Shown piece by piece: positions 1 through 64,000 of a stretch of 64,000 nt of DNA. The notes under the pieces are model-generated. The model was not told the DNA's origin. It worked only from the letters and a program-made list of their open reading frames with translations, and searched no databases. Source of the DNA: an uncultured Clostridia bacterium (lineage in GTDB: Bacteria; Bacillota; Clostridia; Oscillospirales; Butyricicoccaceae). Where the stretch lies: the NCBI GenBank assembly GCA_947648385.1, contig CANSNO010000002.1:482-64481 (forward strand), given 5' to 3'. A program made the position numbers and the translations under genes. How positions within the stretch are numbered: position 1 is the first letter of the stretch; every line of letters starts with the position of its first letter.

Positions 1-2540
1 GCCGTGCGGCTGCGGACGTCGGCAATCATCTGCTCGAACATATCGAAGCCCTGCCTCTTGTATTCGTCGATGGGGCTGACCTGAGCGTAGGCGTTGAGGC
101 CGATGCCGCGTCTCAGCTCCTGCATGGCGTCGATGTGGTCCATCCACAGGCTGTCGACCGTTTTGAGCAAAACCACCCTTTCCAGCTCGCGCATGACCTG
201 ACTGCCAAGGTCTTTCTCCTTCAGCTCGTAAAATTCCATGGCGCGCTGATACATAAGCTGGCTCATGGCCTCGGGAGTCATGTTGGATATCTGCTCATTC
301 GTGAAGGTAACATGGCCGGGCATGATAAACACGCCGGTAAAGGCCTTCAAAACGGCCGTTATTTGCTCCTTTGAAAGCACAGTGCTCTCACGGGCTATCG
401 AGGAGACCGTCTCCTCCACATAGTCCTTTATCATGCCCTGTATCTGGGGCTTGAGCTCGGCGCCGTTCAGCACGTCGGCGCGCTGTTTATAGATGACCTC
501 GCGCTGGTGGCTCATGACGTTGTCGTATTCGAGGACGGTCTTTCTCGACTGGAAGTTGCGGCCCTCCACCTTGCGCTGGGCGTTTTCTATAGCTCCCGAG
601 AGCATCTTGTGCTCTATCGGCATATCCTCTTCCAGCCCCAGCTTGTCCATCATGCCGCTTATCCTCTCCGAGCCGAAGAGACGCAGCAGGTCGTCCTCAA
701 GGGAGAGATAAAAGGTGCTTTGTCCCGGGTCGCCCTGACGGCCTGCGCGGCCGCGGAGCTGATTGTCGATGCGTCGGCTCTCGTGGCGCTCGGTGCCGAT
801 GATAAAGAGGCCTCCGGCGGCTCTGACGGCGTCGCCGTCCCTGTCGCACTCGGCCTTGTATTCGGCAAGCTTTTGGCGGAAAAGCTCTCGGGCCTGCGCG
901 GCCTCGTCGCTTGTTGTCTCGTTATAGCCGGCCGCCTCGGTTATCACCTCGTCGGAATATCCGGCCTTAGAGAGGTCGGCTCTGGCCATGAACTCCGGGT
1001 TTCCGCCCAGCATGATGTCGGTGCCTCGTCCGGCCATGTTGGTGGCTATCGTTATGGTGCCCGAGCGTCCGGCCTGAGCCACTATGGCGGCCTCCTTCTC
1101 GTGGTGCTTGGCGTTCAGCACCTGGTGGGGCAGGCCCTCCTTTTTTAGCAGGGAGGACAGAAGCTCGCTCTTTTCGATAGAAACGGTGCCAACCAGCGCC
1201 GGCTGACCCTTGGCGTGGCATTCCTTTATCTGTTCTATGACGGCGTTATACTTGCCCTTTTCGGTGGAAAACACCATGTCGGGGTTGTCCTGCCTTATCA
1301 TGGGCTTGTTGGTCGGTATCTCGATGACGTCGAGGTTGTAGATGTGCCTGAACTCCTCCTCTTCTGTAAGCGCCGTGCCCGTCATGCCCGACAGCTTGCT
1401 GTAAAGGCGGAAATAATTCTGGAAAGTTATTGTGGCCAGCGTGCGGCTCTCGCGCAGGACGGTGACCCCCTCCTTGGCCTCGATGGCCTGATGGAGACCC
1501 TCGGAATAGCGGCGGCCGAACATCAGTCTGCCCGTGAACTCGTCGACTATGATTATCTCCCCGTCCTTGACCACATAGTCGGTGTCGCGGCGCATACAGC
1601 CGCGGGCCTTTATGGCCTGATTTATGTGGTGCATAAGGGTGGCGTTTTCGGGGTCCATAAGGTTTTCCACCCTGAAAAAGCCCTCGGCCTTGGTGACTCC
1701 TCGGGGGGTTATGGTGGCCGTGCGGCGCTTTTCGTCGACGATATAGTCGGCCTCCACCTCGTCCTGACTCTCCTTGTCGTCTATCTCAACGACGGTAATG
1801 TGGCTCAGTGTGCGCGCAAAATCGTCGGCGCGGCGGTAAAGGTCGGTGCTCTTGTCGCCCTGACCCGATATGATAAGGGGGGTCCTGGCCTCGTCTATCA
1901 AAATGGAGTCGACCTCGTCGACAATGGCGAAGGCATGGCCGCGCTGGACCTGCTCCTCTTTGTATATCGCCATGTTGTCGCGCAGATAGTCAAAGCCCAT
2001 CTCGTTGTTTGTGCCGTAGGTTATGTCGCAGGCGTAGGCCGCCTTGCGCTGTGAGGGGGTCAGGTCATGGATTATGACGCCGCAGGATACACCCATGAAG
2101 CGGTAGACCTTGCCCATCAGCTCGCCCTGGTACTTGGCGAGGTAGTCGTTGACCGTGACGATGTGAACGCCCTTTCCGGCCAGCGCGTTGAGGTAGGCCG
2201 GCAGGGTGGCCGTCAATGTCTTGCCCTCGCCCGTCTTCATCTCGGCTATGCGGCCCTGATGCAGCACCACGCCGCCGATGAGCTGGACGCGGAAGGGGTA
2301 TTGGCCCAGCACCCTGCGGCAGGCCTCGCGGAAGGCGGCAAAGGCCTCGGGAAGTATGTCGTCCAGCGTCGCCCCCTCATTGAGCCTGTCCTTGAGGCGA
2401 GGCGTCTCGGCCTGAAGCTCTTTGTCGGTCATGGCGGCGTATTTGTCCCCCATGGCCTCGATAGCGTCTATCGTCCTATCCAGCTTTTTTATCTCTTTTT
2501 TTGAGGTGTCCCCGAAAAGGGTTTTCAGAAATCCGGCCAT
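1..2540 (-). CDS. secA: Preprotein translocase ATPase SecA (N-terminal ~846 codons; 3' end runs off the window)
   Basis: Absent from the ORF track because no stop lies in the window. The reverse complement from ATG (2538-2540), behind AAGGAGA, reads [23 protein letters not shown]...[39 protein letters not shown]...[23 protein letters not shown]. These are the SecA DEAD-motor motifs. Confidence 0.93.
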
Positions 2541-2652
2541 ATATTTTCTCCTTAAAAGGTTTATTTCCATATCTATACCATTTTACTCTATACTATATTG
2601 TGTAAAAAAACAAGCGATATTTTGTAAACGGAGGCAAAAACTCTTTTTTCGC

Positions 2653-2681
2653 TTTACAGGGAGGCGCGACTTTTGTATAAT
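2653..2681 (+). promoter_or_regulatory. Sigma-A type promoter upstream of prfB
   Basis: TTTACA (2653-2658), 17 nt spacer, then TGtTATAAT with TATAAT at 2676-2681. Confidence 0.5.
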
Positions 2682-2717
2682 ATATGGTGAAATCAAATGC
2701 AAAGAGAGCGAAGCTAC

Positions 2718-3842
2718 ATGATACAATACGACGAGATAAGATACAGCCTTAACGACAAAAAGTCTGTCCTTGACGAGCTGAAGGTTTCCCTCGACCTTGA
2801 GACGGCCGAAAAGGAGATAGCCGAGCTTCAGGCTCAGGCTCAGGCTCCCGGCTTTTGGGACGACCCGGATAACAGCCAGAAGGTGCTGCAAAAGGTCAAG
2901 AGGCTTCAGGACAAGGTGGCGCGCTACAACAGTCTGGCCACCCTCTATGAGGACACGCTGACCCTAATCGAAATGGCCGACGAGGCCGGGGACGAGAGCC
3001 TGCTGCCCGAGATAAAGGCCGACTATAAACGCTTTGAGGAGGAGCTGGAGGCCCAGCGCCTCGAGACCCTCCTCTCGGGCGAGTATGACGCCAACAACGC
3101 CATTATTTCCTTCCACGCCGGGGCCGGCGGCACCGAGGCTCAGGACTGGACACAGATGCTTTTCCGTATGTATACGCGCTGGGCCGATTCCAGAGGCTTC
3201 AAATGGAAGGTGCTGGACTATCTGGACGGCGAGGACGCCGGGCTCAAAAGCGCCGCCATATCGATAGAGGGCGAAAACGCCTACGGCTATCTCAAAAGCG
3301 AAAACGGCATACACCGCCTTGTCAGGATATCCCCCTTCGATTCCTCGGGCCGCCGTCAGACCTCCTTTGCCGCCATCGAGGTCATGCCCCAGATAGACAA
3401 CGACACCGATATCGAGATAAGGCCGGAGGATCTGAAGGTCGACACCTACCGCTCCTCGGGCGCCGGCGGACAGCACGTCAACAAGACCGAATCGGCCATA
3501 CGCATAACACACATTCCCTCGGGCGTCATCGTCGCCTGCCAGACCGAGCGTTCACAGCATCAGAACCGCGAATACGCCATGCAGATGCTCCGCGCCAAGC
3601 TGGCCGAGATAAAGGAACGCCAGCACCTTGAGAAGATAGAGGACATCAAGGGGGTGCAGATGAAGATAGAATGGGGCAGCCAGATACGCTCCTATGTCTT
3701 TATGCCCTATACCCTCGTCAAAGACCACCGCACGGGGTGCGAGAACGCCAACATTCAGGCCGTTATGGACGGCGACATCGACGCCTTCATTAACGCCTAT
3801 CTGACGGCCTCGGCCACGGGCAAGTGGGAAAAACAGATATAA
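2718..3842 (+). CDS. prfB: Peptide chain release factor 2, single frame with no programmed frameshift
   Basis: Has the SPF tripeptide context (RISPFDSSGRRQTSF) and GGQ (SGAGGQHVNKTES). The N-terminus MIQYDEIRYSL...VSLDLE aligns to Bacillus RF2, so M at 2718 is preferred over the track start at 2697. Confidence 0.92.
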   Translation: MIQYDEIRYSLNDKKSVLDELKVSLDLETAEKEIAELQAQAQAPGFWDDPDNSQKVLQKVKRLQDKVARYNSLATLYEDTLTLIEMADEAGDESLLPEIKADYKRFEEELEAQRLETLLSGEYDANNAIISFHAGAGGTEAQDWTQMLFRMYTRWADSRGFKWKVLDYLDGEDAGLKSAAISIEGENAYGYLKSENGIHRLVRISPFDSSGRRQTSFAAIEVMPQIDNDTDIEIRPEDLKVDTYRSSGAGGQHVNKTESAIRITHIPSGVIVACQTERSQHQNREYAMQMLRAKLAEIKERQHLEKIEDIKGVQMKIEWGSQIRSYVFMPYTLVKDHRTGCENANIQAVMDGDIDAFINAYLTASATGKWEKQI

Positions 3843-3860
3843 ATTAAAGGGGAAAAAGAT

Positions 3861-4679
3861 ATGCCCGACGTCAATACAACGGTCGAAAGCACGGCGAAAA
3901 TGCTCGGCAGCCTGTCATTTCTCTCGGTCGCCTATGCCCTTTGCGCCCTGCTTATATGCCTTATTGTCAAAAAGGCCGTCTGCCGCCTGCTGGATAAGGC
4001 GCTGTCGCGCACCAGGCTGGACTCCCGTCTGAGCGGACTTATCCTCAAGGGCGTCAACGCCGTTTTGTGGTTCGTCATCATCCTGATAATGTGCGACAGG
4101 CTGGGGATAAACATAACCTCCCTTGTGGCTCTCTTCAGCGTCGTCGGTCTGGCCTTTTCTTTGGCCATACAGGATTCTCTTTCCAATCTGGCCGGGGGCA
4201 TGACGATACTCTCCTCCCGTCCCTTCAAAATAGGCGACTATGTGGAGGCTGTCGGCCAGGAGGGCACTGTGGACGCCATCGGGATAATATACACCCAGCT
4301 TTTGACGGCTGACAACCGCAGGGTGTTTTTGCCCAACAGCGCCGTCAGCTCGGGCAGGATAATAAATTATTCCTCCCAGCCAAACCGACGCGTGACAATA
4401 GACGTCTCGGCCTCCTATGACGATTCGGCCGAAAAGGTCAAGGCCGCCCTCCGCGAGGTGGTGGAGGGGGAGAGCCGCGTGCTGGAAAGTCCCACTCCCG
4501 TCATAGCCGTCACCGAATACGGCGACAGCGCCATAAGCTACACCCTCAGGGTGTGGGTCAAAAACAGCGACTACTGGCCCGTCAAGTTCGCCATGACCGA
4601 GGCCGTCCGCGACGCTTTCGACAGGCACGGCGTGACAATGACCTATAACCACATAAATGTCCACATGATGAAAGATTGA
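3861..4679 (+). CDS. Small-conductance mechanosensitive channel (MscS family)
   Basis: Three N-terminal TM segments, then LSNLAGGMTILSSRPFKIGDYVE..GTVDAIGIIYTQL...DNRRVFLPNS, typical of the MscS pore and beta-domain. Confidence 0.85.
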   Translation: MPDVNTTVESTAKMLGSLSFLSVAYALCALLICLIVKKAVCRLLDKALSRTRLDSRLSGLILKGVNAVLWFVIILIMCDRLGINITSLVALFSVVGLAFSLAIQDSLSNLAGGMTILSSRPFKIGDYVEAVGQEGTVDAIGIIYTQLLTADNRRVFLPNSAVSSGRIINYSSQPNRRVTIDVSASYDDSAEKVKAALREVVEGESRVLESPTPVIAVTEYGDSAISYTLRVWVKNSDYWPVKFAMTEAVRDAFDRHGVTMTYNHINVHMMKD

Positions 4680-4686
4680 TAATAAA

Positions 4687-4717
4687 AGGCCCCGACAAAA
4701 GTCGGGGCCTTTGTTTT
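4687..4717. terminator. Bidirectional intrinsic terminator between convergent genes
   Basis: GGCCCCGAC-AAAA-GTCGGGGCC followed by TTTGTTTTT. An A-rich tract upstream serves the minus-strand gene. Confidence 0.75.
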
Positions 4718-4725
4718 TACATATG

Positions 4726-5673
4726 TTATTCCTCTTCCGGCAGGTGGTTGTAAATTCTGCGGTCGAGGGCGAATAGGCGGCGGCTCAGTTGTCCCGGAGG
4801 GGTCTCGTAAAAGCTTTCGCGGTATATCTCCATACGGCTGTCCATATCGTCGATATAGGAGAGCAGCTCGGCTTCGATACAGGCCGGGCTTACCGCGGCG
4901 CCGTGTTCCGGCTGGCCGTGGTGGGACAGTATCATATGGCGCAGGAGAAGGGCCTTTTCGGCGTTTATGTGAAGCCTTTCGGCCTCGCGGCCCACAAGCT
5001 CGGCCCCCATTGTCAGGTGTCCCAGAAGCTGGCCGCTGACCGAGTAATCGACGACGACGCCGAGGGGGGAGAGGGTGAACTCGTCGCATTTGGCCACGTC
5101 GTGGAGTATCGTGCCTGCCATCAGCAGACTGCGGTCGATGATATCGCCGTAAAGCCCCGACATGAAGTCGGCCGTGCGAGCCATATATATCGTGTGCATA
5201 AGCAGGCCGTGGACAAAGGCGTGGTGGACGCTTTTGGCGGCGGGTATGTTTTTGAAACGCTCGCCGTAACGGTCAAAGACGGCCTTGACGACGGCTTTAT
5301 ATTCCTCGTCCTCGATGGAGCCGATATATCCAGTCAGCTCGCGCCAGCACGCCTCGGAGTCAATGGGAGCGGTGGGGACAAGGTCGGCCACGTCAAAGAG
5401 GTCGTCCTTGAAGGAGAGGCGTATGCGGTCGACGGTCACCTGACGGTTGCCGCGGTATTCGGTGATAAGGCCCTTGACCTTGACGGCGTTGCCCACATCG
5501 GAGGGAGTTATCGGGCCCGAGTAGTCCCACACCTGACCCTCGATAGAACCGGAGCAGTCGGCCAGCGTGACGGTCAGATAGGGCTTGCCCGCCCCGGTGG
5601 TGCGCGCGGCGGCGTTTTGAAGCAGATAAAAGCCCTCGATGGGGTCGCCTATATCCAAATCGGCGATATACAT
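4726..5673 (-). CDS. 3'-5' exoribonuclease, YhaM-like (OB-fold plus HD domain)
   Basis: N-terminal OB fold (PYLTVTLADCSGSIEGQVWD) and HD-domain motifs (HHAFVHGLLMHT, ILHDVAKC, ILSHHG). Confidence 0.8.
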   Translation of the reverse strand: MYIADLDIGDPIEGFYLLQNAAARTTGAGKPYLTVTLADCSGSIEGQVWDYSGPITPSDVGNAVKVKGLITEYRGNRQVTVDRIRLSFKDDLFDVADLVPTAPIDSEACWRELTGYIGSIEDEEYKAVVKAVFDRYGERFKNIPAAKSVHHAFVHGLLMHTIYMARTADFMSGLYGDIIDRSLLMAGTILHDVAKCDEFTLSPLGVVVDYSVSGQLLGHLTMGAELVGREAERLHINAEKALLLRHMILSHHGQPEHGAAVSPACIEAELLSYIDDMDSRMEIYRESFYETPPGQLSRRLFALDRRIYNHLPEEE

Positions 5674-5846
5674 ATAAAAACACTCCTTTATTTTAAAGTT
5701 TTGTCCTTGCTCTTGCCCTTGGCCGCGCGTAAGGTCAAGGGCATAAACCTCCCTTTACACAAGGGAGGTTTATAATAAGGATAACATTTTTCAGACGAAA
5801 AGTCCACTTATTGACAACAGGGTCAAGAATATTTTATTATTGATAT

Positions 5847-6914
5847 ATGGAAAGAAAACAATATAAAATGCAAAAAAAATTACTGCTCTCACTCTGTCTG
5901 GCGGCATCAGTCCTGCTGTCCTCCTGCGGAGCCGAAGAGACGAGCCGTAACGGCCCTCTGAGCCGCAGATATTATCACTATTTTGACACGGTTTCCACCG
6001 TTTATTGCTACGGAAGCGCGTCCGACGAGGAGTTTGGGAAAAACGTCGACGAAATTTCGACTATATTGGAAAAATATCATATATTCTTTGACATTTATCA
6101 CGAGTACAGCGGCGTTACAAATCTCTGCACAATCAATAAAAACGCCGGAGGAGAGCCGCTGGCCGTCGACCCCGAGCTTTTCGATTTCCTGCGTCTTTGC
6201 ATAGGGCTTTATGACGAGACGGACGGAAAAATGAACGTTATGATGGGCTCTGTGCTGTCCCTGTGGCACGACTGCCGCCAAGAGGCGTCAGGCCACCCCG
6301 AAAACGCGTCGATCCCATCTGATGAACGGCTTGCCGAGGCGGCAAAGCACACCGACATAACCCTTTTGGAGCTTGATGAAAGCAATTTGACCGTCAGGAT
6401 TTCCGACCCTCTGGCCTCGATAGACGTGGGGGCAGTGGGCAAGGGCTATGCCGCCGAAAGGGCCGCCGATTATTTAAGGACGGCGGAGGGCGGCGAGAAC
6501 TATGTCCTCGATATCGGCGGCAATCTGAGAATAATGGGGGCAAAGCCCGACGGCTCCCCCTACCGCGCCGCCGTCAAAGACCCGATGAATCCCGACGGGG
6601 CGGCCGCCGCCGTCTTGAGCCTTGAGGACGTTTCCTGCGTCACGTCGGGGGTATATGAAAGGTATTTTACTGTGGACGGCCGGAGCTACCACCATATCAT
6701 CGACCCCGACACCCTTTATCCCTCCGAAAGGTTCCTTTCGGTCACGGTCGTCGCCCGTGACAGCGGTTCGGCCGACGCCCTTTCGACGGCCCTTTTCTGC
6801 ATGAGCCTTGAGGAGGGAATGGCCCTTGCCGGGGAAAGGGGCGATTTTCAGGCATTGTGGATAACTCCCGACGGCCGACTTCACATGACCGACGGGCTTG
6901 TCATGGCTCAATGA
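5847..6914 (+). CDS. apbE: FAD:protein FMN transferase (ApbE family) lipoprotein
   Basis: Lipobox LLSSCG. ApbE motifs IDVGAVGKGYAAERAADYL, TSGVYERYF and SYHHIIDPDT. An alternative start lies at 5868. Confidence 0.85.
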   Translation: MERKQYKMQKKLLLSLCLAASVLLSSCGAEETSRNGPLSRRYYHYFDTVSTVYCYGSASDEEFGKNVDEISTILEKYHIFFDIYHEYSGVTNLCTINKNAGGEPLAVDPELFDFLRLCIGLYDETDGKMNVMMGSVLSLWHDCRQEASGHPENASIPSDERLAEAAKHTDITLLELDESNLTVRISDPLASIDVGAVGKGYAAERAADYLRTAEGGENYVLDIGGNLRIMGAKPDGSPYRAAVKDPMNPDGAAAAVLSLEDVSCVTSGVYERYFTVDGRSYHHIIDPDTLYPSERFLSVTVVARDSGSADALSTALFCMSLEEGMALAGERGDFQALWITPDGRLHMTDGLVMAQ

Positions 6915-6937
6915 CCGTGAAAAAGGAGAGCTTGCAG

Positions 6938-7309
6938 ATGATGAAAGGAAGCGGAACAAGATTTGCCGATATCCTGCTGATAGGGGGGCTGCTGGCGGCC
7001 TCCCTGCTGTGGCTTTTTGTATCGAGGGCCGACGGAACCGAGGGCGGCATGGCGGTTGTCGCCGTAAACGGACAGGAGACGGGCCGCTATCCGCTGGATA
7101 CGGAGGGCGAGGTTGCCCTCAACGGGGGGACAAACATACTTGTAATCGAGGACGGAAAGGCGCGCGTCTCCGATGCCGACTGTCCCGACAAGCTCTGCGT
7201 CCGTCAGGGAGAAATATACCGCACGGGACAGACAGTGACCTGCCTGCCCAACCGCCTGACGGTCACCATAGAGGGGAAAAAGGGGGAGGCCGACCTCTAT
7301 CTGCCATGA
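6938..7309 (+). CDS. NusG domain II-containing membrane-anchored protein
   Basis: AAAAGGAGAG lies 7 nt before ATG 6938. One TM segment, then a beta-rich domain with CPDKLC..G; this family usually follows ApbE-type genes. The track ORF start at 6857 overlaps apbE and is unlikely. Confidence 0.65.
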   Translation: MMKGSGTRFADILLIGGLLAASLLWLFVSRADGTEGGMAVVAVNGQETGRYPLDTEGEVALNGGTNILVIEDGKARVSDADCPDKLCVRQGEIYRTGQTVTCLPNRLTVTIEGKKGEADLYLP

Positions 7310-7794
7310 AGACGAGAAAATTGACGACGCTGGCCCTGACACTATCTGCGGCCATGATACTTTCGTATATTGAGGGCACCCTGCCGCCCTTTATGCCTTT
7401 GCCCATGGCAAAAATCGGGCTGGCCAATATCGCCGTGCTTTTCGCCCTTTACAGGCTGGGCGCGTGGGAAGCGGCCTGTGTCTCTCTGGCCAGAGTCACT
7501 ATGATGTTCATGATGTTCGGCACGGGAGTCAGCTTTATTTACAGTCTTGCCGGGGCGGCGGTCAGCTTTATGGGGATGGCTCTGCTCAAAAAAAGCCGCC
7601 TTTTCTCCCCTGCCGCCGTCAGCGTCGGGGGCGGAGTGCTTCACAACTGCGGACAGATACTTGCGGCGCGCTTTATGCTGTCCACCGATGCGGTGGTTTA
7701 TTATATGCCGGCGCTGATGGTCAGCGGAGTTTTATCGGGAGCCGCCGTGGGAGCCGCCTGTTCTGTGATTTTAAACCGCGTCGGAGTTAAATAA
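7306..7794 (+). CDS. Gx transporter family protein (former heptaprenyl diphosphate synthase component I-like)
   Basis: ATGA start/stop overlap with the upstream gene. MKTRKLTTLALTLSAAMILSYIEGTLPPFMPLPMAKIGLANI, polytopic membrane protein. The longer track ORF 6898..7794 is a frame read-through. Confidence 0.7.
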   Translation: MKTRKLTTLALTLSAAMILSYIEGTLPPFMPLPMAKIGLANIAVLFALYRLGAWEAACVSLARVTMMFMMFGTGVSFIYSLAGAAVSFMGMALLKKSRLFSPAAVSVGGGVLHNCGQILAARFMLSTDAVVYYMPALMVSGVLSGAAVGAACSVILNRVGVK

Positions 7795-7877
7795 AGTCCA
7801 TTATGCCCGCCTGACGGCGGAAGAAGGTCGTTCTTTTGTAAACACAAAAGAACCAAAAAGCAATTTGTAAAAATTTG

Positions 7878-7906
7878 TTGACAAATTGTGAATGCTATGC
7901 TATCAT
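7878..7906 (+). promoter_or_regulatory. Sigma-A type promoter of the riboswitch-led operon
   Basis: TTGACA (7878-7883), 17 nt spacer, TATCAT (7901-7906). Confidence 0.55.
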
Positions 7907-7929
7907 CTACCCATACCTCACATTTACTT

Positions 7930-8066
7930 ATGAGGTAGAGGTCGCGTTTGCTATCAGTAATTCCGCGGAGGCCGAAAGCCTGAGATACGGAACGAAAGGA
8001 GCCGACGCCGAAATCGCGTGTCAAAAGCGCGGTTGGGCTTGCGTTAAACAGGCGCAAGACTGTCTT
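7930..8066 (+). promoter_or_regulatory. Lysine riboswitch (L-box) aptamer, candidate
   Basis: Ordered core blocks are GGTAGAGGTCGCG, CAGTAA, GAAAGGAGCCGACGCCGAAA, TTGGG and ACTGTC. They match the B. subtilis lysC leader pattern ATAGAGGTGCG..AGTA..GAAAGGGGAGCGTCGCCGAAG..CTGTCA. GGUAG/CUGUC can close P1. Confidence 0.7.
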
Positions 8067-8154
8067 TGACGGATTTACCGCCCGTCAAAGGAGAGCTATC
8101 CCAGGGTAAGATGTGTCGGGTATAATACTATTCGTATATGATTTGTCATATTCG

Positions 8155-8192
8155 TCCATGTGTTATCTTGACGCATGGACTTTTTTGTTGTT
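8155..8192 (+). terminator. Terminator-like hairpin in the leader, possibly the riboswitch expression platform
   Basis: GTCCATG-13 nt loop-CATGGAC followed by TTTTTTGTTGTT, about 55 nt before the transporter start. Confidence 0.5.
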
Positions 8193-8245
8193 CAAAAAAG
8201 CCCCCGGGAAAATTAACAGGTAAGACAAAAACGGAGGTTTTCCAA

Positions 8246-9658
8246 ATGTCAAACAACAGAACGGGCTTTAAAATGCCCCACAACTATGTGGTCATTTTCA
8301 GCATCATCATTCTCGCCGCGGTGCTGACATGGCTCATCCCGGCCGGTTCCTATGACCGCGAGGTCAACGAGGCCGGCAGGACCGTCGTCGTCGACGGCTC
8401 CTTCCACTATACCGAGGCAACCCCCGTCGGCCCCTTCAAGCTCTTTGAGAGCATGGCTCAGGGCTTCAACGAGGTCGCCGACATCATTTTCTTCATCATC
8501 TTTGCCTACGCGTGGATAAACATTCTGCTTTTAAACGGCACCTTCAACGCCATGGTGGGCGGCATAATGCGCTCGCTGGGAGATAAGGTCGAGTTTCTGA
8601 TACCCGTGCTGATGATATGCTTTGGTATTCTCGGCTCGACGATGGGTATGTCGGAGGAGACATACGGCCTTATCCCCGTATTTGTCGGCATCGCCGTCGC
8701 TCTGGGCTATGACGCCATCGTCGGCGGAGCCATGGTCTATGTCGGCGTCGCCACGGGATTCGCCTCGGCCACACTCAACCCCTTCACCATCGGCGTCGCC
8801 ATGGGTATCGCCGGGGTCGAGTATCCCTACGGCCTTATTTTCCGTATAATCATTCTGGTCGTCTTTGAGGCTGTCGCTATTTTCTATGTCTGGCGCTATG
8901 CAAGAAAGGTCCACGCCGACCCGACAAAGTCCCTCCTTTACGGCACAAAGCTCGACCTCAAAATCACCGCCAGCCGCGAGGAGCTGGAAAAAGCCCACAT
9001 GAACGGCAGGCAGAAGCTCTGCTGTCTGGCTTTCCTTGTGACGGTATTCTTCATAGTTTACGGCACAACGATGTGGGGCTGGTACATAAACGAGCTTTCG
9101 GCCCTCTTTATCGTCTCCATGCTGGTAACGGCCATAATAGGCGGCGGCATGGGACCCAATGACATCGCCAACTCCTTTGTCCAGGCGGCTCGCGACATGA
9201 TGTTCGGCGCTTTGGTCGTCGGCCTGTCCCGCGGCATAGTCGTCGTGCTGACAAACGGCGGCGTCATCGACACCATCATCTATGGCCTCTCGCTGCCTCT
9301 GGCCAAAATGTCCCACGCCCTGGGCGCCCTTTCAAAATATGTCTGCGCCGTCGGTATGCTGCTGGTGCAGAACATCATCAACTGCTTCATCGGCTCCGGT
9401 TCGGGACAGGCCAGCGCCGTCATGCCCATCATGGCCCCCCTGTCCGACCTTATCGGCATATCCCGTCAGACGGCCGTTCTGGCCTTCCAGTTCGGCGACG
9501 GCTATTCCAATATGTTCTGGCCCAACGGAATATTCCTTGTTTCGGGCCTGATGAACATTCCGGCCAACAAGTGGTTCAGGTTCGTCGCCCCCCTGTTCGG
9601 TGTCATGCTTGTTTTCCAGATGATTTTCATGTGCATTGCTGTCGGAATCGGATTTTAA
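8246..9658 (+). CDS. YfcC-family (DcuC-like / putative basic amino acid antiporter) membrane transporter
   Basis: ACGGAGG RBS before ATG 8246. MSNNRTGFKMPHNYVVIFSIIILAAVLTWLIPAGSYD is the typical YfcC N-terminus, and the protein is polytopic throughout. The track start at 8138 lies inside the leader terminator. Confidence 0.85.
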   Translation: MSNNRTGFKMPHNYVVIFSIIILAAVLTWLIPAGSYDREVNEAGRTVVVDGSFHYTEATPVGPFKLFESMAQGFNEVADIIFFIIFAYAWINILLLNGTFNAMVGGIMRSLGDKVEFLIPVLMICFGILGSTMGMSEETYGLIPVFVGIAVALGYDAIVGGAMVYVGVATGFASATLNPFTIGVAMGIAGVEYPYGLIFRIIILVVFEAVAIFYVWRYARKVHADPTKSLLYGTKLDLKITASREELEKAHMNGRQKLCCLAFLVTVFFIVYGTTMWGWYINELSALFIVSMLVTAIIGGGMGPNDIANSFVQAARDMMFGALVVGLSRGIVVVLTNGGVIDTIIYGLSLPLAKMSHALGALSKYVCAVGMLLVQNIINCFIGSGSGQASAVMPIMAPLSDLIGISRQTAVLAFQFGDGYSNMFWPNGIFLVSGLMNIPANKWFRFVAPLFGVMLVFQMIFMCIAVGIGF

Positions 9659-9676
9659 AGAAAGGCGGATATTAAA

Positions 9677-10858
9677 ATGGCGGATATTAGAGAACTCAAG
9701 GCTCGCGCGTACACGCTGGCCGAGGAGAACATAGAGCTTTACAACCATATTTGCGATGAAATATTTAACCACCCCGAGCTTGGCGAGCAGGAGGTCTACT
9801 CCGCGGGGTTCCTCGTCAGGGAGATGGAAAAGCGCGGCTTCCGTGTCCAGATGCCCTACGGCGGACTTGACACGGCCTTCAGATGCGAGATAGGCAGCGG
9901 CAGCCCCAGAGTGGCCTTTTTGGCCGAGTATGACGCCCTGCCCGGCTACGGCCCCAACAAGGATCAGAACGGCCACGCCTGCGGCCATAACTGGATAGCC
10001 GCCTCGGCCTTCGGCGCCGCCGATGTGCTGGCTCAGATGAAGGACAGCTTTGAGGGCACCATAGTCTATATCGGCACCCCGGCCGAGGAGATGCGCGGCG
10101 GCAAGGTCGACCTTGTCAACAACGGGTGCTTTGACGATATCGACGCCGTTTTTCAGATGCACCTGACAAGCGGCGGAACAAAAATAAACAACCGCACACT
10201 GGCCATCGACTCGGTGGAGTTCACCTTTGAGGGCGTGGCGGCTCACGCCGCCGGCAACCCTTGGAAGGGGGTCAACGCCCTTGACGCCTGTTATCTGACC
10301 TTCAGCGGCATCAACGCCCTGCGTCAGCACGTCACCACCGACGCCCGTATTCACGGCATAATTGAGGAGGGCGGCGTCGCCCCCAATATCGTTCCCAGCC
10401 ACTGCGTGTGCAAGTTTTTTGTCCGCGCGGCCGACAGAGAGTATCTCAACGAGCTGACCCAGAAGGTCATCAACTGCGCCAAGGGCGCCGAGCTTATGAC
10501 GGGCGCCAAGATGACCATGCGTTATTTTGAAAACTCCTATGACGACCTGCGCTGCAATCCCCTTTTGACCGACCTTATGGCCAAGAACCTCGACGAGCTG
10601 GGCGTCACCTATGACGCCGCCGAGCAGCAGCCCTCGGGCAGCTCGGATTTGGGCAACGTCTCCAAGGTCTGCCCCACCTGCTATGTCTCCATGGATGTTG
10701 GCAATACCGACGGCAGCGCCTGCCACGAGGAGCCTTTCCTCCAACACGTCAACTCCCCTCTGGCCTATGACAAGAACCTCAAGGCCGTCAAGGCCATGGC
10801 CGCCACGGCCCTGGATTTCCTGACCGACGAAGAGGTCAGAAAGCAGCTTGCAAAGTAA
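9677..10858 (+). CDS. M20-family amidohydrolase/peptidase (AbgB-like)
   Basis: NGHACGHNWIAAS metal-binding block, GTPAEE, and GVAAHAAGNPWKGVNALDA dimerisation-domain pattern. Confidence 0.85.
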   Translation: MADIRELKARAYTLAEENIELYNHICDEIFNHPELGEQEVYSAGFLVREMEKRGFRVQMPYGGLDTAFRCEIGSGSPRVAFLAEYDALPGYGPNKDQNGHACGHNWIAASAFGAADVLAQMKDSFEGTIVYIGTPAEEMRGGKVDLVNNGCFDDIDAVFQMHLTSGGTKINNRTLAIDSVEFTFEGVAAHAAGNPWKGVNALDACYLTFSGINALRQHVTTDARIHGIIEEGGVAPNIVPSHCVCKFFVRAADREYLNELTQKVINCAKGAELMTGAKMTMRYFENSYDDLRCNPLLTDLMAKNLDELGVTYDAAEQQPSGSSDLGNVSKVCPTCYVSMDVGNTDGSACHEEPFLQHVNSPLAYDKNLKAVKAMAATALDFLTDEEVRKQLAK

Positions 10859-10871
10859 AACGGATTTTAAA

Positions 10872-10901
10872 AGCCCCCGAGATTACTCGGGGGCTTTTTT
10901 A
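10872..10901 (+). terminator. Intrinsic terminator
   Basis: AGCCCCCGAG-ATTA-CTCGGGGGCT followed by TTTTTT. Confidence 0.85.
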
Positions 10902-10920
10902 TGTGATAATATTTAATTCA

Positions 10921-11256
10921 TTATTTGCCCGAGGCGTTCTCCAGCTGCTGAACCTTTTCGGACAAAAACCTGACGGCGGTTTTAAGGGTGGATATATCGT
11001 CCTGCATACTGTCAATGACAGATATGCGCTTTATCTGATTTTGAATGGTCACCTGCCCCTCGGCTAAAAGCTGAATCCGTGGTATGATGACATTCTCCTG
11101 ATTTATTTCCAGACGGGAAGTGCGGTCATTGAGAGCTTGGAGGTCGCCCTGCATCTGAGCCATATCGCCTTTCATGTGGGCTATGTCGCCTTGCATCCGG
11201 GCCATGTCGCCCTGCATCTGGGCCAATATATCCAATATTTTTTGCTCGTTGTTCAT
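10921..11256 (-). CDS. Small coiled-coil protein with four 7-aa tandem repeats (hypothetical)
   Basis: MQGDMAR-MQGDIAH-MKGDMAQ-MQGDLQA is followed by a coiled-coil tail. No TM segment and no recognised family. Confidence 0.55.
   Translation of the reverse strand: MNNEQKILDILAQMQGDMARMQGDIAHMKGDMAQMQGDLQALNDRTSRLEINQENVIIPRIQLLAEGQVTIQNQIKRISVIDSMQDDISTLKTAVRFLSEKVQQLENASGK
11134..11220. repeat. Four 21-nt tandem repeats inside the small ORF
   Basis: On the + strand: gcc ctg cat ctg agc cat atc / gcc ttt cat gtg ggc tat gtc / gcc ttg cat ccg ggc cat gtc / gcc ctg cat ctg ggc. Confidence 0.8.
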
Positions 11257-11388
11257 GACAGCACGTCCTTTTCTGATTTATATACAGTATATCACAGAAC
11301 AAAACGGCCTTCAATATCTTATCAAAGAAAAACTGCTTTGTATTTTTTTGACAGTTTCGGAAACCCTAAACCAAAAGAGGGTGAAAAA

Positions 11389-12687
11389 ATGGAATCGCTG
11401 TGGAGAAAAACGGCGGAAATGCCGTCTTTCGGGCCTTTGAAGGACGATTTACAAACCGATGTGCTGATAATCGGCGGCGGCATGGCCGGCCTGCTGTGCG
11501 CCTATAAGCTGGAAAAGGCCGGAGTCGATTATGCCCTTGTGGAGGCCGACAGGATTTGCGGCGGCACGACGGGCAACACAACGGCCAAGATAACCTCACA
11601 GCACGGCATGATATACCATAAGATGATAAAACACTTCGGGGTGGAAAAGGCGAGGCTTTATCTGGAGGCCAATCAGGCGGCTCTTGAGGAATACCGCGCC
11701 CTGTGCTGTGATATCGACTGCGGCTTCGAGGAACAGGAAGCCTGCGTATATACGATGGATGACAGGGAAAAGGCCGAAAGGGAGGCGGAGGCCGTCAGGT
11801 CTCTGGGGCTTGACGCCGGGTTTACAACAGATTTGGGGCTGGCCTTCGGCGTGGCCGGGGCCGTGGTATTCCCCGGTCAGGCCATGTTCAATCCGCTGGC
11901 CTTTGCCTCCGCAATATCCCGTGACCTCAATATTTATGAAAGGACAAAGGTGCGTCAGCTGGCCCACGGTCTGGCCGTCACCGACAGGGGAAACATCAGG
12001 GCGAAGAAAATCATCGTTGCCACCCATTTCCCCATGCTTAACAAGCACGGCGGTTATTTTATCAAGCTTTATCAGCACCGCTCCTATGTTATAGCTCTTG
12101 AAGGGGCCCCGAAAATCGGGGCCATGTATTTGGACGACGATGAAAAGGGCCTATCCTTCCGAGGGAGCGGAGACCTGCTTCTTATAGGCGGCGGCAGTCA
12201 CCGCACGGGTAAGAGAGGAGGCGGCTGGAGGGAGCTTGAGGATTTTGCCGCGAGGTATTATCCAAAGGCACGGGTGACAGCCAGGTGGGCAGCCCAGGAC
12301 TGTATGTCTCTCGACGGGGCGCCCTATATCGGGGAGTATTCGTCGGGCGCCGAGGGCCTTTATGTGGCCACGGGATTCAACAAGTGGGGCATGACCTCCT
12401 CCATGGCGGCGGCCAACATACTGGCCGATATGGTTCAGGGGAAGAGAAACAAATACCAAGATGTGTTTTCGCCCTCGCGCACGGCCCTGCGTCCCCAGCT
12501 GGCTCTGAACGGCCTTGAAAGCCTTGTCAGCCTGCTGACTCCGACGGCGCCGCGCTGTCCCCATATGGGGTGCGCCCTCAAATACAACCCCGAGGAGCAC
12601 AGCTGGGACTGCCCCTGCCACGGCTCGCGCTTTACCGAGGAGGGAGAGCTTATCGAAGGCCCCTCCACCGACGACAAAAGACTGTAA
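11389..12687 (+). CDS. FAD-dependent oxidoreductase with C-terminal Rieske [2Fe-2S] domain (YhfW-like)
   Basis: GAGGGTGA RBS before ATG 11389. The dinucleotide fold is DVLIIGGGMAGLLCAYKL. The C-terminal CPHMGC...CPCHGSRF is a Rieske CxH/CxxH motif. Confidence 0.85.
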   Translation: MESLWRKTAEMPSFGPLKDDLQTDVLIIGGGMAGLLCAYKLEKAGVDYALVEADRICGGTTGNTTAKITSQHGMIYHKMIKHFGVEKARLYLEANQAALEEYRALCCDIDCGFEEQEACVYTMDDREKAEREAEAVRSLGLDAGFTTDLGLAFGVAGAVVFPGQAMFNPLAFASAISRDLNIYERTKVRQLAHGLAVTDRGNIRAKKIIVATHFPMLNKHGGYFIKLYQHRSYVIALEGAPKIGAMYLDDDEKGLSFRGSGDLLLIGGGSHRTGKRGGGWRELEDFAARYYPKARVTARWAAQDCMSLDGAPYIGEYSSGAEGLYVATGFNKWGMTSSMAAANILADMVQGKRNKYQDVFSPSRTALRPQLALNGLESLVSLLTPTAPRCPHMGCALKYNPEEHSWDCPCHGSRFTEEGELIEGPSTDDKRL

Positions 12688-12694
12688 AAAAAAA

Positions 12695-12718
12695 GGGGCT
12701 GCCATAATGGCAGCCCCC
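12695..12718. terminator. Bidirectional terminator between convergent genes
   Basis: GGGGCTGCC-ATAA-TGGCAGCCCC, flanked by an A-run on the left and T-rich sequence on the right. Confidence 0.7.
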
Positions 12719-12741
12719 TTTGATTTTAAAAAGCTTTAAAC

Positions 12742-14085
12742 TTATTTCGCGTCGCCGTAGGCCTTTGTTATCTCATAGAAGAAGGCGACGGCGGCGGGCA
12801 TGGAGTTGGTGTCGTAATGCTCGTTGACAGCGTGAGCGCCGCCCGTCTTGGCGCTGGCCTTGCCGCCTGTATAGCGATAGACATTATCGCATATCTCGGT
12901 GTAATAGCGGGAGTCGGTGCCGCCGAAGACCAGATTGGGGATAAAGACGATATTGTCGTCATGGTTGACCTGGCAGGTTATCCTCTTGAGCAGGTCATAA
13001 GCCCAGTTGTCATCGGGAGAGACACGGGGAGGATTGTGGCCCTTGAGCAGACGGAACTTGACGTTCTCGGGCAGGACCTTGCGGAAGTGGGCTTCCAGGT
13101 CTTCCAGCGTCTGGCCGGGCAGTATGCGGCTGTTGGTGACGACCGAGGCTCTCTCGGGCAGGATGTTGGCCTGAGCCGAGCCCTGAGCCATGGTGGGTGT
13201 CGTCGTTGTGCGGACGGCCGTCGACATCATGGGAACCTTGAGGACTTCCTCGACCAGCTCGTCCCAATTCTTGTCGGGATCCTTCATCAGCTCGCCCAAA
13301 CGGCCGGGAGTGATGGCCGACTGAGCCTTGAACATCTTGACGGCCGGCTCGCACTTGAATGTGGGCATGGGGTTCTCCTCCAGCAGCCACATGGCATAGC
13401 CCAGCTCGCCCAGAGCGTTGTGCTTGGGAGGCATAGCGGCATGACCGCCGCCCTGCTCGACATAGAACTCATAGTCGGCATAGCCCTTTTCGCAGACGCC
13501 GACGGCGGCCACGTTGAAGCCGTTCATCTCTCTGGGTCCGCCGCCCTCGTCAAATACCATACCGAACTTTATGCCTCTGGCCTTCAGCTCGTCGACAATA
13601 ATGCGGCAGGCAGCGCCGGGGCCGCCCATTATCTCTTCGTTATAGCCGAAGATAAGGTAGACGTCGTGATCGGGAACAAAGCCGTCGGCGATAAGGCCCT
13701 CAACGGCTTCCAACTCGCATATCATTGTGGCCTTACAGTCGCTGACGCCGCGGCCCCACAGCACGCCCTCTTCGTCCAGATAAGGCTCAAAGGGAGGATG
13801 GGTCCACTTTGTCAGGTCGCCGACAGGAACGACGTCCTGATGGGCCATGAACATGATGGGCAGCTTGTCGCTCTTGCCTGTGCCCTTCCAATGGAGCATC
13901 AGGGCGCACTTGCCGATGACTTCCTTCTCCATGACTCTGAAGACATTAGGATATGTCTTTTCCAGATACTTGTGGAGTTCCAGAAAGTTTTCGACAGGCA
14001 GATCGTCGGCGTTGACCGTCGATGTTGTGTCAAAGCTGGAGGCGCCGGCCAGATGCTCGGCAAACAGCTTGCTGTCATACTTCAT
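12742..14085 (-). CDS. M20/M25/M40 family metallopeptidase
   Basis: MFMAHQDVVPVGD..W.HPPF, GRGVSDCK, and YLIFGYNEE metal-ligand blocks. Confidence 0.85.
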   Translation of the reverse strand: MKYDSKLFAEHLAGASSFDTTSTVNADDLPVENFLELHKYLEKTYPNVFRVMEKEVIGKCALMLHWKGTGKSDKLPIMFMAHQDVVPVGDLTKWTHPPFEPYLDEEGVLWGRGVSDCKATMICELEAVEGLIADGFVPDHDVYLIFGYNEEIMGGPGAACRIIVDELKARGIKFGMVFDEGGGPREMNGFNVAAVGVCEKGYADYEFYVEQGGGHAAMPPKHNALGELGYAMWLLEENPMPTFKCEPAVKMFKAQSAITPGRLGELMKDPDKNWDELVEEVLKVPMMSTAVRTTTTPTMAQGSAQANILPERASVVTNSRILPGQTLEDLEAHFRKVLPENVKFRLLKGHNPPRVSPDDNWAYDLLKRITCQVNHDDNIVFIPNLVFGGTDSRYYTEICDNVYRYTGGKASAKTGGAHAVNEHYDTNSMPAAVAFFYEITKAYGDAK

Positions 14086-14157
14086 AATGTTTCACCTCAT
14101 TTTTATATTTCTTCCGCCGCCGTCCCATCCGGCGGCGGAAAGATGTCTTAAAAATAC

Positions 14158-14224
14158 TTATTTATGCTCTCTGAGCCATTCCATGGCGCACTGGACATAG
14201 ACAGCGGCGCCATAGGGCAAGGCG
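14158..14224. repeat. Copy A of a 67-bp direct repeat, an orphan copy of the amidohydrolase 3' end
   Basis: TTATTTATGCTCTCTGAGCCATTCCATGGCGCACTGGACATAGACAGCGGCGCCATAGGGCA[A]GGCG is identical to 14356-14422 apart from one mismatch. Confidence 0.9.
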
Positions 14225-14355
14225 ATTTCCCAAAAAACAGGTTTTTTGGGATCCCTTTTTTATTTTATAGCCTCCGGTCGGCAAAGCCTCCCTGCGGCAG
14301 ACGCCGCATTGGCGGCGCGGCGCGGAAGCGTCGTGAAGACGCCCGGGGAGCTATA

Positions 14356-14422
14356 TTATTTATGCTCTCTGAGCCATTCCATGGCGCACTGGACATAGAC
14401 AGCGGCGCCATAGGGCAGGGCG
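14356..14422. repeat. Copy B of the 67-bp direct repeat, the true 3' end of the amidohydrolase gene
   Basis: Same sequence as 14158-14224, offset by 198 bp. Confidence 0.9.
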
Positions 14423-15540
14423 TCTTCGGAGAACTGGACGCGAGGATTGTGGTTGGATATCCTCTTTGCCTTATCCTCAACGCCGCCGCCGAGCCAGAAT
14501 ATCTGGCTGGGAACAGCCTGACCGAAATAGGCAAAGTCCTCCGAGCCGGTGGCGCGGGCCTTTTTAGGTATCATATTCTCGGCGCCGACCACGTCGGCGG
14601 CGTAACGGACGACTTCATCGGTAAAGTCGGGGTCGCAGTACATGGCCGGGGAGGAAAAGAGCCAGTTGACCTCGGCCTCGCCGCCGAAGGTGGCGGCCGT
14701 GCCCTTGGCAATCTCTTCGACCCTTCTGACCATAAACTTTGTCAGCTCGGCGTTAAAGCCGCGCATTGTGCCGTAAAGATGGCCCTCGGAGGGGATTACG
14801 TTTGTCGCGCCGTCGCCGAATATCATGGAGCCGACGGTCAGCGTACACTGCTCGACGGCGTCGACTTCGCGAGCCAGCAGCTCCTGAAGTGCGAGATAGA
14901 TATGAGTGCCGATGTTTATGGGGGAAACGCCTCTGTGAGGGGCGGCGCCGTGGCAGCCCCTGCCCTTGACATGGATGTCAAAGCCGTCGGCCGAGCCCAT
15001 GGTCAGACCCTTGCCGAAATCGAGGGTCGCCACGTCGGCAATGGGGCCTATATGTATGCCGAGGGCCACGTCGACATGGGGGTTTTCAAGCACTCCGGCC
15101 TCTATCATGGCCTTGGCTCCGCCGAAGGTCTCCTCGTTTGGCTGGAAGCATATTTTTACGGTGCCCTCAATCTCGTCCTCGTGTTCTTTAAGTATCTTGG
15201 CGGCGCCCAGCAGCATGGCCATATGGAAGTCGTGGCCGCAGGCGTGCATGGCTCCGGGATTTTCGGAGGAGAAGGGCAGGCCCGTGTCCTCGGGCATGGG
15301 CAGGGCGTCCATATCGCCGCGTATCAGTATGCACTTGCCGGGCTTTTTGCCCCCGGCCAGAGCCACAAGGCCGCACTGGCATATCTCGTTGACCTCATAG
15401 CCCATCTCTTCAAGCTTGGCTCTTACATATTTCGTCGTCTCGAAAAGCTCGTTTCTCAGCTCGGGATGGCGGTGAAAATGACGCCTGTTCTCCACCAGCT
15501 CGGGAACAAGCTCATTGGCTCTCTCAAGGTATTTGTTCAT
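14356..15540 (-). CDS. M20D-family amidohydrolase (N-acyl-amino-acid / hippurate hydrolase-like)
   Basis: FHRHPEL, LIRGDMDALP, and MHACGHDFHMAMLLGAAK are classic M20D motifs. Confidence 0.9.
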   Translation of the reverse strand: MNKYLERANELVPELVENRRHFHRHPELRNELFETTKYVRAKLEEMGYEVNEICQCGLVALAGGKKPGKCILIRGDMDALPMPEDTGLPFSSENPGAMHACGHDFHMAMLLGAAKILKEHEDEIEGTVKICFQPNEETFGGAKAMIEAGVLENPHVDVALGIHIGPIADVATLDFGKGLTMGSADGFDIHVKGRGCHGAAPHRGVSPINIGTHIYLALQELLAREVDAVEQCTLTVGSMIFGDGATNVIPSEGHLYGTMRGFNAELTKFMVRRVEEIAKGTAATFGGEAEVNWLFSSPAMYCDPDFTDEVVRYAADVVGAENMIPKKARATGSEDFAYFGQAVPSQIFWLGGGVEDKAKRISNHNPRVQFSEDALPYGAAVYVQCAMEWLREHK

Positions 15541-15683
15541 TTGGGTAAACCTCCAAATTATAATATCTGATTATATTATAACAGATTTTTTCCCGAAAGG
15601 AGAATTATTTAATATTAAAATATACCAAAAATTCTATCGCTTTTTAGTGCATTATTTTTTTAGACTAAGGGGCAAAATTCACA

Positions 15684-16667
15684 TCAAAGGCTGTTTTCCC
15701 CGGCCTTTTCAAGGGCTTCCCTGACGGCTTTGGCAATATACCAGAACATGACCGGAGGTATGGCGTTTCCGAGGGCGCGGTACTGGGCGCTTTCGCTGCC
15801 GACAAGCTCATAGCTTTCGGGAAAGGACTGTATCCTCGCCACCTCCCTCGGTGTGAAGCGGCGGTAACGCCCCTCTGAAAGCAGGACGGGGTCGGTGCTG
15901 TTGAGGGATACCTTTGCGAGGTGGGCACCCACAGTGTTGCACGGCCCCGAGATATCCTGGGCGCGGCCCTTGTTCATCAACGCCCTGTTTTTCATCATGC
16001 CGTCGACGGCCCTTTGACTGAAAAAATATTTTTCCGGCACGGCGGCTTCGATAACGGCGCTAAGAGGGACATAGTCCTTTTCTTTTTCAATGACCGGAGG
16101 GGGAAATGAAAAGCTTATTTTCAAATCCTTTCTGAAGCCGACGATAATGACCCTCTCCCTTTTCTGGGGCACGCCGTAGGACGCGGCGTTGAGGACTTGG
16201 TATTTAATATCATATCCGCTGCGCTCAAACTCTTTCACGATAAGGGGAAAGGCGGCCCCCTTGTTGGCCGTCAGGATGCCCTTGACATTTTCGGCGATAA
16301 AGCATTTGGGCTTTTTCCGGCGCAGCACGCGGCACATTTCAAAAAAGAGAGTGCCCCGTTTGTCGCCGATGCCCAGACGGGGAGGGTTTTGCGCCACAAT
16401 GGAAAAGGACTGGCAGGGGAAGCCTCCGGTCAGAATATCGAAGGGGGGCAGCTCCTCGGGAAAGACCAGACGGATATCCCTGTTGTCGGGCTTTATGCCG
16501 AAGTTTTTCTCGAAAAGGGCGCAGGCGTTTTTGTCGATATCGTTGGCATAGACAATCTCCATGCCGTTTGGCGCGTAATGTCGGCCGAGAAAATCAAAGC
16601 CCCCCAGCAAACCGACGTCGGTGCCGCCGCAGCCGCAGAACAGGGAGGCGACCTTTAATGTTCCCAT
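15684..16667 (-). CDS. DNA (cytosine-5)-methyltransferase, M2 of the R-M operon
   Basis: Motif I FCGCGG, motif IV GGFPCQSFS, ENVKGIL, QKRERVIIVGF, and motif X GNAIPP. Confidence 0.9.
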   Translation of the reverse strand: MGTLKVASLFCGCGGTDVGLLGGFDFLGRHYAPNGMEIVYANDIDKNACALFEKNFGIKPDNRDIRLVFPEELPPFDILTGGFPCQSFSIVAQNPPRLGIGDKRGTLFFEMCRVLRRKKPKCFIAENVKGILTANKGAAFPLIVKEFERSGYDIKYQVLNAASYGVPQKRERVIIVGFRKDLKISFSFPPPVIEKEKDYVPLSAVIEAAVPEKYFFSQRAVDGMMKNRALMNKGRAQDISGPCNTVGAHLAKVSLNSTDPVLLSEGRYRRFTPREVARIQSFPESYELVGSESAQYRALGNAIPPVMFWYIAKAVREALEKAGENSL

Positions 16668-18070
16668 ACAAGCAAATCCTCAAATCTTCCCACTGTTTTG
16701 GGGTCAAATGTGATGTCGGCGCCGTCGTTGGGCGTCATTTGTAGCTTATCCTGTTTGTAAAGGCCGACGGGGTCCTGAAGCAGGAACAGCTTTTTTGAGC
16801 CTTTGCTTATCATCAGGCGATAGACATAATATGCGGCCCTTGTGGTTTCGGCGGTTTTCCATTCGTTTTTCGTCAGGTGTACCGTGTTGAAATGAAGGGG
16901 CTTTGAGGATATGGTGGTTTTGACCTCGATATAGCGTTTCTTTTCGTCAAGCTCTACTGAGCTGATATCATATCCGACGGCAAATTGCGTGGGGATTCTC
17001 TTTATAAGATGTATAAGGTCATCGCGTCCGCCGAGCTTCATCCTCATACATTCGTGGCCGTGGACAAGGTTTTCTCCCATATCCCCTATATCCTTTGTTG
17101 AGAAACCCTCCTCGGCGGCGAGCCGCTGTGAAATCTCTTTGCCGGTGTTTTTCAGCGTTTCATATTCTCGCTCATCGGCGGCGATATAGGCCAGAATGTC
17201 GGTCTTGAAGTCGGTTGTGTCCATATCGCGGTTGACATATGAAAACCAGTCGGAATAAAGGCCGTTGATGCTGTCAAGAGACCCTTTTCGATGGGCAATC
17301 ATACGGTCATAGCCTGAAAACCATTCCTTTGATTCGATAAACTTTAGAATCGTCTCGCTTTCCGCCTCGTTGAGATAATAGGTCCTGCCGTCCCAAGTCT
17401 TCAAAAGATTGGCTGTTTCCATATAGTCGACTATATCCCCGGCATACCTTATCACGTCTCCCGTCAGGTCGTAGGAAAGGCGGCGTTCTCTGTTGGCTTT
17501 AACGCGCTCCCACACGAGGGAGACGTCCTCGCCGTCCCTTGTGACCCTCAGGTCGTTAAAGACGCAGTGGCATATTTCGCCCTTGGTCAGGCCGATGTTT
17601 GCCCCTTCGGCCTCCCTGATATATGTCAGCAGGCGCAGGATATATTGAGCCGGCTTGAAACGGACGCCGTGCTCTATCTGCTCCAGAATGGCGTGAGGCT
17701 TGATGTGGGCGCCGGGATACTGGAAGGAATAGAGATAGCTCTTGAAAAAGGCCACAAGGTCTCCGTCCTCCGCCAGCTCCCTCGCCCGTCTGCCGGCCTC
17801 GGCGATGTTGCCGTCGACGTGCCTGACAAAGCCGAAGAGGGAGGATATCTCAGTCCTCCAGTTGTTGATTGTCTTGGGCGTTTTATTGGCGTTGCCCGGA
17901 TATCTGTAAATGGCGTCGTTCAGCCTTTGGGCAAAGTCGGCCTCGGGCATTGGCTCAAGCTCGGATATGCTTTGAGCCACATATATCAGGACGTTTTCCA
18001 CGTCGTTTTTAAAACGGGGTCTCGGATGGTGTATCCTGAAATAATACTCTTCGGGTATTTGATATATCAT
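16655..18070 (-). CDS. Candidate type II restriction endonuclease with a DUF3883-like PD-(D/E)xK C-terminal domain
   Basis: Sandwiched between two m5C methyltransferases, with 13-nt and 4-nt overlaps. The C-terminus GENLV..E....GYDISSVE...RYIEVKTT...LTKNEW....AYYVYRL matches the DUF3883 pattern. The N-terminal ~330 aa are unrecognised. Confidence 0.65.
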   Translation of the reverse strand: MIYQIPEEYYFRIHHPRPRFKNDVENVLIYVAQSISELEPMPEADFAQRLNDAIYRYPGNANKTPKTINNWRTEISSLFGFVRHVDGNIAEAGRRARELAEDGDLVAFFKSYLYSFQYPGAHIKPHAILEQIEHGVRFKPAQYILRLLTYIREAEGANIGLTKGEICHCVFNDLRVTRDGEDVSLVWERVKANRERRLSYDLTGDVIRYAGDIVDYMETANLLKTWDGRTYYLNEAESETILKFIESKEWFSGYDRMIAHRKGSLDSINGLYSDWFSYVNRDMDTTDFKTDILAYIAADEREYETLKNTGKEISQRLAAEEGFSTKDIGDMGENLVHGHECMRMKLGGRDDLIHLIKRIPTQFAVGYDISSVELDEKKRYIEVKTTISSKPLHFNTVHLTKNEWKTAETTRAAYYVYRLMISKGSKKLFLLQDPVGLYKQDKLQMTPNDGADITFDPKTVGRFEDLLVWEH

Positions 18071-19128
18071 CGGCTGTCCTCGCTTTCCGAAAGGCGGAGC
18101 ATCTGCTCGGCGATTCTTTGGGCCATTATAGGGGGAACGGCGTTGCCCACCTGCCTGAACTGCTGTGTCTTATTTCCGAAAAATATGAAATCGTCGGGGA
18201 AAGACTGCAGTCTGGCACATTCGCGGACGGTGGGTACGCGGTTATATTTATAATGGAAGTGGTGGCGGTGCCCCGTGTCGATGGTGGGGGCCGGCTTTTG
18301 GCTGTTGAAACGGGTCCAGGCAACGTGGAAATTTCTCGAGCTTTTAAACTCGTCGGGCAAATCCTTGTAATTTCCCCCGTCGGGAACAAGGGAAATTATA
18401 CGGCGGACCTTTTCGCTGTGGGCTGCGGCGATATGGTTGCGCACTACGGCCGACCTTGCCCTCATCAGTTTCTGATATTCATTTTGCGGATCCGTTTCAT
18501 AGCTTTGAATCTCCTCGCCCAAAGCGTCCGCAAGGGGAGGCAGATCGCTCAGGGCCATTTCACAGGTGACCTGCTCTGTCTGAACGGGTGGGTATTCAAA
18601 GGTATTGCCCCCTTTTACCCCCACAAATACAACTCTTTTCCTGTTCTGGGGCACCCCGTAGTCCGCGGCGCAGAGGGTTTGGTATTTTACCTTGTAACCC
18701 ATTTTTTCAAAGGCTTCGATGATGTCGTCCTTTACCATGCCGTCAAAAAGAGCCACAAGGCCGGGGACGTTTTCAATGACAAAGGCCTTTGGGCCTATTT
18801 CGCCGACCAGACGGATAAAACTGAGATATAATCTGTTGCGAGGGTCGCTGAAATTCCGCGGCCCGGACAGGGAAAAGCCCTGGCACGGCGGGCCGCCGAT
18901 AATGACGTCGATTTTTTTCCCTCCCAGCAGGGGGGCGATGTGGCTTTGATAGGTTATATCGGTAATGTCGGCGCAAATGGATTTTGCCCCGTGATGGTTA
19001 TGTTCAAAGGTCTCCAGAGCTTTGGCGTCGTTGTCTATCCCGAGGAGAATATTAAATCCGGCTTTTTCAAAGCCGTAGGATAGCCCCCCCGCGCCGCAGA
19101 AAAGGTCGATAACATTCCGGCCGTCCAT
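18067..19128 (-). CDS. DNA (cytosine-5)-methyltransferase, M1 of the R-M operon
   Basis: DLFCGAGGLSYGF, GGPPCQGFS, ENVPGL, QNRKRVVFVG, RECARLQSFPDDF, and GNAVPP. Confidence 0.92.
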   Translation of the reverse strand: MDGRNVIDLFCGAGGLSYGFEKAGFNILLGIDNDAKALETFEHNHHGAKSICADITDITYQSHIAPLLGGKKIDVIIGGPPCQGFSLSGPRNFSDPRNRLYLSFIRLVGEIGPKAFVIENVPGLVALFDGMVKDDIIEAFEKMGYKVKYQTLCAADYGVPQNRKRVVFVGVKGGNTFEYPPVQTEQVTCEMALSDLPPLADALGEEIQSYETDPQNEYQKLMRARSAVVRNHIAAAHSEKVRRIISLVPDGGNYKDLPDEFKSSRNFHVAWTRFNSQKPAPTIDTGHRHHFHYKYNRVPTVRECARLQSFPDDFIFFGNKTQQFRQVGNAVPPIMAQRIAEQMLRLSESEDSR

Positions 19129-19278
19129 CTGTTTTTTCCTTTCACCAAAAACTTTCTTTAAATGTTATTGTATCATATCTCGGCCAAAGCAACAATGTCT
19201 TTGAATAATAAAACCGCGAGGGAAATTTCGCAAGCATAAAAAACGGGGCCTCTTTTTGGAATCTCCCGGGTAATAACG

Positions 19279-19310
19279 GCAAAATAAAAGCGAGGCGCAA
19301 GCCTCGCTTT
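19279..19310 (-). terminator. Intrinsic terminator of ridA
   Basis: The minus strand reads AAGCGAGGC-TTGC-GCCTCGCTT followed by TTATTTT. Confidence 0.7.
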
Positions 19311-19324
19311 ATAAAGCGTACCTT

Positions 19325-19672
19325 TTATTTTACGGCGGCCGAAACGACTATCTCCACAAGGACGGAGGGGGAGGCCAGCTCGGCCCTGACGCAGGCGCGC
19401 GTCGGCTCGCTGCCGTCCTTAACCCACGCGTCCCACACCTCGTTCATGGCGGCAAAATCGGCCATATCCTTGAGATAAACGGTGGCCGTCAGCAGGTTGT
19501 CCCTGTCGGAGCCGTATTTTTCCAAAAGCTCGTCTATTTTGGCCAGCACGGCCCTTGTCTGGGCCTGAACGTCGCCCCCTTCGCGGCTGGTCTGGCCGCA
19601 GAGGTAGAGAACGCCGCCGCAGCGCACGGCCTTGCTCATTCTGCCGTTGCCCTCGAATCTCTCAATACTCAT
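19325..19672 (-). CDS. ridA: RidA/YjgF family reactive-intermediate deaminase
   Basis: 115 aa with GVLYLCGQ...TATVYL.D..DF..MN..W and a C-terminal RACV.A.L....LVEI. Confidence 0.85.
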   Translation of the reverse strand: MSIERFEGNGRMSKAVRCGGVLYLCGQTSREGGDVQAQTRAVLAKIDELLEKYGSDRDNLLTATVYLKDMADFAAMNEVWDAWVKDGSEPTRACVRAELASPSVLVEIVVSAAVK

Positions 19673-19897
19673 ATTTTCTATTTCCTTTCCCGAAAAAATA
19701 TTGTATAATATATTATATGATCATTATAAAGCACCCCTTTCGGTATTGTAAAGAAAAAATATTTATACCCCCTTTACAAACGGGGGGAAGGGTGATATTA
19801 TATAGAAAAGGTTATATGTTAAATCACAGAAAAGTCACATTTTGAACATTTTGTAACCGAAATATTCACAGCGTTGCTACATAAGGAGATGGAAACA

Positions 19898-20869
19898 ATG
19901 AAGAAATATCTGAGTCTGCTGCTCTGCCTGCTGACCCTTTTTTCGCTGACGGCCTGCGGAGGACAGGACAATCCCATAGAGGACGACGGGCTTTGGCAGG
20001 AGGATATGGAGCTTGAGATACCCGACGGAATGGAGGTGCCTCTGGGCGCCGCCCCTGTTTCGGGCGCCCTTATGCCCTCGGCCGACGGAAAAAATGTATA
20101 TTCCAATCAAAATGCCGTAATTGATGCTTCACATTTGGACCTCGGATATGTTATGATAAAGTATACAGGTACAAGTACCGCGAAGAAAAAGGTCATCATC
20201 ACCGGGCCCTCCGGGGTGAAGTATACCTACGATTTGAAGTCTGACGGGACTTACGAGGTCTTTCCCCTTTCCGACGGCAACGGCAACTATTCCATCGGCG
20301 TTTTCCAGAACATCAAGGATACAAAGTACAGCGGCGTATATTCGGCCTCTGTCAACGTCAGCCTGAAGGATGAGTTCGCCCCCTTCCTGCTGCCCAACCA
20401 GTATGTCAACTATACTGCCGACAGCGCCGTCGTGGCCAAGGCCGCCGAGCTTGTGGCCGGCAAGACCGAGACGACAGACAAGATCGACGCGGTTTACAGC
20501 TATGTCATCAACAATATTTCATACGACACGGCCAAGGCCAAAACGGTTCAGTCGGGCTATCTGCCCGATGTGGACGAGGTCTATCGCACGGGCAAGGGCA
20601 TCTGCTTTGACTATGCCGCCGTCATGACGGCCATGCTCCGCAGCCAGGGCGTGCCCACCAAGCTTGTTGTCGGCTATGCCGGCAAGGCCTACCACGCGTG
20701 GATAAACACCTGGAGCGAGGACAGCGGCTGGATCGAGGGTGTCATCTTCTTCGACGGCACCACATGGAAGCTGATGGATCCCACCTTTGCTTCCAGCGGC
20801 AACAGCAGCGACGCCATTATGAAATATATCGGTGACGGCGCCAACTACTCGGCAAAATACCTGTATTGA
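19898..20869 (+). CDS. Transglutaminase-like lipoprotein
   Basis: AAGGAG lies 9 nt before ATG 19898. Lipobox LFSLTACGG. The catalytic core is GKGICFDYAAVMTAMLRSQGVPTKLVVGY...YHAWINTW...MDPT (Cys-His-Asp). Confidence 0.8.
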   Translation: MKKYLSLLLCLLTLFSLTACGGQDNPIEDDGLWQEDMELEIPDGMEVPLGAAPVSGALMPSADGKNVYSNQNAVIDASHLDLGYVMIKYTGTSTAKKKVIITGPSGVKYTYDLKSDGTYEVFPLSDGNGNYSIGVFQNIKDTKYSGVYSASVNVSLKDEFAPFLLPNQYVNYTADSAVVAKAAELVAGKTETTDKIDAVYSYVINNISYDTAKAKTVQSGYLPDVDEVYRTGKGICFDYAAVMTAMLRSQGVPTKLVVGYAGKAYHAWINTWSEDSGWIEGVIFFDGTTWKLMDPTFASSGNSSDAIMKYIGDGANYSAKYLY

Positions 20870-20880
20870 GAAAAAATTAC

Positions 20881-20906
20881 GGGGGGCTTTAAGCCCCCCT
20901 ATTTTT
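20881..20906 (+). terminator. Intrinsic terminator
   Basis: GGGGGGCTT-TAA-GCCCCCC followed by TATTTTT. Confidence 0.75.
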
Positions 20907-20927
20907 ATGCAAGGAGTTTTTATCACT

Positions 20928-21935
20928 ATGGGTAAAAAGTCATCGAAAAATAACGAGCTGTCATACATATGCACCCAGCTCTCCATACTGCTCAACAGCG
21001 GCATATCTCCCAGGGACGGTCTGGAGCTTTGCACGGAGGGGGGCGATTCCCCCATGGCGGAGGAGATAAAAAAGGCCCTTGAGCTTATCGACACGGGCGA
21101 GCCTTTTTCCTCGGCGCTCAAACAGGCCGGCTTTCCCTCCCTTATGACGGCCATGATAGAGGTCGGCGAGGGAACGGGCAATCTGGAGCAGGTGACGGCC
21201 TCGCTGGGCCGCTATTACCTGAGGCTGGAGGAGGCGAAATCGGCCCTATCCTCGGCCATACTTTATCCCTCGATGATATTCCTGCTGATGCTATGTGTGC
21301 AGGGGGTGCTGTGCGCCAAGGTGCTGCCCGTCATGGCCTCGGCCCTGACCCAGAGCGGCGGAGCCTTGACGGGCATGGCTTCTGTCTTTGCCTCCATAGG
21401 TCTATGGATATCTGCCCATATGGCCATAGCCGTCGGTGTGCTTCTGGCGCTGGCCGCCGCCGTCATAGTGTGCCTTGTCAATATCGAGGGCTTTGCCCGC
21501 TCCTTCCTCGGTACGACGGGCTGGGGAAAGGCGTCCGACAAGGCCTCCTGCGTGTCGGCCATGGCCATGGCCATGAGGGCCGGAGCCGACAGCGACACGG
21601 CAGTGAGAATGGCCATTCCCGTGGCGCGCGACCGCGACCCCCTCGACCAGTGCCTGAGGGCCATGTCGGGGGGAGCTTCCTTCGGCGCGGCAATGGAGCA
21701 GTGCGGTATGCTCGACCCCTCCATGGCGAGACTGCTGGACGCCGGAGTCCGCGGCGGATGCGCCGACACGGTTATGGAGCAGCTGGCCGAGAGAATGGAC
21801 AAATCGGCAAACGACAAGCTGGATAAGACCCTCTCCTCGGTCGAGCCGGCGCTGGTGGCCGTCATGGCTATCATGACAGGGGTCATACTGCTGTCGGTCA
21901 TGTCGCCTCTGGCTTCCCTGATAGCTTCGGTGTGA
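20928..21935 (+). CDS. Type II secretion system F / PilC-like platform protein (short, 335 aa)
   Basis: AAGGAG RBS before ATG 20928. Two T2SSF-like halves (LSILLNSGISPRDGLE..., ...FPSLMTAMIEVGEGTGNLE... and ...MARLLDAGVRGG...) with three TM segments. Confidence 0.8.
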   Translation: MGKKSSKNNELSYICTQLSILLNSGISPRDGLELCTEGGDSPMAEEIKKALELIDTGEPFSSALKQAGFPSLMTAMIEVGEGTGNLEQVTASLGRYYLRLEEAKSALSSAILYPSMIFLLMLCVQGVLCAKVLPVMASALTQSGGALTGMASVFASIGLWISAHMAIAVGVLLALAAAVIVCLVNIEGFARSFLGTTGWGKASDKASCVSAMAMAMRAGADSDTAVRMAIPVARDRDPLDQCLRAMSGGASFGAAMEQCGMLDPSMARLLDAGVRGGCADTVMEQLAERMDKSANDKLDKTLSSVEPALVAVMAIMTGVILLSVMSPLASLIASV

Positions 21936-21939
21936 GCCT

Positions 21940-22245
21940 ATGAAAAAACTGCTTTACCCGCTGGCCATGTGCCTGCTTTTCGGCCTGTGCGCCTATATGT
22001 TCGTCGGTCAGGCCGCGAGGGTGGACGACGAAAACCAAAGGGCCTCCTCCGATATGATGGCCCAGAGCCTTTACCGCGGCGCCCTTTCCTGCTATGCCTG
22101 CGAGGGGGCATACCCCGACACCCTTGAATACCTCTGCGAAAAATACGGCATAACCGTCGACGAGTCCAAATACGACGTTCATTATACCATCTTCGCATCG
22201 AACATTATGCCTGATATAACGGTGGTGGAATTACATGAACAATAA
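21940..22245 (+). CDS. Small membrane-anchored protein of the pilus-like operon (hypothetical)
   Basis: N-terminal TM segment MKKLLYPLAMCLLFGLCAYMF. No canonical G-FTLxE prepilin motif. Translationally coupled to the next gene. Confidence 0.5.
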   Translation: MKKLLYPLAMCLLFGLCAYMFVGQAARVDDENQRASSDMMAQSLYRGALSCYACEGAYPDTLEYLCEKYGITVDESKYDVHYTIFASNIMPDITVVELHEQ

Positions 22246-22720
22246 AGCCATGTCATTTTTCGGCAGGGCCGCCTGCCTCATGCTGGCCACCCTTATGGGC
22301 GTCATGCTGATGCGTACCGTCACGGCCGGAGCTTCGGCCTATCACGCCTCGCGGCGCGCCCTCGACACCTCCTATTCCTCCCGTACCCTTGTGGATTACG
22401 CCACGGCCAAGGCTCTCGGCGGCAACGAGAGGGGAAGGGTGTATGTGGGCGATATCGACGGCCTGCCCTGCCTGACGATAGAGGAAGAATACGAGGGGGA
22501 ACTCTACATAACCCAGATATACTGCCAGGACGGTATGCTCAAGGAGCTGTTCGCTCTGGCCGACAGCGGCATGGGGCCGAGCGAGGGCATGGATATTGTC
22601 CCCTGCCGGGCCTTCGAACCTGTGCAGGCGGCCCCGAATCTTATCTATCTCGCCTTTGATGTTGACGGCGAGGACAGCTTCGGTTATGTTTCGGTCATAG
22701 GACGGGAGGGCGAGAGATGA
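22235..22720 (+). CDS. Small membrane-anchored protein, possibly pseudopilin-like (hypothetical)
   Basis: N-terminal hydrophobic helix GRAACLMLATLMGVMLM. Overlaps both neighbours. Confidence 0.5.
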   Translation: MNNKAMSFFGRAACLMLATLMGVMLMRTVTAGASAYHASRRALDTSYSSRTLVDYATAKALGGNERGRVYVGDIDGLPCLTIEEEYEGELYITQIYCQDGMLKELFALADSGMGPSEGMDIVPCRAFEPVQAAPNLIYLAFDVDGEDSFGYVSVIGREGER

Positions 22721-23067
22721 AGCGCGGCGGAAGCAACATATTGCTCATAGAGGCCATTATAATGACGGCCGTCCTTTCGGCCGCCCTTTCGATATGCCTG
22801 ACCGTCTTTACCTCGGCTTCCTCCATGAGGCGCGAGGCCGACGAGCTGAGCCGCGCCTCCTCCCTTGCTTTTTCGGCGGCCCAGTGTTATGTGGCCACGG
22901 GCGACGAGGCGGCCGTTTCCACCATGATGGGAGGCGACGGAGGGGACATATGTATCGACGGCGTCGTCCTCTCCTTTGAGCGCGACGGAAGCGAGCTTAT
23001 CATAACGGCGTCAAAGGACGGCCGCGTAATCATGACCCAACGGGCCGTTCAGGGGGTGAAGCCGTGA
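22717..23067 (+). CDS. Pseudopilin-like protein with a degenerate prepilin leader
   Basis: MKRGGSNILLIEAIIMTAVL has a basic leader, Gly, and a hydrophobic helix with Glu, resembling ComGF/minor pilin N-termini but not canonical. Confidence 0.5.
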   Translation: MKRGGSNILLIEAIIMTAVLSAALSICLTVFTSASSMRREADELSRASSLAFSAAQCYVATGDEAAVSTMMGGDGGDICIDGVVLSFERDGSELIITASKDGRVIMTQRAVQGVKP

Positions 23068-23480
23068 AAAACCGTTCGCCTATACCGCCCGGGGTAATAA
23101 CCCTCTGCGTCGTGTTTATTTCTCTCTGTATGTCACTTTTGGCCATGCTGACCTTTTCGGGGGCCAAAAGCGAGCTTGAGCTGGCCAGGGCCTCCTTTGA
23201 CAACAGAAAGGCCGTGCTGGAGGCCGATTACGCCTGCCGCTCGCGCATGGAAAGGGCCGCCGAAATGCTAAGGGGCGGCGACGGGATATCGTCGGCGGCA
23301 CTTGAAACCGACGCCCTTTTGGAGGATAATATACTCGTCTTTGAACAGGCCGTAGACGACCGCCGCGTCATACGCGCCGAAATGACGGCCGAAGCCGACC
23401 CACGGCTTCTCTCCTATGTGATACTTTACACGGGCGACTGGTCTCCCGATATGTCGATAGAGGTGTGGGACGGACAATAA
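23064..23480 (+). CDS. Small membrane-anchored protein (ComGG-like position, hypothetical)
   Basis: GTG start overlapping the previous stop. N-terminal TM segment GVITLCVVFISLCMSLLAMLTF. Confidence 0.45.
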   Translation: MKNRSPIPPGVITLCVVFISLCMSLLAMLTFSGAKSELELARASFDNRKAVLEADYACRSRMERAAEMLRGGDGISSAALETDALLEDNILVFEQAVDDRRVIRAEMTAEADPRLLSYVILYTGDWSPDMSIEVWDGQ

Positions 23481-23653
23481 ACTTTTCCCATAAAAATTTT
23501 CAATTTTTATGGGCGCCCTATAATTTAATAGATTTTGCCGGGGTGAACCGTCAAAATCGTTACGCCGCACTGGCGGCGAGGACGTCACAAGACGCCCCAA
23601 GTTGTGCAAAACACAGTTTTGGTGAAATTGAAAACTTTTGCGAGGTGCCTTTT

Positions 23654-24721
23654 ATGCTTACACTGATGGAGCTGCTCAAAGCCGCCAAGGATGACCATGC
23701 CTCCGATGTCTTTATCGTCTCAGGCCAGCCCCTGTCATATAAATCGGAGGGCAACATCGTCACTGTCGACGATGAAAAGGTCATGCCCCCGGCGGCCAGA
23801 CAGCTTATAACCGAGGCCTATACTCTGGCCGGCAGGGATATGTCCCATTACGAGGCGACGGGGGACGACGATTTCGCCCTTTCGGTGCCCGAGCTTTCGC
23901 GTTTGAGGGTCAGCGCATATAAGCAGCGCGGCTCGGACGCCGCCGTCATACGCATGATAGCCTTCGGCATTCCCGATTACAGAAAGTTCAACATCCCCGA
24001 CGCCGTCATGGAGCTTTCGGAAAACACGAAGGGCCTCGTCCTTGTCACAGGCCCGGCCGGAAACGGAAAATCGACCACTCTGGCCTGCGTCATCGACAGG
24101 ATAAACAAGACGCGCAGCGGCCATATCATCACCATTGAGGAGCCGATAGAGTATCTCTACCGCAACGACAAGAGCATCATCTCCCAGCGCGAGGTATCCC
24201 TCGACACACAGGATTATGTCACGGCGCTTCGCGCCTGCCTGCGTCAGGCCCCCGACGTCATACTTCTGGGCGAAATGCGAGATTACGAGACGATAAAAAC
24301 CGCCATGACGGCCGCCGAGACGGGCCATCTTGTCCTCTCGACCCTCCACACGGTGGGAGCCGTCAACACGATAGACCGCATTATAGATATTTTCCCCAAC
24401 AACCAGCAGTATCAGATACGCTCCCAGCTGGCCACCCAGCTCAAGACGGTCGTCTCCCAGCAGCTTCTGCCCACGGTGGACGGCCGCATGACCCCGGCCT
24501 TTGAGATAATGCACGTCAATTCGGCCATACGCACCCTCATCCGAGATCAGAAGGTACATCAGATAGACGCCTCCATCGCCATGTTCGCCAAGGAGGGTAT
24601 GGTCTCTATGGATTCCTCCATAGCCGAGCTCTATAAGAGGGGGGTCATAACGGCCGAGACGGCCGTCCGCCACGCCCTTTATCCCGACCAGTTGGCCAGA
24701 AAGGCCGGCATACAGATATAA
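23654..24721 (+). CDS. pilT: PilT-family type IV pilus retraction-type ATPase
   Basis: GAGGTG RBS before ATG 23654. Walker A GPAGNGKST, Asp box IITIEEPIEY, Walker B DVILLGEMRD, and His box TGHLVLSTLHT. Confidence 0.9.
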   Translation: MLTLMELLKAAKDDHASDVFIVSGQPLSYKSEGNIVTVDDEKVMPPAARQLITEAYTLAGRDMSHYEATGDDDFALSVPELSRLRVSAYKQRGSDAAVIRMIAFGIPDYRKFNIPDAVMELSENTKGLVLVTGPAGNGKSTTLACVIDRINKTRSGHIITIEEPIEYLYRNDKSIISQREVSLDTQDYVTALRACLRQAPDVILLGEMRDYETIKTAMTAAETGHLVLSTLHTVGAVNTIDRIIDIFPNNQQYQIRSQLATQLKTVVSQQLLPTVDGRMTPAFEIMHVNSAIRTLIRDQKVHQIDASIAMFAKEGMVSMDSSIAELYKRGVITAETAVRHALYPDQLARKAGIQI

Positions 24722-24724
24722 GCC

Positions 24725-25405
24725 ATGAGCGATAACCAAAAGAGACTTTTCATAGTCGAGGACGACGAGACGATAGCCTCCCTGCTGGCCGAGCATTTTG
24801 AGGCGTGGGGTATGGAGGTCTTTACCGTCGGCGATTTTTCAAGAGTTATGGAGACCTTTGACGCCTGCCGCCCCCACATGGTGCTGATGGACATTTCCCT
24901 GCCCGTGCGCAGCGGCTTTTTCTACTGTCGGGAGATGCGAAAAAGCTCCGACGCGCCGATAATATTCATCTCCTCGGCTTCCGACAACATGAACATTCTG
25001 ACGGCCATCAACACGGGGGCCGACGATTTCATCGCCAAGCCCTTTGACCTTGCCATACTGACGGCCAAGGTGCAGGCCCTCATGAGGCGCGTCTATGATT
25101 TCTCCTCCCCTTCGGACATATCCGAGTACGGCGGACTGACCCTCAACACGGCCGACGCCACGGCCAGCGTGGGAGGGGAAAAGCTGGAGCTGACACGCAA
25201 CGAATACCGCATACTTTCGGTGCTGATGGCCTCGCCCGGCAAGATAGTCAGCCGCGACACGCTGATGGAAAAGCTTTGGGCAACCGACAGCTTTGTGGAC
25301 GAAAACGCCCTTTCGGTCAACGTGACTCGCCTGCGCCGCAAGCTGGAGGCCGCCGGGCTGCCCGATTTCATCAAAACGCGCAAGGGCATGGGGTATATGA
25401 TATGA
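24725..25405 (+). CDS. OmpR-family response regulator
   Basis: Receiver domain (FIVEDDE...MDISLP...) plus a winged-helix output (LTRNEYRILSVL...VNVTRLRRKLE...IKTRKGMGY). Confidence 0.9.
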   Translation: MSDNQKRLFIVEDDETIASLLAEHFEAWGMEVFTVGDFSRVMETFDACRPHMVLMDISLPVRSGFFYCREMRKSSDAPIIFISSASDNMNILTAINTGADDFIAKPFDLAILTAKVQALMRRVYDFSSPSDISEYGGLTLNTADATASVGGEKLELTRNEYRILSVLMASPGKIVSRDTLMEKLWATDSFVDENALSVNVTRLRRKLEAAGLPDFIKTRKGMGYMI

Positions 25406-26394
25406 GCCTCTTTAAAAAATATCTCCGATACCGCGCCCCGGCCATAGTCGTTTATGTCGCGGCTATGGCCGTCTGTTTTGCCCTTATGCCACTTTACCGC
25501 CTGCCCGAAGCGGCCTTTTATATCTTTCTGCTGAGCTCCTTTGTTCTCGGTGGGGCGGCGTGGGCCGATTTCGTACACTTTTCGTCAAAAATGAAAAAGC
25601 TTGACCGTATGGCTTCAGACCCCTCCCTTTTCAGGGACTTTACCGCCGAAGAAAGGCTTGACCCTGTGGAGGAGAGGATATTCGCCGCCATGGGCAGCCT
25701 GGATAATTCCTGCCGCCGAAGGCTGGAAGAGGAGGAGAACACGCGCCGCCTCATGTGGGATTATTTCACTGCGTGGGCGCACAATATAAAAACTCCAATC
25801 GCCGCCATGTACCTGCTGCTTGAAAAGGAGGAGGGCGGCCGCAAAAGGGAGCTCAAAGAGCAGCTTTTCAAAACCGAGCAGTATGTCGATCTGGCCATGG
25901 CCTATGCCCGTGTCGACAGCCCGACAAACGATTTTCTTCTCCGCCGCTTTTCACTTGACGAGGTCGTCCGCAGGGCTGTCAAAAAGCACGCCGCCCTTTT
26001 TATCGGCAGGGATATCGGCATAGAGCTTATTCCCACGGAAATGACCGTGCTGAGCGACGAGAAATGGCTGGGCTTCGTTTTGGAGCAGCTTGTTTCCAAC
26101 GCCGTCAAATACACCCCCGCAGGCGGCAAGGTGAAAATCTATTCTCCCTCGGAATATGTCCTGGCCGTTTCCGACACAGGCCCGGGCGTGCCGCCCGAGG
26201 ATTTGCCGCGCATATGGGAAAGGGGCTATACAGGCTATAACGGCCATGGGGAGAACCATTCCAGCGGTATCGGCCTTTATCTTTCGGGGCGCATACTTTC
26301 TCTTCTCGGCCATCCCTTCTCGGCCTCCTCCCCTCCGGGAGAGGGCCTGACCGTCTCCGTCGACCTCAAAACGAGAGAGACGATAATGGAATAA
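25402..26394 (+). CDS. Intramembrane-sensing histidine kinase (BceS-like)
   Basis: ATGA overlap with the response regulator. Two TM segments with a ~4-aa loop, H-box AHNIKTPIAAM, N-box LVSNAVKYTP, and G-box SDTGPGV...GIGLYL. Confidence 0.85.
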   Translation: MSLFKKYLRYRAPAIVVYVAAMAVCFALMPLYRLPEAAFYIFLLSSFVLGGAAWADFVHFSSKMKKLDRMASDPSLFRDFTAEERLDPVEERIFAAMGSLDNSCRRRLEEEENTRRLMWDYFTAWAHNIKTPIAAMYLLLEKEEGGRKRELKEQLFKTEQYVDLAMAYARVDSPTNDFLLRRFSLDEVVRRAVKKHAALFIGRDIGIELIPTEMTVLSDEKWLGFVLEQLVSNAVKYTPAGGKVKIYSPSEYVLAVSDTGPGVPPEDLPRIWERGYTGYNGHGENHSSGIGLYLSGRILSLLGHPFSASSPPGEGLTVSVDLKTRETIME

Positions 26395-26421
26395 AAAGAC
26401 AGGATAATGACAAAATGAACG

Positions 26422-26450
26422 CCCCGAGGCGGCTCGGGGTTTTTATTTTT
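26422..26450 (+). terminator. Intrinsic terminator
   Basis: CCCCGAG-GCGG-CTCGGGG followed by TTTTTATTTTT. Confidence 0.8.
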
Positions 26451-26518
26451 ATGCGAATATGATATAATATATATAAACGTCTTGATACAACGCGCCGCAA
26501 AAGAATGGAGATATATCG

Positions 26519-27220
26519 ATGGCTTATATTGAGTTTGACAGGGTCGTGCGAAAATATATAATGGGCCAGCAGGAGATATACGCCGCCAGAGAGGTCTCCT
26601 TTGAGATAGAAAAGGGGGAGTTTTGCGTCATCGTCGGGCCGTCGGGAGCCGGAAAGACGACCATACTCAACATCCTCGGCGGCATGGACAGCTGCGACGG
26701 CGGAAGGGTCACGCTTGACGGCCGCGAGATATCGGCAATGAACGGCAGGGAGCTGACCGAATACCGCAGGTTTGACGTGGGCTTTGTCTTTCAATTTTAC
26801 AATCTGGTGCAGAACCTGACGGCCCTTGAAAATGTCGAGCTGGCCGGGGCCATCAGCCGCGAGCCCCTTGACGCCGCCGACACCCTGAAAAGGGTGGGGC
26901 TGGGCGACAGACTGAACAACTTTCCGGCTCAGCTTTCGGGCGGCGAACAGCAGAGGGTGTCGATAGCCCGCGCCATAGCCAAAAACCCCAAGATACTTTT
27001 GTGCGACGAGCCGACGGGCGCTCTTGACTATAACACGGGCAAGACCATTCTCGGCCTTTTGCAGGATACCTGCCGCCGCACGGGCAAGACGGTAATCGTC
27101 ATCACCCACAACCAGGCCATCACGGCCATGGCCGACAGGGTTATAGCCGTCAAGAACGGACAGGTGGAATCCATGAGGATAAATAAAGAGCCTCTGCCGG
27201 TGGAAAGGATAGAGTGGTAA
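26519..27220 (+). CDS. ABC transporter ATP-binding protein (MacB/BceA-like)
   Basis: Walker [10 protein letters not shown], signature LSGGEQQRV, and Walker B ILLCDEPT. Confidence 0.92.
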
Positions 27221-27221
27221 G

Positions 27222-30200
27222 GTGAACAGGCTGACTGCCAAAATGATATTCCGCTCCATCAAGTCCTCCATGGGCCGCTTTGCCGCCATCTTCGCCATTT
27301 CGGCCCTCGGGGTCGGTTTTTTGGCAGGACTGTCGGCGGCCACGCCCGATATGGCCCTTTCGGGCTCGAGGTACTTTGAAAATAACCGTCTGGCCGACGT
27401 GAGGGTGCTTTCAAACGTCGGCCTCGACATGGGCGACGCCGAGGAGCTTGAGAGGATAGACGGAGTTAAAAGCGTCATGGCCGTCAAAAACCTTGACGCT
27501 CTTTTTGTCACGCCCGAAAACGAGACGATAGGGGTCACCGTCATCGGCCTTGAGCCGGAAGTCATGCTTGACCGTCCCGTCAACCGCCTGACACTTGTCT
27601 CGGGACGCCTGCCCGAAAAGAGCGGAGAATGTCTTGTCGAGCATACCATCGAGGCCGTCGCCGCCCTTGAAATAGGCGAAAAGCTGGAATATTCCCCCCA
27701 GAACGACGGCGACACCGACGATATCTTCCTGCCCCGACAGCTTACCGTTGTCGGCGTGGTTGAAAACCCCTATTATATGTCTATGCAGAGGGAACAGACC
27801 TCCGTCGGAAACGGCAAGATAAGCCAGGTGGTTTATGTGTCGGAAGATGCTTTCGACATGGATTATTACACTGCCGTATATCTGACCGTAGAGGGCGCCG
27901 AGGGTGAGATATCCATGAGCGACGGCTACTGGGAGGTCGCCTCCCCCGTCGTCGACAGGATAGAAAAGCTTGCCGAGACGCAGAAATACTCGCGCCACGG
28001 CAGGGTGCTTTCCGAGGCCCGTGAGAAGATAGACGACGCGTGGGCGACCTATTATGATAAAAAGGCCGAGGCCGACGAGGAGTTTGCCAAGGCCGAGGAT
28101 AAGATAGCCAAGGCCGAGGCCGACATTGCCGACGGCAAGCGCACCCTCAATGAAAAGGAGACCGAGGCCCGTCAGGAGATTGCCGACGGCGAAAGGGAGC
28201 TGGCCGACGCCTATGAGGAGCTTGTTCAGGGCGAAAAAGACCTTGAAAAGGGAAAACAGGACTATAAGGACGGAAAAAAGGAATATGAGGACGGACTGGC
28301 GAAATATCAGGACGGTCTTAAAGAATACGAGGATGGCAGGGCCGATTATGAGGAGGGTCTTGCCGAATACGAAAAGGGCAAAAAGGAGTATGAGGACGGC
28401 GAAAAGTCCCTCTCCTCCGGCCGCCGCAGGTTAAGGGAGGCCGAAAGCAAGTACGACGCCGGATACGCCCAATACAAGGCCGGTCTGGAGCAGCTTCAGG
28501 CGGGGCAGGAGCAGCTTGACGCTTCCGCCGCGGCGTTGGCTCAAATGCTGGGCCTCAGCGGCGTGACGTCGGCCCAAATGCTGATAGATATAGCCGATTC
28601 CGACCCCGCGGTCGAGGCGGCCATAGGGGCCTATCTCGTCCCAATAAGGCAGGGCCAGGCCGAACTGGACGAGGGCAGAGCCGCGCTGGAGGCCACGGGC
28701 AGACAGCTTGACGAAGCGGCGGACCAGATAAGCCGCGGATGGGACAAGATATACGACGGTGAAAACGAGCTGAAAAAGGCCAAAAGGCAGCTTCTCAACG
28801 CGTGGCTGACCCTTGAGGACGGCCGCCGCGAGCTTGAGGAGGCCGAGGCCGAGCTGGAGGACGCCCGAACAGAGCTGGAGGACGCGAAAATCGAGCTTGA
28901 GGACGCCGAAAAGGATATAGCGCAGGCCGAGACAGACCTTAAAGACGGCTGGCGCGAATATTATGACGGCGTAAAGGAGCTTGAGGACGGCAAGAAAGAG
29001 CTGGAGGAAGAGGTCTCAAAGGCCCGAGCCGACATAGCCAAGGGAGAGGCCGACCTTGCTGAGGGCAAAAAGGACTATGAGGAGGCCAAGGCCGAGGCCG
29101 AACAGAAGCTGGCCGACGCCGAATACGAGATAAGGGACGCCGAGGCCAAGCTGGAGGACATCTCCGAGCCGAAATGGTATGTCCTCGACAGGGACAGCAT
29201 ACTTGTGACGGCAGGCTTTGACAGCAATATACAAAAGGTGGCGTCAATAGCCAAGGTGTTTCCCGTTTTCTTCTTCATGATAGCAGCCCTCGTCTGCCTG
29301 ACCACCATGACGAGGATGGTCGAGGAGGAGAGAGGCCTTATCGGCACCATGAAGGCGCTGGGCTATTCCTCGGGCGCCATATCCTCAAAATACCTCATCT
29401 ATGCCTTTTCGGCGTCGGTGACGGGCAGCCTGCTGGGCCTGACCGTCGGCTTCAGGGTGTTCCCCGAGGTCATATGGCACGCCTACGGCATAATGTACCG
29501 CCTGCCCGAGCTATACACCCCATTCAACGTGGGCTACGCCGCCTTTTCGTCTCTTTCAACCCTTGCCTGCATCATGGCGGCCACATGGTGGGTATGCCGT
29601 GAATCTCTCGGGGAATCGGCGGCCTCCCTCATGCTGCCCAAGGCTCCGCAGCCGGGCAAGAGGGTTTTCCTTGAAAAAATAGATTTCATCTGGAGCCGCC
29701 TTTCCTTTAACGGCAAGGTGACCGTCAGGAACCTTTTCAGGTATAAAAAGAGGTTCTTTATGACGGTCGTCGGCGTGTCGGGCTGTGCCGCCCTTTTGGT
29801 GGCCGGCTTCGGCTTGAGGGATTCCATATCGGATATACTCAGCAACCAGTTCGAGACCCTTTGGGGCTTTGATCTCATGGTGGGCGTCAGACCGCCCGAC
29901 GAGGAGCCGATAGACGAAAGGCTGTCGGCAATAGTTGAAAGCCTTGACGGCTATATGGCCGTCGGTCAGGAGAGCGGCAAGGTGTCGCTGAAGGGCGGCG
30001 CTACCTCGGAGGTGACGATATACGTGCCTGAGGACCCGAATATGTTTGCCGAGGATTATGTCCTTTTCCGTACACGCGTGGGCCATAACCCCGTGGAGTT
30101 CGGTCCCGGCAGGGCCGTGCTGACAGAAAAAGCGTCGCGAACCATCGGCGCTTCGGTGGGCGACGAGATAACGCTGGAGGACGCCGACGGGGAACAGGTG

Positions 30201-30842
30201 ACCGTCACTCTGGCCGGAATAACCGAAAACTATATACAGGGCTTTATATATGTGGCCCCCGACCTTTATGAGAGCATTTTCGGCAGACAGGCCGAAATGA
30301 ATATGCTGTTCTGCCGCGCAGGCAGGCCGGACGAGGAGACAAGGGAGGCTTTGGCACGGGATATACTCAAATGCAGCTCGGCCGTCTCATGTACCTTCAC
30401 TCAGGACACGGCCGAAAACTTCGGAGATACCTTCAAGAGCATAGATATGATAGTTATAGTCCTCATTGTCAGCGCCGGTCTGCTGGCCTTTGTCGTTCTT
30501 TATAACCTGACCAATATCAACATCAACGAGCGCCACAAGGAGATAGCCACCCTCAAGGTTCTGGGCTTTTACGAGGGTGAGGTGGCCTCCTATATCCTCA
30601 AGGAGACCAACATCCTGTCGGCTCTCGGCGGTCTTATGGGCATGGCCCTCGGCAAGGTGCTGCACGCCTTTGTCGTCAGGACGGCCGAGGTGGACATGGT
30701 CATGTTCGGCAGGGTGATAGTCACGAAAAGCTATTTCAACGCCTTTTTGATGACAATGCTCTTTTCGCTGGCCGTCAGCCTGTTTATGCTCAAAAGGCTT
30801 AAAAAGGTCTCCATGGTCGAATCCTTAAAAGCGCCCGAGTAA
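27222..30842 (+). CDS. FtsX-family ABC permease, 1206 aa, two FtsX modules with a giant coiled-coil extracytoplasmic domain
   Basis: GTG start 1 nt after the ATPase stop. An N-terminal TM segment is followed by ~620 aa that include a ~380-aa E/K/A/D-rich coiled coil. The first FtsX TM bundle is VFPVFFFMIAALVCLTTMTRMVEEERGLIGTMKALGY. A second extracytoplasmic domain and FtsX bundle follow (ERHKEIATLKVLGF). Confidence 0.85.
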   Translation: MNRLTAKMIFRSIKSSMGRFAAIFAISALGVGFLAGLSAATPDMALSGSRYFENNRLADVRVLSNVGLDMGDAEELERIDGVKSVMAVKNLDALFVTPENETIGVTVIGLEPEVMLDRPVNRLTLVSGRLPEKSGECLVEHTIEAVAALEIGEKLEYSPQNDGDTDDIFLPRQLTVVGVVENPYYMSMQREQTSVGNGKISQVVYVSEDAFDMDYYTAVYLTVEGAEGEISMSDGYWEVASPVVDRIEKLAETQKYSRHGRVLSEAREKIDDAWATYYDKKAEADEEFAKAEDKIAKAEADIADGKRTLNEKETEARQEIADGERELADAYEELVQGEKDLEKGKQDYKDGKKEYEDGLAKYQDGLKEYEDGRADYEEGLAEYEKGKKEYEDGEKSLSSGRRRLREAESKYDAGYAQYKAGLEQLQAGQEQLDASAAALAQMLGLSGVTSAQMLIDIADSDPAVEAAIGAYLVPIRQGQAELDEGRAALEATGRQLDEAADQISRGWDKIYDGENELKKAKRQLLNAWLTLEDGRRELEEAEAELEDARTELEDAKIELEDAEKDIAQAETDLKDGWREYYDGVKELEDGKKELEEEVSKARADIAKGEADLAEGKKDYEEAKAEAEQKLADAEYEIRDAEAKLEDISEPKWYVLDRDSILVTAGFDSNIQKVASIAKVFPVFFFMIAALVCLTTMTRMVEEERGLIGTMKALGYSSGAISSKYLIYAFSASVTGSLLGLTVGFRVFPEVIWHAYGIMYRLPELYTPFNVGYAAFSSLSTLACIMAATWWVCRESLGESAASLMLPKAPQPGKRVFLEKIDFIWSRLSFNGKVTVRNLFRYKKRFFMTVVGVSGCAALLVAGFGLRDSISDILSNQFETLWGFDLMVGVRPPDEEPIDERLSAIVESLDGYMAVGQESGKVSLKGGATSEVTIYVPEDPNMFAEDYVLFRTRVGHNPVEFGPGRAVLTEKASRTIGASVGDEITLEDADGEQVTVTLAGITENYIQGFIYVAPDLYESIFGRQAEMNMLFCRAGRPDEETREALARDILKCSSAVSCTFTQDTAENFGDTFKSIDMIVIVLIVSAGLLAFVVLYNLTNININERHKEIATLKVLGFYEGEVASYILKETNILSALGGLMGMALGKVLHAFVVRTAEVDMVMFGRVIVTKSYFNAFLMTMLFSLAVSLFMLKRLKKVSMVESLKAPE
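28255..28405 (+). repeat. In-frame 21-nt (7-aa) tandem repeats xxYxDGx inside the permease coiled coil
   Basis: KDYKDGK-KEYEDGL-AKYQDGL-KEYEDGR-ADYEEGL-AEYEKGK-KEYEDGE. Confidence 0.8.
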
Positions 30843-30866
30843 GCTTTGATTGACAGGGCCGATAAA

Positions 30867-30902
30867 AACAGGGATTATTTTTTGTATAATCCCTGTTTTT
30901 TG
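30867..30902 (+). terminator. Intrinsic terminator of the ABC operon
   Basis: AACAGGGATTAT-loop-ATAATCCCTGTT followed by TTTTTT. Confidence 0.85.
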
Positions 30903-30931
30903 TTGACAAACGATTGACGGAATGGTATTAT
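30903..30931 (+). promoter_or_regulatory. Sigma-A type promoter of the cold-shock gene
   Basis: TTGACA (30903-30908), 17 nt spacer, TATTAT (30926-30931). Confidence 0.55.
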
Positions 30932-30959
30932 GATAATGGATTCTGAATGTACTAATTGA

Positions 30960-31022
30960 ACTCACATATTTTTGTAATTCATGCTGTATTTTCCTGAATT
31001 ACTAAAATATGTGAGTTTTTTT
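30960..31022 (+). promoter_or_regulatory. Long hairpin plus U-tract inside the csp 5' UTR
   Basis: ACTCACATATTTT (30960-30972) pairs perfectly with AAAATATGTGAGT (31004-31016). An inner GTAATTCA/TGAATTAC helix follows, then TTTTTTT. Confidence 0.6.
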
Positions 31023-31079
31023 AATTGCCGTCCGAGTCCAACATCTTGGCGCAAAGCGCCGTTAAAAGGAGAAATCATC

Positions 31080-31292
31080 ATGAAAACAGGCACAGTTAAA
31101 TGGTTCAACGCTACAAAGGGCTTTGGTTTCCTGGCTTGCGACGAGGGCGGAGACGACGTATTTGTTCATTTCTCGGCTATCCAGGTCGACGGCTTTAAGA
31201 CACTTGAAGAGGGCCAGAAGGTCGAGTTCGAGGTCGAGGATGATCCCAAGAACACAGGCAAGCTGAGAGCTGTCAACGTTCGTCCCCTCTAA
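31080..31292 (+). CDS. Cold-shock protein (CspA family)
   Basis: [18 protein letters not shown] (RNP1) and DVFVHFSAI (RNP2). AAAGGAGA RBS. Confidence 0.93.
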
Positions 31293-31308
31293 TTTTCAGA
31301 GCAGATAA

Positions 31309-31342
31309 AGCACGGGCCGTAAGGCCCGTGCTTTTTTGTTTT
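31309..31342 (+). terminator. Intrinsic terminator of csp
   Basis: AGCACGGGCC-GTAA-GGCCCGTGCT followed by TTTTTTGTTTT. Confidence 0.85.
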
Positions 31343-31445
31343 CACCCCCCGCGGCAAAAACCCCTGTGGCTATTGACAAACGGCGGCTTTTATTGTATTC
31401 TATTATTTGCCTGAAAAATCCCTTTCGGGCGCAAAAATCATATAC

Positions 31446-31537
31446 GGAGCGGTATCGAAGTGGTCATAACGGCCCCGACTCGAAATCGGGTAAACCTGTA
31501 AAAAGGTCCGTGGGTTCGAATCCCACCCGCTCCGCCA
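31446..31537 (+). tRNA. tRNA-Ser (anticodon CGA), CCA encoded
   Basis: Folded by hand. Acceptor stem GGAGCGG/CCGCTCC, anticodon stem CCCGA/TCGGG with loop CU-CGA-AA, a long variable arm (ACC..GGT), T arm GTGGG-TTCGAAT-CCCAC, and discriminator G plus CCA. Confidence 0.9.
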
Positions 31538-31701
31538 TACCCCGCGAGGTTTGATATTCAAGCCTCGAGGGGTTTTTCCTTATTTGTCAAGCGATACGGC
31601 GATTGTTTCAATGTAAAAAACTTGGGAACATATGTTTTGAAAAATGTCTTAAAAGCAACTGAAAAATAAATTATGCAACTCGAAAAGCAACTCGCACAGG
31701 G

Positions 31702-32751
31702 TCAGCGGTCATCGTTTGAAGCGGCCTTGCCGAGCAGGATATCAGTGTGAGAGAGGATCCTGTCGTTGAACACATTAAGGCTCTCGGGAAATATATGACT
31801 GTACACCTTGTCCACCATGGCGGTGGAGCTGTGCCCCATCATAATTGCCATGTATTTTGAAGGTATGCCCTCAAGGGAGCCCATAGAGGCAAAATAATGG
31901 CGTAAATCGTGGAAACGGCAATGCGGAAGTCCTGCGGAAGCCAAGAGGCGAAGCCATTTGCTGGTCAAATTGGATGGGTCTATGGCGCATACCATATCTG
32001 AGTCTCCCCTTTTTAGGACACGCAGTCTGTCGGCCAGCGCTTTGGAGCATCCGACTTCACGGTAACCGGCATAAGATTTAGGCTGCTTGACAGTGTACCC
32101 GTCAGGGCCTCGTACAACAGCGTTTTTAACGGTCACATGGGTATCGTCGATATCCTGCCATTTGAGGGCGCATATCTCGGAGCGGCGCAGGCCGCACTGT
32201 GACGCCAGCAAAAAGGGTATCTCCATATCCGTATCCTTGACCACATCATATATTTTGCTTATCTCTTCAGGCGTGGGTATATGTAAATCGGGCTTTTTTC
32301 TCGCCGGAAGAGTGATATCAAAGCGAAGCTCCGGCGTAAACATTTTCAGAGTGGAAGTAAGCACCCCAAAAATATTTCGTACCGTCTTTGGCGACAAGGC
32401 TGACGCTTCAAAATTGATGGCTCTCTGTACAGTCTCGGCTGTCAGCGACGAGAGGCGCGCATCTCTGAGGCCTGCCAGGCGGTTGCGTCGTATGCTCAAA
32501 TACCCCTTGAGTGTCGACGGCGATACAATGTTGCGTTTGCTGTCGATATACTTGTCAATAGCCTCGCCGACAGTCATGGCGGACGGGTCGCCGTCATTGT
32601 GATTGGTGGCGGCGTATTCCGACGCCGCAAACTCGGCCTCCCTGCGGCTGTCGGCTGTGAAGGATCTATATATCCTTTTGCCGTTTTCATCCTTGCCTGT
32701 GTAGAGCAGGACGCGCCACCTTCCGGAGGGGGTCTTTTTTGCTTTTGCCAT
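31702..32751 (-). CDS. Tyrosine-type site-specific integrase
   Basis: SAM-like N-domain, then catalytic residues in LRRSEICAL (Arg), HDLRH and GHSS...Y (His-x-x-Arg, Tyr in VYSHI). Confidence 0.9.
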   Translation of the reverse strand: MAKAKKTPSGRWRVLLYTGKDENGKRIYRSFTADSRREAEFAASEYAATNHNDGDPSAMTVGEAIDKYIDSKRNIVSPSTLKGYLSIRRNRLAGLRDARLSSLTAETVQRAINFEASALSPKTVRNIFGVLTSTLKMFTPELRFDITLPARKKPDLHIPTPEEISKIYDVVKDTDMEIPFLLASQCGLRRSEICALKWQDIDDTHVTVKNAVVRGPDGYTVKQPKSYAGYREVGCSKALADRLRVLKRGDSDMVCAIDPSNLTSKWLRLLASAGLPHCRFHDLRHYFASMGSLEGIPSKYMAIMMGHSSTAMVDKVYSHIFPESLNVFNDRILSHTDILLGKAASNDDR

Positions 32752-32962
32752 AATAGCACTCCTTTTTGAAAAAACTTGTATTCAAAAGGAGCGTATGATA
32801 TAATACAGTTGCCTACTGTGTTATGGATGCATACGCTCCATAATACCGTTATGCCCCTTCGGCCCCCCAGCCGGAGGGGCATTTTTTATTTTAATCGGCA
32901 CCTTCGATAGGCTGGCTACACTCATACAGATGTTCCGGCGCGATAGGGGCGGTTTTTTATGC

Positions 32963-33391
32963 CTAAAAATACAGCTCGGTGGCCAGATTGCCATGGACAT
33001 AGTAGCACACGGCCTTACGCATAAAATCTTCCGTCACGCCAAAATGCTCGGCCAGTTCCCAGATAGTGCCGCAACCCTCGGCGATGGCGTCATCAAGCTC
33101 GTCCACAGTTATCAGGTGTTTGACTGCCCATTTGTCTGCGCGGTTTTCATGTTTTCGGCGAACATCACATAAAGCAAACCTATTGTAAAAGGCACCCTGC
33201 ACGCAGTGGCCCAGCTCGTGAGCCAGTTTGCAACGCTCGTCGTCGTAGCCGGTCAGCTGCATGGGATCAATAGCTATATAGCAGCGTCCGTCGTCATCCA
33301 TGACAGACAGCGCCTCGCGGGAGTGCAGTTCATAGCTGTCAATCGTTATTTGGTTGTCGTCAGCCAGTGCATATAGCTCGGTCAGGGTCAT
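32963..33391 (-). CDS. ImmA/IrrE-family metalloprotease (anti-repressor protease)
   Basis: HEXXH motif in LAHELGHCV. Positioned immediately downstream of, and overlapping, the XRE repressor gene. Confidence 0.85.
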   Translation of the reverse strand: MTLTELYALADDNQITIDSYELHSREALSVMDDDGRCYIAIDPMQLTGYDDERCKLAHELGHCVQGAFYNRFALCDVRRKHENRADKWAVKHLITVDELDDAIAEGCGTIWELAEHFGVTEDFMRKAVCYYVHGNLATELYF

Positions 33392-33780
33392 TCTTTCTTC
33401 TTTTCCTTTCGTTTTCTCTCCTCAATATAGCGCGCGTAATTGCGCACATCGTCCAAGTCATCCGTGGTCATTTTGGAAGGGTCGCCAAACAGCGCATACA
33501 TAAGGCTGTCATCGTCCAGCGCGCCCGGGAGTGGCTTGTCGCTCAGTTCAACATGGATATCATCACACCCGGATATTAACTCGTCAAGGGTCATTGACAT
33601 ACCCAGCGCAAGTTTGTTAAGCACGCCAAGAGTAGGCACCATGGGTTTGCCTGTCTGGGGGTTGATCTCCTTCTCGATTAAGGATATGTATCCTGTTGAT
33701 AGGCCGCACTGTGCACCCATCTGCCGTTGAGATAGGTTGTGCTGATGCCGGTAATCCACGATTAATTGCGCCAAGGTCAT
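33388..33780 (-). CDS. XRE-family phage repressor (CI/ImmR-like)
   Basis: The HTH is LSQRQMGAQCGLSTGYISLIEK. M at 33780, behind AGGAGG, is preferred to the track start at 33888. Confidence 0.8.
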   Translation of the reverse strand: MTLAQLIVDYRHQHNLSQRQMGAQCGLSTGYISLIEKEINPQTGKPMVPTLGVLNKLALGMSMTLDELISGCDDIHVELSDKPLPGALDDDSLMYALFGDPSKMTTDDLDDVRNYARYIEERKRKEKKKE

Positions 33781-33881
33781 ATAATAAATATCCTCCTGTG
33801 CTTTTGTCAAAAAAATTTTACACCATCCAAATTGATATGTCAAGAGGAATGTAAAAACTTTTTGATTTTTGTAAAAAGCTA

Positions 33882-33910
33882 TTGACAACGGATGTAGAAT
33901 GAGGTATCAT
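33882..33910 (+). promoter_or_regulatory. Early rightward promoter (cro-like gene)
   Basis: TTGACA (33882-33887), 17 nt spacer, TATCAT (33905-33910). A divergent TTGACA-17-TAAAAT lies on the minus strand around 33813-33841. Confidence 0.55.
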
Positions 33911-33947
33911 CATCTTGTCAAAAAATTTAGACGAAAGGAGGAAGAAA

Positions 33948-34145
33948 ATGAATTGTAAAATCAGGGAGCTGCGCAAGTCCAAAAATCTCTCGCAGGAGGA
34001 GCTGGCGATCATAAGTGGAGTGAGCCGTCAGGCCATTTCGTACCTGGAAAACGGAGGCCGCGACGCGATGACTAAGACGCTTGATAAAATTGCCAAGGCG
34101 CTCGGGACAACAGTGTCAGCTCTTTTTTTTGACGATAATGTCTAA
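33948..34145 (+). CDS. Cro-like XRE-family HTH protein
   Basis: GAAAGGAGG RBS before ATG 33948. LSQEELAIISGVSRQAISYLENG. Confidence 0.75.
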   Translation: MNCKIRELRKSKNLSQEELAIISGVSRQAISYLENGGRDAMTKTLDKIAKALGTTVSALFFDDNV

Positions 34146-34276
34146 ATATTTAGACAGAAGTAACGCTACTGCAAGCCCCAACGGCCATGCATTTTTTATC
34201 ATGCATTAGGGAGGATGATTAAAGGATAGCAAAGAAACAGTCCGTTTATCTGGACAGCAAAAGGAGGTGAGAGAGA

Positions 34277-34561
34277 ATGCCGAAGATCACACTGACCGAA
34301 AAGGCAAAAAACGATGAGCTGCTGAGGCGCGTCATTCGTATGGGAATGGCCCGACAGGGGATGTCGACGGTATCCCAGCTTGCATCGCGCGTCGGCCTTG
34401 GCCGTTCTACCCTGTCGGCCAAGCTGGTAGATCCCGACACCTTCAGACTGGGCGAGCTGAGAAGGATATATAAAACCCTCAGGATGGAGTGCCCCATCGA
34501 CCGCGACGATAAATTATGTCTTCAAAGCGGCAATATATCGGGGGACTTGTCACCCGAATAA
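34277..34561 (+). CDS. Small phage regulatory/HTH-like protein (hypothetical)
   Basis: AAAGGAGGTGA RBS. MSTVSQLASRVGLGRSTLSAKL resembles an HTH. Confidence 0.5.
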   Translation: MPKITLTEKAKNDELLRRVIRMGMARQGMSTVSQLASRVGLGRSTLSAKLVDPDTFRLGELRRIYKTLRMECPIDRDDKLCLQSGNISGDLSPE

Positions 34562-34942
34562 CAGTGAAGGGGTCTGCTCGATAGCCTTGAAGAACGGGAC
34601 GCCGAGATAGGCATAAAAGGCCAGATAAAAAATCATATCTCTGGGAGAGGTGATATCCTTCAACGGGGCTCCGATGATCTCCGTGACACGGTCGGAGGCC
34701 AGCAGGTTGCTCCAGCATTGGTTGCACAGCCGCTCGATGCGGCGGGAAATGCCCTTGACGGATACCGTTCTCAGCCTTTGGGCCACAACGGGATAGACAT
34801 CCTTTGTCACGAGGATATCATCCATGGGTATGCCCTGTACAAACATCAGCTCAATGGCGGTGTCTACGGCATATATAAGCGGACGGATGTCGCTTCGGAC
34901 GATGCCGAAAATCGAGCGCACAAGCGATTCTGTTTTCGTCAT
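34550..34942 (-). CDS. Spo0A C-terminal (DNA-binding) domain-only protein
   Basis: [33 protein letters not shown] aligns to B. subtilis Spo0A [44 protein letters not shown] aligns to PTNSEFIAMVA. There is no receiver domain. Confidence 0.7.
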   Translation of the reverse strand: [130 protein letters not shown]

Positions 34943-35078
34943 ATTTTTCCACCTTAATCATTGGATATTTACATAATACGACGGTAAAAAACATTATTGA
35001 CGGTGTGCGACGGAAGGCGACACACGGCGACATATCATAACGCCGGAACTTAATCCAAAAATAAAATCGGAGGATATT

Positions 35079-35318
35079 ATGAAAAGGATAACCATTGAGA
35101 TCGACGAGAACACCCGTGGCGGGAGGATCCTCGAAAGGGGCCTTGACGGCCTGATCGACGCCCTTATCGGTCTGGACAGGAGCGAGATCGATTTTTGTCA
35201 GCATCTGGATATATGCGAGGGTGAAATGATATTCCGCGACGGCGTCATTCCCCGTGAGCGTTGCCGCAAATGCCTTGAGGAGTGGCTCAACGCTCCGGCG
35301 GAGGGGGATCATGAATAG
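35079..35318 (+). CDS. Phage early protein (hypothetical)
   Basis: GGAGGA RBS, first gene of the rightward early block, no recognised motif. Confidence 0.4.
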   Translation: MKRITIEIDENTRGGRILERGLDGLIDALIGLDRSEIDFCQHLDICEGEMIFRDGVIPRERCRKCLEEWLNAPAEGDHE

Positions 35319-35520
35319 CTTTAACAGATCAGCCTTTAATAGGGCCGAAAGGGAGTATCTGGAGCCGAAGGAGCCCAAGCTCAGCGGCATAAGGTGCGAT
35401 GAGTGCCTGGAATACATCCCCGAATGGGGCGGCTATTATGAGCTGGCCGGAAAGATAATTTGCTCAAATTGTATGGAGGGGGCGAGAGAGCAGTATGCAG
35501 AACCCGCATATCCCGATTAA
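35311..35520 (+). CDS. Small Cys-rich phage protein (hypothetical)
   Basis: ATG 35311 overlaps the upstream stop. CDEC...CSNC is a zinc-ribbon-like pair. Confidence 0.45.
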   Translation: MNSFNRSAFNRAEREYLEPKEPKLSGIRCDECLEYIPEWGGYYELAGKIICSNCMEGAREQYAEPAYPD

Positions 35521-35734
35521 GGACAAGCTGTGGAAGGCCGCCGTGATAATGGCCCTGACAGTCATTACATATGAGATCGCCCATCATCAGGCCACGGCGC
35601 GGAGAGGCTACGAGGCCGTGGGCGGCGAGCTGCTTATCTGGATACTTCCCGCCATGGCGTGGGCCGTCAGGCGCACAGTGGCCGACTGGCTCAATGAAAT
35701 AAGGGAGATGTGCCATGAGCAAGCAGAGGACTGA
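35495..35734 (+). CDS. Small phage membrane protein (hypothetical)
   Basis: Two hydrophobic helices (AAVIMALTVITYEI and LLIWILPAMAWAV). Confidence 0.4.
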   Translation: MQNPHIPIKDKLWKAAVIMALTVITYEIAHHQATARRGYEAVGGELLIWILPAMAWAVRRTVADWLNEIREMCHEQAED

Positions 35735-35867
35735 GGGCCTGAGGCATGAGACCTGCGTCGTCTGCGGGCGCCGATGGATAGTAAGCAAGCTGGCCGTGGT
35801 GCCTAAAAGCGGGTATGTGTGCCCCGGGTGCGCCGGAAGGAAAATAAAAAAGGAGAATAAAAAATGA
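35715..35867 (+). CDS. 50-aa zinc-ribbon protein (hypothetical; below the ORF-track cutoff)
   Basis: Hand translation gives MSKQRTEGLRHETCVVCGRRWIVSKLAVVPKSGYVCPGCAGRKIKKENKK, with CxxC...CxxC. AGGGAG RBS and an ATGA overlap with the next gene. Confidence 0.4.
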   Translation: MSKQRTEGLRHETCVVCGRRWIVSKLAVVPKSGYVCPGCAGRKIKKENKK

Positions 35868-36250
35868 TTGAGCTTAAAATTGCGGCTGACAGCGCCGCCG
35901 AGGCGTTAAACGATTTGGCCGAGCTGGCAAAGATAGTCGGCCTGATAGAGGGCGTGGCGGAGGAGAGAAATAAGACGGCCACTCAAACTGAGAAGGCTCA
36001 AAGTCCTTCGCCTATGCCCGAGGATATAGCCCCGTGGGCAGAGTCCGAGCCTATAGGCGAGGCGCCTGTCACCGAAAGGACATATACTCTGGAGGAGCTT
36101 CGAGCGGCGGGGGTAGCCGCCGCCAGAACCCACGGCAAAGCGGCGGTACAGACCATTCTCAAGGCTTTGGACGCTAACAGTATGACAGCATTGAAGCCGG
36201 AGCAGTACCCTGAGTTCATGAAAAGATTGGGTGAGCTGAATGCCGAATAG
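35864..36250 (+). CDS. Phage protein preceding the DUF2800 nuclease (hypothetical)
   Basis: AAGGAG RBS. Acidic, alanine-rich 128 aa. Confidence 0.5.
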   Translation: MIELKIAADSAAEALNDLAELAKIVGLIEGVAEERNKTATQTEKAQSPSPMPEDIAPWAESEPIGEAPVTERTYTLEELRAAGVAAARTHGKAAVQTILKALDANSMTALKPEQYPEFMKRLGELNAE

Positions 36251-37415
36251 TCACGCGTTATTAGGCCCGTCAAGCGCTCATCGTTGGCTTATATGCACGC
36301 CGAGCGCCCGTCTGGAGGAGGGCCTGCCCGATACCGGCAGCGCTTACGCTGCGGAGGGCACTCTTGCCCACAGGCTGGGAGAACTCCTTCTGCGTACCGA
36401 GTATGAGTGCGACGACATATCGGAGGAGCTGGCCGAGGTCGAAGCCGACCCACAGTATTCAATCGCAATGCTGGAGCATATGGTGGGCTACGCAGACTTT
36501 GTGAGAGAGCGCGCGGCTGAAGTCAAGGACCGTTGTGGCGCCCTCTGTATGCATATAGAGCAGAGGGTGGACTTTTCCGAGTATGTTCCCGATGGCTTCG
36601 GCACGGCCGACTGCGTTATCCTTGCCGACGGCCTTATAGATGTTATCGACCTTAAATACGGGGCCGGTATTCCCGTCAAAGCAGAGGACAACCCTCAGAT
36701 GAAGCTTTACGCGCTGGGCTGTTTATCGGCCTTCGACCTCTTTTATGACATAACCGATATTCGCATGACTATCTATCAGCCGAGGCTTGACAGTATTTCC
36801 ACTGCCGTCATAAGCCGCGGCGAGTTGGAGGAGTGGGCCGAAAATTTCCTGAAACCGCGCGCCGCTTTGGCCTACGCAGGAGGGGGGTCTTTCGCCCCAA
36901 GCGAGGCGACCTGCAAGTGGTGTAAGGCCAGAGCCTTATGCAAGGCTCGTGCGAAGTACCAGCTGGAGCTGGCGGTTAAGGACTTTCAGGAGCCCGCCCT
37001 CATGGATAAGACAGAGATAGCCGAGGTGCTGACACGCATTCCGGACCTGCTGGCGTGGGCCAACAAGGTCAAAGAGTATGCGGAAGACGCCGCAGTCAAT
37101 CACGGTGTGAGCTTCCCCGGCTGGAAGTTGGTAGAGGGCCGCGCTAACCGCCGTTATGTAGATGAGGGCGCGATTGCCCGTCTGCTTAAAAAGGCAGGCT
37201 TTGCCGCCGCCGACATTTATAAACCCAAAGAACTGCTGGGCATTACCGCTATGGAAAAGCTGGTGGGGGTTAAGAAGCTGGAAGAGCTGGCGGGCTGTCT
37301 CATTGAGAAATCGGTCGGCGCCCCTACGCTGGTACCCGAGAGCGATAAGCGCCCCGAGCTGAACACGGCGGCTAAAGCCGTCAGCGACTTTGAAGAAGAT
37401 ATTCCGTTGTTTTAA
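36240..37415 (+). CDS. DUF2800-family PD-(D/E)XK (Cas4/RecB-like) nuclease
   Basis: The N-terminus SHALLGPSSAHRWLICTPS is the DUF2800 signature. Also DVIDLKYG, and a C-terminal cysteine cluster CKWCKARALCKARA. Confidence 0.8.
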   Translation: MPNSHALLGPSSAHRWLICTPSARLEEGLPDTGSAYAAEGTLAHRLGELLLRTEYECDDISEELAEVEADPQYSIAMLEHMVGYADFVRERAAEVKDRCGALCMHIEQRVDFSEYVPDGFGTADCVILADGLIDVIDLKYGAGIPVKAEDNPQMKLYALGCLSAFDLFYDITDIRMTIYQPRLDSISTAVISRGELEEWAENFLKPRAALAYAGGGSFAPSEATCKWCKARALCKARAKYQLELAVKDFQEPALMDKTEIAEVLTRIPDLLAWANKVKEYAEDAAVNHGVSFPGWKLVEGRANRRYVDEGAIARLLKKAGFAAADIYKPKELLGITAMEKLVGVKKLEELAGCLIEKSVGAPTLVPESDKRPELNTAAKAVSDFEEDIPLF

Positions 37416-37430
37416 AAAAGGAGAAAAAAT

Positions 37431-37997
37431 ATGTCTAATGTAAACAATCATCCTACAAAAGTCATTACCGGCAAGTGCCGCCTGTCCTATGCCCATGTAT
37501 GGGAGCCTTCGAGCATCGACGGCACATCCGAGCCGAAATACGGGGCCTGTATAATCATCCCCAAAAGTGATAAAGAGACCATAAAGAAGATACGCGCCGC
37601 CGTGGACGCCGCGGTTCAGGAGGGCGTCAAGTCCAAGTGGAGAGGCAAGAAGCCTTCCAATCTCAAGCTTCCCCTGCGCGACGGTGATGAGGAAAGGCCC
37701 GATGACGAGGTGTTTGCCAACAGCTACTTTTTCAATGCCAATAGCAAAAACGCGCCGGGTATTATTGATTTGGCCAAGCACGAGATTATGGATACCTCTG
37801 AGGTATACAGCGGTTGCTACTGCCGCTTTTCCGTTAATTTCTATCCGTTCTCCACTTCCGGTAATAACGGCGTAGCCGCCGGACTGAATAACATCCAGAA
37901 GGTGGCAGACGGCGAGCCGCTGGGCGGCCGCAGTCGCGCTGAGGATGACTTTGACGATGACTATGAGGGCGACGAGGATTTTGACGATCTTGTTTAA
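37431..37997 (+). CDS. DUF2815-family phage ssDNA-binding-like protein
   Basis: VITGKCRLSYAHVWEP...KYGACIIIPKSD, with an acidic C-terminal tail DDFDDDYEGDEDFDDLV. Confidence 0.8.
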   Translation: MSNVNNHPTKVITGKCRLSYAHVWEPSSIDGTSEPKYGACIIIPKSDKETIKKIRAAVDAAVQEGVKSKWRGKKPSNLKLPLRDGDEERPDDEVFANSYFFNANSKNAPGIIDLAKHEIMDTSEVYSGCYCRFSVNFYPFSTSGNNGVAAGLNNIQKVADGEPLGGRSRAEDDFDDDYEGDEDFDDLV

Positions 37998-38063
37998 ATA
38001 AAGTAACACGGTGCCCTGCCGCCGCGAGGCGGTGGGGCCCTTATCATAAGGAGGTGAGAAGCG

Positions 38064-40028
38064 GTGCCCGGGACAATGGCTGTGGATATAGAGACCTATT
38101 CAAGCGTAGATTTGCAGTCCTGCGGCGTCCGTCCGTACGCTGAATCAGAGGATTTTGAAATACTGCTTATATCATATAAGGTGGATGACGGGCCGACCAG
38201 GCTTTTGGATATAGCCTGCGGTGATGGAGCCAAGGCCGGTGAGTTCATGTCTCTGTTGACCGACCCCTCAGTGCTGAAAACGGCATATAACGCCGCCTTT
38301 GAGCGGGCTTGTTTGGCCCGTTGGTTTCAGACGCCTATGCCTGCGGAGCAATGGAGTTGCACTATGGTTTTGGCCGCCAGTCTCGGCTTGCCCGGAACCT
38401 TGGCCGAGGTGGGCGAGACGCTGGGGTTGGAAAAACAGAAAATGACCGAGGGCAAGGAACTTATAAGCTACTTTTGCAAGCCCTGCAAAGCCACTAAATC
38501 CAACGGCGGACGCACGCGCAACCTCCCCTCTGACGCCCCCGAAAAATGGGAGCTGTTCAAAAAATACAATATCCGCGATGTGGATGTGGAGGCCGATATC
38601 AGACAAAGACTGTCCGTCTTTTATATTCCCGAGGAGGAAAAGCTGGCGTGGCGGCACGACCAGCATATAAACGATATGGGCGTCAGGGTTGACAAAGTGC
38701 TTATGGGCAGGGCGATAGAGCTGAACGACGAATATACCGCCCGTCTGATAGAGGAGGCCAAGGCCATCACCGGCCTTGAAAACCCGAATAGCGCGCCACA
38801 GCTCAAAAGGTGGCTGGCCGAAAGGGAGGGCATAGAGGTGACGAGCCTGAACAAGGAGGCCATGCCTGAGCTTATGGCAAGAGTAAAAAGCCCCGAGGGC
38901 CGCAGAATGCTGACTATCCGCTCCGAGCTGGCCAAGACCTCGGTCAGCAAGTATGAGGCAATGGAGAGGGGCTTGTGCCGTGATGGCCGCGTCCATAACC
39001 TTCTTCAGTTTTACGGTGCAAACCGCACGGGCCGCTGGGCCGGAAGGCTGGTACAGGTGCAGAACCTGCCGCAAAACAAGCTCAAGGACTTGGCGCTGGC
39101 CAGAGAGTTGGTGTGCGAGGGGGATTTTGAGCTTTTGGAAATGGCCTTCAGCTCGCCGCCCTTTGTACTCTCCCAGCTGATACGCACAGCCTTTATTCCC
39201 TCAGAGGGCTGTAGATTCATTATAGCCGATTACAGCGCCATCGAGGCCCGAGTTATCGCGTGGCTGGCCGATGAGCCGTGGGTGCTGGAGGAGTTCAGAG
39301 GGGACGGCCTTATCTATGAGGCTACCGCCGCCATGATGTTCCACAGGGCAAAAAACGACATAAAAAAAGGCGGCGTTCACGCAGACCTCCGCCCCAAGGG
39401 CAAGGTGGCCACATTGGCCTGCGGCTATCAGGGAGGGGTGGGAGCTTTAAAGCGCATGGGCGCTCTGGAAAGCGGCATCCCCGAGGAGGAGCTTCAGGGC
39501 ATCGTCAACCGCTGGAGAAAGGCCAACCCGCATATAGTCCGCTATTGGTACGATGTGGAGGAGGCCGCCGTCAGGGCGGTGCAGGGAGAGAAGGCGACAC
39601 TCCGCCACGGCGTTCAGTTCTTTTGCAAGGGTCCTTATCTTTTTGTCCGCCTTCCTTCCGGCAGGAGACTGGCTTATTACCGCCCACGTTTGGAGCCGGA
39701 GCCTGAGTTCAATAAGCAGAGCATCACCTATATGGGGGTCGACCAGGAGAAAAAGACATGGTCGAGGCAAAAAACCTATGGCGGCAAGCTGGTGGAAAAT
39801 ATAGTTCAGGCCACCGCCCGTGACTGCCTCCGCGACGCCATGAGGGCCTTGTGGGCAGCCGGATATGAGATAGTGTTTCATGTCCATGACGAGGTCATTC
39901 TCGATACGCCCATAGGTCAAGGCTCTCTTAAAGAGGTGCTGGACATAATGGGCCAAAGCCCCGGCTGGGCTCCGGGCCTGCCCCTCAACGCGGCGGGCTT
40001 TGAGGCGCCCTTTTACATGAAAGATTAA
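38064..40028 (+). CDS. Family A DNA polymerase (phage PolA type, with 3'-5' exonuclease)
   Basis: Exo I VDIETYS. Pol motif A IIADYSAIEARVIAWL, motif B RPKGKVATLACGYQGG, and motif C HVHDEV. ATG 38076 is an alternative start. Confidence 0.9.
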   Translation: MPGTMAVDIETYSSVDLQSCGVRPYAESEDFEILLISYKVDDGPTRLLDIACGDGAKAGEFMSLLTDPSVLKTAYNAAFERACLARWFQTPMPAEQWSCTMVLAASLGLPGTLAEVGETLGLEKQKMTEGKELISYFCKPCKATKSNGGRTRNLPSDAPEKWELFKKYNIRDVDVEADIRQRLSVFYIPEEEKLAWRHDQHINDMGVRVDKVLMGRAIELNDEYTARLIEEAKAITGLENPNSAPQLKRWLAEREGIEVTSLNKEAMPELMARVKSPEGRRMLTIRSELAKTSVSKYEAMERGLCRDGRVHNLLQFYGANRTGRWAGRLVQVQNLPQNKLKDLALARELVCEGDFELLEMAFSSPPFVLSQLIRTAFIPSEGCRFIIADYSAIEARVIAWLADEPWVLEEFRGDGLIYEATAAMMFHRAKNDIKKGGVHADLRPKGKVATLACGYQGGVGALKRMGALESGIPEEELQGIVNRWRKANPHIVRYWYDVEEAAVRAVQGEKATLRHGVQFFCKGPYLFVRLPSGRRLAYYRPRLEPEPEFNKQSITYMGVDQEKKTWSRQKTYGGKLVENIVQATARDCLRDAMRALWAAGYEIVFHVHDEVILDTPIGQGSLKEVLDIMGQSPGWAPGLPLNAAGFEAPFYMKD

Positions 40029-40033
40029 AGAAG

Positions 40034-42436
40034 GTGATAACAAATATGACGATAAAAAATGACGGTACGGTCACTCTGGCCGTCGCCTCCTCCAGAAGGG
40101 CGGCGGTATGGAAAAACAAGACTCTGTACTGGAGCCAGCTTCTTGACAAAATCAAGGAGACCAAAAGGACGCCCGAGACCTTGGACGAATATCTCAAGAT
40201 GACAAAAGACAAGCAGGATGCAATAAAGGATACGGGGGGCTTTGTGGGCGGCTGGCTCAAGCAGGGCCGCCGCAAAACCGAAAATCTCGAGCACCGCTCC
40301 ATGATAACCCTCGACGCCGATTTTGCCGTTATGGATTTGCTGGAGAGCGTCACCATGTTTTACGGGTGCGCCGCCGCCGTCTACTCGACACATAAGCACA
40401 CGCCCAGCGCGCCCCGCCTGCGCCTGCTGGTGCCCCTGAAACGAAGATTGTCGGGCGAAGAATATCAGGCGGCGGCCCGTATGCTGGCCGCTGACCTCGG
40501 CATGGAGCTTTTTGACGATACCACCTATCAGCCCACGCGGCTCATGTACTGGCCCAGCACGCCGTCCGACATGGATTATTACTTCGACTATGCCGACGGC
40601 CCCTGGCTTGACCCCGACACACTGCTGTCCAGATATCCCGATTGGCGCGACGCGTCCTTCTGGCCCGAAAGCGGCAGAACGGCGACAGCGCGTTATAAGG
40701 CCGCGGGGCGTCAGGGAGATCCCACCGCCAAGTCCGGTATCGTCGGGGCTTTCTGCCGCGCGTATGATGTGGAGCAGGCCATCGACCGCTTTTTGTCTGA
40801 CAGGTATACGCCCTGCGGTATGCCGGGGCGTTATACCTATGCAGGGGGCTCCACGGCGGCCGGATTGGTCATCTATGACGGCGGGCTTTTCGCCTATTCC
40901 AATCACGCCACCGACCCTGTAAGCGGTCGCCTGTGTAATGCCTTTGATTTGGTGCGCCTTCATCTTTTCGGGGAACTGGACGAGGGAGCCGCAGAGGGTA
41001 TGCCCGTCAACAAGCTGCCCTCCTATACGGCCATGACGGAGCTGGCAAGCGCTGATGAGGCCGTCAGACTGACAATGGCCAAGGAGCGTTTGGAGAGGGC
41101 AAAAGACGATTTTGATATTCCTACCGACAATGACTGCGAGTGGATGACACAGCTTGAGGTTGATAAAAAGGGCAAATTCCGCCAGACCATCCAAAATGTT
41201 TATATAATCCTTACCAACGACCCCTTGCTCAAGGGGGCCCTGGCCTTTAACAGCTTTAAGGACAGGCTTGTGTGTGTCCGCAGTCTGCCTTGGAGAGAGG
41301 TGCAGGACACAGTGAACGGAGAGACCTGGACCGATGTCGACGATAGTGAGCTGAGGCGTTATATCGAGCTGGCCTATCACATCACAGGCAGGGAGCGCAT
41401 CATGGACGCCGTCAGCGGCGTGGCGAGGGCTAATGCCATCCATCCTGTCCGCGACTTTTTAAATGGGCTGGAGTGGGACGGCGTGCCGAGACTCGACACC
41501 CTGCTTGTCGACTATCTGGGGGCCGAGGACTGCAAATATACAAGGGCCGTCACAAGAAAGGCCTTCACCGCCGCCGTGGCCCGTATCATGAAGCCGGGAT
41601 GTAAGTTTGACTTTGTTCTCACGCTGTCGGGGCCTCAGGGCAGGGGCAAATCGACCCTTATCAATAAAATGTCCTGCGGCTGGTATACCGACAGCCTGGC
41701 CGGTATAGGCACCAAAGAGGCATACGAGGGCATACAGGGCTTTTGGCTGGTGGAGCTGGGCGAGCTGGCGGCCATGAAAAAGACCGAAATCGAAGTCACA
41801 AAGAACTTTATCTCCAAGCAGGTGGACAGCTACCGCGCTCCCTATGGCCGCCGCGTAGAAGACCATAAAAGGCAGTGCATCTTTTTCGGCACGACAAACA
41901 GCACGGCCTTTTTGAGGGACGACACAGGCAACCGCCGTTTCTGGCCCGTTCGTTTGGAGGATAAGGCGCCGGCGCTCACAGTATGGAATGACCTGACGCT
42001 GGAGCTGGTGCGCCAGCTATGGGCCGAGGCCGTTATCCGCTATGAAGAGGGGGAGCCGCTGACATTGACGCCTGAGCTGGAGGCCGTAGCCAGAGAAAAG
42101 CAGAATGATTTTACCGAGGATGACGCTAGAGCCGGAGAGGTGCAGGCCTATCTTGACCGCCTGCTTCCGTCCGACTGGGCCGCCAAGGATAAGACCGAGC
42201 GCCGCGCGTGGCTGTCCGACGACTTCGGAGAGGGAAAAGGGACTGTACGCCGTGACCGCGTCTGTGTGGCCGAGGTCTGGCAGGAGTGCTTCGGAAGGGA
42301 CGGCGGCAGCATGAAGCGTGTGGACGCCAACGAGATACGCGCTATTCTCCGTCAAATACCCAACTGGAAAGAAACTACAAAAAAGCAATGGTGTGGCCCA
42401 TATGGCGCACAACGCTGTTTTGAAAGAGAAGAATGA
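40034..42436 (+). CDS. Primase / VirE (virulence-associated protein E) family P-loop replication protein
   Basis: The C-terminal half has the Walker A LSGPQGRGKSTLI, FGTTN and GNRRFWPV, typical of VirE. The N-terminal ~400 aa are primase-like. Confidence 0.85.
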   Translation: MITNMTIKNDGTVTLAVASSRRAAVWKNKTLYWSQLLDKIKETKRTPETLDEYLKMTKDKQDAIKDTGGFVGGWLKQGRRKTENLEHRSMITLDADFAVMDLLESVTMFYGCAAAVYSTHKHTPSAPRLRLLVPLKRRLSGEEYQAAARMLAADLGMELFDDTTYQPTRLMYWPSTPSDMDYYFDYADGPWLDPDTLLSRYPDWRDASFWPESGRTATARYKAAGRQGDPTAKSGIVGAFCRAYDVEQAIDRFLSDRYTPCGMPGRYTYAGGSTAAGLVIYDGGLFAYSNHATDPVSGRLCNAFDLVRLHLFGELDEGAAEGMPVNKLPSYTAMTELASADEAVRLTMAKERLERAKDDFDIPTDNDCEWMTQLEVDKKGKFRQTIQNVYIILTNDPLLKGALAFNSFKDRLVCVRSLPWREVQDTVNGETWTDVDDSELRRYIELAYHITGRERIMDAVSGVARANAIHPVRDFLNGLEWDGVPRLDTLLVDYLGAEDCKYTRAVTRKAFTAAVARIMKPGCKFDFVLTLSGPQGRGKSTLINKMSCGWYTDSLAGIGTKEAYEGIQGFWLVELGELAAMKKTEIEVTKNFISKQVDSYRAPYGRRVEDHKRQCIFFGTTNSTAFLRDDTGNRRFWPVRLEDKAPALTVWNDLTLELVRQLWAEAVIRYEEGEPLTLTPELEAVAREKQNDFTEDDARAGEVQAYLDRLLPSDWAAKDKTERRAWLSDDFGEGKGTVRRDRVCVAEVWQECFGRDGGSMKRVDANEIRAILRQIPNWKETTKKQWCGPYGAQRCFEREE

Positions 42437-42440
42437 CATC

Positions 42441-42691
42441 TTGCCGTACTGCCTTGCTCCGAAATTTACGGCAATGCGGTCTATTGCCCGTCTATTGCTG
42501 TAAATTGCCGATGACGGCAATGCCGAAATGTATTGATTTATAAAGCGTCAGCCCCGTTTATTGCCGTTATTGCCGTAAAATTTACTGGAATTATAAAAAG
42601 TATATATTAGGCAGACACAGGCGCACGCATAACGCCTACACGCACACGCGAGAGATATATGGAAATTACGGCAACTCGGCAACGACGGCAA
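42441..42691. repeat. Iteron-like array: nine perfect plus three degenerate TTGCCG/CGGCAA hexamers around an AT-rich core
   Basis: TTGCCG occurs at 42441, 42505, 42561 and 42570. CGGCAA occurs at 42469, 42515, 42669, 42677 and 42686. Degenerate copies lie at 42454, 42484 and 42495. The AT-rich core is 42578-42610. Confidence 0.7.
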
Positions 42692-42695
42692 TATT

Positions 42696-42998
42696 ATGGA
42701 GGGATTTATGGAAAAAGATATTGAGCAGTATCTGCGAAAAAAGGTAAAGGAAGCCGGAGGCCTTGCTTTGAAATTGGTTTGTCCCGGATATACCGGAGTG
42801 CCCGACCGCCTCATCCTTTTTCCTGAAGGCAGGGCGTATTTTGCCGAGACAAAGGATACGGGAGAAAAACCGAGAAAACGCCAGGGCAGAGTGCATGGCA
42901 TTTTGCGAGATTTCGGCTTTACAGTGTTCGTTCCGGATAGCAAGGCGGAGGTGGACAGGATGATGGAGGTGATTTTAAGTGAAGTTCATACCCCATGA
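42696..42998 (+). CDS. VRR-NUC domain nuclease
   Basis: GVPDRLILFPEGRAYFAETK is the PD..(D/E)xK core typical of VRR-NUC. Confidence 0.8.
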   Translation: MEGFMEKDIEQYLRKKVKEAGGLALKLVCPGYTGVPDRLILFPEGRAYFAETKDTGEKPRKRQGRVHGILRDFGFTVFVPDSKAEVDRMMEVILSEVHTP

Positions 42999-44349
42999 AT
43001 ACCAGCAATTTTGTATTGACTTTTTGCTGGATAAGCCGGCGGCGGGTCTCCTGCTTGACATGGGCCTTGGAAAGACGGTCATCACTCTGACGGCCGCCGT
43101 GAAGTGGCTGTATGACCGCTTTGAGATCAACAGGGTGCTTGTGGTGGCCCCTCTGCGAGTGGCCGAGGACACATGGACAAAGGAAAGCGCCAAGTGGGAC
43201 CACCTTCGGGGCCTCCGCGTGGTGCGTGTTTTAGGCTCAGAGAAGCAGCGCGAACAGGCCTTAAGCCAAGAGGGCGACATCTATTGCATCAACCGCGAGA
43301 ATATCCCGTGGCTGGTGAAATATTACGGCACAGGCTGGCCCTTTGACGGTGTGGTCCTTGACGAGCTGTCCAGTTTCAAGAATCCCGGGGCCAAACGCTT
43401 CAAGGCCCTGAGAAAGGTGAGGCCCCTTATCGGGCATATCGTCGGTCTGACCGGAACGCCCAGCCCTAACGGCTTGATTGATTTGTGGGCACAAATATAC
43501 CTGTTGGATCAGGGCGAGAGGCTGGGGCGCACCCTCACCGAATACCGAAACCGATATTTTGATCCCGGCCGCCGTAACGGATATGTGGTCTATGACTGGG
43601 TGCCGAAACCGGGGGCCGAGGACGAGATATACAGAAAGATATCCGATATTTGCGTCAGTATGAAAGCGGCAGATCATCTCCGCCTTCCGGAGCGCGTGGA
43701 TGTGGTGAGAAAGGTTGTTTTGAACGAAGAAGCCCGAAAAGCCTATGACGAAATGGAGAAGGAGGCGGTGCTGGAGCTAAGGCACGGCGCTGTGGTGGAC
43801 GCTGTCACGGCTGCCGCTGTCTCAAACAAGCTGTTGCAGATAGCTAACGGCGCCGTCTATGACGGGGAGGGCAAGGTTCACCATATCCATCATGCCAAGC
43901 TGGACGCGCTGGAGGATGTCATCGAGTCCGCCAATGGGCGGCCGGTGCTTGTCTTTTATTCATATCAGCACGACCTTGAGCGCATCATGCGCCGTCTGCC
44001 GCAGGCGAAAAAGCTGGAGGGGCCGGCCGATATCGACGCGTGGAATCGCGGAGAGATACCCGTCCTTTTGGCCCATCCGGCCGGCGCCGGTTACGGCCTC
44101 AATCTTCAGGAGGGGGGCAACCATATTGTGTGGTTTGGGCTGACTTGGTCGTTGGAATGGTACCAGCAGGCTAACGCGCGCATATACCGCCAGGGGGCCA
44201 AGGGCGAGAGGGTGACGATTACCCATCTGGTGGCGGAGGGCACCAGAGACGAGGACGCGATGAGGGTTTTGTCCGGGAAGGCCACCCGACAGGAGGCCCT
44301 GCTGGAAGCGGTCAAAGCCGTAATGGAAAAATATAAGGGAGGGATATGA
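42979..44349 (+). CDS. SNF2-family DNA helicase/translocase
   Basis: GTG start. Motif I DMGLGKT, motif II DELSSFKN, and the helicase C-domain motif QANARIYRQG. Confidence 0.87.
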   Translation: MKFIPHEYQQFCIDFLLDKPAAGLLLDMGLGKTVITLTAAVKWLYDRFEINRVLVVAPLRVAEDTWTKESAKWDHLRGLRVVRVLGSEKQREQALSQEGDIYCINRENIPWLVKYYGTGWPFDGVVLDELSSFKNPGAKRFKALRKVRPLIGHIVGLTGTPSPNGLIDLWAQIYLLDQGERLGRTLTEYRNRYFDPGRRNGYVVYDWVPKPGAEDEIYRKISDICVSMKAADHLRLPERVDVVRKVVLNEEARKAYDEMEKEAVLELRHGAVVDAVTAAAVSNKLLQIANGAVYDGEGKVHHIHHAKLDALEDVIESANGRPVLVFYSYQHDLERIMRRLPQAKKLEGPADIDAWNRGEIPVLLAHPAGAGYGLNLQEGGNHIVWFGLTWSLEWYQQANARIYRQGAKGERVTITHLVAEGTRDEDAMRVLSGKATRQEALLEAVKAVMEKYKGGI

Positions 44350-44780
44350 TGAACTGGAAAAGAGAAGCCACGGAAATGCTTAAGGACTACGCCGCCGTAA
44401 AGGGGTCGCTCCTGTCTCTGGAGGAGCAGATAGCTCAGCTCGAGAGGGATTATAAAAGCCTGAAACCGGCCCGCGCCGATATGGCGCCCGTCAAGGGCGG
44501 CGGGAACGGCAGAGAGGACGCCATGATAAATAATATCGTCCTCAGAGAAGAATTGACAAAAGCACTTGAAGGGGCGCGATTTAAGGTCAGGTATGTTGAG
44601 CGCGGTCTTTCCGCGCTGAATGAGACAGAGAAGAGGGTGCTCGACGGGTTTTACATACACAAGTTAGGCAGGGAGAGAATATGCGAGGAGCTGCACATCG
44701 AAATGTCCACCCTGTACCGCATAAGGGACGCCGCCCTGCGACGCTTTACCCTGGCGACCTACGGCTTTACGGAGACATAA
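44346..44780 (+). CDS. Phage late-gene transcriptional regulator with a sigma-70 region-4-like HTH (RinA/DUF1492-like)
   Basis: The C-terminal LNETEKRVLDGFYI......ICEELHIEMSTLYRIRDAALRRF is a region-4 type HTH. It sits immediately upstream of the packaging module. Confidence 0.6.
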   Translation: MMNWKREATEMLKDYAAVKGSLLSLEEQIAQLERDYKSLKPARADMAPVKGGGNGREDAMINNIVLREELTKALEGARFKVRYVERGLSALNETEKRVLDGFYIHKLGRERICEELHIEMSTLYRIRDAALRRFTLATYGFTET

Positions 44781-44848
44781 CAAGTTGGGAAAAACGCGGG
44801 AAGTTTTCCGTTGGATTGTGTGCTATAATATTACTGATGAAAAATGTA

Positions 44849-44881
44849 AAGCCGCAGGGACTTGTTCCCTGTGGCTTTTTG
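44849..44881 (+). terminator. Intrinsic terminator in the leader of the late operon
   Basis: AAGCCGCAGGGA-CTTG-TTCCCTGTGGCTT followed by TTTT, 15 nt before the HNH start codon. Confidence 0.75.
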
Positions 44882-44896
44882 TATCTGGAGAATAAT

Positions 44897-45310
44897 ATGC
44901 TCAAATCATGCCCCTATTGTGGGCGAATACATGACAACTCTTTTGACTGCGGTAAAAAGCCCAAGAGGATAAGCCGCAGACATGAGAGTGAGGAAGGACG
45001 CTACACCAGAGCGTGGCGCAAAAAAGCGGCGCTGGTCAAGGCCGAATGTCATTATCTCTGCGAGTATTGCCTGTCAAAGGGCCGATACACATACGAGGGC
45101 CTGTCGGTACACCACATAGTCAAGCTGAGGGAGCGTCCCGAGCTGCTGCTTGAGGACAGCAATCTTGTTTGTCTCTGCCGCGGCTGCCACGACAAGGCTG
45201 AGGCCGGGAAAATAGCTCCCGACAGGCTTAAAGAGCTGGCGAAAAAGAGGATTGCGGGGCTGGATTTGAGCGTCAAAACAGGTGTTGGAGACATACCCCC
45301 CAGGGGGTAG
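44897..45310 (+). CDS. HNH endonuclease (packaging-associated)
   Basis: CxxC...CEYC...HHIVKL...NLVCLCRGCHDKAE. Sits directly upstream of the terminase genes. The track start at 44681 is read-through. Confidence 0.87.
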   Translation: MLKSCPYCGRIHDNSFDCGKKPKRISRRHESEEGRYTRAWRKKAALVKAECHYLCEYCLSKGRYTYEGLSVHHIVKLRERPELLLEDSNLVCLCRGCHDKAEAGKIAPDRLKELAKKRIAGLDLSVKTGVGDIPPRG

Positions 45311-45391
45311 TCCTTTGAAAATCGAGGGCGCGTCCACCGACGCCCCCCCTCTGGAAAAAATATATTCCCAAAATGAGAGCGAGGTGACAAA

Positions 45392-45925
45392 ATGGCGCGA
45401 CCGAGCAAGTCAGTCGCGGTGATAGAGGACGAAAAAAAGAGCCACCGCACGAAGGCCGAAAAGGATGCCAGAAAAGCGGCGGAGCAAGGCTTGACCAGCG
45501 GCGTCAAACTGGCTGAACAGCCGAAAGTCAGGGCCGACAAAACGGCCCACGCGGAGTTTAAAAGGGTCAATAAATTGTTGCAAAAAGTCGGTAAAAACGA
45601 CGCCCTTTATGAGGGAATAATTAACAGATATTGCCTTTTAAAAGCCGAGTGCGCCGACTTTGAGGCAAAGCGCCAGCTTTTCGGAGAGAACCTCGACCGA
45701 CTGATAGAGGATGACAGACTGGAGGCGGGAGAGAAATACCGCCTCGAGGCTCAGATGCAGGCGTCTATAATCGCCGTCGACAAGCAGATACAGTCCAAGC
45801 GAAAGATGATGCTGGATATCGAAAAGGAGTGTGCCATGACGGTGGCCTCGGCGCTGAGAAGCATACCCAAAAAGGTGGAAGCCGAAAGGAACCCTCTGCT
45901 GGAGGCGCTTATGGATGACGCTTAA
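45392..45925 (+). CDS. Terminase small subunit (P27 family)
   Basis: MARPSKSVAVIEDEKKSHRTKAEK... then FKRV...L...D..L...YC, the characteristic P27-type layout next to HNH and TerL. Confidence 0.8.
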   Translation: MARPSKSVAVIEDEKKSHRTKAEKDARKAAEQGLTSGVKLAEQPKVRADKTAHAEFKRVNKLLQKVGKNDALYEGIINRYCLLKAECADFEAKRQLFGENLDRLIEDDRLEAGEKYRLEAQMQASIIAVDKQIQSKRKMMLDIEKECAMTVASALRSIPKKVEAERNPLLEALMDDA

Positions 45926-47600
45926 AGGAGGCAGGGGCGAGGAATACGCCCGCGCCTGTCTGGCTGACAGAAATGGCAAGACCCCGAAATATGTAAAGCT
46001 ACAAGCTAAAAGCTGGCTTGATATTCTCGACGGCAAGGACAAAGAGGCCTATGTTGACGAGAAGGCCGTCAGGCGTTTGGGCCGCGTGCTTAAGCTGATG
46101 ATACATCCCGATTTGGGCGTCAGTATGTACGAGGGACTGGAGCCTTACGCCTGGTTCCTGATAACGGCGGTTTTCTGTACGCTGGGCCGTGCCGATGACA
46201 GCCGTTACTACGAGACGGCGGTTTTGGAGATAGCGAGAAAAAACTTCAAGACCTTTAACGCGGCCGTTATTTTTATCCTGCTTATGCTGACAGAGCCCCG
46301 CTTTTCCCGCTTTTTCAGTGTGGCGCCAGACCTCAAGCTGTCCAGCGAACTTAAACTTGCCATACGCAAGATTATAAAATCCTCTCCCGCTCTCAGCGAC
46401 GGGAAGGTGTTTAAAGTTTTGCGTTCTGACATACGATGCCTTTTGACCGACAGCGAGTACACCCCGCTGGCATACAGCCAGGATAAGCTCGACGGCAAGC
46501 TGGCAAACGCCTTTTTGGGCGACGAGGTGGGAGCCATGGACAGCTATCCCATAGAGGCCATGCGCTCGTCACAGATAACCCTCAAGTCGAAGCTGGGAAT
46601 TATCATATCGACACAGTACCCCAACGACAACAACGCCATGCTTGACGAGATAGACAAAAGCAAAAAGACGCTGGATGGATTGCGAGACAACCGCCGGCGT
46701 TTTTCTTTGCTATATGAGCCTGACGACGAGCTTTTGCAGGGCGACAACTGGATGACCGACGACCGGGTGATATACCAGTCAAATCCCGTGGCCATAGGCA
46801 ATCCAACCGTCTTTTCGGCCATAAAGGATATGCGCGCCGACGCTATACTTTACGAGAACGCCCGTGAAAATTACCTCTGCAAGCACAACAACATCAAATA
46901 CAAGGGCCTCGGCGCCGAGGGCTATGTGGAGATAACCCGCGTAAAGGAGTGCAGGCGTGAGCTGCCAGACAGCTTTTGGCGAGGAAAGAAGGTTTACATC
47001 GGCCTTGACCTGTCCCAGACCGACGACAACACATCGGTCGCTATGGTGACGGTGGAGGGCAATGTCATATATGCCAAGGTCTGGGGCTTTATCCCCAAAA
47101 GCCGCAAGGAGTACAAAAGCAAAAGAGAGGGCGTCGACTACAATCGTCTGATAAGCGACGGCTGCTGCTTTGAGTGCGGCGACGAGGTGATAGACTACGG
47201 CTTTGTCGAGAGGTTCATCCTCGGCCTTGAGGACAGTCTGGGCGTGGAGATACTCTCGGTGGGCTATGACCGTTATAACGCCATATCCACGGTGCAAAAG
47301 CTTGAAGCGGACGGCGTGACATGCGTTGAGATAAAACAGCACTCGTCGGTCCTCCACAGCCCGACAAAGCTCCTAAAAGAAAAGATCCTCGACAGGGCCT
47401 TTGCCTACGGCAACAACAGACTGCTGGAGATCAACTTTCAGAACGCCCGCTGCACCGAGGACACCAACCGCAACAAATATGTCAACAAAAAACGCTCGGA
47501 GGGCAAGGTCGATATGGTGGTGTCCCTTATCAACGCCGTCTATCTGGCCGAGCAGGACATGCTTTTCGGCCCCGGCAATTTTATCATACAGGTGATATAA
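45915..47600 (+). CDS. Terminase large subunit
   Basis: 561 aa with an ATPase half and a nuclease half (YIGLDLSQTDDNTSVAMV..., GYDRYNA, GKVDMVVSL), in canonical position. Confidence 0.9.
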   Translation: MTLKGGRGEEYARACLADRNGKTPKYVKLQAKSWLDILDGKDKEAYVDEKAVRRLGRVLKLMIHPDLGVSMYEGLEPYAWFLITAVFCTLGRADDSRYYETAVLEIARKNFKTFNAAVIFILLMLTEPRFSRFFSVAPDLKLSSELKLAIRKIIKSSPALSDGKVFKVLRSDIRCLLTDSEYTPLAYSQDKLDGKLANAFLGDEVGAMDSYPIEAMRSSQITLKSKLGIIISTQYPNDNNAMLDEIDKSKKTLDGLRDNRRRFSLLYEPDDELLQGDNWMTDDRVIYQSNPVAIGNPTVFSAIKDMRADAILYENARENYLCKHNNIKYKGLGAEGYVEITRVKECRRELPDSFWRGKKVYIGLDLSQTDDNTSVAMVTVEGNVIYAKVWGFIPKSRKEYKSKREGVDYNRLISDGCCFECGDEVIDYGFVERFILGLEDSLGVEILSVGYDRYNAISTVQKLEADGVTCVEIKQHSSVLHSPTKLLKEKILDRAFAYGNNRLLEINFQNARCTEDTNRNKYVNKKRSEGKVDMVVSLINAVYLAEQDMLFGPGNFIIQVI

Positions 47601-49145
47601 ATGGGTTTGTTTGGATTTGTAAAAGATTTTTTTGAATACCGCGCCTTTATGCGTCAGGTGGAGTTTGAGCCCGGCCTGCTTACGGCGTTGCTGGGCCAAT
47701 CCAAGGCCACACGAGAGATGGCCTTGCAGGTGCCCTCCATAAGCGGCGGGATAGACCTTATCGCCGGAGTCATTGCCGGCACTCCGATAAAGCTATACAC
47801 CGAGGAGGACGGCGAGACTCGCGAGGTGGCAGATGACCCGCGAATAAGGCTGCTCAACGACGAGACGGGCGACGCCCTCAACGCCAACGATTTCTGGCGC
47901 GCCATGGTGCGCGATTATTATTTGGGCAAGGGGGCCTATGCCTATATCAACCGCAGGGGCAACGAGATTTTGTCTATCCACTATGTGGAGGATAAATATA
48001 TCAGCATAAATCACAGTGCAGACCCGATTTTCAAGGATTTCGACATCCTTGTCGGCGGCAGGAGTTACAAGCCCTATGAGTTTTTTCGCGTCCTGCGCAA
48101 TACCGCCGACGGCGCCGAGGGCGTACCTATAACCGAGGAGAGCTCTGAGCTGATAGAGACTGCCTGGCAGTCTCTTGTTTTTGAGCATAAGCTCGTCAGC
48201 CGAGGCGGCAATAAAAGAGGTTTCCTCAAGGCCCCTCACAGGATGGATGAGGCTTACGCCAAGGAGCTGAAGGAGGGCTTTAACCGCCTTTATACCAGCG
48301 GCGAGAGCACCATAGTTCTGCAAAACGGCATAGAGTTTGTAGAGGCCAGCAACACCTCAGTGGAGATGCAGCTAAATGAGAACAAGCGCACCAACGCCGA
48401 GGAGTTTTCCAAGATTTTTCACATTTCCCCGTCGGCTGTCGGCGGCCGCGCCGACAAAAACGATATCAGCGCGCTGGCCCGTCTGGCGGCCATACCTCTG
48501 ATGGTGGCCATACAATGCTCGCTTAACCGAGACCTGCTGTTGGAGAACGAAAAGGGAAGGTATTACTGGGCTTTTGACACCAAGGAGCTTTTAAAGGGCG
48601 ATATCCGCGACCGCTATGAGGCCTATAAAACAGCTCTTGATGCTAATTTTATGGGCATTGATGAGGTTCGCTTTGCCGAAGACATGAAACCTCTCGGCCT
48701 CAACTGGATAAAGCTCGGCCTCGACGATGTGCTCTATGATCCTCAGACCAAACAGATATACACACCCAACACGGGAATGACGGGCGGCTTGAATGAACCG
48801 TCCGAAGGTGATATAATAGAAATATCTCAGACAGCCGAGGCGCGCGCCAATCCCTACCATGACCCGGCAAACGGCAGGTTCACCTCCAAGGGCGGAGGTG
48901 GACGAGGCGGGAAAAGTCTGGGCGCCAAACGCTCGGAAAAATATGCCCGTTCAAAGCCGCGCAACCGAAAGGGCAAGCAGATTAACCCTAAAAGGTACGC
49001 CAGACTTTGTGGCACGCTGAATACGAGATATCCCGGGTTGAAAGCAGGAGAAAAGCGTATGATACGAGATAGTAATTATACATATGAGGTGACTGCTGAC
49101 GGCTTTGGCGGCATGAGTATAGACAGGTACGAAAAAAATAAGTAA
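47601..49145 (+). CDS. Portal protein (HK97 family) with a ~120-aa basic C-terminal extension
   Basis: The portal core covers residues ~20-395. It is followed by NPYHDPANGRFTSKGGGGRGGK and a K/R-rich tail. Confidence 0.85.
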   Translation: MGLFGFVKDFFEYRAFMRQVEFEPGLLTALLGQSKATREMALQVPSISGGIDLIAGVIAGTPIKLYTEEDGETREVADDPRIRLLNDETGDALNANDFWRAMVRDYYLGKGAYAYINRRGNEILSIHYVEDKYISINHSADPIFKDFDILVGGRSYKPYEFFRVLRNTADGAEGVPITEESSELIETAWQSLVFEHKLVSRGGNKRGFLKAPHRMDEAYAKELKEGFNRLYTSGESTIVLQNGIEFVEASNTSVEMQLNENKRTNAEEFSKIFHISPSAVGGRADKNDISALARLAAIPLMVAIQCSLNRDLLLENEKGRYYWAFDTKELLKGDIRDRYEAYKTALDANFMGIDEVRFAEDMKPLGLNWIKLGLDDVLYDPQTKQIYTPNTGMTGGLNEPSEGDIIEISQTAEARANPYHDPANGRFTSKGGGGRGGKSLGAKRSEKYARSKPRNRKGKQINPKRYARLCGTLNTRYPGLKAGEKRMIRDSNYTYEVTADGFGGMSIDRYEKNK

Positions 49146-49160
49146 AGGGAGGCGTGAGAG

Positions 49161-49544
49161 GTGAACAGTTTAACCGATTATCAGCAACATATGTTGGATA
49201 GGTTTTTTGACGAGGTTTTCGGCAAATGGCCAAAATCCTTTGACATAGGGCTTGTGTTGACACTTGACCGTCTCATAAACGGGCCTTTAGAAGAAAACAA
49301 TGAGCTTTTAGCGTTTGAATATATTAAAGCTTATCCCGATGCAACTCTTTATGATATTTATCAATATTGGAGAGACCACACAGAGTATCCTTCCGACCCT
49401 GACTGGGTGTGGGATTTATCGGACGAAGAGTTTGAGGCCATGTTCCCTGAAAGGTTTGAGGATGACGACGATGAGGAAGGAATGACCGATCGTGAGTACG
49501 CCCAGATGATATACGACCGATACAAGGTGTATAAGAAAGACTGA
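49161..49544 (+). CDS. Acidic 127-aa protein between portal and protease (hypothetical, moron-like)
   Basis: GTG start behind GGGAGG. Lower GC than its neighbours. D/E-rich (FEDDDDEEGMTD). Confidence 0.5.
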   Translation: MNSLTDYQQHMLDRFFDEVFGKWPKSFDIGLVLTLDRLINGPLEENNELLAFEYIKAYPDATLYDIYQYWRDHTEYPSDPDWVWDLSDEEFEAMFPERFEDDDDEEGMTDREYAQMIYDRYKVYKKD

Positions 49545-49560
49545 AATGAATAATTTGAAG

Positions 49561-49591
49561 AGCATCTGATTTAACAGTCAGGTGCTTTTTT
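49561..49591 (+). terminator. Hairpin plus U-tract, copy 1 of a repeated element
   Basis: AGCATCTGA-TTTAACAG-TCAGGTGCT followed by TTTTT. Confidence 0.65.
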
Positions 49592-50199
49592 CATGCCTGA
49601 AAGGAGGGATAGCTATAAAAATCGAAGTAAGAGGCGAGGATGTGCATATCAGCGGATATGTCAACGCCACGGAAAAAAAGAGCCGCCCCGTGATGACGCC
49701 TCACGGCAGGGTGGTCGAGGAGATAGAACCGAGGGCCTTCGCGGGGGCGATACAGAGGGCGGGAAATATACCCCTGACGGTCGACCACGGGGACAAGGTC
49801 TACGCCTCCACCGCCGACAGAACACTGGAGCTGAGGGAGGATGATATCGGACTTCACGCCGATGTGAGGGCTGTCGACGCCGAGCTGGCCGCTTATGCCA
49901 GAGAGGGCAAAATCAAGGGGTGGAGCTTCGGCATGTACAATGTGGTTGACGAGGTGGAAGAGAGAAGCGGCGATTTGCCGCTGAGGCGCGTCAAGGGCCT
50001 TGACCTTGACCATGTGACCCTTGTGGTCAATAAATCGCCCGTTTATTCGGCGACATCGGTGGAGGTCAGAGCAAACGGCGAGCTGGCCATGGAACAGCGC
50101 GGCCACGAGGAGACACCTGAGGTGACCGAGACAGCACTGCCCGATAACAGCCTTTTTGAGTACCGCATCAAGCTGGCGTCCATAAGGCGCCGCAAATAG
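49582..50199 (+). CDS. HK97-family prohead protease (start codon uncertain)
   Basis: KIEVRGEDVHISGYVNATEKKSRPV....TVDHG....ST...L.L.ED..GL....V is an S78 protease pattern. The track GTG at 49582 lies inside the hairpin stem. The strong RBS AAAGGAGGG (49600-49608) is followed in frame by ATA at 49615. Confidence 0.85.
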   Translation: MLFSCLKGGIAIKIEVRGEDVHISGYVNATEKKSRPVMTPHGRVVEEIEPRAFAGAIQRAGNIPLTVDHGDKVYASTADRTLELREDDIGLHADVRAVDAELAAYAREGKIKGWSFGMYNVVDEVEERSGDLPLRRVKGLDLDHVTLVVNKSPVYSATSVEVRANGELAMEQRGHEETPEVTETALPDNSLFEYRIKLASIRRRK

Positions 50200-50227
50200 T
50201 CATTTCACAATTTAACAGAGGGAAAAG

Positions 50228-50260
50228 AGCATCTGATTTTAAAAGTCAGGTGCTTTTTTT
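50228..50260 (+). terminator. Hairpin plus U-tract, copy 2 of the repeated element
   Basis: AGCATCTGA-TTTTAAAAG-TCAGGTGCT followed by TTTTTTT. Confidence 0.65.
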
Positions 50261-50288
50261 ATACAAAAACAAAAATAAGGAGGACAAA

Positions 50289-51443
50289 ATGGAAAATCTC
50301 AAAGCACTGACAGAGAGACACAACGAGCTGGTCTCCCAGATGGAGGGAATAATCTCCGTGGCCGGCACCGAACAGAGGGCCTTGTCGGAGGAGGAAAGAA
50401 ACAACTTTGACGCCCTTGAGCAGGAGCTGAAGGATGTTGACGCCACCCTCGACAGGGAGCAGAGGGCCAGAAACGCGGCTATCAGACAGCCCAGCCAGCC
50501 CAGCGGAGAGACGGTCGAGGAGGCCGAGGAGCGCGCCTTTGCCGACTATGTCATGGGCCGCGTCACCGAAATGCGCGCCGGCGAGCAGAACCTGAGCATG
50601 GGCAACAACGGCGCCGTTATACCCACCTCTATCGCCAACCGCATCATCAAGGCCGTGAAAGACCGCTGTCCCATTCTGGAGGGAGCCACCCTTTACCGCG
50701 TCAAGGGCACCCTGAAAATACCCGTTTGGGGCAAGGCCAACACAACACACGATATCACCGTGGGTTATTCCACCGAGTTTAACGAGCTGACAGCCGACAG
50801 CGGCAAGTTCACCTCGGTCGACCTGGGCGGATATCTGGCGGGAGCCTTGACCCTTGTCAGCAAGAGCGTGGAAAACAACGCCGTTTTCTCGGTGGTCGAT
50901 TTTGTTGTCGACCAGATGGCTGAGGAGATAGCGTTGTTCCTTGAAAAGGAGCTGTTGACAGGCACAGGAAGCAGCGCGGCTCAGGGCGCGCTGAACACGA
51001 CCAATGTGCTGACGGCGGCGTCGGCCACGGCGGTGACGGCCGACGAGCTTATCGAGCTTCAGGCCAAGGTCAAGCAGGCATATCAGGGTTCGGCATGCTG
51101 GACAATGCACCCCGACACCTTTACAGCCATAAAGAAGCTCAAGGATAGTAATAACCGCTATCTGCTTCAGGACGATGTGACGGGCGAGTTCCCCTACCGC
51201 CTGCTGGGCAAGCCGGTCTATCTCAGCGACAATATGCCCGCTCTCGCCGCCGGAAAAACGGCCATACTTTACGGCGATTACAGCGGCCTGTCGGTCAATA
51301 TTCGTGAGGATATCTCCATTCAGGTATTGTTGGAGAAATACGCCACTCAGCACGCCATCGGCGTTGTCGCATGGTTTGAGTTTGACTCCAAGGTGACCGA
51401 TAACCAGAAGCTGGCCGCGCTGACCATGAAGGCGGCGTCCTAA
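50289..51443 (+). CDS. Major capsid protein (HK97 family)
   Basis: TAAGGAGGA RBS before ATG 50289. An N-terminal delta-like coiled coil (LTERHNELVSQMEGI...) is followed by the capsid fold region. It follows the protease. Confidence 0.9.
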   Translation: MENLKALTERHNELVSQMEGIISVAGTEQRALSEEERNNFDALEQELKDVDATLDREQRARNAAIRQPSQPSGETVEEAEERAFADYVMGRVTEMRAGEQNLSMGNNGAVIPTSIANRIIKAVKDRCPILEGATLYRVKGTLKIPVWGKANTTHDITVGYSTEFNELTADSGKFTSVDLGGYLAGALTLVSKSVENNAVFSVVDFVVDQMAEEIALFLEKELLTGTGSSAAQGALNTTNVLTAASATAVTADELIELQAKVKQAYQGSACWTMHPDTFTAIKKLKDSNNRYLLQDDVTGEFPYRLLGKPVYLSDNMPALAAGKTAILYGDYSGLSVNIREDISIQVLLEKYATQHAIGVVAWFEFDSKVTDNQKLAALTMKAAS

Positions 51444-51444
51444 A

Positions 51445-51735
51445 ATGACCCTCAGTCAGCTCGACGGGGGAACCGTCGCCGGCTTTCTCAGGCTTGAGGA
51501 GGGGGACTATAACCCCTCCGAGCTTGAGCTTGTCATGGCGGCGGCCAGGGGATATATGACCTCATATACCCACCTGACCGCTGAGGAACTGGACAAATAC
51601 GAGGATGTGGCCGTGGCCTATCTCGTACTTTGTCAGGCCATGTATGACAACCGCAGTCTGACGGTGGAGGAAAAGGGTGTCAATCCCGTGGTGCAGAGTA
51701 TACTCAATTTTCATGTCAGGGGGCTGGCCTTGTGA
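51445..51735 (+). CDS. Head-tail connector protein (gp6-like)
   Basis: 96 aa, LRLEEGDYNPSELELVMAAARGYMTSYT, directly after the capsid gene. Confidence 0.7.
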   Translation: MTLSQLDGGTVAGFLRLEEGDYNPSELELVMAAARGYMTSYTHLTAEELDKYEDVAVAYLVLCQAMYDNRSLTVEEKGVNPVVQSILNFHVRGLAL

Positions 51736-52067
51736 ATATTGACCCAGGGAAACTCAACAAGTCCATCGAGATATACGAGAGGGAGCAGGGGCGCGACTCC
51801 GATGGCTACCGCAACGGCGATAAGAAGCCGGTACACAGGTGCAGGGCCATGTATTCGGCTCTGTCGGGCACCGAGCTTATTAAAGCCGGAGCAGACTTCG
51901 GCGAGGTAAAGGTCAGGTTCCTTATAAGGCACACAAAAAAGCCTCTTTCCCGAAAAATGACCGTAGTGTACGCCAAAAAGGAGTTTGAGATAGAGTATAT
52001 CAATACCTACGGCGACGGCAGGGAGTATATCGAGCTGTGGTGCAAGAGGAAAACGCTGGAGGGCTGA
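51732..52067 (+). CDS. Head closure / head-tail adaptor protein
   Basis: GTG start overlapping the previous stop. KLNKSIEIYE......DGY........RCRAMYS.LSGTE....G......V.F.IR is a head-closure family pattern. Confidence 0.7.
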   Translation: MNIDPGKLNKSIEIYEREQGRDSDGYRNGDKKPVHRCRAMYSALSGTELIKAGADFGEVKVRFLIRHTKKPLSRKMTVVYAKKEFEIEYINTYGDGREYIELWCKRKTLEG

Positions 52068-52068
52068 C

Positions 52069-52407
52069 ATGACGATAAACGAACTTATCATTGCCGCGGT
52101 CACACCTGTCGTTACGGTATGCGTGCCGGGGATATACGACGGGGATGAAAAGGTGTATTGCACATTCAATTACGACGAAAGCGGCGTGCTTTTCGCCGGA
52201 GACGAGCCGCAGATGACGGTCTACGCCGTGCAGATACATCTTTATCTTCTGGCAGACATTAACCCGCTTAAGATAAAGCGCGATTTGACCCGCGCCCTGA
52301 TATCCGCTGATTTTGAGCGTCCCACCGTGATAGAGGCGGGAGAGGGCGACGGTCAGCATTATGTCTTTGAGACCTCATATATCAAGGGGGCGGAAGAGGA
52401 TGGCTGA
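52069..52407 (+). CDS. Neck / tail-completion protein (hypothetical)
   Basis: Called from its position between the head-closure and gp10-like genes. 112 aa, no firm motif. Confidence 0.5.
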   Translation: MTINELIIAAVTPVVTVCVPGIYDGDEKVYCTFNYDESGVLFAGDEPQMTVYAVQIHLYLLADINPLKIKRDLTRALISADFERPTVIEAGEGDGQHYVFETSYIKGAEEDG

Positions 52408-52816
52408 TTTAAAGACCGAGGGCCTTAACGAGCTTATCGCCAGTCTTGACAGGCTTTCGGGCCTGTCAGACGGTGAGGCTGAGAAAATGCTGGCGGCTGA
52501 GGCGGAGGTTCTCATGGAGGGGCAAAAGCAGACGGGCCGCTCTATGGGCGTGCATCGCACGGGAGTAACTCTCGACTCGATTTCACATACGGGTCTGAAA
52601 ACCGACCGTGAGGGTAAACGCGCCATGTATGTCACCTTTAACGGCGTTAACGCCCAGGGCAATCGCAACGCCGAGGTGGCCTTTATAAATGAGTTTGGCC
52701 GCAAAAATATGAAGGCCCGCCCTTTTATCCGCACAGCTAATCAAAAATACGGGGAAGCGGCTGTAAAGAAGGCCGAGGAAGAGTACGACAAAATCTTAAA
52801 AGAGAAAGGATTTTAA
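52400..52816 (+). CDS. HK97 gp10-family neck protein
   Basis: ATG 52400 overlaps the upstream stop. MADLKTEGLNELIASLDRL...AFINEFGRKNMKARPFI is a gp10-family signature. Confidence 0.7.
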   Translation: MADLKTEGLNELIASLDRLSGLSDGEAEKMLAAEAEVLMEGQKQTGRSMGVHRTGVTLDSISHTGLKTDREGKRAMYVTFNGVNAQGNRNAEVAFINEFGRKNMKARPFIRTANQKYGEAAVKKAEEEYDKILKEKGF

Positions 52817-52819
52817 AAT

Positions 52820-53404
52820 ATGAGCAAGGTACAGATGGGCATGAAAAAGCCCCTGTGGGCAAAAATCACCACCGAAACAGCCGGCGCTCTGCCTACATAC
52901 GCGACAACGAGAACGGAAATAGGCGAGGCTATTGCCGGCAACCTGACGGTCAATACAACCTCCGGAGAGCTGTATTCCAATGATACGCTCAATATCCGTG
53001 ATGAGGAGTTTCTGAGCGGTACGCTGGCATTGGAGACCGACGGCCTTGACGATGAGGTGGCCTCGGATATATTCGGCGCTACAAGCGTCGACGGTCTTGT
53101 CACCTATGCGGCGGGCGATGTGGCCCCTCATGGAGGTCTGGCATACTACACCCCCATGAAGGACAAAACGGGAAAGAAATATTTTCGATGCTATTTCTAT
53201 CCCAAGGTGCAGGCTGTTATGGGCGGAAAAAACTCGGCTACCAAGGCGGGCTCCATAACCTTCCAGACGGCAAGCACCAATTTTACGGTCTATGCCTGTG
53301 AGAGCGGCGCCTGGATGCTCAACGAGACGGTGGAGACCGAAACAGAGGCCGTCGCCTGGTGCGAGGAGAAGCTGGGCAAGCCGGCAGCCGGCGGCGGTAA
53401 CTGA
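52820..53404 (+). CDS. Major tail protein
   Basis: 194 aa, immediately upstream of the chaperone/tape-measure pair. KPLWAKITTETAGALPTY....EIGEAI. Confidence 0.7.
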   Translation: MSKVQMGMKKPLWAKITTETAGALPTYATTRTEIGEAIAGNLTVNTTSGELYSNDTLNIRDEEFLSGTLALETDGLDDEVASDIFGATSVDGLVTYAAGDVAPHGGLAYYTPMKDKTGKKYFRCYFYPKVQAVMGGKNSATKAGSITFQTASTNFTVYACESGAWMLNETVETETEAVAWCEEKLGKPAAGGGN

Positions 53405-53811
53405 TGCAGGCGGCGCAGGTCAGGCTGGGCGACAGGGAATACAGCCTGGTTTATAACGGCTATGCCATGTTTGAGCTGGAGGAGCTTTGCGGCGGGGCGA
53501 CGGCCCTTTTTGAGGAGTTGGACAAGGGCGGCATAGAGGGCTTCCGCCTCCTTTGCCGCGCCTTTGCCCTTTTGAGCAGGCAAGGGGAACTTTGCCGCAG
53601 GAGGCTGGGCTATACTCCGAGCGACGCGGCCGAGGCCGACGCCCTTGAGGAGCTTATAATGCCCTTGGACATTCCCCACGTCAAACAGGCCGTATACGCC
53701 GCTATTTTGTCGGGCTACGGCAGAGAGGTCGAGCCTGAGGAGGACACCGACCTTGTGCTGGCCGAACTGGCTCAAAAAAAAAGAACAAAATCACAAAAGC
53801 CGAATATATAA
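53404..53811 (+). CDS. Tail assembly chaperone (G-like, zero frame)
   Basis: Located between the major tail and tape-measure genes. Ends shortly after an A9G slippery run. Confidence 0.7.
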   Translation: MQAAQVRLGDREYSLVYNGYAMFELEELCGGATALFEELDKGGIEGFRLLCRAFALLSRQGELCRRRLGYTPSDAAEADALEELIMPLDIPHVKQAVYAAILSGYGREVEPEEDTDLVLAELAQKKRTKSQKPNI

Positions 53812-53917
53812 GATGCGGCCTTATGCTTGGCTTATCGGCCCAAGAGACGATGGAGCTGTCTCCCGGGCTTATTTTTGACCTGTTGGAGCTTGCGAACAGA
53901 AGCGGAAAGGAAGAATA
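53404..53917 (+). CDS. Tail assembly chaperone -1 frameshift product (GT-like)
   Basis: Slippery A AAA AAA at 53775-53781. The -1 frame reads KNKITKAEYIRCGLMLGLSAQETMELSPGLIFDLLELANRSGKEE and stops at 53915-53917, 1 nt before the tape-measure ATG. Confidence 0.6.
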
Positions 53918-53918
53918 A

Positions 53919-54868
53919 ATGGCCGTAAGAACAATATCGACAAAACTTGCCATTGAGGGCGAAAACGAGTATCGCCGCACGGTCGGCAATATAAATAACT
54001 CTCTCAAAAGTATGCAGTCGGAAATGAGCCTCCTTGAGGCCCGTTACGCGGGTCAGATGTCCTCACAGCAGGCGCTGGCCGAGAAAAGCAGCCTACTGAC
54101 AAAGCAGATTGATTTGCAAAATCAAAAGAGAGACCAGACGAGGGCCGGGCTGAAAAACGCCGAGGAAGCTATGAAAAGGCACGGCGACGCGGTTGATGAT
54201 TGTACCCGCAAAATAGCTGAGGCCGAAGCCCAGCTTGAAAAGCTCGACAAGGCTTCAGCCGGAGCTAAGGAGAGCCAGAAAAAGCTCAACGCCGATATAA
54301 AGCAATATCAAAAAGAGCAGGAGACGGCCAAGGCCAAGCAGGACGCGGCGGCCAAAGGCGTCGAGGAGTGGCAGCGAAAGCTCAATCTGGCCGAGGCCGA
54401 CCTGATAAAGGTAAATAACGCCCTTGACGAGACAAATAAGAGCCTCAGCCGTTTTACTGCCGAGACACTCAAAAAGAGCGGCGAGACTCTCTCAAATGTG
54501 GGCAACAAGCTGACCATGGGTCTGACATTGCCCCTTACGGCGGCGGGAACTGCGGCCGTCAACTACGCCAGCGAAACCGAGGAGTCGGTCAACAAGGTCA
54601 ACGAGGCCTTCGGCTCGTCGGCGTCGGTCATACAAAAGTGGTCGGAGGGGACCCTGACCTCTATCGGTCTGGCGCGAGGCACGGCCCTTGATATGGCCGC
54701 CCTTTACGGCGACATGGCCACATCTATGGGTCTCGGCACCGACAAGGCCGCCGAGATGTCAAAGGAGCTTGTCAATCTGGCCGCCGATCTGGCATCTTTT
54801 AAAAACATCTCCATCGAGCAGGCCAACACGGCCTTAAAATCCATATTTACCGGCGAGACCGAAAGCCT
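53919..54868 (+). CDS. Tail tape measure protein, exon 1
   Basis: Coiled-coil N-terminus, then the TP901-type core ...FKNISIEQANTALKSIFTGETESL. The unspliced frame stops at 54893 after 8 extra codons. Confidence 0.85.
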
Positions 54869-56231
54869 GAGATTTTGGGCGGCCACAGCGTGAGCTATGG
54901 CAAAAAATATCCGGTGAACGCACGCAAAAGCGGTGTGTGGGGGGTGCCCCGCGCTAACGGTGAACTCTAAAGTTGATTTATGGGTGAAACGGAGTTATAA
55001 TATATTCCGAAAAGGATGTGTTATAATGACAAAATTAAAGTTTCCCGAAGAAAAAAAGTATTATGTGTATGAGTGGTATATTATAAAAACAGGAGAAGTG
55101 TTTTATGTAGGCAAAGGATGCCGAGACCGTTGGAAAACCCGAAAAAGGGAAAATCATTATTTTATGAAAATGCTTGAAAACCATGATTGTGATGTGCGAA
55201 AAATTGCCGAGGGCTTATCTGAACAGGAGGCCTTCGAGCTGGAAATTGCCCGAATTAAGTTTTATCGGGAAAATACCGATTTTCGTCTCACAAATATACT
55301 GGATGGCGGAGAGCAGCCTCCGGTAATGCGCGGAGACAGTAGCCCGACAAAACGACCAGATGTGCGAGAGAGAATAAGTAGTGCGCTTTCAAATCTTTAT
55401 AGTAGGGAACCTTATCGTAGAAAAACTGTTTCTCAAAGAATGAAGTTGTTCTATTCCAGTGACGAGGGTAAGCAAACGGCTCAAAAAAGGAGCCAGACGG
55501 TTATGTCTGACCCTATTATCAAAGAAAAAATTAAGCAGAGCAATCTTCGTTTTTGGGATGACCCGAAGAAAAAAGACGAAAAGTCTAAAATTATGAAAGC
55601 TGCTTATGCGTCTCCGGAGGTCAGAGCTAAAATCACGGGCAAAAACAACGGGGCGTCAAGAACAATAAAGCAATATGATTTAGATGGCAAATACTTGGCT
55701 ACATATGAAACACTTATTGAAGCAGAGGCTAAAACAGGTGTTAGCTACAAAAGCATTTCCAAGGCGCTCAGGGGACATAGAAAGACAGCGGGCGGCTTTA
55801 TGTGGCAATTCGCTGATGGTAAAACGATTACTTATTCCAAAAGACGGCCTTATAAGGTAAAGCCTGAGAGAAACAGACGAAAAGTTGCCCAGTATTCCCT
55901 TGATGGCAATTTGATAGCCGTTTATGAATCTCTTGAGGATGCCACAGTAAAAAATGATTTTCATACGCATACGAACATAAGCGCAAATCTGAGCGGCCGG
56001 ACAAAGTCGGCCTATGGATTTGTGTGGCGATACTATAATCAACCATGAGAATACCGTGCCAAGCCCAAAGGAAGCCGCAGCATTGCGGCTTTTTCTTTTG
56101 GGAAGGTGTAACGACTAACCCGAATGGGTGTAGGGCGGAGACTAGCGCCGCCCGAAGTGCCGGACCTCTCAAGGAGAGGAAGAGATAGTCTAAACCCCTA
56201 AAAAATATCGGGAAACCGAGGGTAGTAATTG
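54869..56231 (+). mobile_element. Group I intron (1363 nt) with an internal GIY-YIG homing endonuclease ORF
   Basis: The 5' exon ends in U. GGGC (54877-54880) can form P1 with a G-U wobble. An R-like element GTAACGACTAAC (56108-56119) and an S-like element AGAGATAGTCTA (56181-56192) form P7 (GACTA/TAGTC). The P8 hairpin is CCTCT/AGAGG (56165-56179). The terminal nucleotide is G 56231, and the segment is low in GC. Confidence 0.8.
55026..56048 (+). CDS. GIY-YIG homing endonuclease with NUMOD3-type repeats
   Basis: YVYEWYIIKTGEVFYVGKG...R is the GIY-YIG motif. NUMOD3-like repeats are RPDVRERISSAL, PIIKEKIKQSNL and SPEVRAKITGKN. Two C-terminal HTH-like repeats are ISKALRG..KTAGGFMW and ISANLSG..KSAYGFVW. 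Confidence 0.85.
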   Translation: MTKLKFPEEKKYYVYEWYIIKTGEVFYVGKGCRDRWKTRKRENHYFMKMLENHDCDVRKIAEGLSEQEAFELEIARIKFYRENTDFRLTNILDGGEQPPVMRGDSSPTKRPDVRERISSALSNLYSREPYRRKTVSQRMKLFYSSDEGKQTAQKRSQTVMSDPIIKEKIKQSNLRFWDDPKKKDEKSKIMKAAYASPEVRAKITGKNNGASRTIKQYDLDGKYLATYETLIEAEAKTGVSYKSISKALRGHRKTAGGFMWQFADGKTITYSKRRPYKVKPERNRRKVAQYSLDGNLIAVYESLEDATVKNDFHTHTNISANLSGRTKSAYGFVWRYYNQP

Positions 56232-58902
56232 AAAAAACCTCGGCATAGTCATGACCGAGACCAACCTCAAGGCCTTCGCCCTTGAGCAGGGCTGGACAAA
56301 GCAGTACAAGGAGCTCGACCAGCTGGAAAAAATGCAGCTGAGGTATCAGTATGTGCTGGCCAATACGACAAACGCCCAGGGCGACTTTGCCCGAACAAGC
56401 GACGGCTATGCAAACTCGGCCAGAATACTCAAGGAATCGCTCAAGGAAGCGGCTGCCACCATGGGCGAGGAGCTTTTGCCTGTTGTGACGCCTCTTATAG
56501 GCCGCCTGTCCGAGTTGGTACAGCACTTTGCCGACATGGACGAGGGCACCCGAAAGGCCCTTGTGACGGCCGGTCTGTTTTTGGCAACTCTCGGCCCGGC
56601 AACCAAGCTGACGGGCGGGCTGACCTCAGCCCTCGGGGCCGGAATAAGCGCCTATAAGGGCCTCAAGGAGGCCCAGGCGGCGGCCACGGCAGGGCAAAGC
56701 CTGTTCAACACGGCCATCGGCATGAGCACAAATCCCCTCGGGGCCATTGTCACAGGAGTCGGCGCTGTCATCAGCGTGCTGGCCGCCCTTTCGGCGGCTA
56801 TGGCGCTCGCGGGGGACGGCACGGACAGCTACGGCGAGAAGGTAAAGGAGTTGACCGAGAGCCTTGAGGAGGCCCGTGAGGAGCGCCAAAAGGCCCTTGA
56901 GGAAATAGAAGAGGAAAAAGCCTCCACTCTTGATACGGTTGAGGCTTTGACAGATTTGGTCGATGCCGAGGAAAAGACGGTCGCGGAAAAGGAGACCATC
57001 AAAAAGCTGGTGGATGACCTCAATGAGAGCGTCCCCGGTCTGGCTCTGGCCTACGACGAACAGACCGACAGTCTTAACATGACCGCCGAGGCCGTCAGGG
57101 AGCTGGCCATTGCCGAGGCCGAGAGGGCGGCCCAAAAGCAGCTTATTGACAGTTTGGCCGAGGCATATACCGACCAGGCGAGGATAGACGCCGAGCTGGC
57201 GGAGGCCGAGGAACATCTGGCCGAGGTGCAGGGCAAATTGAGCGGCGCCATGCTTGAGGGCACCGGGGAGTCCGAGGGTTACAGCGCCGAGACCGAAAAA
57301 CTTTCACTTGAACTGTTGGAGGCGCAACAGAGCGTCGACAGGCTCAAGGACGCCCAGCAGGCCGCCAATAACGAGATAGCCGCGGCCGAGGACGCTCTTA
57401 ACAGATACACCCCTACAGTCAGTCAGCTTACCGCCACCGATGAGCAGCTCAAAGAAACGACCGACAGGCTGCTTAACGCCACCGAGGGCCTGACAGAGGC
57501 CGAAATAAATGAGCAGATAGCGGCCTTGCAGTCACAAAAGAGGTCGGCCGAGCTGAGGCTGGCCCGATTGCAGGAGGCCCAGAGCACAATGGGCGTCACC
57601 GGGGCCGTTTTGGCCCTTGCCAAGGCCTACGGTACAGAGAACAAGGCCCAGGCACAAATAGATTCGGCCAACGAGCAGATAGCCGCGCTGGAAAAGCTCA
57701 AGGCGTCGCTGAATAGTGCCAATAGCTCGACAGGCAGCAGCTCAAAAAAGGCCGCCAAGGAGATAGACAAGCAGACCGAGGCCTATAAAAAACAGCGCGA
57801 GGAGCTTGACCATCTGCTGACCATGGGCCAGATAAAGGAGGAGGAATATTATTCCCGCTTGGCCGAACTGAGGGACGAATACCTCTCTGACGACAAGCAC
57901 CTCTCCGATTACCGTAAGGTGACCGAGGAGATATATAAATACGACCAGAACCTTGCCGAAAAGGAAAAAGAGCTCTGGCGGGAGCAGACGGAAGAACTTG
58001 CCGAACAGCTCGAAGACCGTCTCGACGCCGTCACGGACAAGCAGCAGGATATGGAAAAGCGCCTGTCCGGCTATGGCGACCTGTTTGAGACCAACAAAAA
58101 GGGCAAAGTCAAGCTGGGCGACCTGCAAAAGCAGATTGACGCCATGGACGAATACGCCCAGACCCTTGATAAGCTCAAAGAGGCGGGGGTCAGTCAGGGC
58201 CTGATGGACGAGATTGCCTCCATGGACATCGACGAAGCTGTGGCCTACGGCAAAAAGCTCCTTGCAAAGAACGGCGAGGAGCTGGAAGAGTATGTCGCCC
58301 TGTGGGAGGAAAAGCAGGCCAAGGCCCTTGAGATATCCTCCCGCTTTTATTCGGAGGAGCTCAAAAAGATAGAGGAGGACTACAACGCCCAGCTGGGCGC
58401 GGCTCTCGATGTGCTGACCAACACGGCCTATCAGAGCGGCGTCGACACGGCCGAGGGGCTGCTCAAGGGCTTGGAGTCCAAGGAGAGAGAGCTTTACGCC
58501 AAGGCCGGCAGCATTGGCGCGGAAATAGCCAGACTTATGTCGGCGGCAGAGAAGCCCCTGACGGTGGACGGCTCCCACGCGGGCGGACTGCCTTATGTCC
58601 CCTTTGACGGGTATGTGGCCGAACTTCACCGCGGCGAAAGGGTGCTGACGGCCAAAGAGGCCCAGGAATATATTAGAACAAGTATTCCGTCAAGCCTTGA
58701 GGGCACGAAAAAGAGCGGCGCCGTCACAAAAGAGGGCCTCGGTCAAATGCTGGCCCAGACGGTCAACGCCCTTAATGTATCGTCGCCCCAGACAGGCAGT
58801 GGTGATTTGGTGATATCGGTGCCGGTCAACGGCGCCGAACTGGCCCGCGCCGTCATCAAGGATTTTCGTCAGGTCTCCCGCGCCGACCCCGAGGAGTTTT
58901 AA
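56232..58902 (+). CDS. Tail tape measure protein, exon 2
   Basis: Continues the frame as (L)KNLGIVMTETNLKAFALEQGW..., followed by long coiled coils. An in-frame stop at 56230-56232 in unspliced DNA bounds the exon. Confidence 0.85.
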
Positions 58903-58916
58903 GTAAGGAGGCAATC

Positions 58917-59315
58917 ATGGCACATATAACACAGCTTATAATAAACGGGGTCAGGCTGCCTTACGCCAGCAGGGACAGATATCAGGCAAAAGAGGAGCTT
59001 TTGGGCGAGACAAGAGAGATGATTTCAGGCCGCGTTACCACCGAGGGCAGAGGTCTGGTCTATTTTGTGCGCTACGAATACGATTACATACTGCCTGAAA
59101 TATGGAACGCGATATCTCCGTACCTCAAAAATAAAAAGGCTTTCCCCTGCACCTTTTTGACCACCGAGGGAGAGATGAAAGTGACGAACATGGTTTGCAC
59201 CGAGCTGACACAGCCCTCCTTCGCCTTTGATATAAACGGGAAAGCCTATTGGCACAATATATCTTTTACACTGAGAGAGGAGCGCCCCCATGCTGATAAC
59301 CAGTCAGGAGTATAA
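58917..59315 (+). CDS. Distal-tail-position protein (hypothetical, 132 aa)
   Basis: AAGGAGG RBS, immediately after the tape-measure gene. No firm motif. Confidence 0.5.
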   Translation: MAHITQLIINGVRLPYASRDRYQAKEELLGETREMISGRVTTEGRGLVYFVRYEYDYILPEIWNAISPYLKNKKAFPCTFLTTEGEMKVTNMVCTELTQPSFAFDINGKAYWHNISFTLREERPHADNQSGV

Positions 59316-61404
59316 AACAGCGGTCACCGCCGATGTGCGCCGTATGGTGATAAAGGCCATATTTGACATGATATCCCCCGATATCGTATACGGCGAGGGA
59401 ATAGCCTTTGACGCCGCCCCAACCTCGCGTCTGTCACAGCTCTGGGATAAGGATAAAACATATGACAATCCCTATGCCACACTTGAGCTTGACCGCTGGC
59501 GCCTCGACGGAAGCATGGAGGTTTATCCCGATGGCTACAAAAACCTTTTGGGACAGGCGGGATATGAGAGTATGCGCCTGTCGGACGAGCAATGCCTTTT
59601 TGCGGAACCTTACCCTTGGGTCATGCTTCCTTTTTCGGGGGTGACGGTACTTCAGGCCTGCTCGGTGTGGTTCCCCGGCGGCCCCGACGGTGTGGCCGCC
59701 GATTTCACAGTCGATATAATGCGAGGCGACACTGTGGCTTACAGGCGGCAGTTTGAGGGCAACGAGGAGAGAGAAGCCTATTTGTCGGGCTTTACCGTTT
59801 ATAACCCCACGGGGATAAAGGTCACCGTCTCCCGCTGGTCTCGTCCATCCCGTCGTTGCCGCGTCGTCGAGATAATCCCGGGGCTGTATGAGGACTGGGA
59901 CGGCGATGTTATATCCTCTCTGAGAATAAATCAAAAGGTCAACATGGCGGGAACAGCCCTCCCATACGGTACAGCCACCCTGACGATAGACAACCTCGAC
60001 CGCCGCTTTGAGTGGCGCAACAAGCAGGGCGTTTTTCTCTCCCTTGAGGAGAGGCAGGGAATAAAGATAAGTATTGGGCCGGAGCTTCAGGGCGGCAAGG
60101 CAGAAACGGTGCCCGTCGGCACCTTTTATCAGTATTCGGGCGGCTGGAAAACAAGCGACAACACGGCCGCCATCACATGGGAGCTTGTAGATATTATAGG
60201 CCTGCTGTCAAACCGCGCCTTTGATGTCCCCGACACCTTGCCCACCACCTTAAAGGGGTGGGGCCTCTGCCTTGTGGGTCAGCTGGGAACGCGCTTTGAG
60301 AATAAACTGGTCATTTCCGACGCGCTGGCAGACATACCGATGACGGTATCGAGAGAGCATTTGACAGGGATAAAATGCGGCGATGTGCTGAGATATATCT
60401 GCATGGCCGCCGCCTGTTATCCTATGGCCGACCCCGTGAGCGGCGGGCTGGCAATTTTGAAGCCGCCCTCCGTCGGCGGAGGTATAACCCTCGACAATAT
60501 GGAGAGTTATCCGGCCATAGCCGCCGGCGATGATGTGGCTTATATAGACATTAAAATATATGGCAATACAGAGGACACGGTCAGGCTGTCCGGCACGACC
60601 ACGGCGTCGGCAAACACATTGAGCATACAAAACCCTTTTATTCACACCAGAGAAGAGGCCCTCAAGGTGGGCAGGCATATTCTTTCCTGCTACGGGGGAC
60701 AGCAGATATCGGTCGTTGGCAGGGGGAACCCGGCCGACCAGTGCGGCGATGTTATGCAGATAGAGCTTGACGGCTCCACGGCAACGGCGGCGAGGCAGAT
60801 ATCCCGAGAGCTGAGCTTTTCGGGTGGCGTTATGAAAAGCCTCCCCTCGTCCTTTATCCGTCCCGATGGCGCGGCGCTGTACAGTGAGCGTGTGGTACTT
60901 ACGGGAAGCGGCCAATGGACCGGCCCGGCCGGCGTCACCGATTTTTTTGCCATATTGGTGGGCGGAGGTCAGGACGGCGGCAATGGCACAGACGGCAGCT
61001 GGCGCGGAGCCGGGGAAAACGGAGCTGACGGCGCCGGCGGCAAGGTGTTCGCCGCCCGGATAAGCATAAACGACGGACAGATAATAAGCTATGCCTGCGG
61101 CGTCGGTGGCGTGGAGCCCGGCGAGACGACCTTCGGCATATACAGCTCGGCAGCAGGTATAAGGGCAGGCGGCTATACCGACATAAACAGCGGCGAGGTC
61201 TATGGCCGCGACGGTGTGAGTAACCCGTTGCCCGGTTCGGGCGACGGAGGAAAAGGCGGCTCCGGCGGCGCGGCTGGTAACCGAGAATGGGACGACTTCG
61301 AGGAGAAATACGAGGTCGACAATTACCCTGGGCGCGGCCGAAAGGGAGCCAAGGGCGCCGCCGGCAGCATTATCATTTGGTACGAGAGAGGAGGCGTTGA
61401 ATAA
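59290..61404 (+). CDS. Tail tip / tail-associated protein with a C-terminal glycine-rich domain
   Basis: 704 aa in the Tal position. The C-terminus is GGGQDGGNGTDG..GENGADGAGG......GSGDGGKGGSGGAAG...GRGRKGAKGAAGSIIIW. Confidence 0.65.
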   Translation: MLITSQEYKTAVTADVRRMVIKAIFDMISPDIVYGEGIAFDAAPTSRLSQLWDKDKTYDNPYATLELDRWRLDGSMEVYPDGYKNLLGQAGYESMRLSDEQCLFAEPYPWVMLPFSGVTVLQACSVWFPGGPDGVAADFTVDIMRGDTVAYRRQFEGNEEREAYLSGFTVYNPTGIKVTVSRWSRPSRRCRVVEIIPGLYEDWDGDVISSLRINQKVNMAGTALPYGTATLTIDNLDRRFEWRNKQGVFLSLEERQGIKISIGPELQGGKAETVPVGTFYQYSGGWKTSDNTAAITWELVDIIGLLSNRAFDVPDTLPTTLKGWGLCLVGQLGTRFENKLVISDALADIPMTVSREHLTGIKCGDVLRYICMAAACYPMADPVSGGLAILKPPSVGGGITLDNMESYPAIAAGDDVAYIDIKIYGNTEDTVRLSGTTTASANTLSIQNPFIHTREEALKVGRHILSCYGGQQISVVGRGNPADQCGDVMQIELDGSTATAARQISRELSFSGGVMKSLPSSFIRPDGAALYSERVVLTGSGQWTGPAGVTDFFAILVGGGQDGGNGTDGSWRGAGENGADGAGGKVFAARISINDGQIISYACGVGGVEPGETTFGIYSSAAGIRAGGYTDINSGEVYGRDGVSNPLPGSGDGGKGGSGGAAGNREWDDFEEKYEVDNYPGRGRKGAKGAAGSIIIWYERGGVE

Positions 61405-61572
61405 ATGGCCGAATATGTTTACAGGCCGAAGTTCACAGATATTTTTATCACGCCGAATCCGGCGGCGGCAAAGGCCTCTTTGAAAATATCTGTCTCGGTG
61501 ACAGATGAGGAAATCGACCTTGTTGAGTTTGTCCCGAGGTCGGGAGAGATTTATTCCAACGAGGTCGATTAA
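61405..61572 (+). CDS. 55-aa tail-region ORF (hypothetical; below the ORF-track cutoff)
   Basis: Hand translation gives MAEYVYRPKFTDIFITPNPAAAKASLKISVSVTDEEIDLVEFVPRSGEIYSNEVD. ITPNP..A......ISV echoes the C-terminus of the next protein (INPNPADAGATVIISVEV). Confidence 0.4.
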   Translation: MAEYVYRPKFTDIFITPNPAAAKASLKISVSVTDEEIDLVEFVPRSGEIYSNEVD

Positions 61573-61592
61573 AGAGAGGAGTGATTTTGTAA

Positions 61593-62510
61593 ATGGCTAT
61601 TTCAACAGTTCGAGTACAGCTTAACGGCGTATGGCATAGCCTGACGCTGAACCCTTCCAACGGGAAGTGGGAGGCCACCGTCACCGCGCCGTCGGTTACA
61701 TCATATAACCTGACAGGACATTATTATCCTGTGATCGCGGAGGCCACCAATCAGGCGGGGACAAAGACGACGATAAACGCTCAGGACGCCGCCCTTGGCG
61801 ACAGCCTGCGCCTTGAGGTCAAGGAAAAGGTCAAGCCGGTTGTCACGATAACAAGCCCCGCCGCCGGCGCGTATATATCGAACAACAGCCAGTCCGTTAC
61901 GGTACAGCTGAGGGATGAGGCCGGCGGCTCCGGCGTGGATATCTCTACGCTGTCCTTCAAAATTGACGGCGTCTCCTATACAAACGCCAGTGCGGAGATA
62001 ACTTCCACGGCTGTGACAAACGGCTATAATGTGACCTTTACGCCGTCCACCGCCATGGCGGACGGCCTTCACAATGTGGAGGTGCAGGTCTCGGATTTCG
62101 ATGGCAACCGCAATGTCGCCGTAACATCGTCCTTCACGGTGGATACGGTGCCTCCCACTTTGAGCGTGACCGCGCCCGCGAACGGGCTTATAACAGCCGT
62201 CGCGGCGGTCAATATTACGGGAACCACCAACGACACGACCTCCAGTCCCGTCGTCCTCACTGTCAAGCTCAACGGGACAGATCAGGGTGCCGTCACGGTC
62301 GGCGCGGACGGCTCCTTCTCCAAGACCGTGACCCTTGCCGAAGGCGAAAACACGATAGAGGTCAAGGCCGTGGATAAGGCCGGAAAATCCACCACAGTCA
62401 TAAGAAAGGCGGTTTTGGACACCACCTCGCCGCAGTTTGTCTCGGCCGCAATAAATCCCAACCCTGCCGACGCTGGGGCCACCGTTATTATCAGCGTGGA
62501 GGTCAAGTAG
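61593..62510 (+). CDS. Ig-like-domain tail decoration/fibre protein
   Basis: Repeated beta-rich T/S/V/N modules (PVVTITSPAAGAYISN..., PPTLSVTAPANGLITA..., GENTIEVKAVDKAGKS) are typical of bacterial Ig-like domains. Confidence 0.6.
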   Translation: MAISTVRVQLNGVWHSLTLNPSNGKWEATVTAPSVTSYNLTGHYYPVIAEATNQAGTKTTINAQDAALGDSLRLEVKEKVKPVVTITSPAAGAYISNNSQSVTVQLRDEAGGSGVDISTLSFKIDGVSYTNASAEITSTAVTNGYNVTFTPSTAMADGLHNVEVQVSDFDGNRNVAVTSSFTVDTVPPTLSVTAPANGLITAVAAVNITGTTNDTTSSPVVLTVKLNGTDQGAVTVGADGSFSKTVTLAEGENTIEVKAVDKAGKSTTVIRKAVLDTTSPQFVSAAINPNPADAGATVIISVEVK

Positions 62511-62512
62511 CA

Positions 62513-63136
62513 ATGCCTGCCGATACCAAACAGACCGTTTCCGCCCGTATGGGCGCGGACACCGTATATGTGACCGGAACTGTCAACGGCAAGGCTGTGC
62601 AGTGGCAGAAGCGGTCTGCCGGTATCTGGCAGACTACCGTTGACAAAGCGGAAAACGGCGTATACGCTGTGTCCATTACGGCCTATGACGAGTTCGGGAG
62701 AACTACCGATTATGCGACGACCCTGAGATACGGCATTTATACAATTACGGACCGAACTCTGGATGATGTTTTGAATAAAACAAGCAAAGGATACTATAAC
62801 GCGGAGGATCTCAACAGAGTCGAGTTTATTGTATCTGTTCTGGCTGAGCAGCTCAAGAGCTATGGCTATACGGTGGAGGTCGAGCCCCGCAGGGATTGGA
62901 AGATGACAGATATTCCGACCGTAAAGGATATGGACAAATATCTGGACAATGTCCGAAAGCTCAGGGATGCCTATTATGTGTTGCCGGATACGCCGAATGT
63001 TCCGGAGAACATGATTCGCCTGACCTACACGGAGGCAAATGATATAGAGAAGATTTTGAGCGTTTTATATTTTCTACTGGAAAATATGAAGCGCTCCTTT
63101 CTATATTGCGGCGAGCTTTACTGCGGCGAACAGTGA
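62513..63136 (+). CDS. Tail fibre-associated protein (hypothetical)
   Basis: 207 aa, coupled to the upstream gene. GC falls in the second half. Confidence 0.5.
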   Translation: MPADTKQTVSARMGADTVYVTGTVNGKAVQWQKRSAGIWQTTVDKAENGVYAVSITAYDEFGRTTDYATTLRYGIYTITDRTLDDVLNKTSKGYYNAEDLNRVEFIVSVLAEQLKSYGYTVEVEPRRDWKMTDIPTVKDMDKYLDNVRKLRDAYYVLPDTPNVPENMIRLTYTEANDIEKILSVLYFLLENMKRSFLYCGELYCGEQ

Positions 63137-63170
63137 AGCGTTAAGTATTAAAGGAGAGTGATAATAGAGC

Positions 63171-63914
63171 ATGAAAGACAGAATACCTACACATCCGGGC
63201 AGGGTAAAGCTGGTCCCCGTGGCGGGGCAGGCCGACACCTACGACATGGTGCGCGCCGACGAGCCGATAGAAGAGGGCACGCCGCTGAATAAGGCCAGCC
63301 TCTTACAGGACAGCACAGCGACAGCAATCGGCCTTGACACAAATAGTGACCCGACGGTAGATGACGCGTTGGCTTATATTTCTAAAAGTGTAATGCATAT
63401 AGGGCTGCAGTGTCTGTCCCCCGAGACAGGAATTCCAACCATCCCACGAGTCGAAACTGTCGGCCCTTCAAGCCATGTAGGTCTTGGAAGGGGGGAAAAT
63501 GAAAGCATAATTAACTTTAATTTCTATCCCGAAAGCGCAAGAGAGGATACAAAAATAGCTTTTTTCCAAGGCGCCACTTTTACCAGAGGCGGTGCATCAT
63601 CGAGTGGATCGGGAAATGCGCGCACTATAATTAGCATTAGTTGCCATACAGACGCAGGTATGTCTCCCGAAATCATACTGTATGATAAAACAACAGGCAT
63701 ATCTACACTGGCAACAGGTATCATTGCAGAGTTAAATAGAATTGTAAATCGAAATCTATATTTGGATTTTGGCGTAGCATTAACGCCCTCTGATAATAAT
63801 TATTTTTCTATAAAGGTCCATACAACAAGAGTAGATGGAACAGGAAGTAACTACGCGGAGGTGAATGCCTCTGAACCGCTTATGAGAGGCCTTTTAACAA
63901 AAGAGGTGTTATAA
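63171..63914 (+). CDS. Tail fibre / receptor-binding candidate
   Basis: The conserved N-terminus MKDRIPTHPGRVKLVPV....DTYDMVRADEPIEEGTPLNKASLL is common to Firmicute prophage fibres. The C-terminal two thirds are AT-rich and unrelated. Confidence 0.55.
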   Translation: MKDRIPTHPGRVKLVPVAGQADTYDMVRADEPIEEGTPLNKASLLQDSTATAIGLDTNSDPTVDDALAYISKSVMHIGLQCLSPETGIPTIPRVETVGPSSHVGLGRGENESIINFNFYPESAREDTKIAFFQGATFTRGGASSSGSGNARTIISISCHTDAGMSPEIILYDKTTGISTLATGIIAELNRIVNRNLYLDFGVALTPSDNNYFSIKVHTTRVDGTGSNYAEVNASEPLMRGLLTKEVL

Positions 63915-63916
63915 GA

Positions 63917-64000
63917 ATGAACAGTAAAAACAACTGGATAAGGGACTACCTGGGCGTCACGGCGTGGCACAAGGTGGGGTATGACGGTTCGAGGGGCCTG
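63917..64000 (+). CDS. Partial ORF, possibly a subtilase-like or tail-associated enzyme N-terminus
   Basis: MNSKNNWIRDYLGVTAWHKVGYDGSRGL resembles the A-W-x-x-G-Y-x-G-x-G lead-in of S8 peptidases. Only 28 codons are visible. Confidence 0.3.
   Translation, partial: MNSKNNWIRDYLGVTAWHKVGYDGSRGL

What the first reader, a model, noticed from the sequence alone, without database searches (positions are those of the whole stretch)
54869..56231. Group I intron with a GIY-YIG homing endonuclease splits the prophage tape-measure gene
The tape-measure ORF stops at 54893 and a second tape-measure-like ORF resumes at 56251, with a low-GC segment encoding a GIY-YIG/NUMOD3 protein in between. Splicing U54868|G54869 ... 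G56231|A56232 joins 950 + 2671 nt into one frame of 1207 codons. The junction peptide FTGETESL-KNLGIVMTETNLKAFALEQG rebuilds the conserved TP901-type tape-measure core. Group I hallmarks are visible: the 5' exon ends in U and can wobble-pair to GGGC (54877-54880) as P1, and the terminal nucleotide is G. R-like GTAACGACTAAC and S-like AGAGATAGTCTA elements form P7, with a P8 hairpin between them. Tape-measure length sets tail length, so tail assembly would depend on RNA splicing. From memory, self-splicing introns are documented in phage DNA-metabolism, lysin and terminase genes, and I do not recall a characterised one in a tape-measure gene.
Basis: partly seen in the sequence, partly recalled or inferred. 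Interest (0 to 1): 0.8.

Follow-up and report, generated by a model that had tools for sequence, protein, structure and literature searches.

The report
Homing group I intron in tape-measure gene
A prophage's tail tape-measure gene is interrupted by a 1,363-base self-splicing-type (group I) intron that carries its own homing endonuclease gene; the call is well supported, but such introns in tape-measure genes have been reported several times, so it is a new example, not a new phenomenon.

Summary
ORF1 (53919-54893) and ORF2 (56251-58902) are two halves of one tape-measure protein (TMP). Removing 54869-56231 gives a stop-free 1,206-aa ORF. Its junction FTGETESL|KNLGIVMT matches the conserved motif of uninterrupted homologues without a gap.

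The insert is a group I intron. An ORF-less 302-nt sibling at the same site in a 78%-identical TMP hits Rfam RF00028 over the full model (E=3e-6). At least 120 relatives share its core, and two tested relatives (L012, L021) pass the Rfam threshold. P3, P6, P8 and an extra hairpin covary strongly (96% paired, against 28-46% in slid controls). Two further diverged TMPs carry a homologous intron plus homologous endonuclease at the same motif.

The 340-aa intron ORF lies in the P5 loop. It has GIY-YIG hallmarks, seen by profile and fold but not by Pfam, plus NUMOD1 DNA-binding modules.

The window's own intron gets no significant Rfam hit, because the ORF splits it. Splicing is untested.

The novelty claim fails. 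TMP introns are published for phage JCL1032 (2004), Bacillus cereus-group prophages (2008) and Vibrio phage ICP1 (2023, splicing shown by RT-PCR). Verdict: real, well-formed, a new member of a known kind.

The parts
53919..54868 (+). Tape-measure gene, exon 1 (950 nt). The last 4 nt, GCCU (54865-54868), are the 5' strand of P1.
   Evidence: PHROG TMP families match. Conservation with homologues stops exactly after ...GETESL.
54869..56231 (+). Group I intron, 1,363 nt, IA-like, ending in G56231 (omega-G).
54873..54880 (+). Internal guide sequence. GGGC (54877-80) pairs with exon GCCU as P1, with a U-G wobble at the splice site. UUUU (54873-76) pairs with AAAA (56232-35) as P10.
   Evidence: P10 covaries with a synonymous exon change in L001 (CUUU/AAAG) and L226 (CUUUU/AAAAG).
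54882..54901 (+). P2 hairpin with a GUGA tetraloop. The TGA stop of ORF1 (54891-93) is in this loop.
   Evidence: The stem sequence differs completely in L001, L226 and L228, but each keeps a 6-8 bp stem with a GNRA loop.
54910..54916 (+). P3 5' strand, UCCGGUG. It pairs with 56158-56164.
   Evidence: about 55 introns, all 7-8 bp; 4 pairs with 18-24 double changes each and 0 broken.
54919..54952 (+). Two extra hairpins between P3 and P4: hp1 (54919-21 with 54930-32) and hp2 (54937-42 with 54947-52). An invariant GGUGU (54932-36) lies between them.
54957..54981 (+). P4 5' strand (54957-62), P5 5' strand (54965-67) and P5a 5' strand (54972-81).
54973..55001 (+). Sigma-70-like promoter for the endonuclease gene: TTGATT, 17-nt spacer, TATAAT (10 of 12 matches).
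   Evidence: This is weak: 5 sites found against 2.4 +/- 1.9 in shuffles. A TATAAT box is conserved at the same place in L226 and L228.
54994..55027 (+). Hairpin that buries the endonuclease Shine-Dalgarno (GGA, 55014-16) and the first two bases of its AUG.
   Evidence: -14.9 kcal/mol, z = -3.99, 0 of 200 shuffles as stable.
55026..56048 (+). Homing endonuclease gene (340 aa): N-terminal GIY-YIG-like domain, helical repeats, then two NUMOD1/I-HmuI-like DNA-binding modules. It lies in the P5 terminal loop, and its stop codon (56046-48) lies in the P5 3' strand.
56035..56057 (+). P5a 3' strand (56035-43), P5 3' strand (56047-49) and P4 3' strand (56052-57, part of the Q-like element AAUACCGUGCCAAG).
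56058..56107 (+). P6/P6a/P6b. The inner hairpin 56074-56089 followed by UUUUUCUUUU resembles an intrinsic terminator.
   Evidence: Searches give a weak ctRNA-like hit on this hairpin.
56108..56153 (+). R element with the P7 5' strand GACUA (56113-17), then P7.1 (56118-29) and P7.2 (56133-53).
56158..56179 (+). P3 3' strand UGCCGGA (56158-64) and the P8 hairpin (56165-79).
56182..56231 (+). S element with the P7 3' strand UAGUC (56186-90), P9/P9a with a GAAA loop (56196-56222), and the terminal G56231.
   Evidence: this roughly 50-nt module is 86-96% identical to sequences in at least 225 phage records, mostly Herelleviridae. One is the 3' end of an HNH-bearing interruption of the Aerococcus phage AVP DNA polymerase gene.
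56232..58902 (+). Tape-measure gene, exon 2 (2,671 nt). The six conserved codons KNLGIV (56233-56250) precede the first ATG and follow an in-frame TGA (56230-32), so they can be read only after splicing.

Best explanation
Window 54869-56231 is a mobile group I intron of the phage IA type, with P7.1 and P7.2, inserted in the tape-measure gene of a tRNA-integrated siphovirus-like prophage.

Splicing (inferred). In the late transcript the intron folds. Exon GCCU pairs with the guide GGGC as P1, with a U-G wobble at the splice site. Exogenous guanosine attacks after U54868. P10 (UUUU with AAAA) aligns the 3' exon, and the exons are ligated after G56231. The result is one mRNA for a 1,206-aa tape-measure protein. 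Without splicing, translation would stop in the P2 loop after 324 aa. Exon 2 has no usable start for its first conserved codons, so making tails depends on RNA splicing.

Mobility (inferred). The P5 loop carries a 340-aa GIY-YIG-type endonuclease with NUMOD1 DNA-binding modules. It would cut intron-less tape-measure alleles near the conserved ...TGETESL|K... coding sequence during co-infection, and repair would copy the intron in (homing). A hairpin that hides its ribosome-binding site, together with an internal promoter-like site, suggests expression is restricted as for T4 I-TevI.

Shown here: exon collinearity, the RNA architecture and its covariation, the endonuclease's family features, and spread of this intron/endonuclease lineage among several diverged tape-measure genes.
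For: 1) Exons. In-silico splicing gives a stop-free 1,206-aa ORF. The junction reproduces FTGETESLKNLG[IV]VMT of uninterrupted homologues with no gap. 80 of 80 viral relatives and the Flavonifractor phage Cormatin TMP are collinear. PHROG 1535 matches ORF1 at profile positions 218-295 and ORF2 at 305-427. NF047706 aligns in one stretch across the junction.

2) RNA. The ORF-less 302-nt sibling at the same site (L001:2544-2845) hits RF00028 over model positions 1-253, at 31.7 bits and E=2.9e-6. Relatives that share the Q-R core score 63.9 and 69.8 bits, above the gathering score of 50. RNAalifold on a plain MAFFT alignment of 36 introns, including the window core, recovers P3, hp1, P4, P6 and P8. 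Of pair cells, 96.4% are paired against 28-46% in slid controls; the covariation score is 0.534 against 0.06-0.09; 0 of 500 shuffles reach it. P3 pairs in about 55 distinct introns with varied sequence. Unconstrained MFE folding of the sibling reproduces the group I topology.

3) Same site in other TMPs. L226 and L228 carry homologous introns (1,363 and 1,357 nt) plus endonucleases 56% and 41% identical (P0122, P0144). Each splices in silico to a collinear TMP. P1, P2, P3, P6, P7.1, P7.2, P8, P9 and P10 are kept through different sequences.

4) Endonuclease. Invariant family columns are YYVY...FYVGKG...R35...E73...N90. The family profile's best PDB hits are GIY-YIG proteins (9u7u, E=0.002; UvrC GIY-YIG, E=0.089) and the I-HmuI DNA-binding region. 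The AF2 model has pLDDT 89.6. Its top Foldseek hits are I-HmuI, GIY-YIG enzymes and UvrC GIY-YIG, at probability 0.95-1.0. NUMOD1 scores 2e-9.

5) Context. tRNA, integrase, TerL, portal, protease and capsid lie upstream. The same allele is seen on at least 10 contigs from several samples.

6) Expression signals.
Against: The window's own intron has no RF00028 hit at gathering, nor at E<=10 in a 1.5-kb search. Its 3' half alone gives 15.8 bits and E=0.059. The sibling's 31.7 bits is below the gathering score of 50.

P1 is only 4 bp. P2 has one C-A mismatch. P4 and P7 are invariant in the family set, partly because they were in the search pattern, so they carry no covariation evidence.

Two hairpins between P3 and P4 are not part of the Rfam consensus.

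Pfam GIY-YIG (PF01541) does not hit the protein. The GIY-YIG profile and fold E-values are modest (0.002-0.1).

A terminator-like hairpin in P6 (56074-56099) could reduce read-through into exon 2.

No RNA data: splicing, endonuclease activity and prophage viability are untested.
Confidence: 0.9

Rival explanations
1. Genes-in-pieces. A free-standing homing endonuclease cassette has split the tape-measure gene. The two halves are translated separately and work as a two-subunit tape measure, with no RNA splicing, as described for the mobE-split nrdA of phage Aeh1.
For: ORF2 has its own ATG at 56251. Gene callers annotate two ORFs on every contig. There is no significant Rfam hit on the window itself.
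Against: About 310 nt of non-coding flanks form a covarying group I core. An ORF-less version of the insert still sits at the same site, which a free-standing HEG cannot explain. Six conserved codons, KNLGIV, lie between the predicted 3' splice site and the first ATG, directly after an in-frame TGA. No Shine-Dalgarno sequence is visible before ATG 56251.
Confidence: 0.03
2. A decayed intron in a defective prophage. The insert derives from a group I intron but no longer splices, for example because of the short P1, the P2 mismatch or the P6 terminator. The tape-measure gene is then a pseudogene.
For: P1 is 4 bp and P2 has a C-A mismatch. A terminator-like hairpin sits in P6. RF00028 scores are sub-threshold. 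No expression data exist.
Against: Every core helix is intact, and the window row forms 34 of the 35 family pairs. Both exons and the HEG ORF are free of stops. The identical allele recurs on at least 10 contigs from different samples. The same 4-bp P1 and the terminator-like P6 recur in diverged relatives L001/L226 and L226/L228 respectively, which argues for selection rather than decay. The phage module looks complete.
Confidence: 0.06
3. The intron splices, but the intron ORF is not an active GIY-YIG homing endonuclease. It could be a degenerate or purely DNA-binding (maturase-like or regulatory) protein, and the intron would then be inherited only vertically.
For: Pfam and NCBIfam find no GIY-YIG domain. 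Sequence and fold E-values to GIY-YIG structures are only 0.002-0.1. An ORF-less sibling shows the ORF is dispensable for intron persistence.
Against: The motif residues expected of a catalytic GIY-YIG domain (Tyr pair, Arg, Glu, Asn) are invariant across 37 homologues down to 29% identity. The ORF is intact in all copies. Homologous intron-plus-ORF units occupy the same motif in TMPs that share only about 50% identity, which fits repeated homing.
Confidence: 0.12

Closest known systems
Group I introns in tape-measure genes of Bacillus cereus-group prophages (TMP-IVS1, 2, 3a, 3b; Tourasse & Kolsto 2008, PMC2504315)
   Same: Group I introns of phage type (IA1/IA2) interrupt the TMP gene of integrated prophages at conserved sites. 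HEG-containing and HEG-less versions coexist. P1 and P10 are adapted to the site.
   Different: The host lineage differs: here the nearest isolate is a Flavonifractor phage, at only about 72% DNA identity. The insertion site is in a different TMP family. The only HEG reported in a Bacillus TMP intron is H-N-H, whereas this one is GIY-YIG-like. Sequence relatedness to those introns was not tested.
Vibrio phage ICP1 tape-measure introns (Barth et al. 2023, PMC10448857)
   Same: A TMP gene is fragmented by introns, one of which carries a homing endonuclease. Splicing restores a full-length TMP. The paper states that TMP is a frequently HEG-interrupted gene.
   Different: ICP1 has three introns and an HNH-3 HEG in a lytic myovirus of a Gram-negative host, and splicing was shown by RNA-seq and RT-PCR. 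Here there is one intron with a GIY-YIG-type HEG in a temperate phage, and no RNA data.
Lactobacillus delbrueckii phage JCL1032 self-splicing introns (Riipinen & Alatossava 2004, Arch Virol 149:2013)
   Same: A group I intron in a late structural gene. PMC2504315 Table 3 lists the host gene as TMP. The title reports self-splicing (reference 64 of PMC6669764).
   Different: The paper itself is not in the library, so site, subgroup and ORF content could not be compared.
T4 td intron with I-TevI (GIY-YIG); Herelleviridae IA2 introns
   Same: IA-type core with P7.1/P7.2. The GIY-YIG HEG sits in a peripheral loop and its stop codon reaches into core structure. An RBS-occluding hairpin and an internal promoter-like site parallel I-TevI control (prior knowledge of T4). 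The P7'-P9-3' end module is 86-96% identical to Herelleviridae sequences.
   Different: The host gene is structural rather than nucleotide metabolism. The HEG is in P5 rather than P6. DNA binding uses NUMOD1 modules rather than the I-TevI zinc finger and helix-turn-helix. Two extra hairpins plus GGUGU lie between P3 and P4.

Membership tests
Group I intron (Rfam RF00028) | The 5' exon ends in U, which forms a U-G wobble with the internal guide sequence (P1). | tested here: met
   GCCU (54865-68) pairs with GGGC (54877-80). L001 and L226 are the same. L228 uses ACCGU/GCGG at a site shifted by 1 nt.
Group I intron (Rfam RF00028) | Terminal G (omega-G), with P10 pairing to the 3' exon. | tested here: met
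   G56231. UUUU (54873-76) pairs with AAAA (56232-35). The pairing covaries with synonymous exon changes in L001 and L226.
Group I intron (Rfam RF00028) | Conserved core: the P4-P6 domain and the P3-P8 domain, with a P3/P7 pseudoknot and Q, R and S elements. | tested here: met
   All helices are present in the correct order. P3, P6 and P8 covary in 36 introns. P4 and P7 are invariant and therefore uninformative.
Group I intron (Rfam RF00028) | Covariance-model score at or above the Rfam gathering threshold (50 bits). | tested here: not met
   Window: no hit; the 3' half gives 15.8 bits, E=0.059. ORF-less sibling: 31.7 bits, E=2.9e-6. Relatives with the same core, L012 and L021, give 63.9 and 69.8 bits. 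The shortfall is attributed to the 1.05-kb P5 insert, the long P6 and the extra hairpins. A delta-ORF construct could not be submitted to cmscan.
Group I intron (Rfam RF00028) | Guanosine-dependent self-splicing with exon ligation. | not testable with these tools
   Only in-silico ligation is possible. It restores a collinear ORF.
Subgroup IA (IA2-like, phage type) | Extra helices P7.1 and P7.2 between the P7 5' strand and the P3 3' strand. | tested here: met
   P7.1 is 56118-29 and P7.2 is 56133-53, and both covary in L001 and L228. L226 lacks P7.1.
Subgroup IA (IA2-like, phage type) | A short J3/4 directly joining P3 to P4. | tested here: not met
   About 40 nt lie between P3 and P4: two covarying hairpins and an invariant GGUGU. 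About 55 relatives share this. Canonical relatives such as L012 have GUGAAAACGGUG. Subgroup assignment against GISSD was not possible.
GIY-YIG homing endonuclease | GIY...YIG motif pair with downstream catalytic Arg, Glu and Asn. | tested here: met
   Y12-Y15 (YYVY), F26-Y27-x-G29-K30-G31, R35, E73 and N90 are invariant or at least 90% conserved in 37 homologues. The spacing resembles I-TevI R27/E75/N90 (prior knowledge).
GIY-YIG homing endonuclease | Significant match to the curated domain model (Pfam PF01541). | tested here: not met
   No hit even at E<=10. NCBIfam gives none.
GIY-YIG homing endonuclease | Profile or fold similarity to solved GIY-YIG domains. | tested here: inconclusive
   Profile against PDB: 9u7u, E=0.002; UvrC, E=0.089. 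Foldseek: GIY-YIG enzymes and UvrC among the top 7, at probability 0.95-1.0 but E=0.03-0.14 and low TM-scores, because the model is multi-domain.
GIY-YIG homing endonuclease | Modular DNA-binding region (NUMOD repeats). | tested here: met
   NUMOD1 (PF07453) at 2.3e-9 and I-HmuI NUMOD-like at 8e-6. NUMOD3 (PF07460) is found only in more distant homologues, not in this protein.
GIY-YIG homing endonuclease | Cleaves the intron-less allele and promotes homing. | not testable with these tools
   Indirect only: homologous HEG-plus-intron units sit at the same motif in four diverged TMP lineages, and there is one HEG-less copy.
Phage tail tape-measure protein | Homology to TMP families, with position in the tail module. 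| tested here: met
   Multiple PHROG TMP families match both halves. Sources name the homologues tape measure. The gene lies downstream of TerL, portal, protease and capsid. TIGR01760 (TP901 core) scores 26.6 bits against a cut-off of 28.8. Pfam gives no hit.

The most novel reading that the evidence does not exclude
The intron may belong to a large and possibly undescribed structural sub-class of IA group I introns. At least 55 distinct members appear in metagenomes. In them J3/4 is replaced by two covarying hairpins flanking an invariant GGUGU that could pair alternatively with the P3 3' strand. Within that sub-class, one intron/GIY-YIG lineage has specialised on the TGETE(S/P)L-coding motif of tape-measure genes and is spreading among diverged phages of gut Clostridia.
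Probability: 0.25. Interest if true: 0.45.

Novelty: new member of a known kind. Interest (0 to 1): 0.25.

Why it matters
For annotation: this tape-measure gene, and its relatives on many metagenomic contigs, is routinely called as two unrelated ORFs plus a 'hypothetical protein'. Recognising the intron restores a single 1,206-aa TMP and therefore the correct tail-length inference.

For biology: it adds a clean case, with HEG-plus, HEG-minus and intron-less alleles all available, to the growing evidence that TMP genes are favoured homing sites. It also supplies a GIY-YIG/NUMOD1 endonuclease with a predictable target.

It does not open a new question. That tail assembly can depend on RNA splicing has already been shown experimentally for Vibrio phage ICP1.

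Tried and rejected
1. Rfam on the whole window at gathering, and on 54800-56300 at E<=10: no group I hit. I rejected this as evidence of absence, because the ORF-less sibling and relatives do hit. A synthetic delta-ORF sequence cannot be given to cmscan.

2. Pfam and NCBIfam for GIY-YIG, NUMOD3 and PF10145 on the separate and spliced proteins: no hits.

3. P0084, whose ORF ends at a different place, looked like a second intron site. Its contig shows two overlapping ORFs, so it is a frameshift and not an intron.

4. A scan of genome contigs (GTDB representatives) with the intron-core pattern found nothing. The host organism stays unidentified. Exact-protein look-ups returned no names. The Flavonifractor phage match is only about 72% identical.

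5. The CM's own P3 assignment for L001 (AGUUG.../...CAGAC, with several non-canonical pairs) was rejected in favour of the upstream strand, which covaries.

6. A literature search for named P3.1/P3.2 helices in group I introns found nothing relevant.

7. A custom covariance model was not built. Alignment A3 exceeds the 400-column limit, and the test would be partly circular because relatives were fetched with a pattern taken from the window.

8. A regex for a second R...S pair in the window found nothing, including the real one, because its gap range was too narrow. It is uninformative.
Full report
**Observation**

The sequence is as described. ORF1 runs 53919-54893 and ORF2 runs 56251-58902. 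A 340-aa ORF (ATG 55026 to 56048) lies between them, in a stretch whose GC drops to 0.33-0.47 against 0.51-0.66 outside.

Joining 53919-54868 to 56232-58902 gives 950 + 2,671 nt and 1,206 sense codons without a stop. The junction reads FTGETESL|KNLGIVMT.

The surroundings are a prophage. A tRNA (31446-31534) is followed by an integrase on the minus strand, then DNA polymerase A, a VapE-like protein, the large terminase, portal, prohead protease and capsid.

**The two ORFs are one tape-measure gene**

- Both halves hit PHROG tape-measure families. For PHROG 1535, ORF1 covers profile positions 218-295 and ORF2 covers 305-427, which are adjacent segments.
- A search with the spliced junction peptide returned 263 proteins. 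Most cover 93-100% of the query in one piece.
- In the alignment, the spliced sequence reproduces the nearly invariant FTGETESLKxLG[IV]VMT block without a gap. ORF1 diverges into RFWAATA* exactly after ...ESL.
- All 80 best viral relatives are uninterrupted at this point. Some have the identical DNA GAAAGCCTAAAA.
- The nearest isolated phage, Flavonifractor phage Cormatin, has a single annotated tape-measure CDS. It aligns collinearly with the in-silico spliced window sequence.
- The six conserved codons KNLGIV (56233-56250) lie upstream of the first ATG of ORF2 and directly after an in-frame TGA (56230-56232). They cannot be translated unless the exons are joined.

**The insert is a group I intron**

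The window itself gives no RF00028 hit at gathering, nor at E<=10 over 1.5 kb. Its 3' half alone gives a marginal, correctly placed hit: model positions 71-253, 15.8 bits, E=0.059.

The decisive evidence is comparative:

- A 78%-identical tape-measure gene (L001, also on three IMG/VR contigs) carries a 302-nt ORF-less version of the same insert at the same nucleotide position.
- That copy matches RF00028 end to end, at 31.7 bits and E=2.9e-6.
- Its unconstrained MFE fold shows P2, then P3 enclosing P4-P5-P6, P7.1 and P7.2, then P8.
- A pattern taken from the Q and R elements retrieved 12 viral loci and at least 120 metagenomic loci, about 124 distinct introns.
- Two of these relatives score 63.9 and 69.8 bits, above the Rfam threshold.

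Covariation is strong:

- On a plain MAFFT alignment of 36 of these introns, with the window's ORF cassette replaced by GAAA, RNAalifold independently predicts P3, an extra hairpin, P4, P6 and P8.
- Counting those pairs plus P7 gives 96.4% paired cells, against 28-46% when the partners are slid.
- The covariation score is 0.534 against 0.06-0.09, and no shuffle of 500 reaches it.
- The four variable P3 pairs each show 18-24 double substitutions and none broken.
- P4 and P7 never vary, partly because they were in the search pattern, so they are neutral evidence.

**Anatomy in the window**

| Element | Coordinates | Note |
|---|---|---|
| P1 | 54865-68 / 54877-80 | U-G at the splice site |
| P10 | 54873-76 / 56232-35 | pairs guide with 3' exon |
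| P2 | 54882-54901 | the GUGA loop holds ORF1's stop codon |
| P3 | 54910-16 / 56158-64 | |
| Extra hairpins + GGUGU | 54919-52 | between P3 and P4 |
| P4 | 54957-62 / 56052-57 | |
| P5/P5a | 54965-81 / 56035-49 | closes the loop that holds the endonuclease gene |
| P6 | 56058-56107 | |
| P7 | 56113-17 / 56186-90 | |
| P7.1 | 56118-29 | |
| P7.2 | 56133-53 | |
| P8 | 56165-79 | |
| P9 | 56196-56222 | |
| omega-G | 56231 | |

The presence of P7.1 and P7.2 marks it as a phage-type IA intron. The last ~50 nt (P7', P9 and the 3' end) are 86-96% identical to sequences in at least 225 phage records, mostly Herelleviridae. One is the 3' end of the HNH-bearing interruption of the Aerococcus phage AVP DNA polymerase gene.

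**The same intron/endonuclease lineage targets tape-measure genes repeatedly**

Homologues of the intron ORF, 56% and 41% identical, sit on contigs L226 and L228. There they lie between two tape-measure halves, inside introns of 1,363 and 1,357 nt with the same architecture.

Splicing them in silico by the same U|...G| rule gives collinear proteins...TGETESL|KKFGVVMT... and ...TGETEP|LRRYGLDL....

Across the four tape-measure-site introns, P2, P3, both extra hairpins, P6, P7.1, P7.2, P8 and P9 are maintained with different sequences. P10 tracks synonymous changes in the 3' exon.

Together with the ORF-less copy and the many empty sites, this is the pattern expected from a homing cycle of invasion, endonuclease loss and intron loss.

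**The endonuclease**

- Pfam detects NUMOD1 (2e-9) and an I-HmuI NUMOD-like module, but no GIY-YIG or NUMOD3 domain.
- In an alignment of 37 homologues, the invariant or near-invariant columns are YYVY, FYVGKG, R35, E73 and N90. This is the GIY-YIG signature, with spacing close to that of I-TevI (prior knowledge).
- A profile of that alignment finds GIY-YIG proteins as best PDB matches (E=0.002), then UvrC's GIY-YIG domain and the I-HmuI DNA-binding part.
- A confident AlphaFold model (pLDDT 89.6) gives the same three as top Foldseek hits, at high probability but modest E-values.
- I accept the GIY-YIG assignment at about 0.8.

The gene's last codons form the 3' strand of P5a, and its stop codon lies in P5.

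Upstream, a stable hairpin (54994-55027, z = -3.99) sequesters the Shine-Dalgarno sequence and the AUG. A 10/12 sigma-70-like promoter (54973-55001) would start transcripts inside that hairpin and so free the ribosome-binding site. This resembles I-TevI control but is inference only.

**Rivals**

- A free-standing endonuclease creating a two-piece tape measure is contradicted by the structured flanks, the ORF-less sibling and the untranslatable conserved codons.
- A decayed, non-splicing intron cannot be excluded without RNA data. All helices and ORFs are intact, and the allele recurs in at least 10 contigs.

**Novelty**

- Tourasse & Kolsto (2008) described IA1/IA2 group I introns at three sites in tape-measure genes of B. 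cereus, B. anthracis and B. weihenstephanensis prophages. One carries an HNH endonuclease. They also list phage JCL1032 as having a tape-measure intron.
- The JCL1032 introns were reported as self-splicing in 2004 (reference cited).
- Barth et al. (2023) showed by RNA-seq and RT-PCR that the ICP1 tape-measure transcript is spliced around an endonuclease-bearing intron. They call the tape measure a frequently interrupted gene.

This locus is therefore a well-documented new member of a known kind. The only possibly new aspect is the two-hairpin/GGUGU insertion between P3 and P4, shared by about 55 relatives. I could not check it against published subgroup models.

Noticed in passing
L021:907-6390 (minus strand; IMGVR_UViG_3300008513_000006, 118 kb): Eleven separate RF00028 group I intron hits, five of them above gathering (up to 89 bits), lie within about 5.5 kb. 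The exon ORFs between them belong to an anaerobic ribonucleotide reductase gene, nrdD, with an ATP-cone N-terminus, a Zn-ribbon and an RVCG C-terminus. One intron holds an HNH-like ORF. Eleven introns in one phage gene would be exceptional.
   Followed up: partly
window 54917-54956, and about 55 related introns (e.g. L129, L131, L186): Between P3 and P4 this intron sub-family has AAC, a covarying hairpin, an invariant GGUGU, a second variable hairpin, then GCUA, in place of a 3-nt J3/4. GGUGU could pair alternatively with the P3 3' strand (G[U/C]GCC). This is not in the Rfam consensus. I could not establish whether it has been described.
   Followed up: partly
window 56074-56099; also L226 and L228 P6: All three HEG-containing tape-measure introns have a GC-rich hairpin followed by a U-run, which looks like an intrinsic terminator, inside P6 just after the HEG stop codon. 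The ORF-less sibling has a plain 6-bp P6. If it is active, it would oppose read-through into exon 2.
   Followed up: no
window 54973-55028: A sigma-70-like promoter (TTGATT, 17-nt spacer, TATAAT) overlaps the 5' arm of a hairpin that hides the HEG ribosome-binding site and AUG. A TATAAT box recurs at the same place in L226 and L228. The arrangement resembles I-TevI regulation in T4.
   Followed up: partly
L228:2832-4188: In this diverged tape-measure gene the homologous intron sits 1 nt upstream of the window's position within the same Leu codon (CCG U|UA against CU|A). Its guide sequence is changed to match (ACCGU/GCGG).
   Followed up: partly
L001:3921-3923: Exon 2 of the tape-measure gene carrying the ORF-less intron has a single in-frame TAG, after which the same frame continues for 580 more codons. 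This could be stop-codon recoding, a suppressible mutation or a sequencing error.
   Followed up: no
L002:6001-9665: A 76%-identical tape-measure homologue is called as two ORFs that overlap by 4 nt (6001-6885 and 6882-9665). That indicates a frameshift within the gene, not an intron.
   Followed up: no
L013:about 8200-8500: In a related intron, an ORF ending ...NEFILKIYNN* lies directly upstream of GCUAACGGUG, between P3 and P4. This suggests the extra-hairpin region is an alternative landing site for endonuclease genes.
   Followed up: no
window 7928-8106 (+): Lysine riboswitch (RF00168, 104 bits) lies directly upstream of a DcuC/AbgT-type transporter ORF at 8138-9658.
   Followed up: no
window 31446-32751: A tRNA with a long variable arm (anticodon CGA, Ser) is followed by a minus-strand tyrosine integrase at 31702-32751. 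This is the likely left attachment site of the prophage.
   Followed up: no
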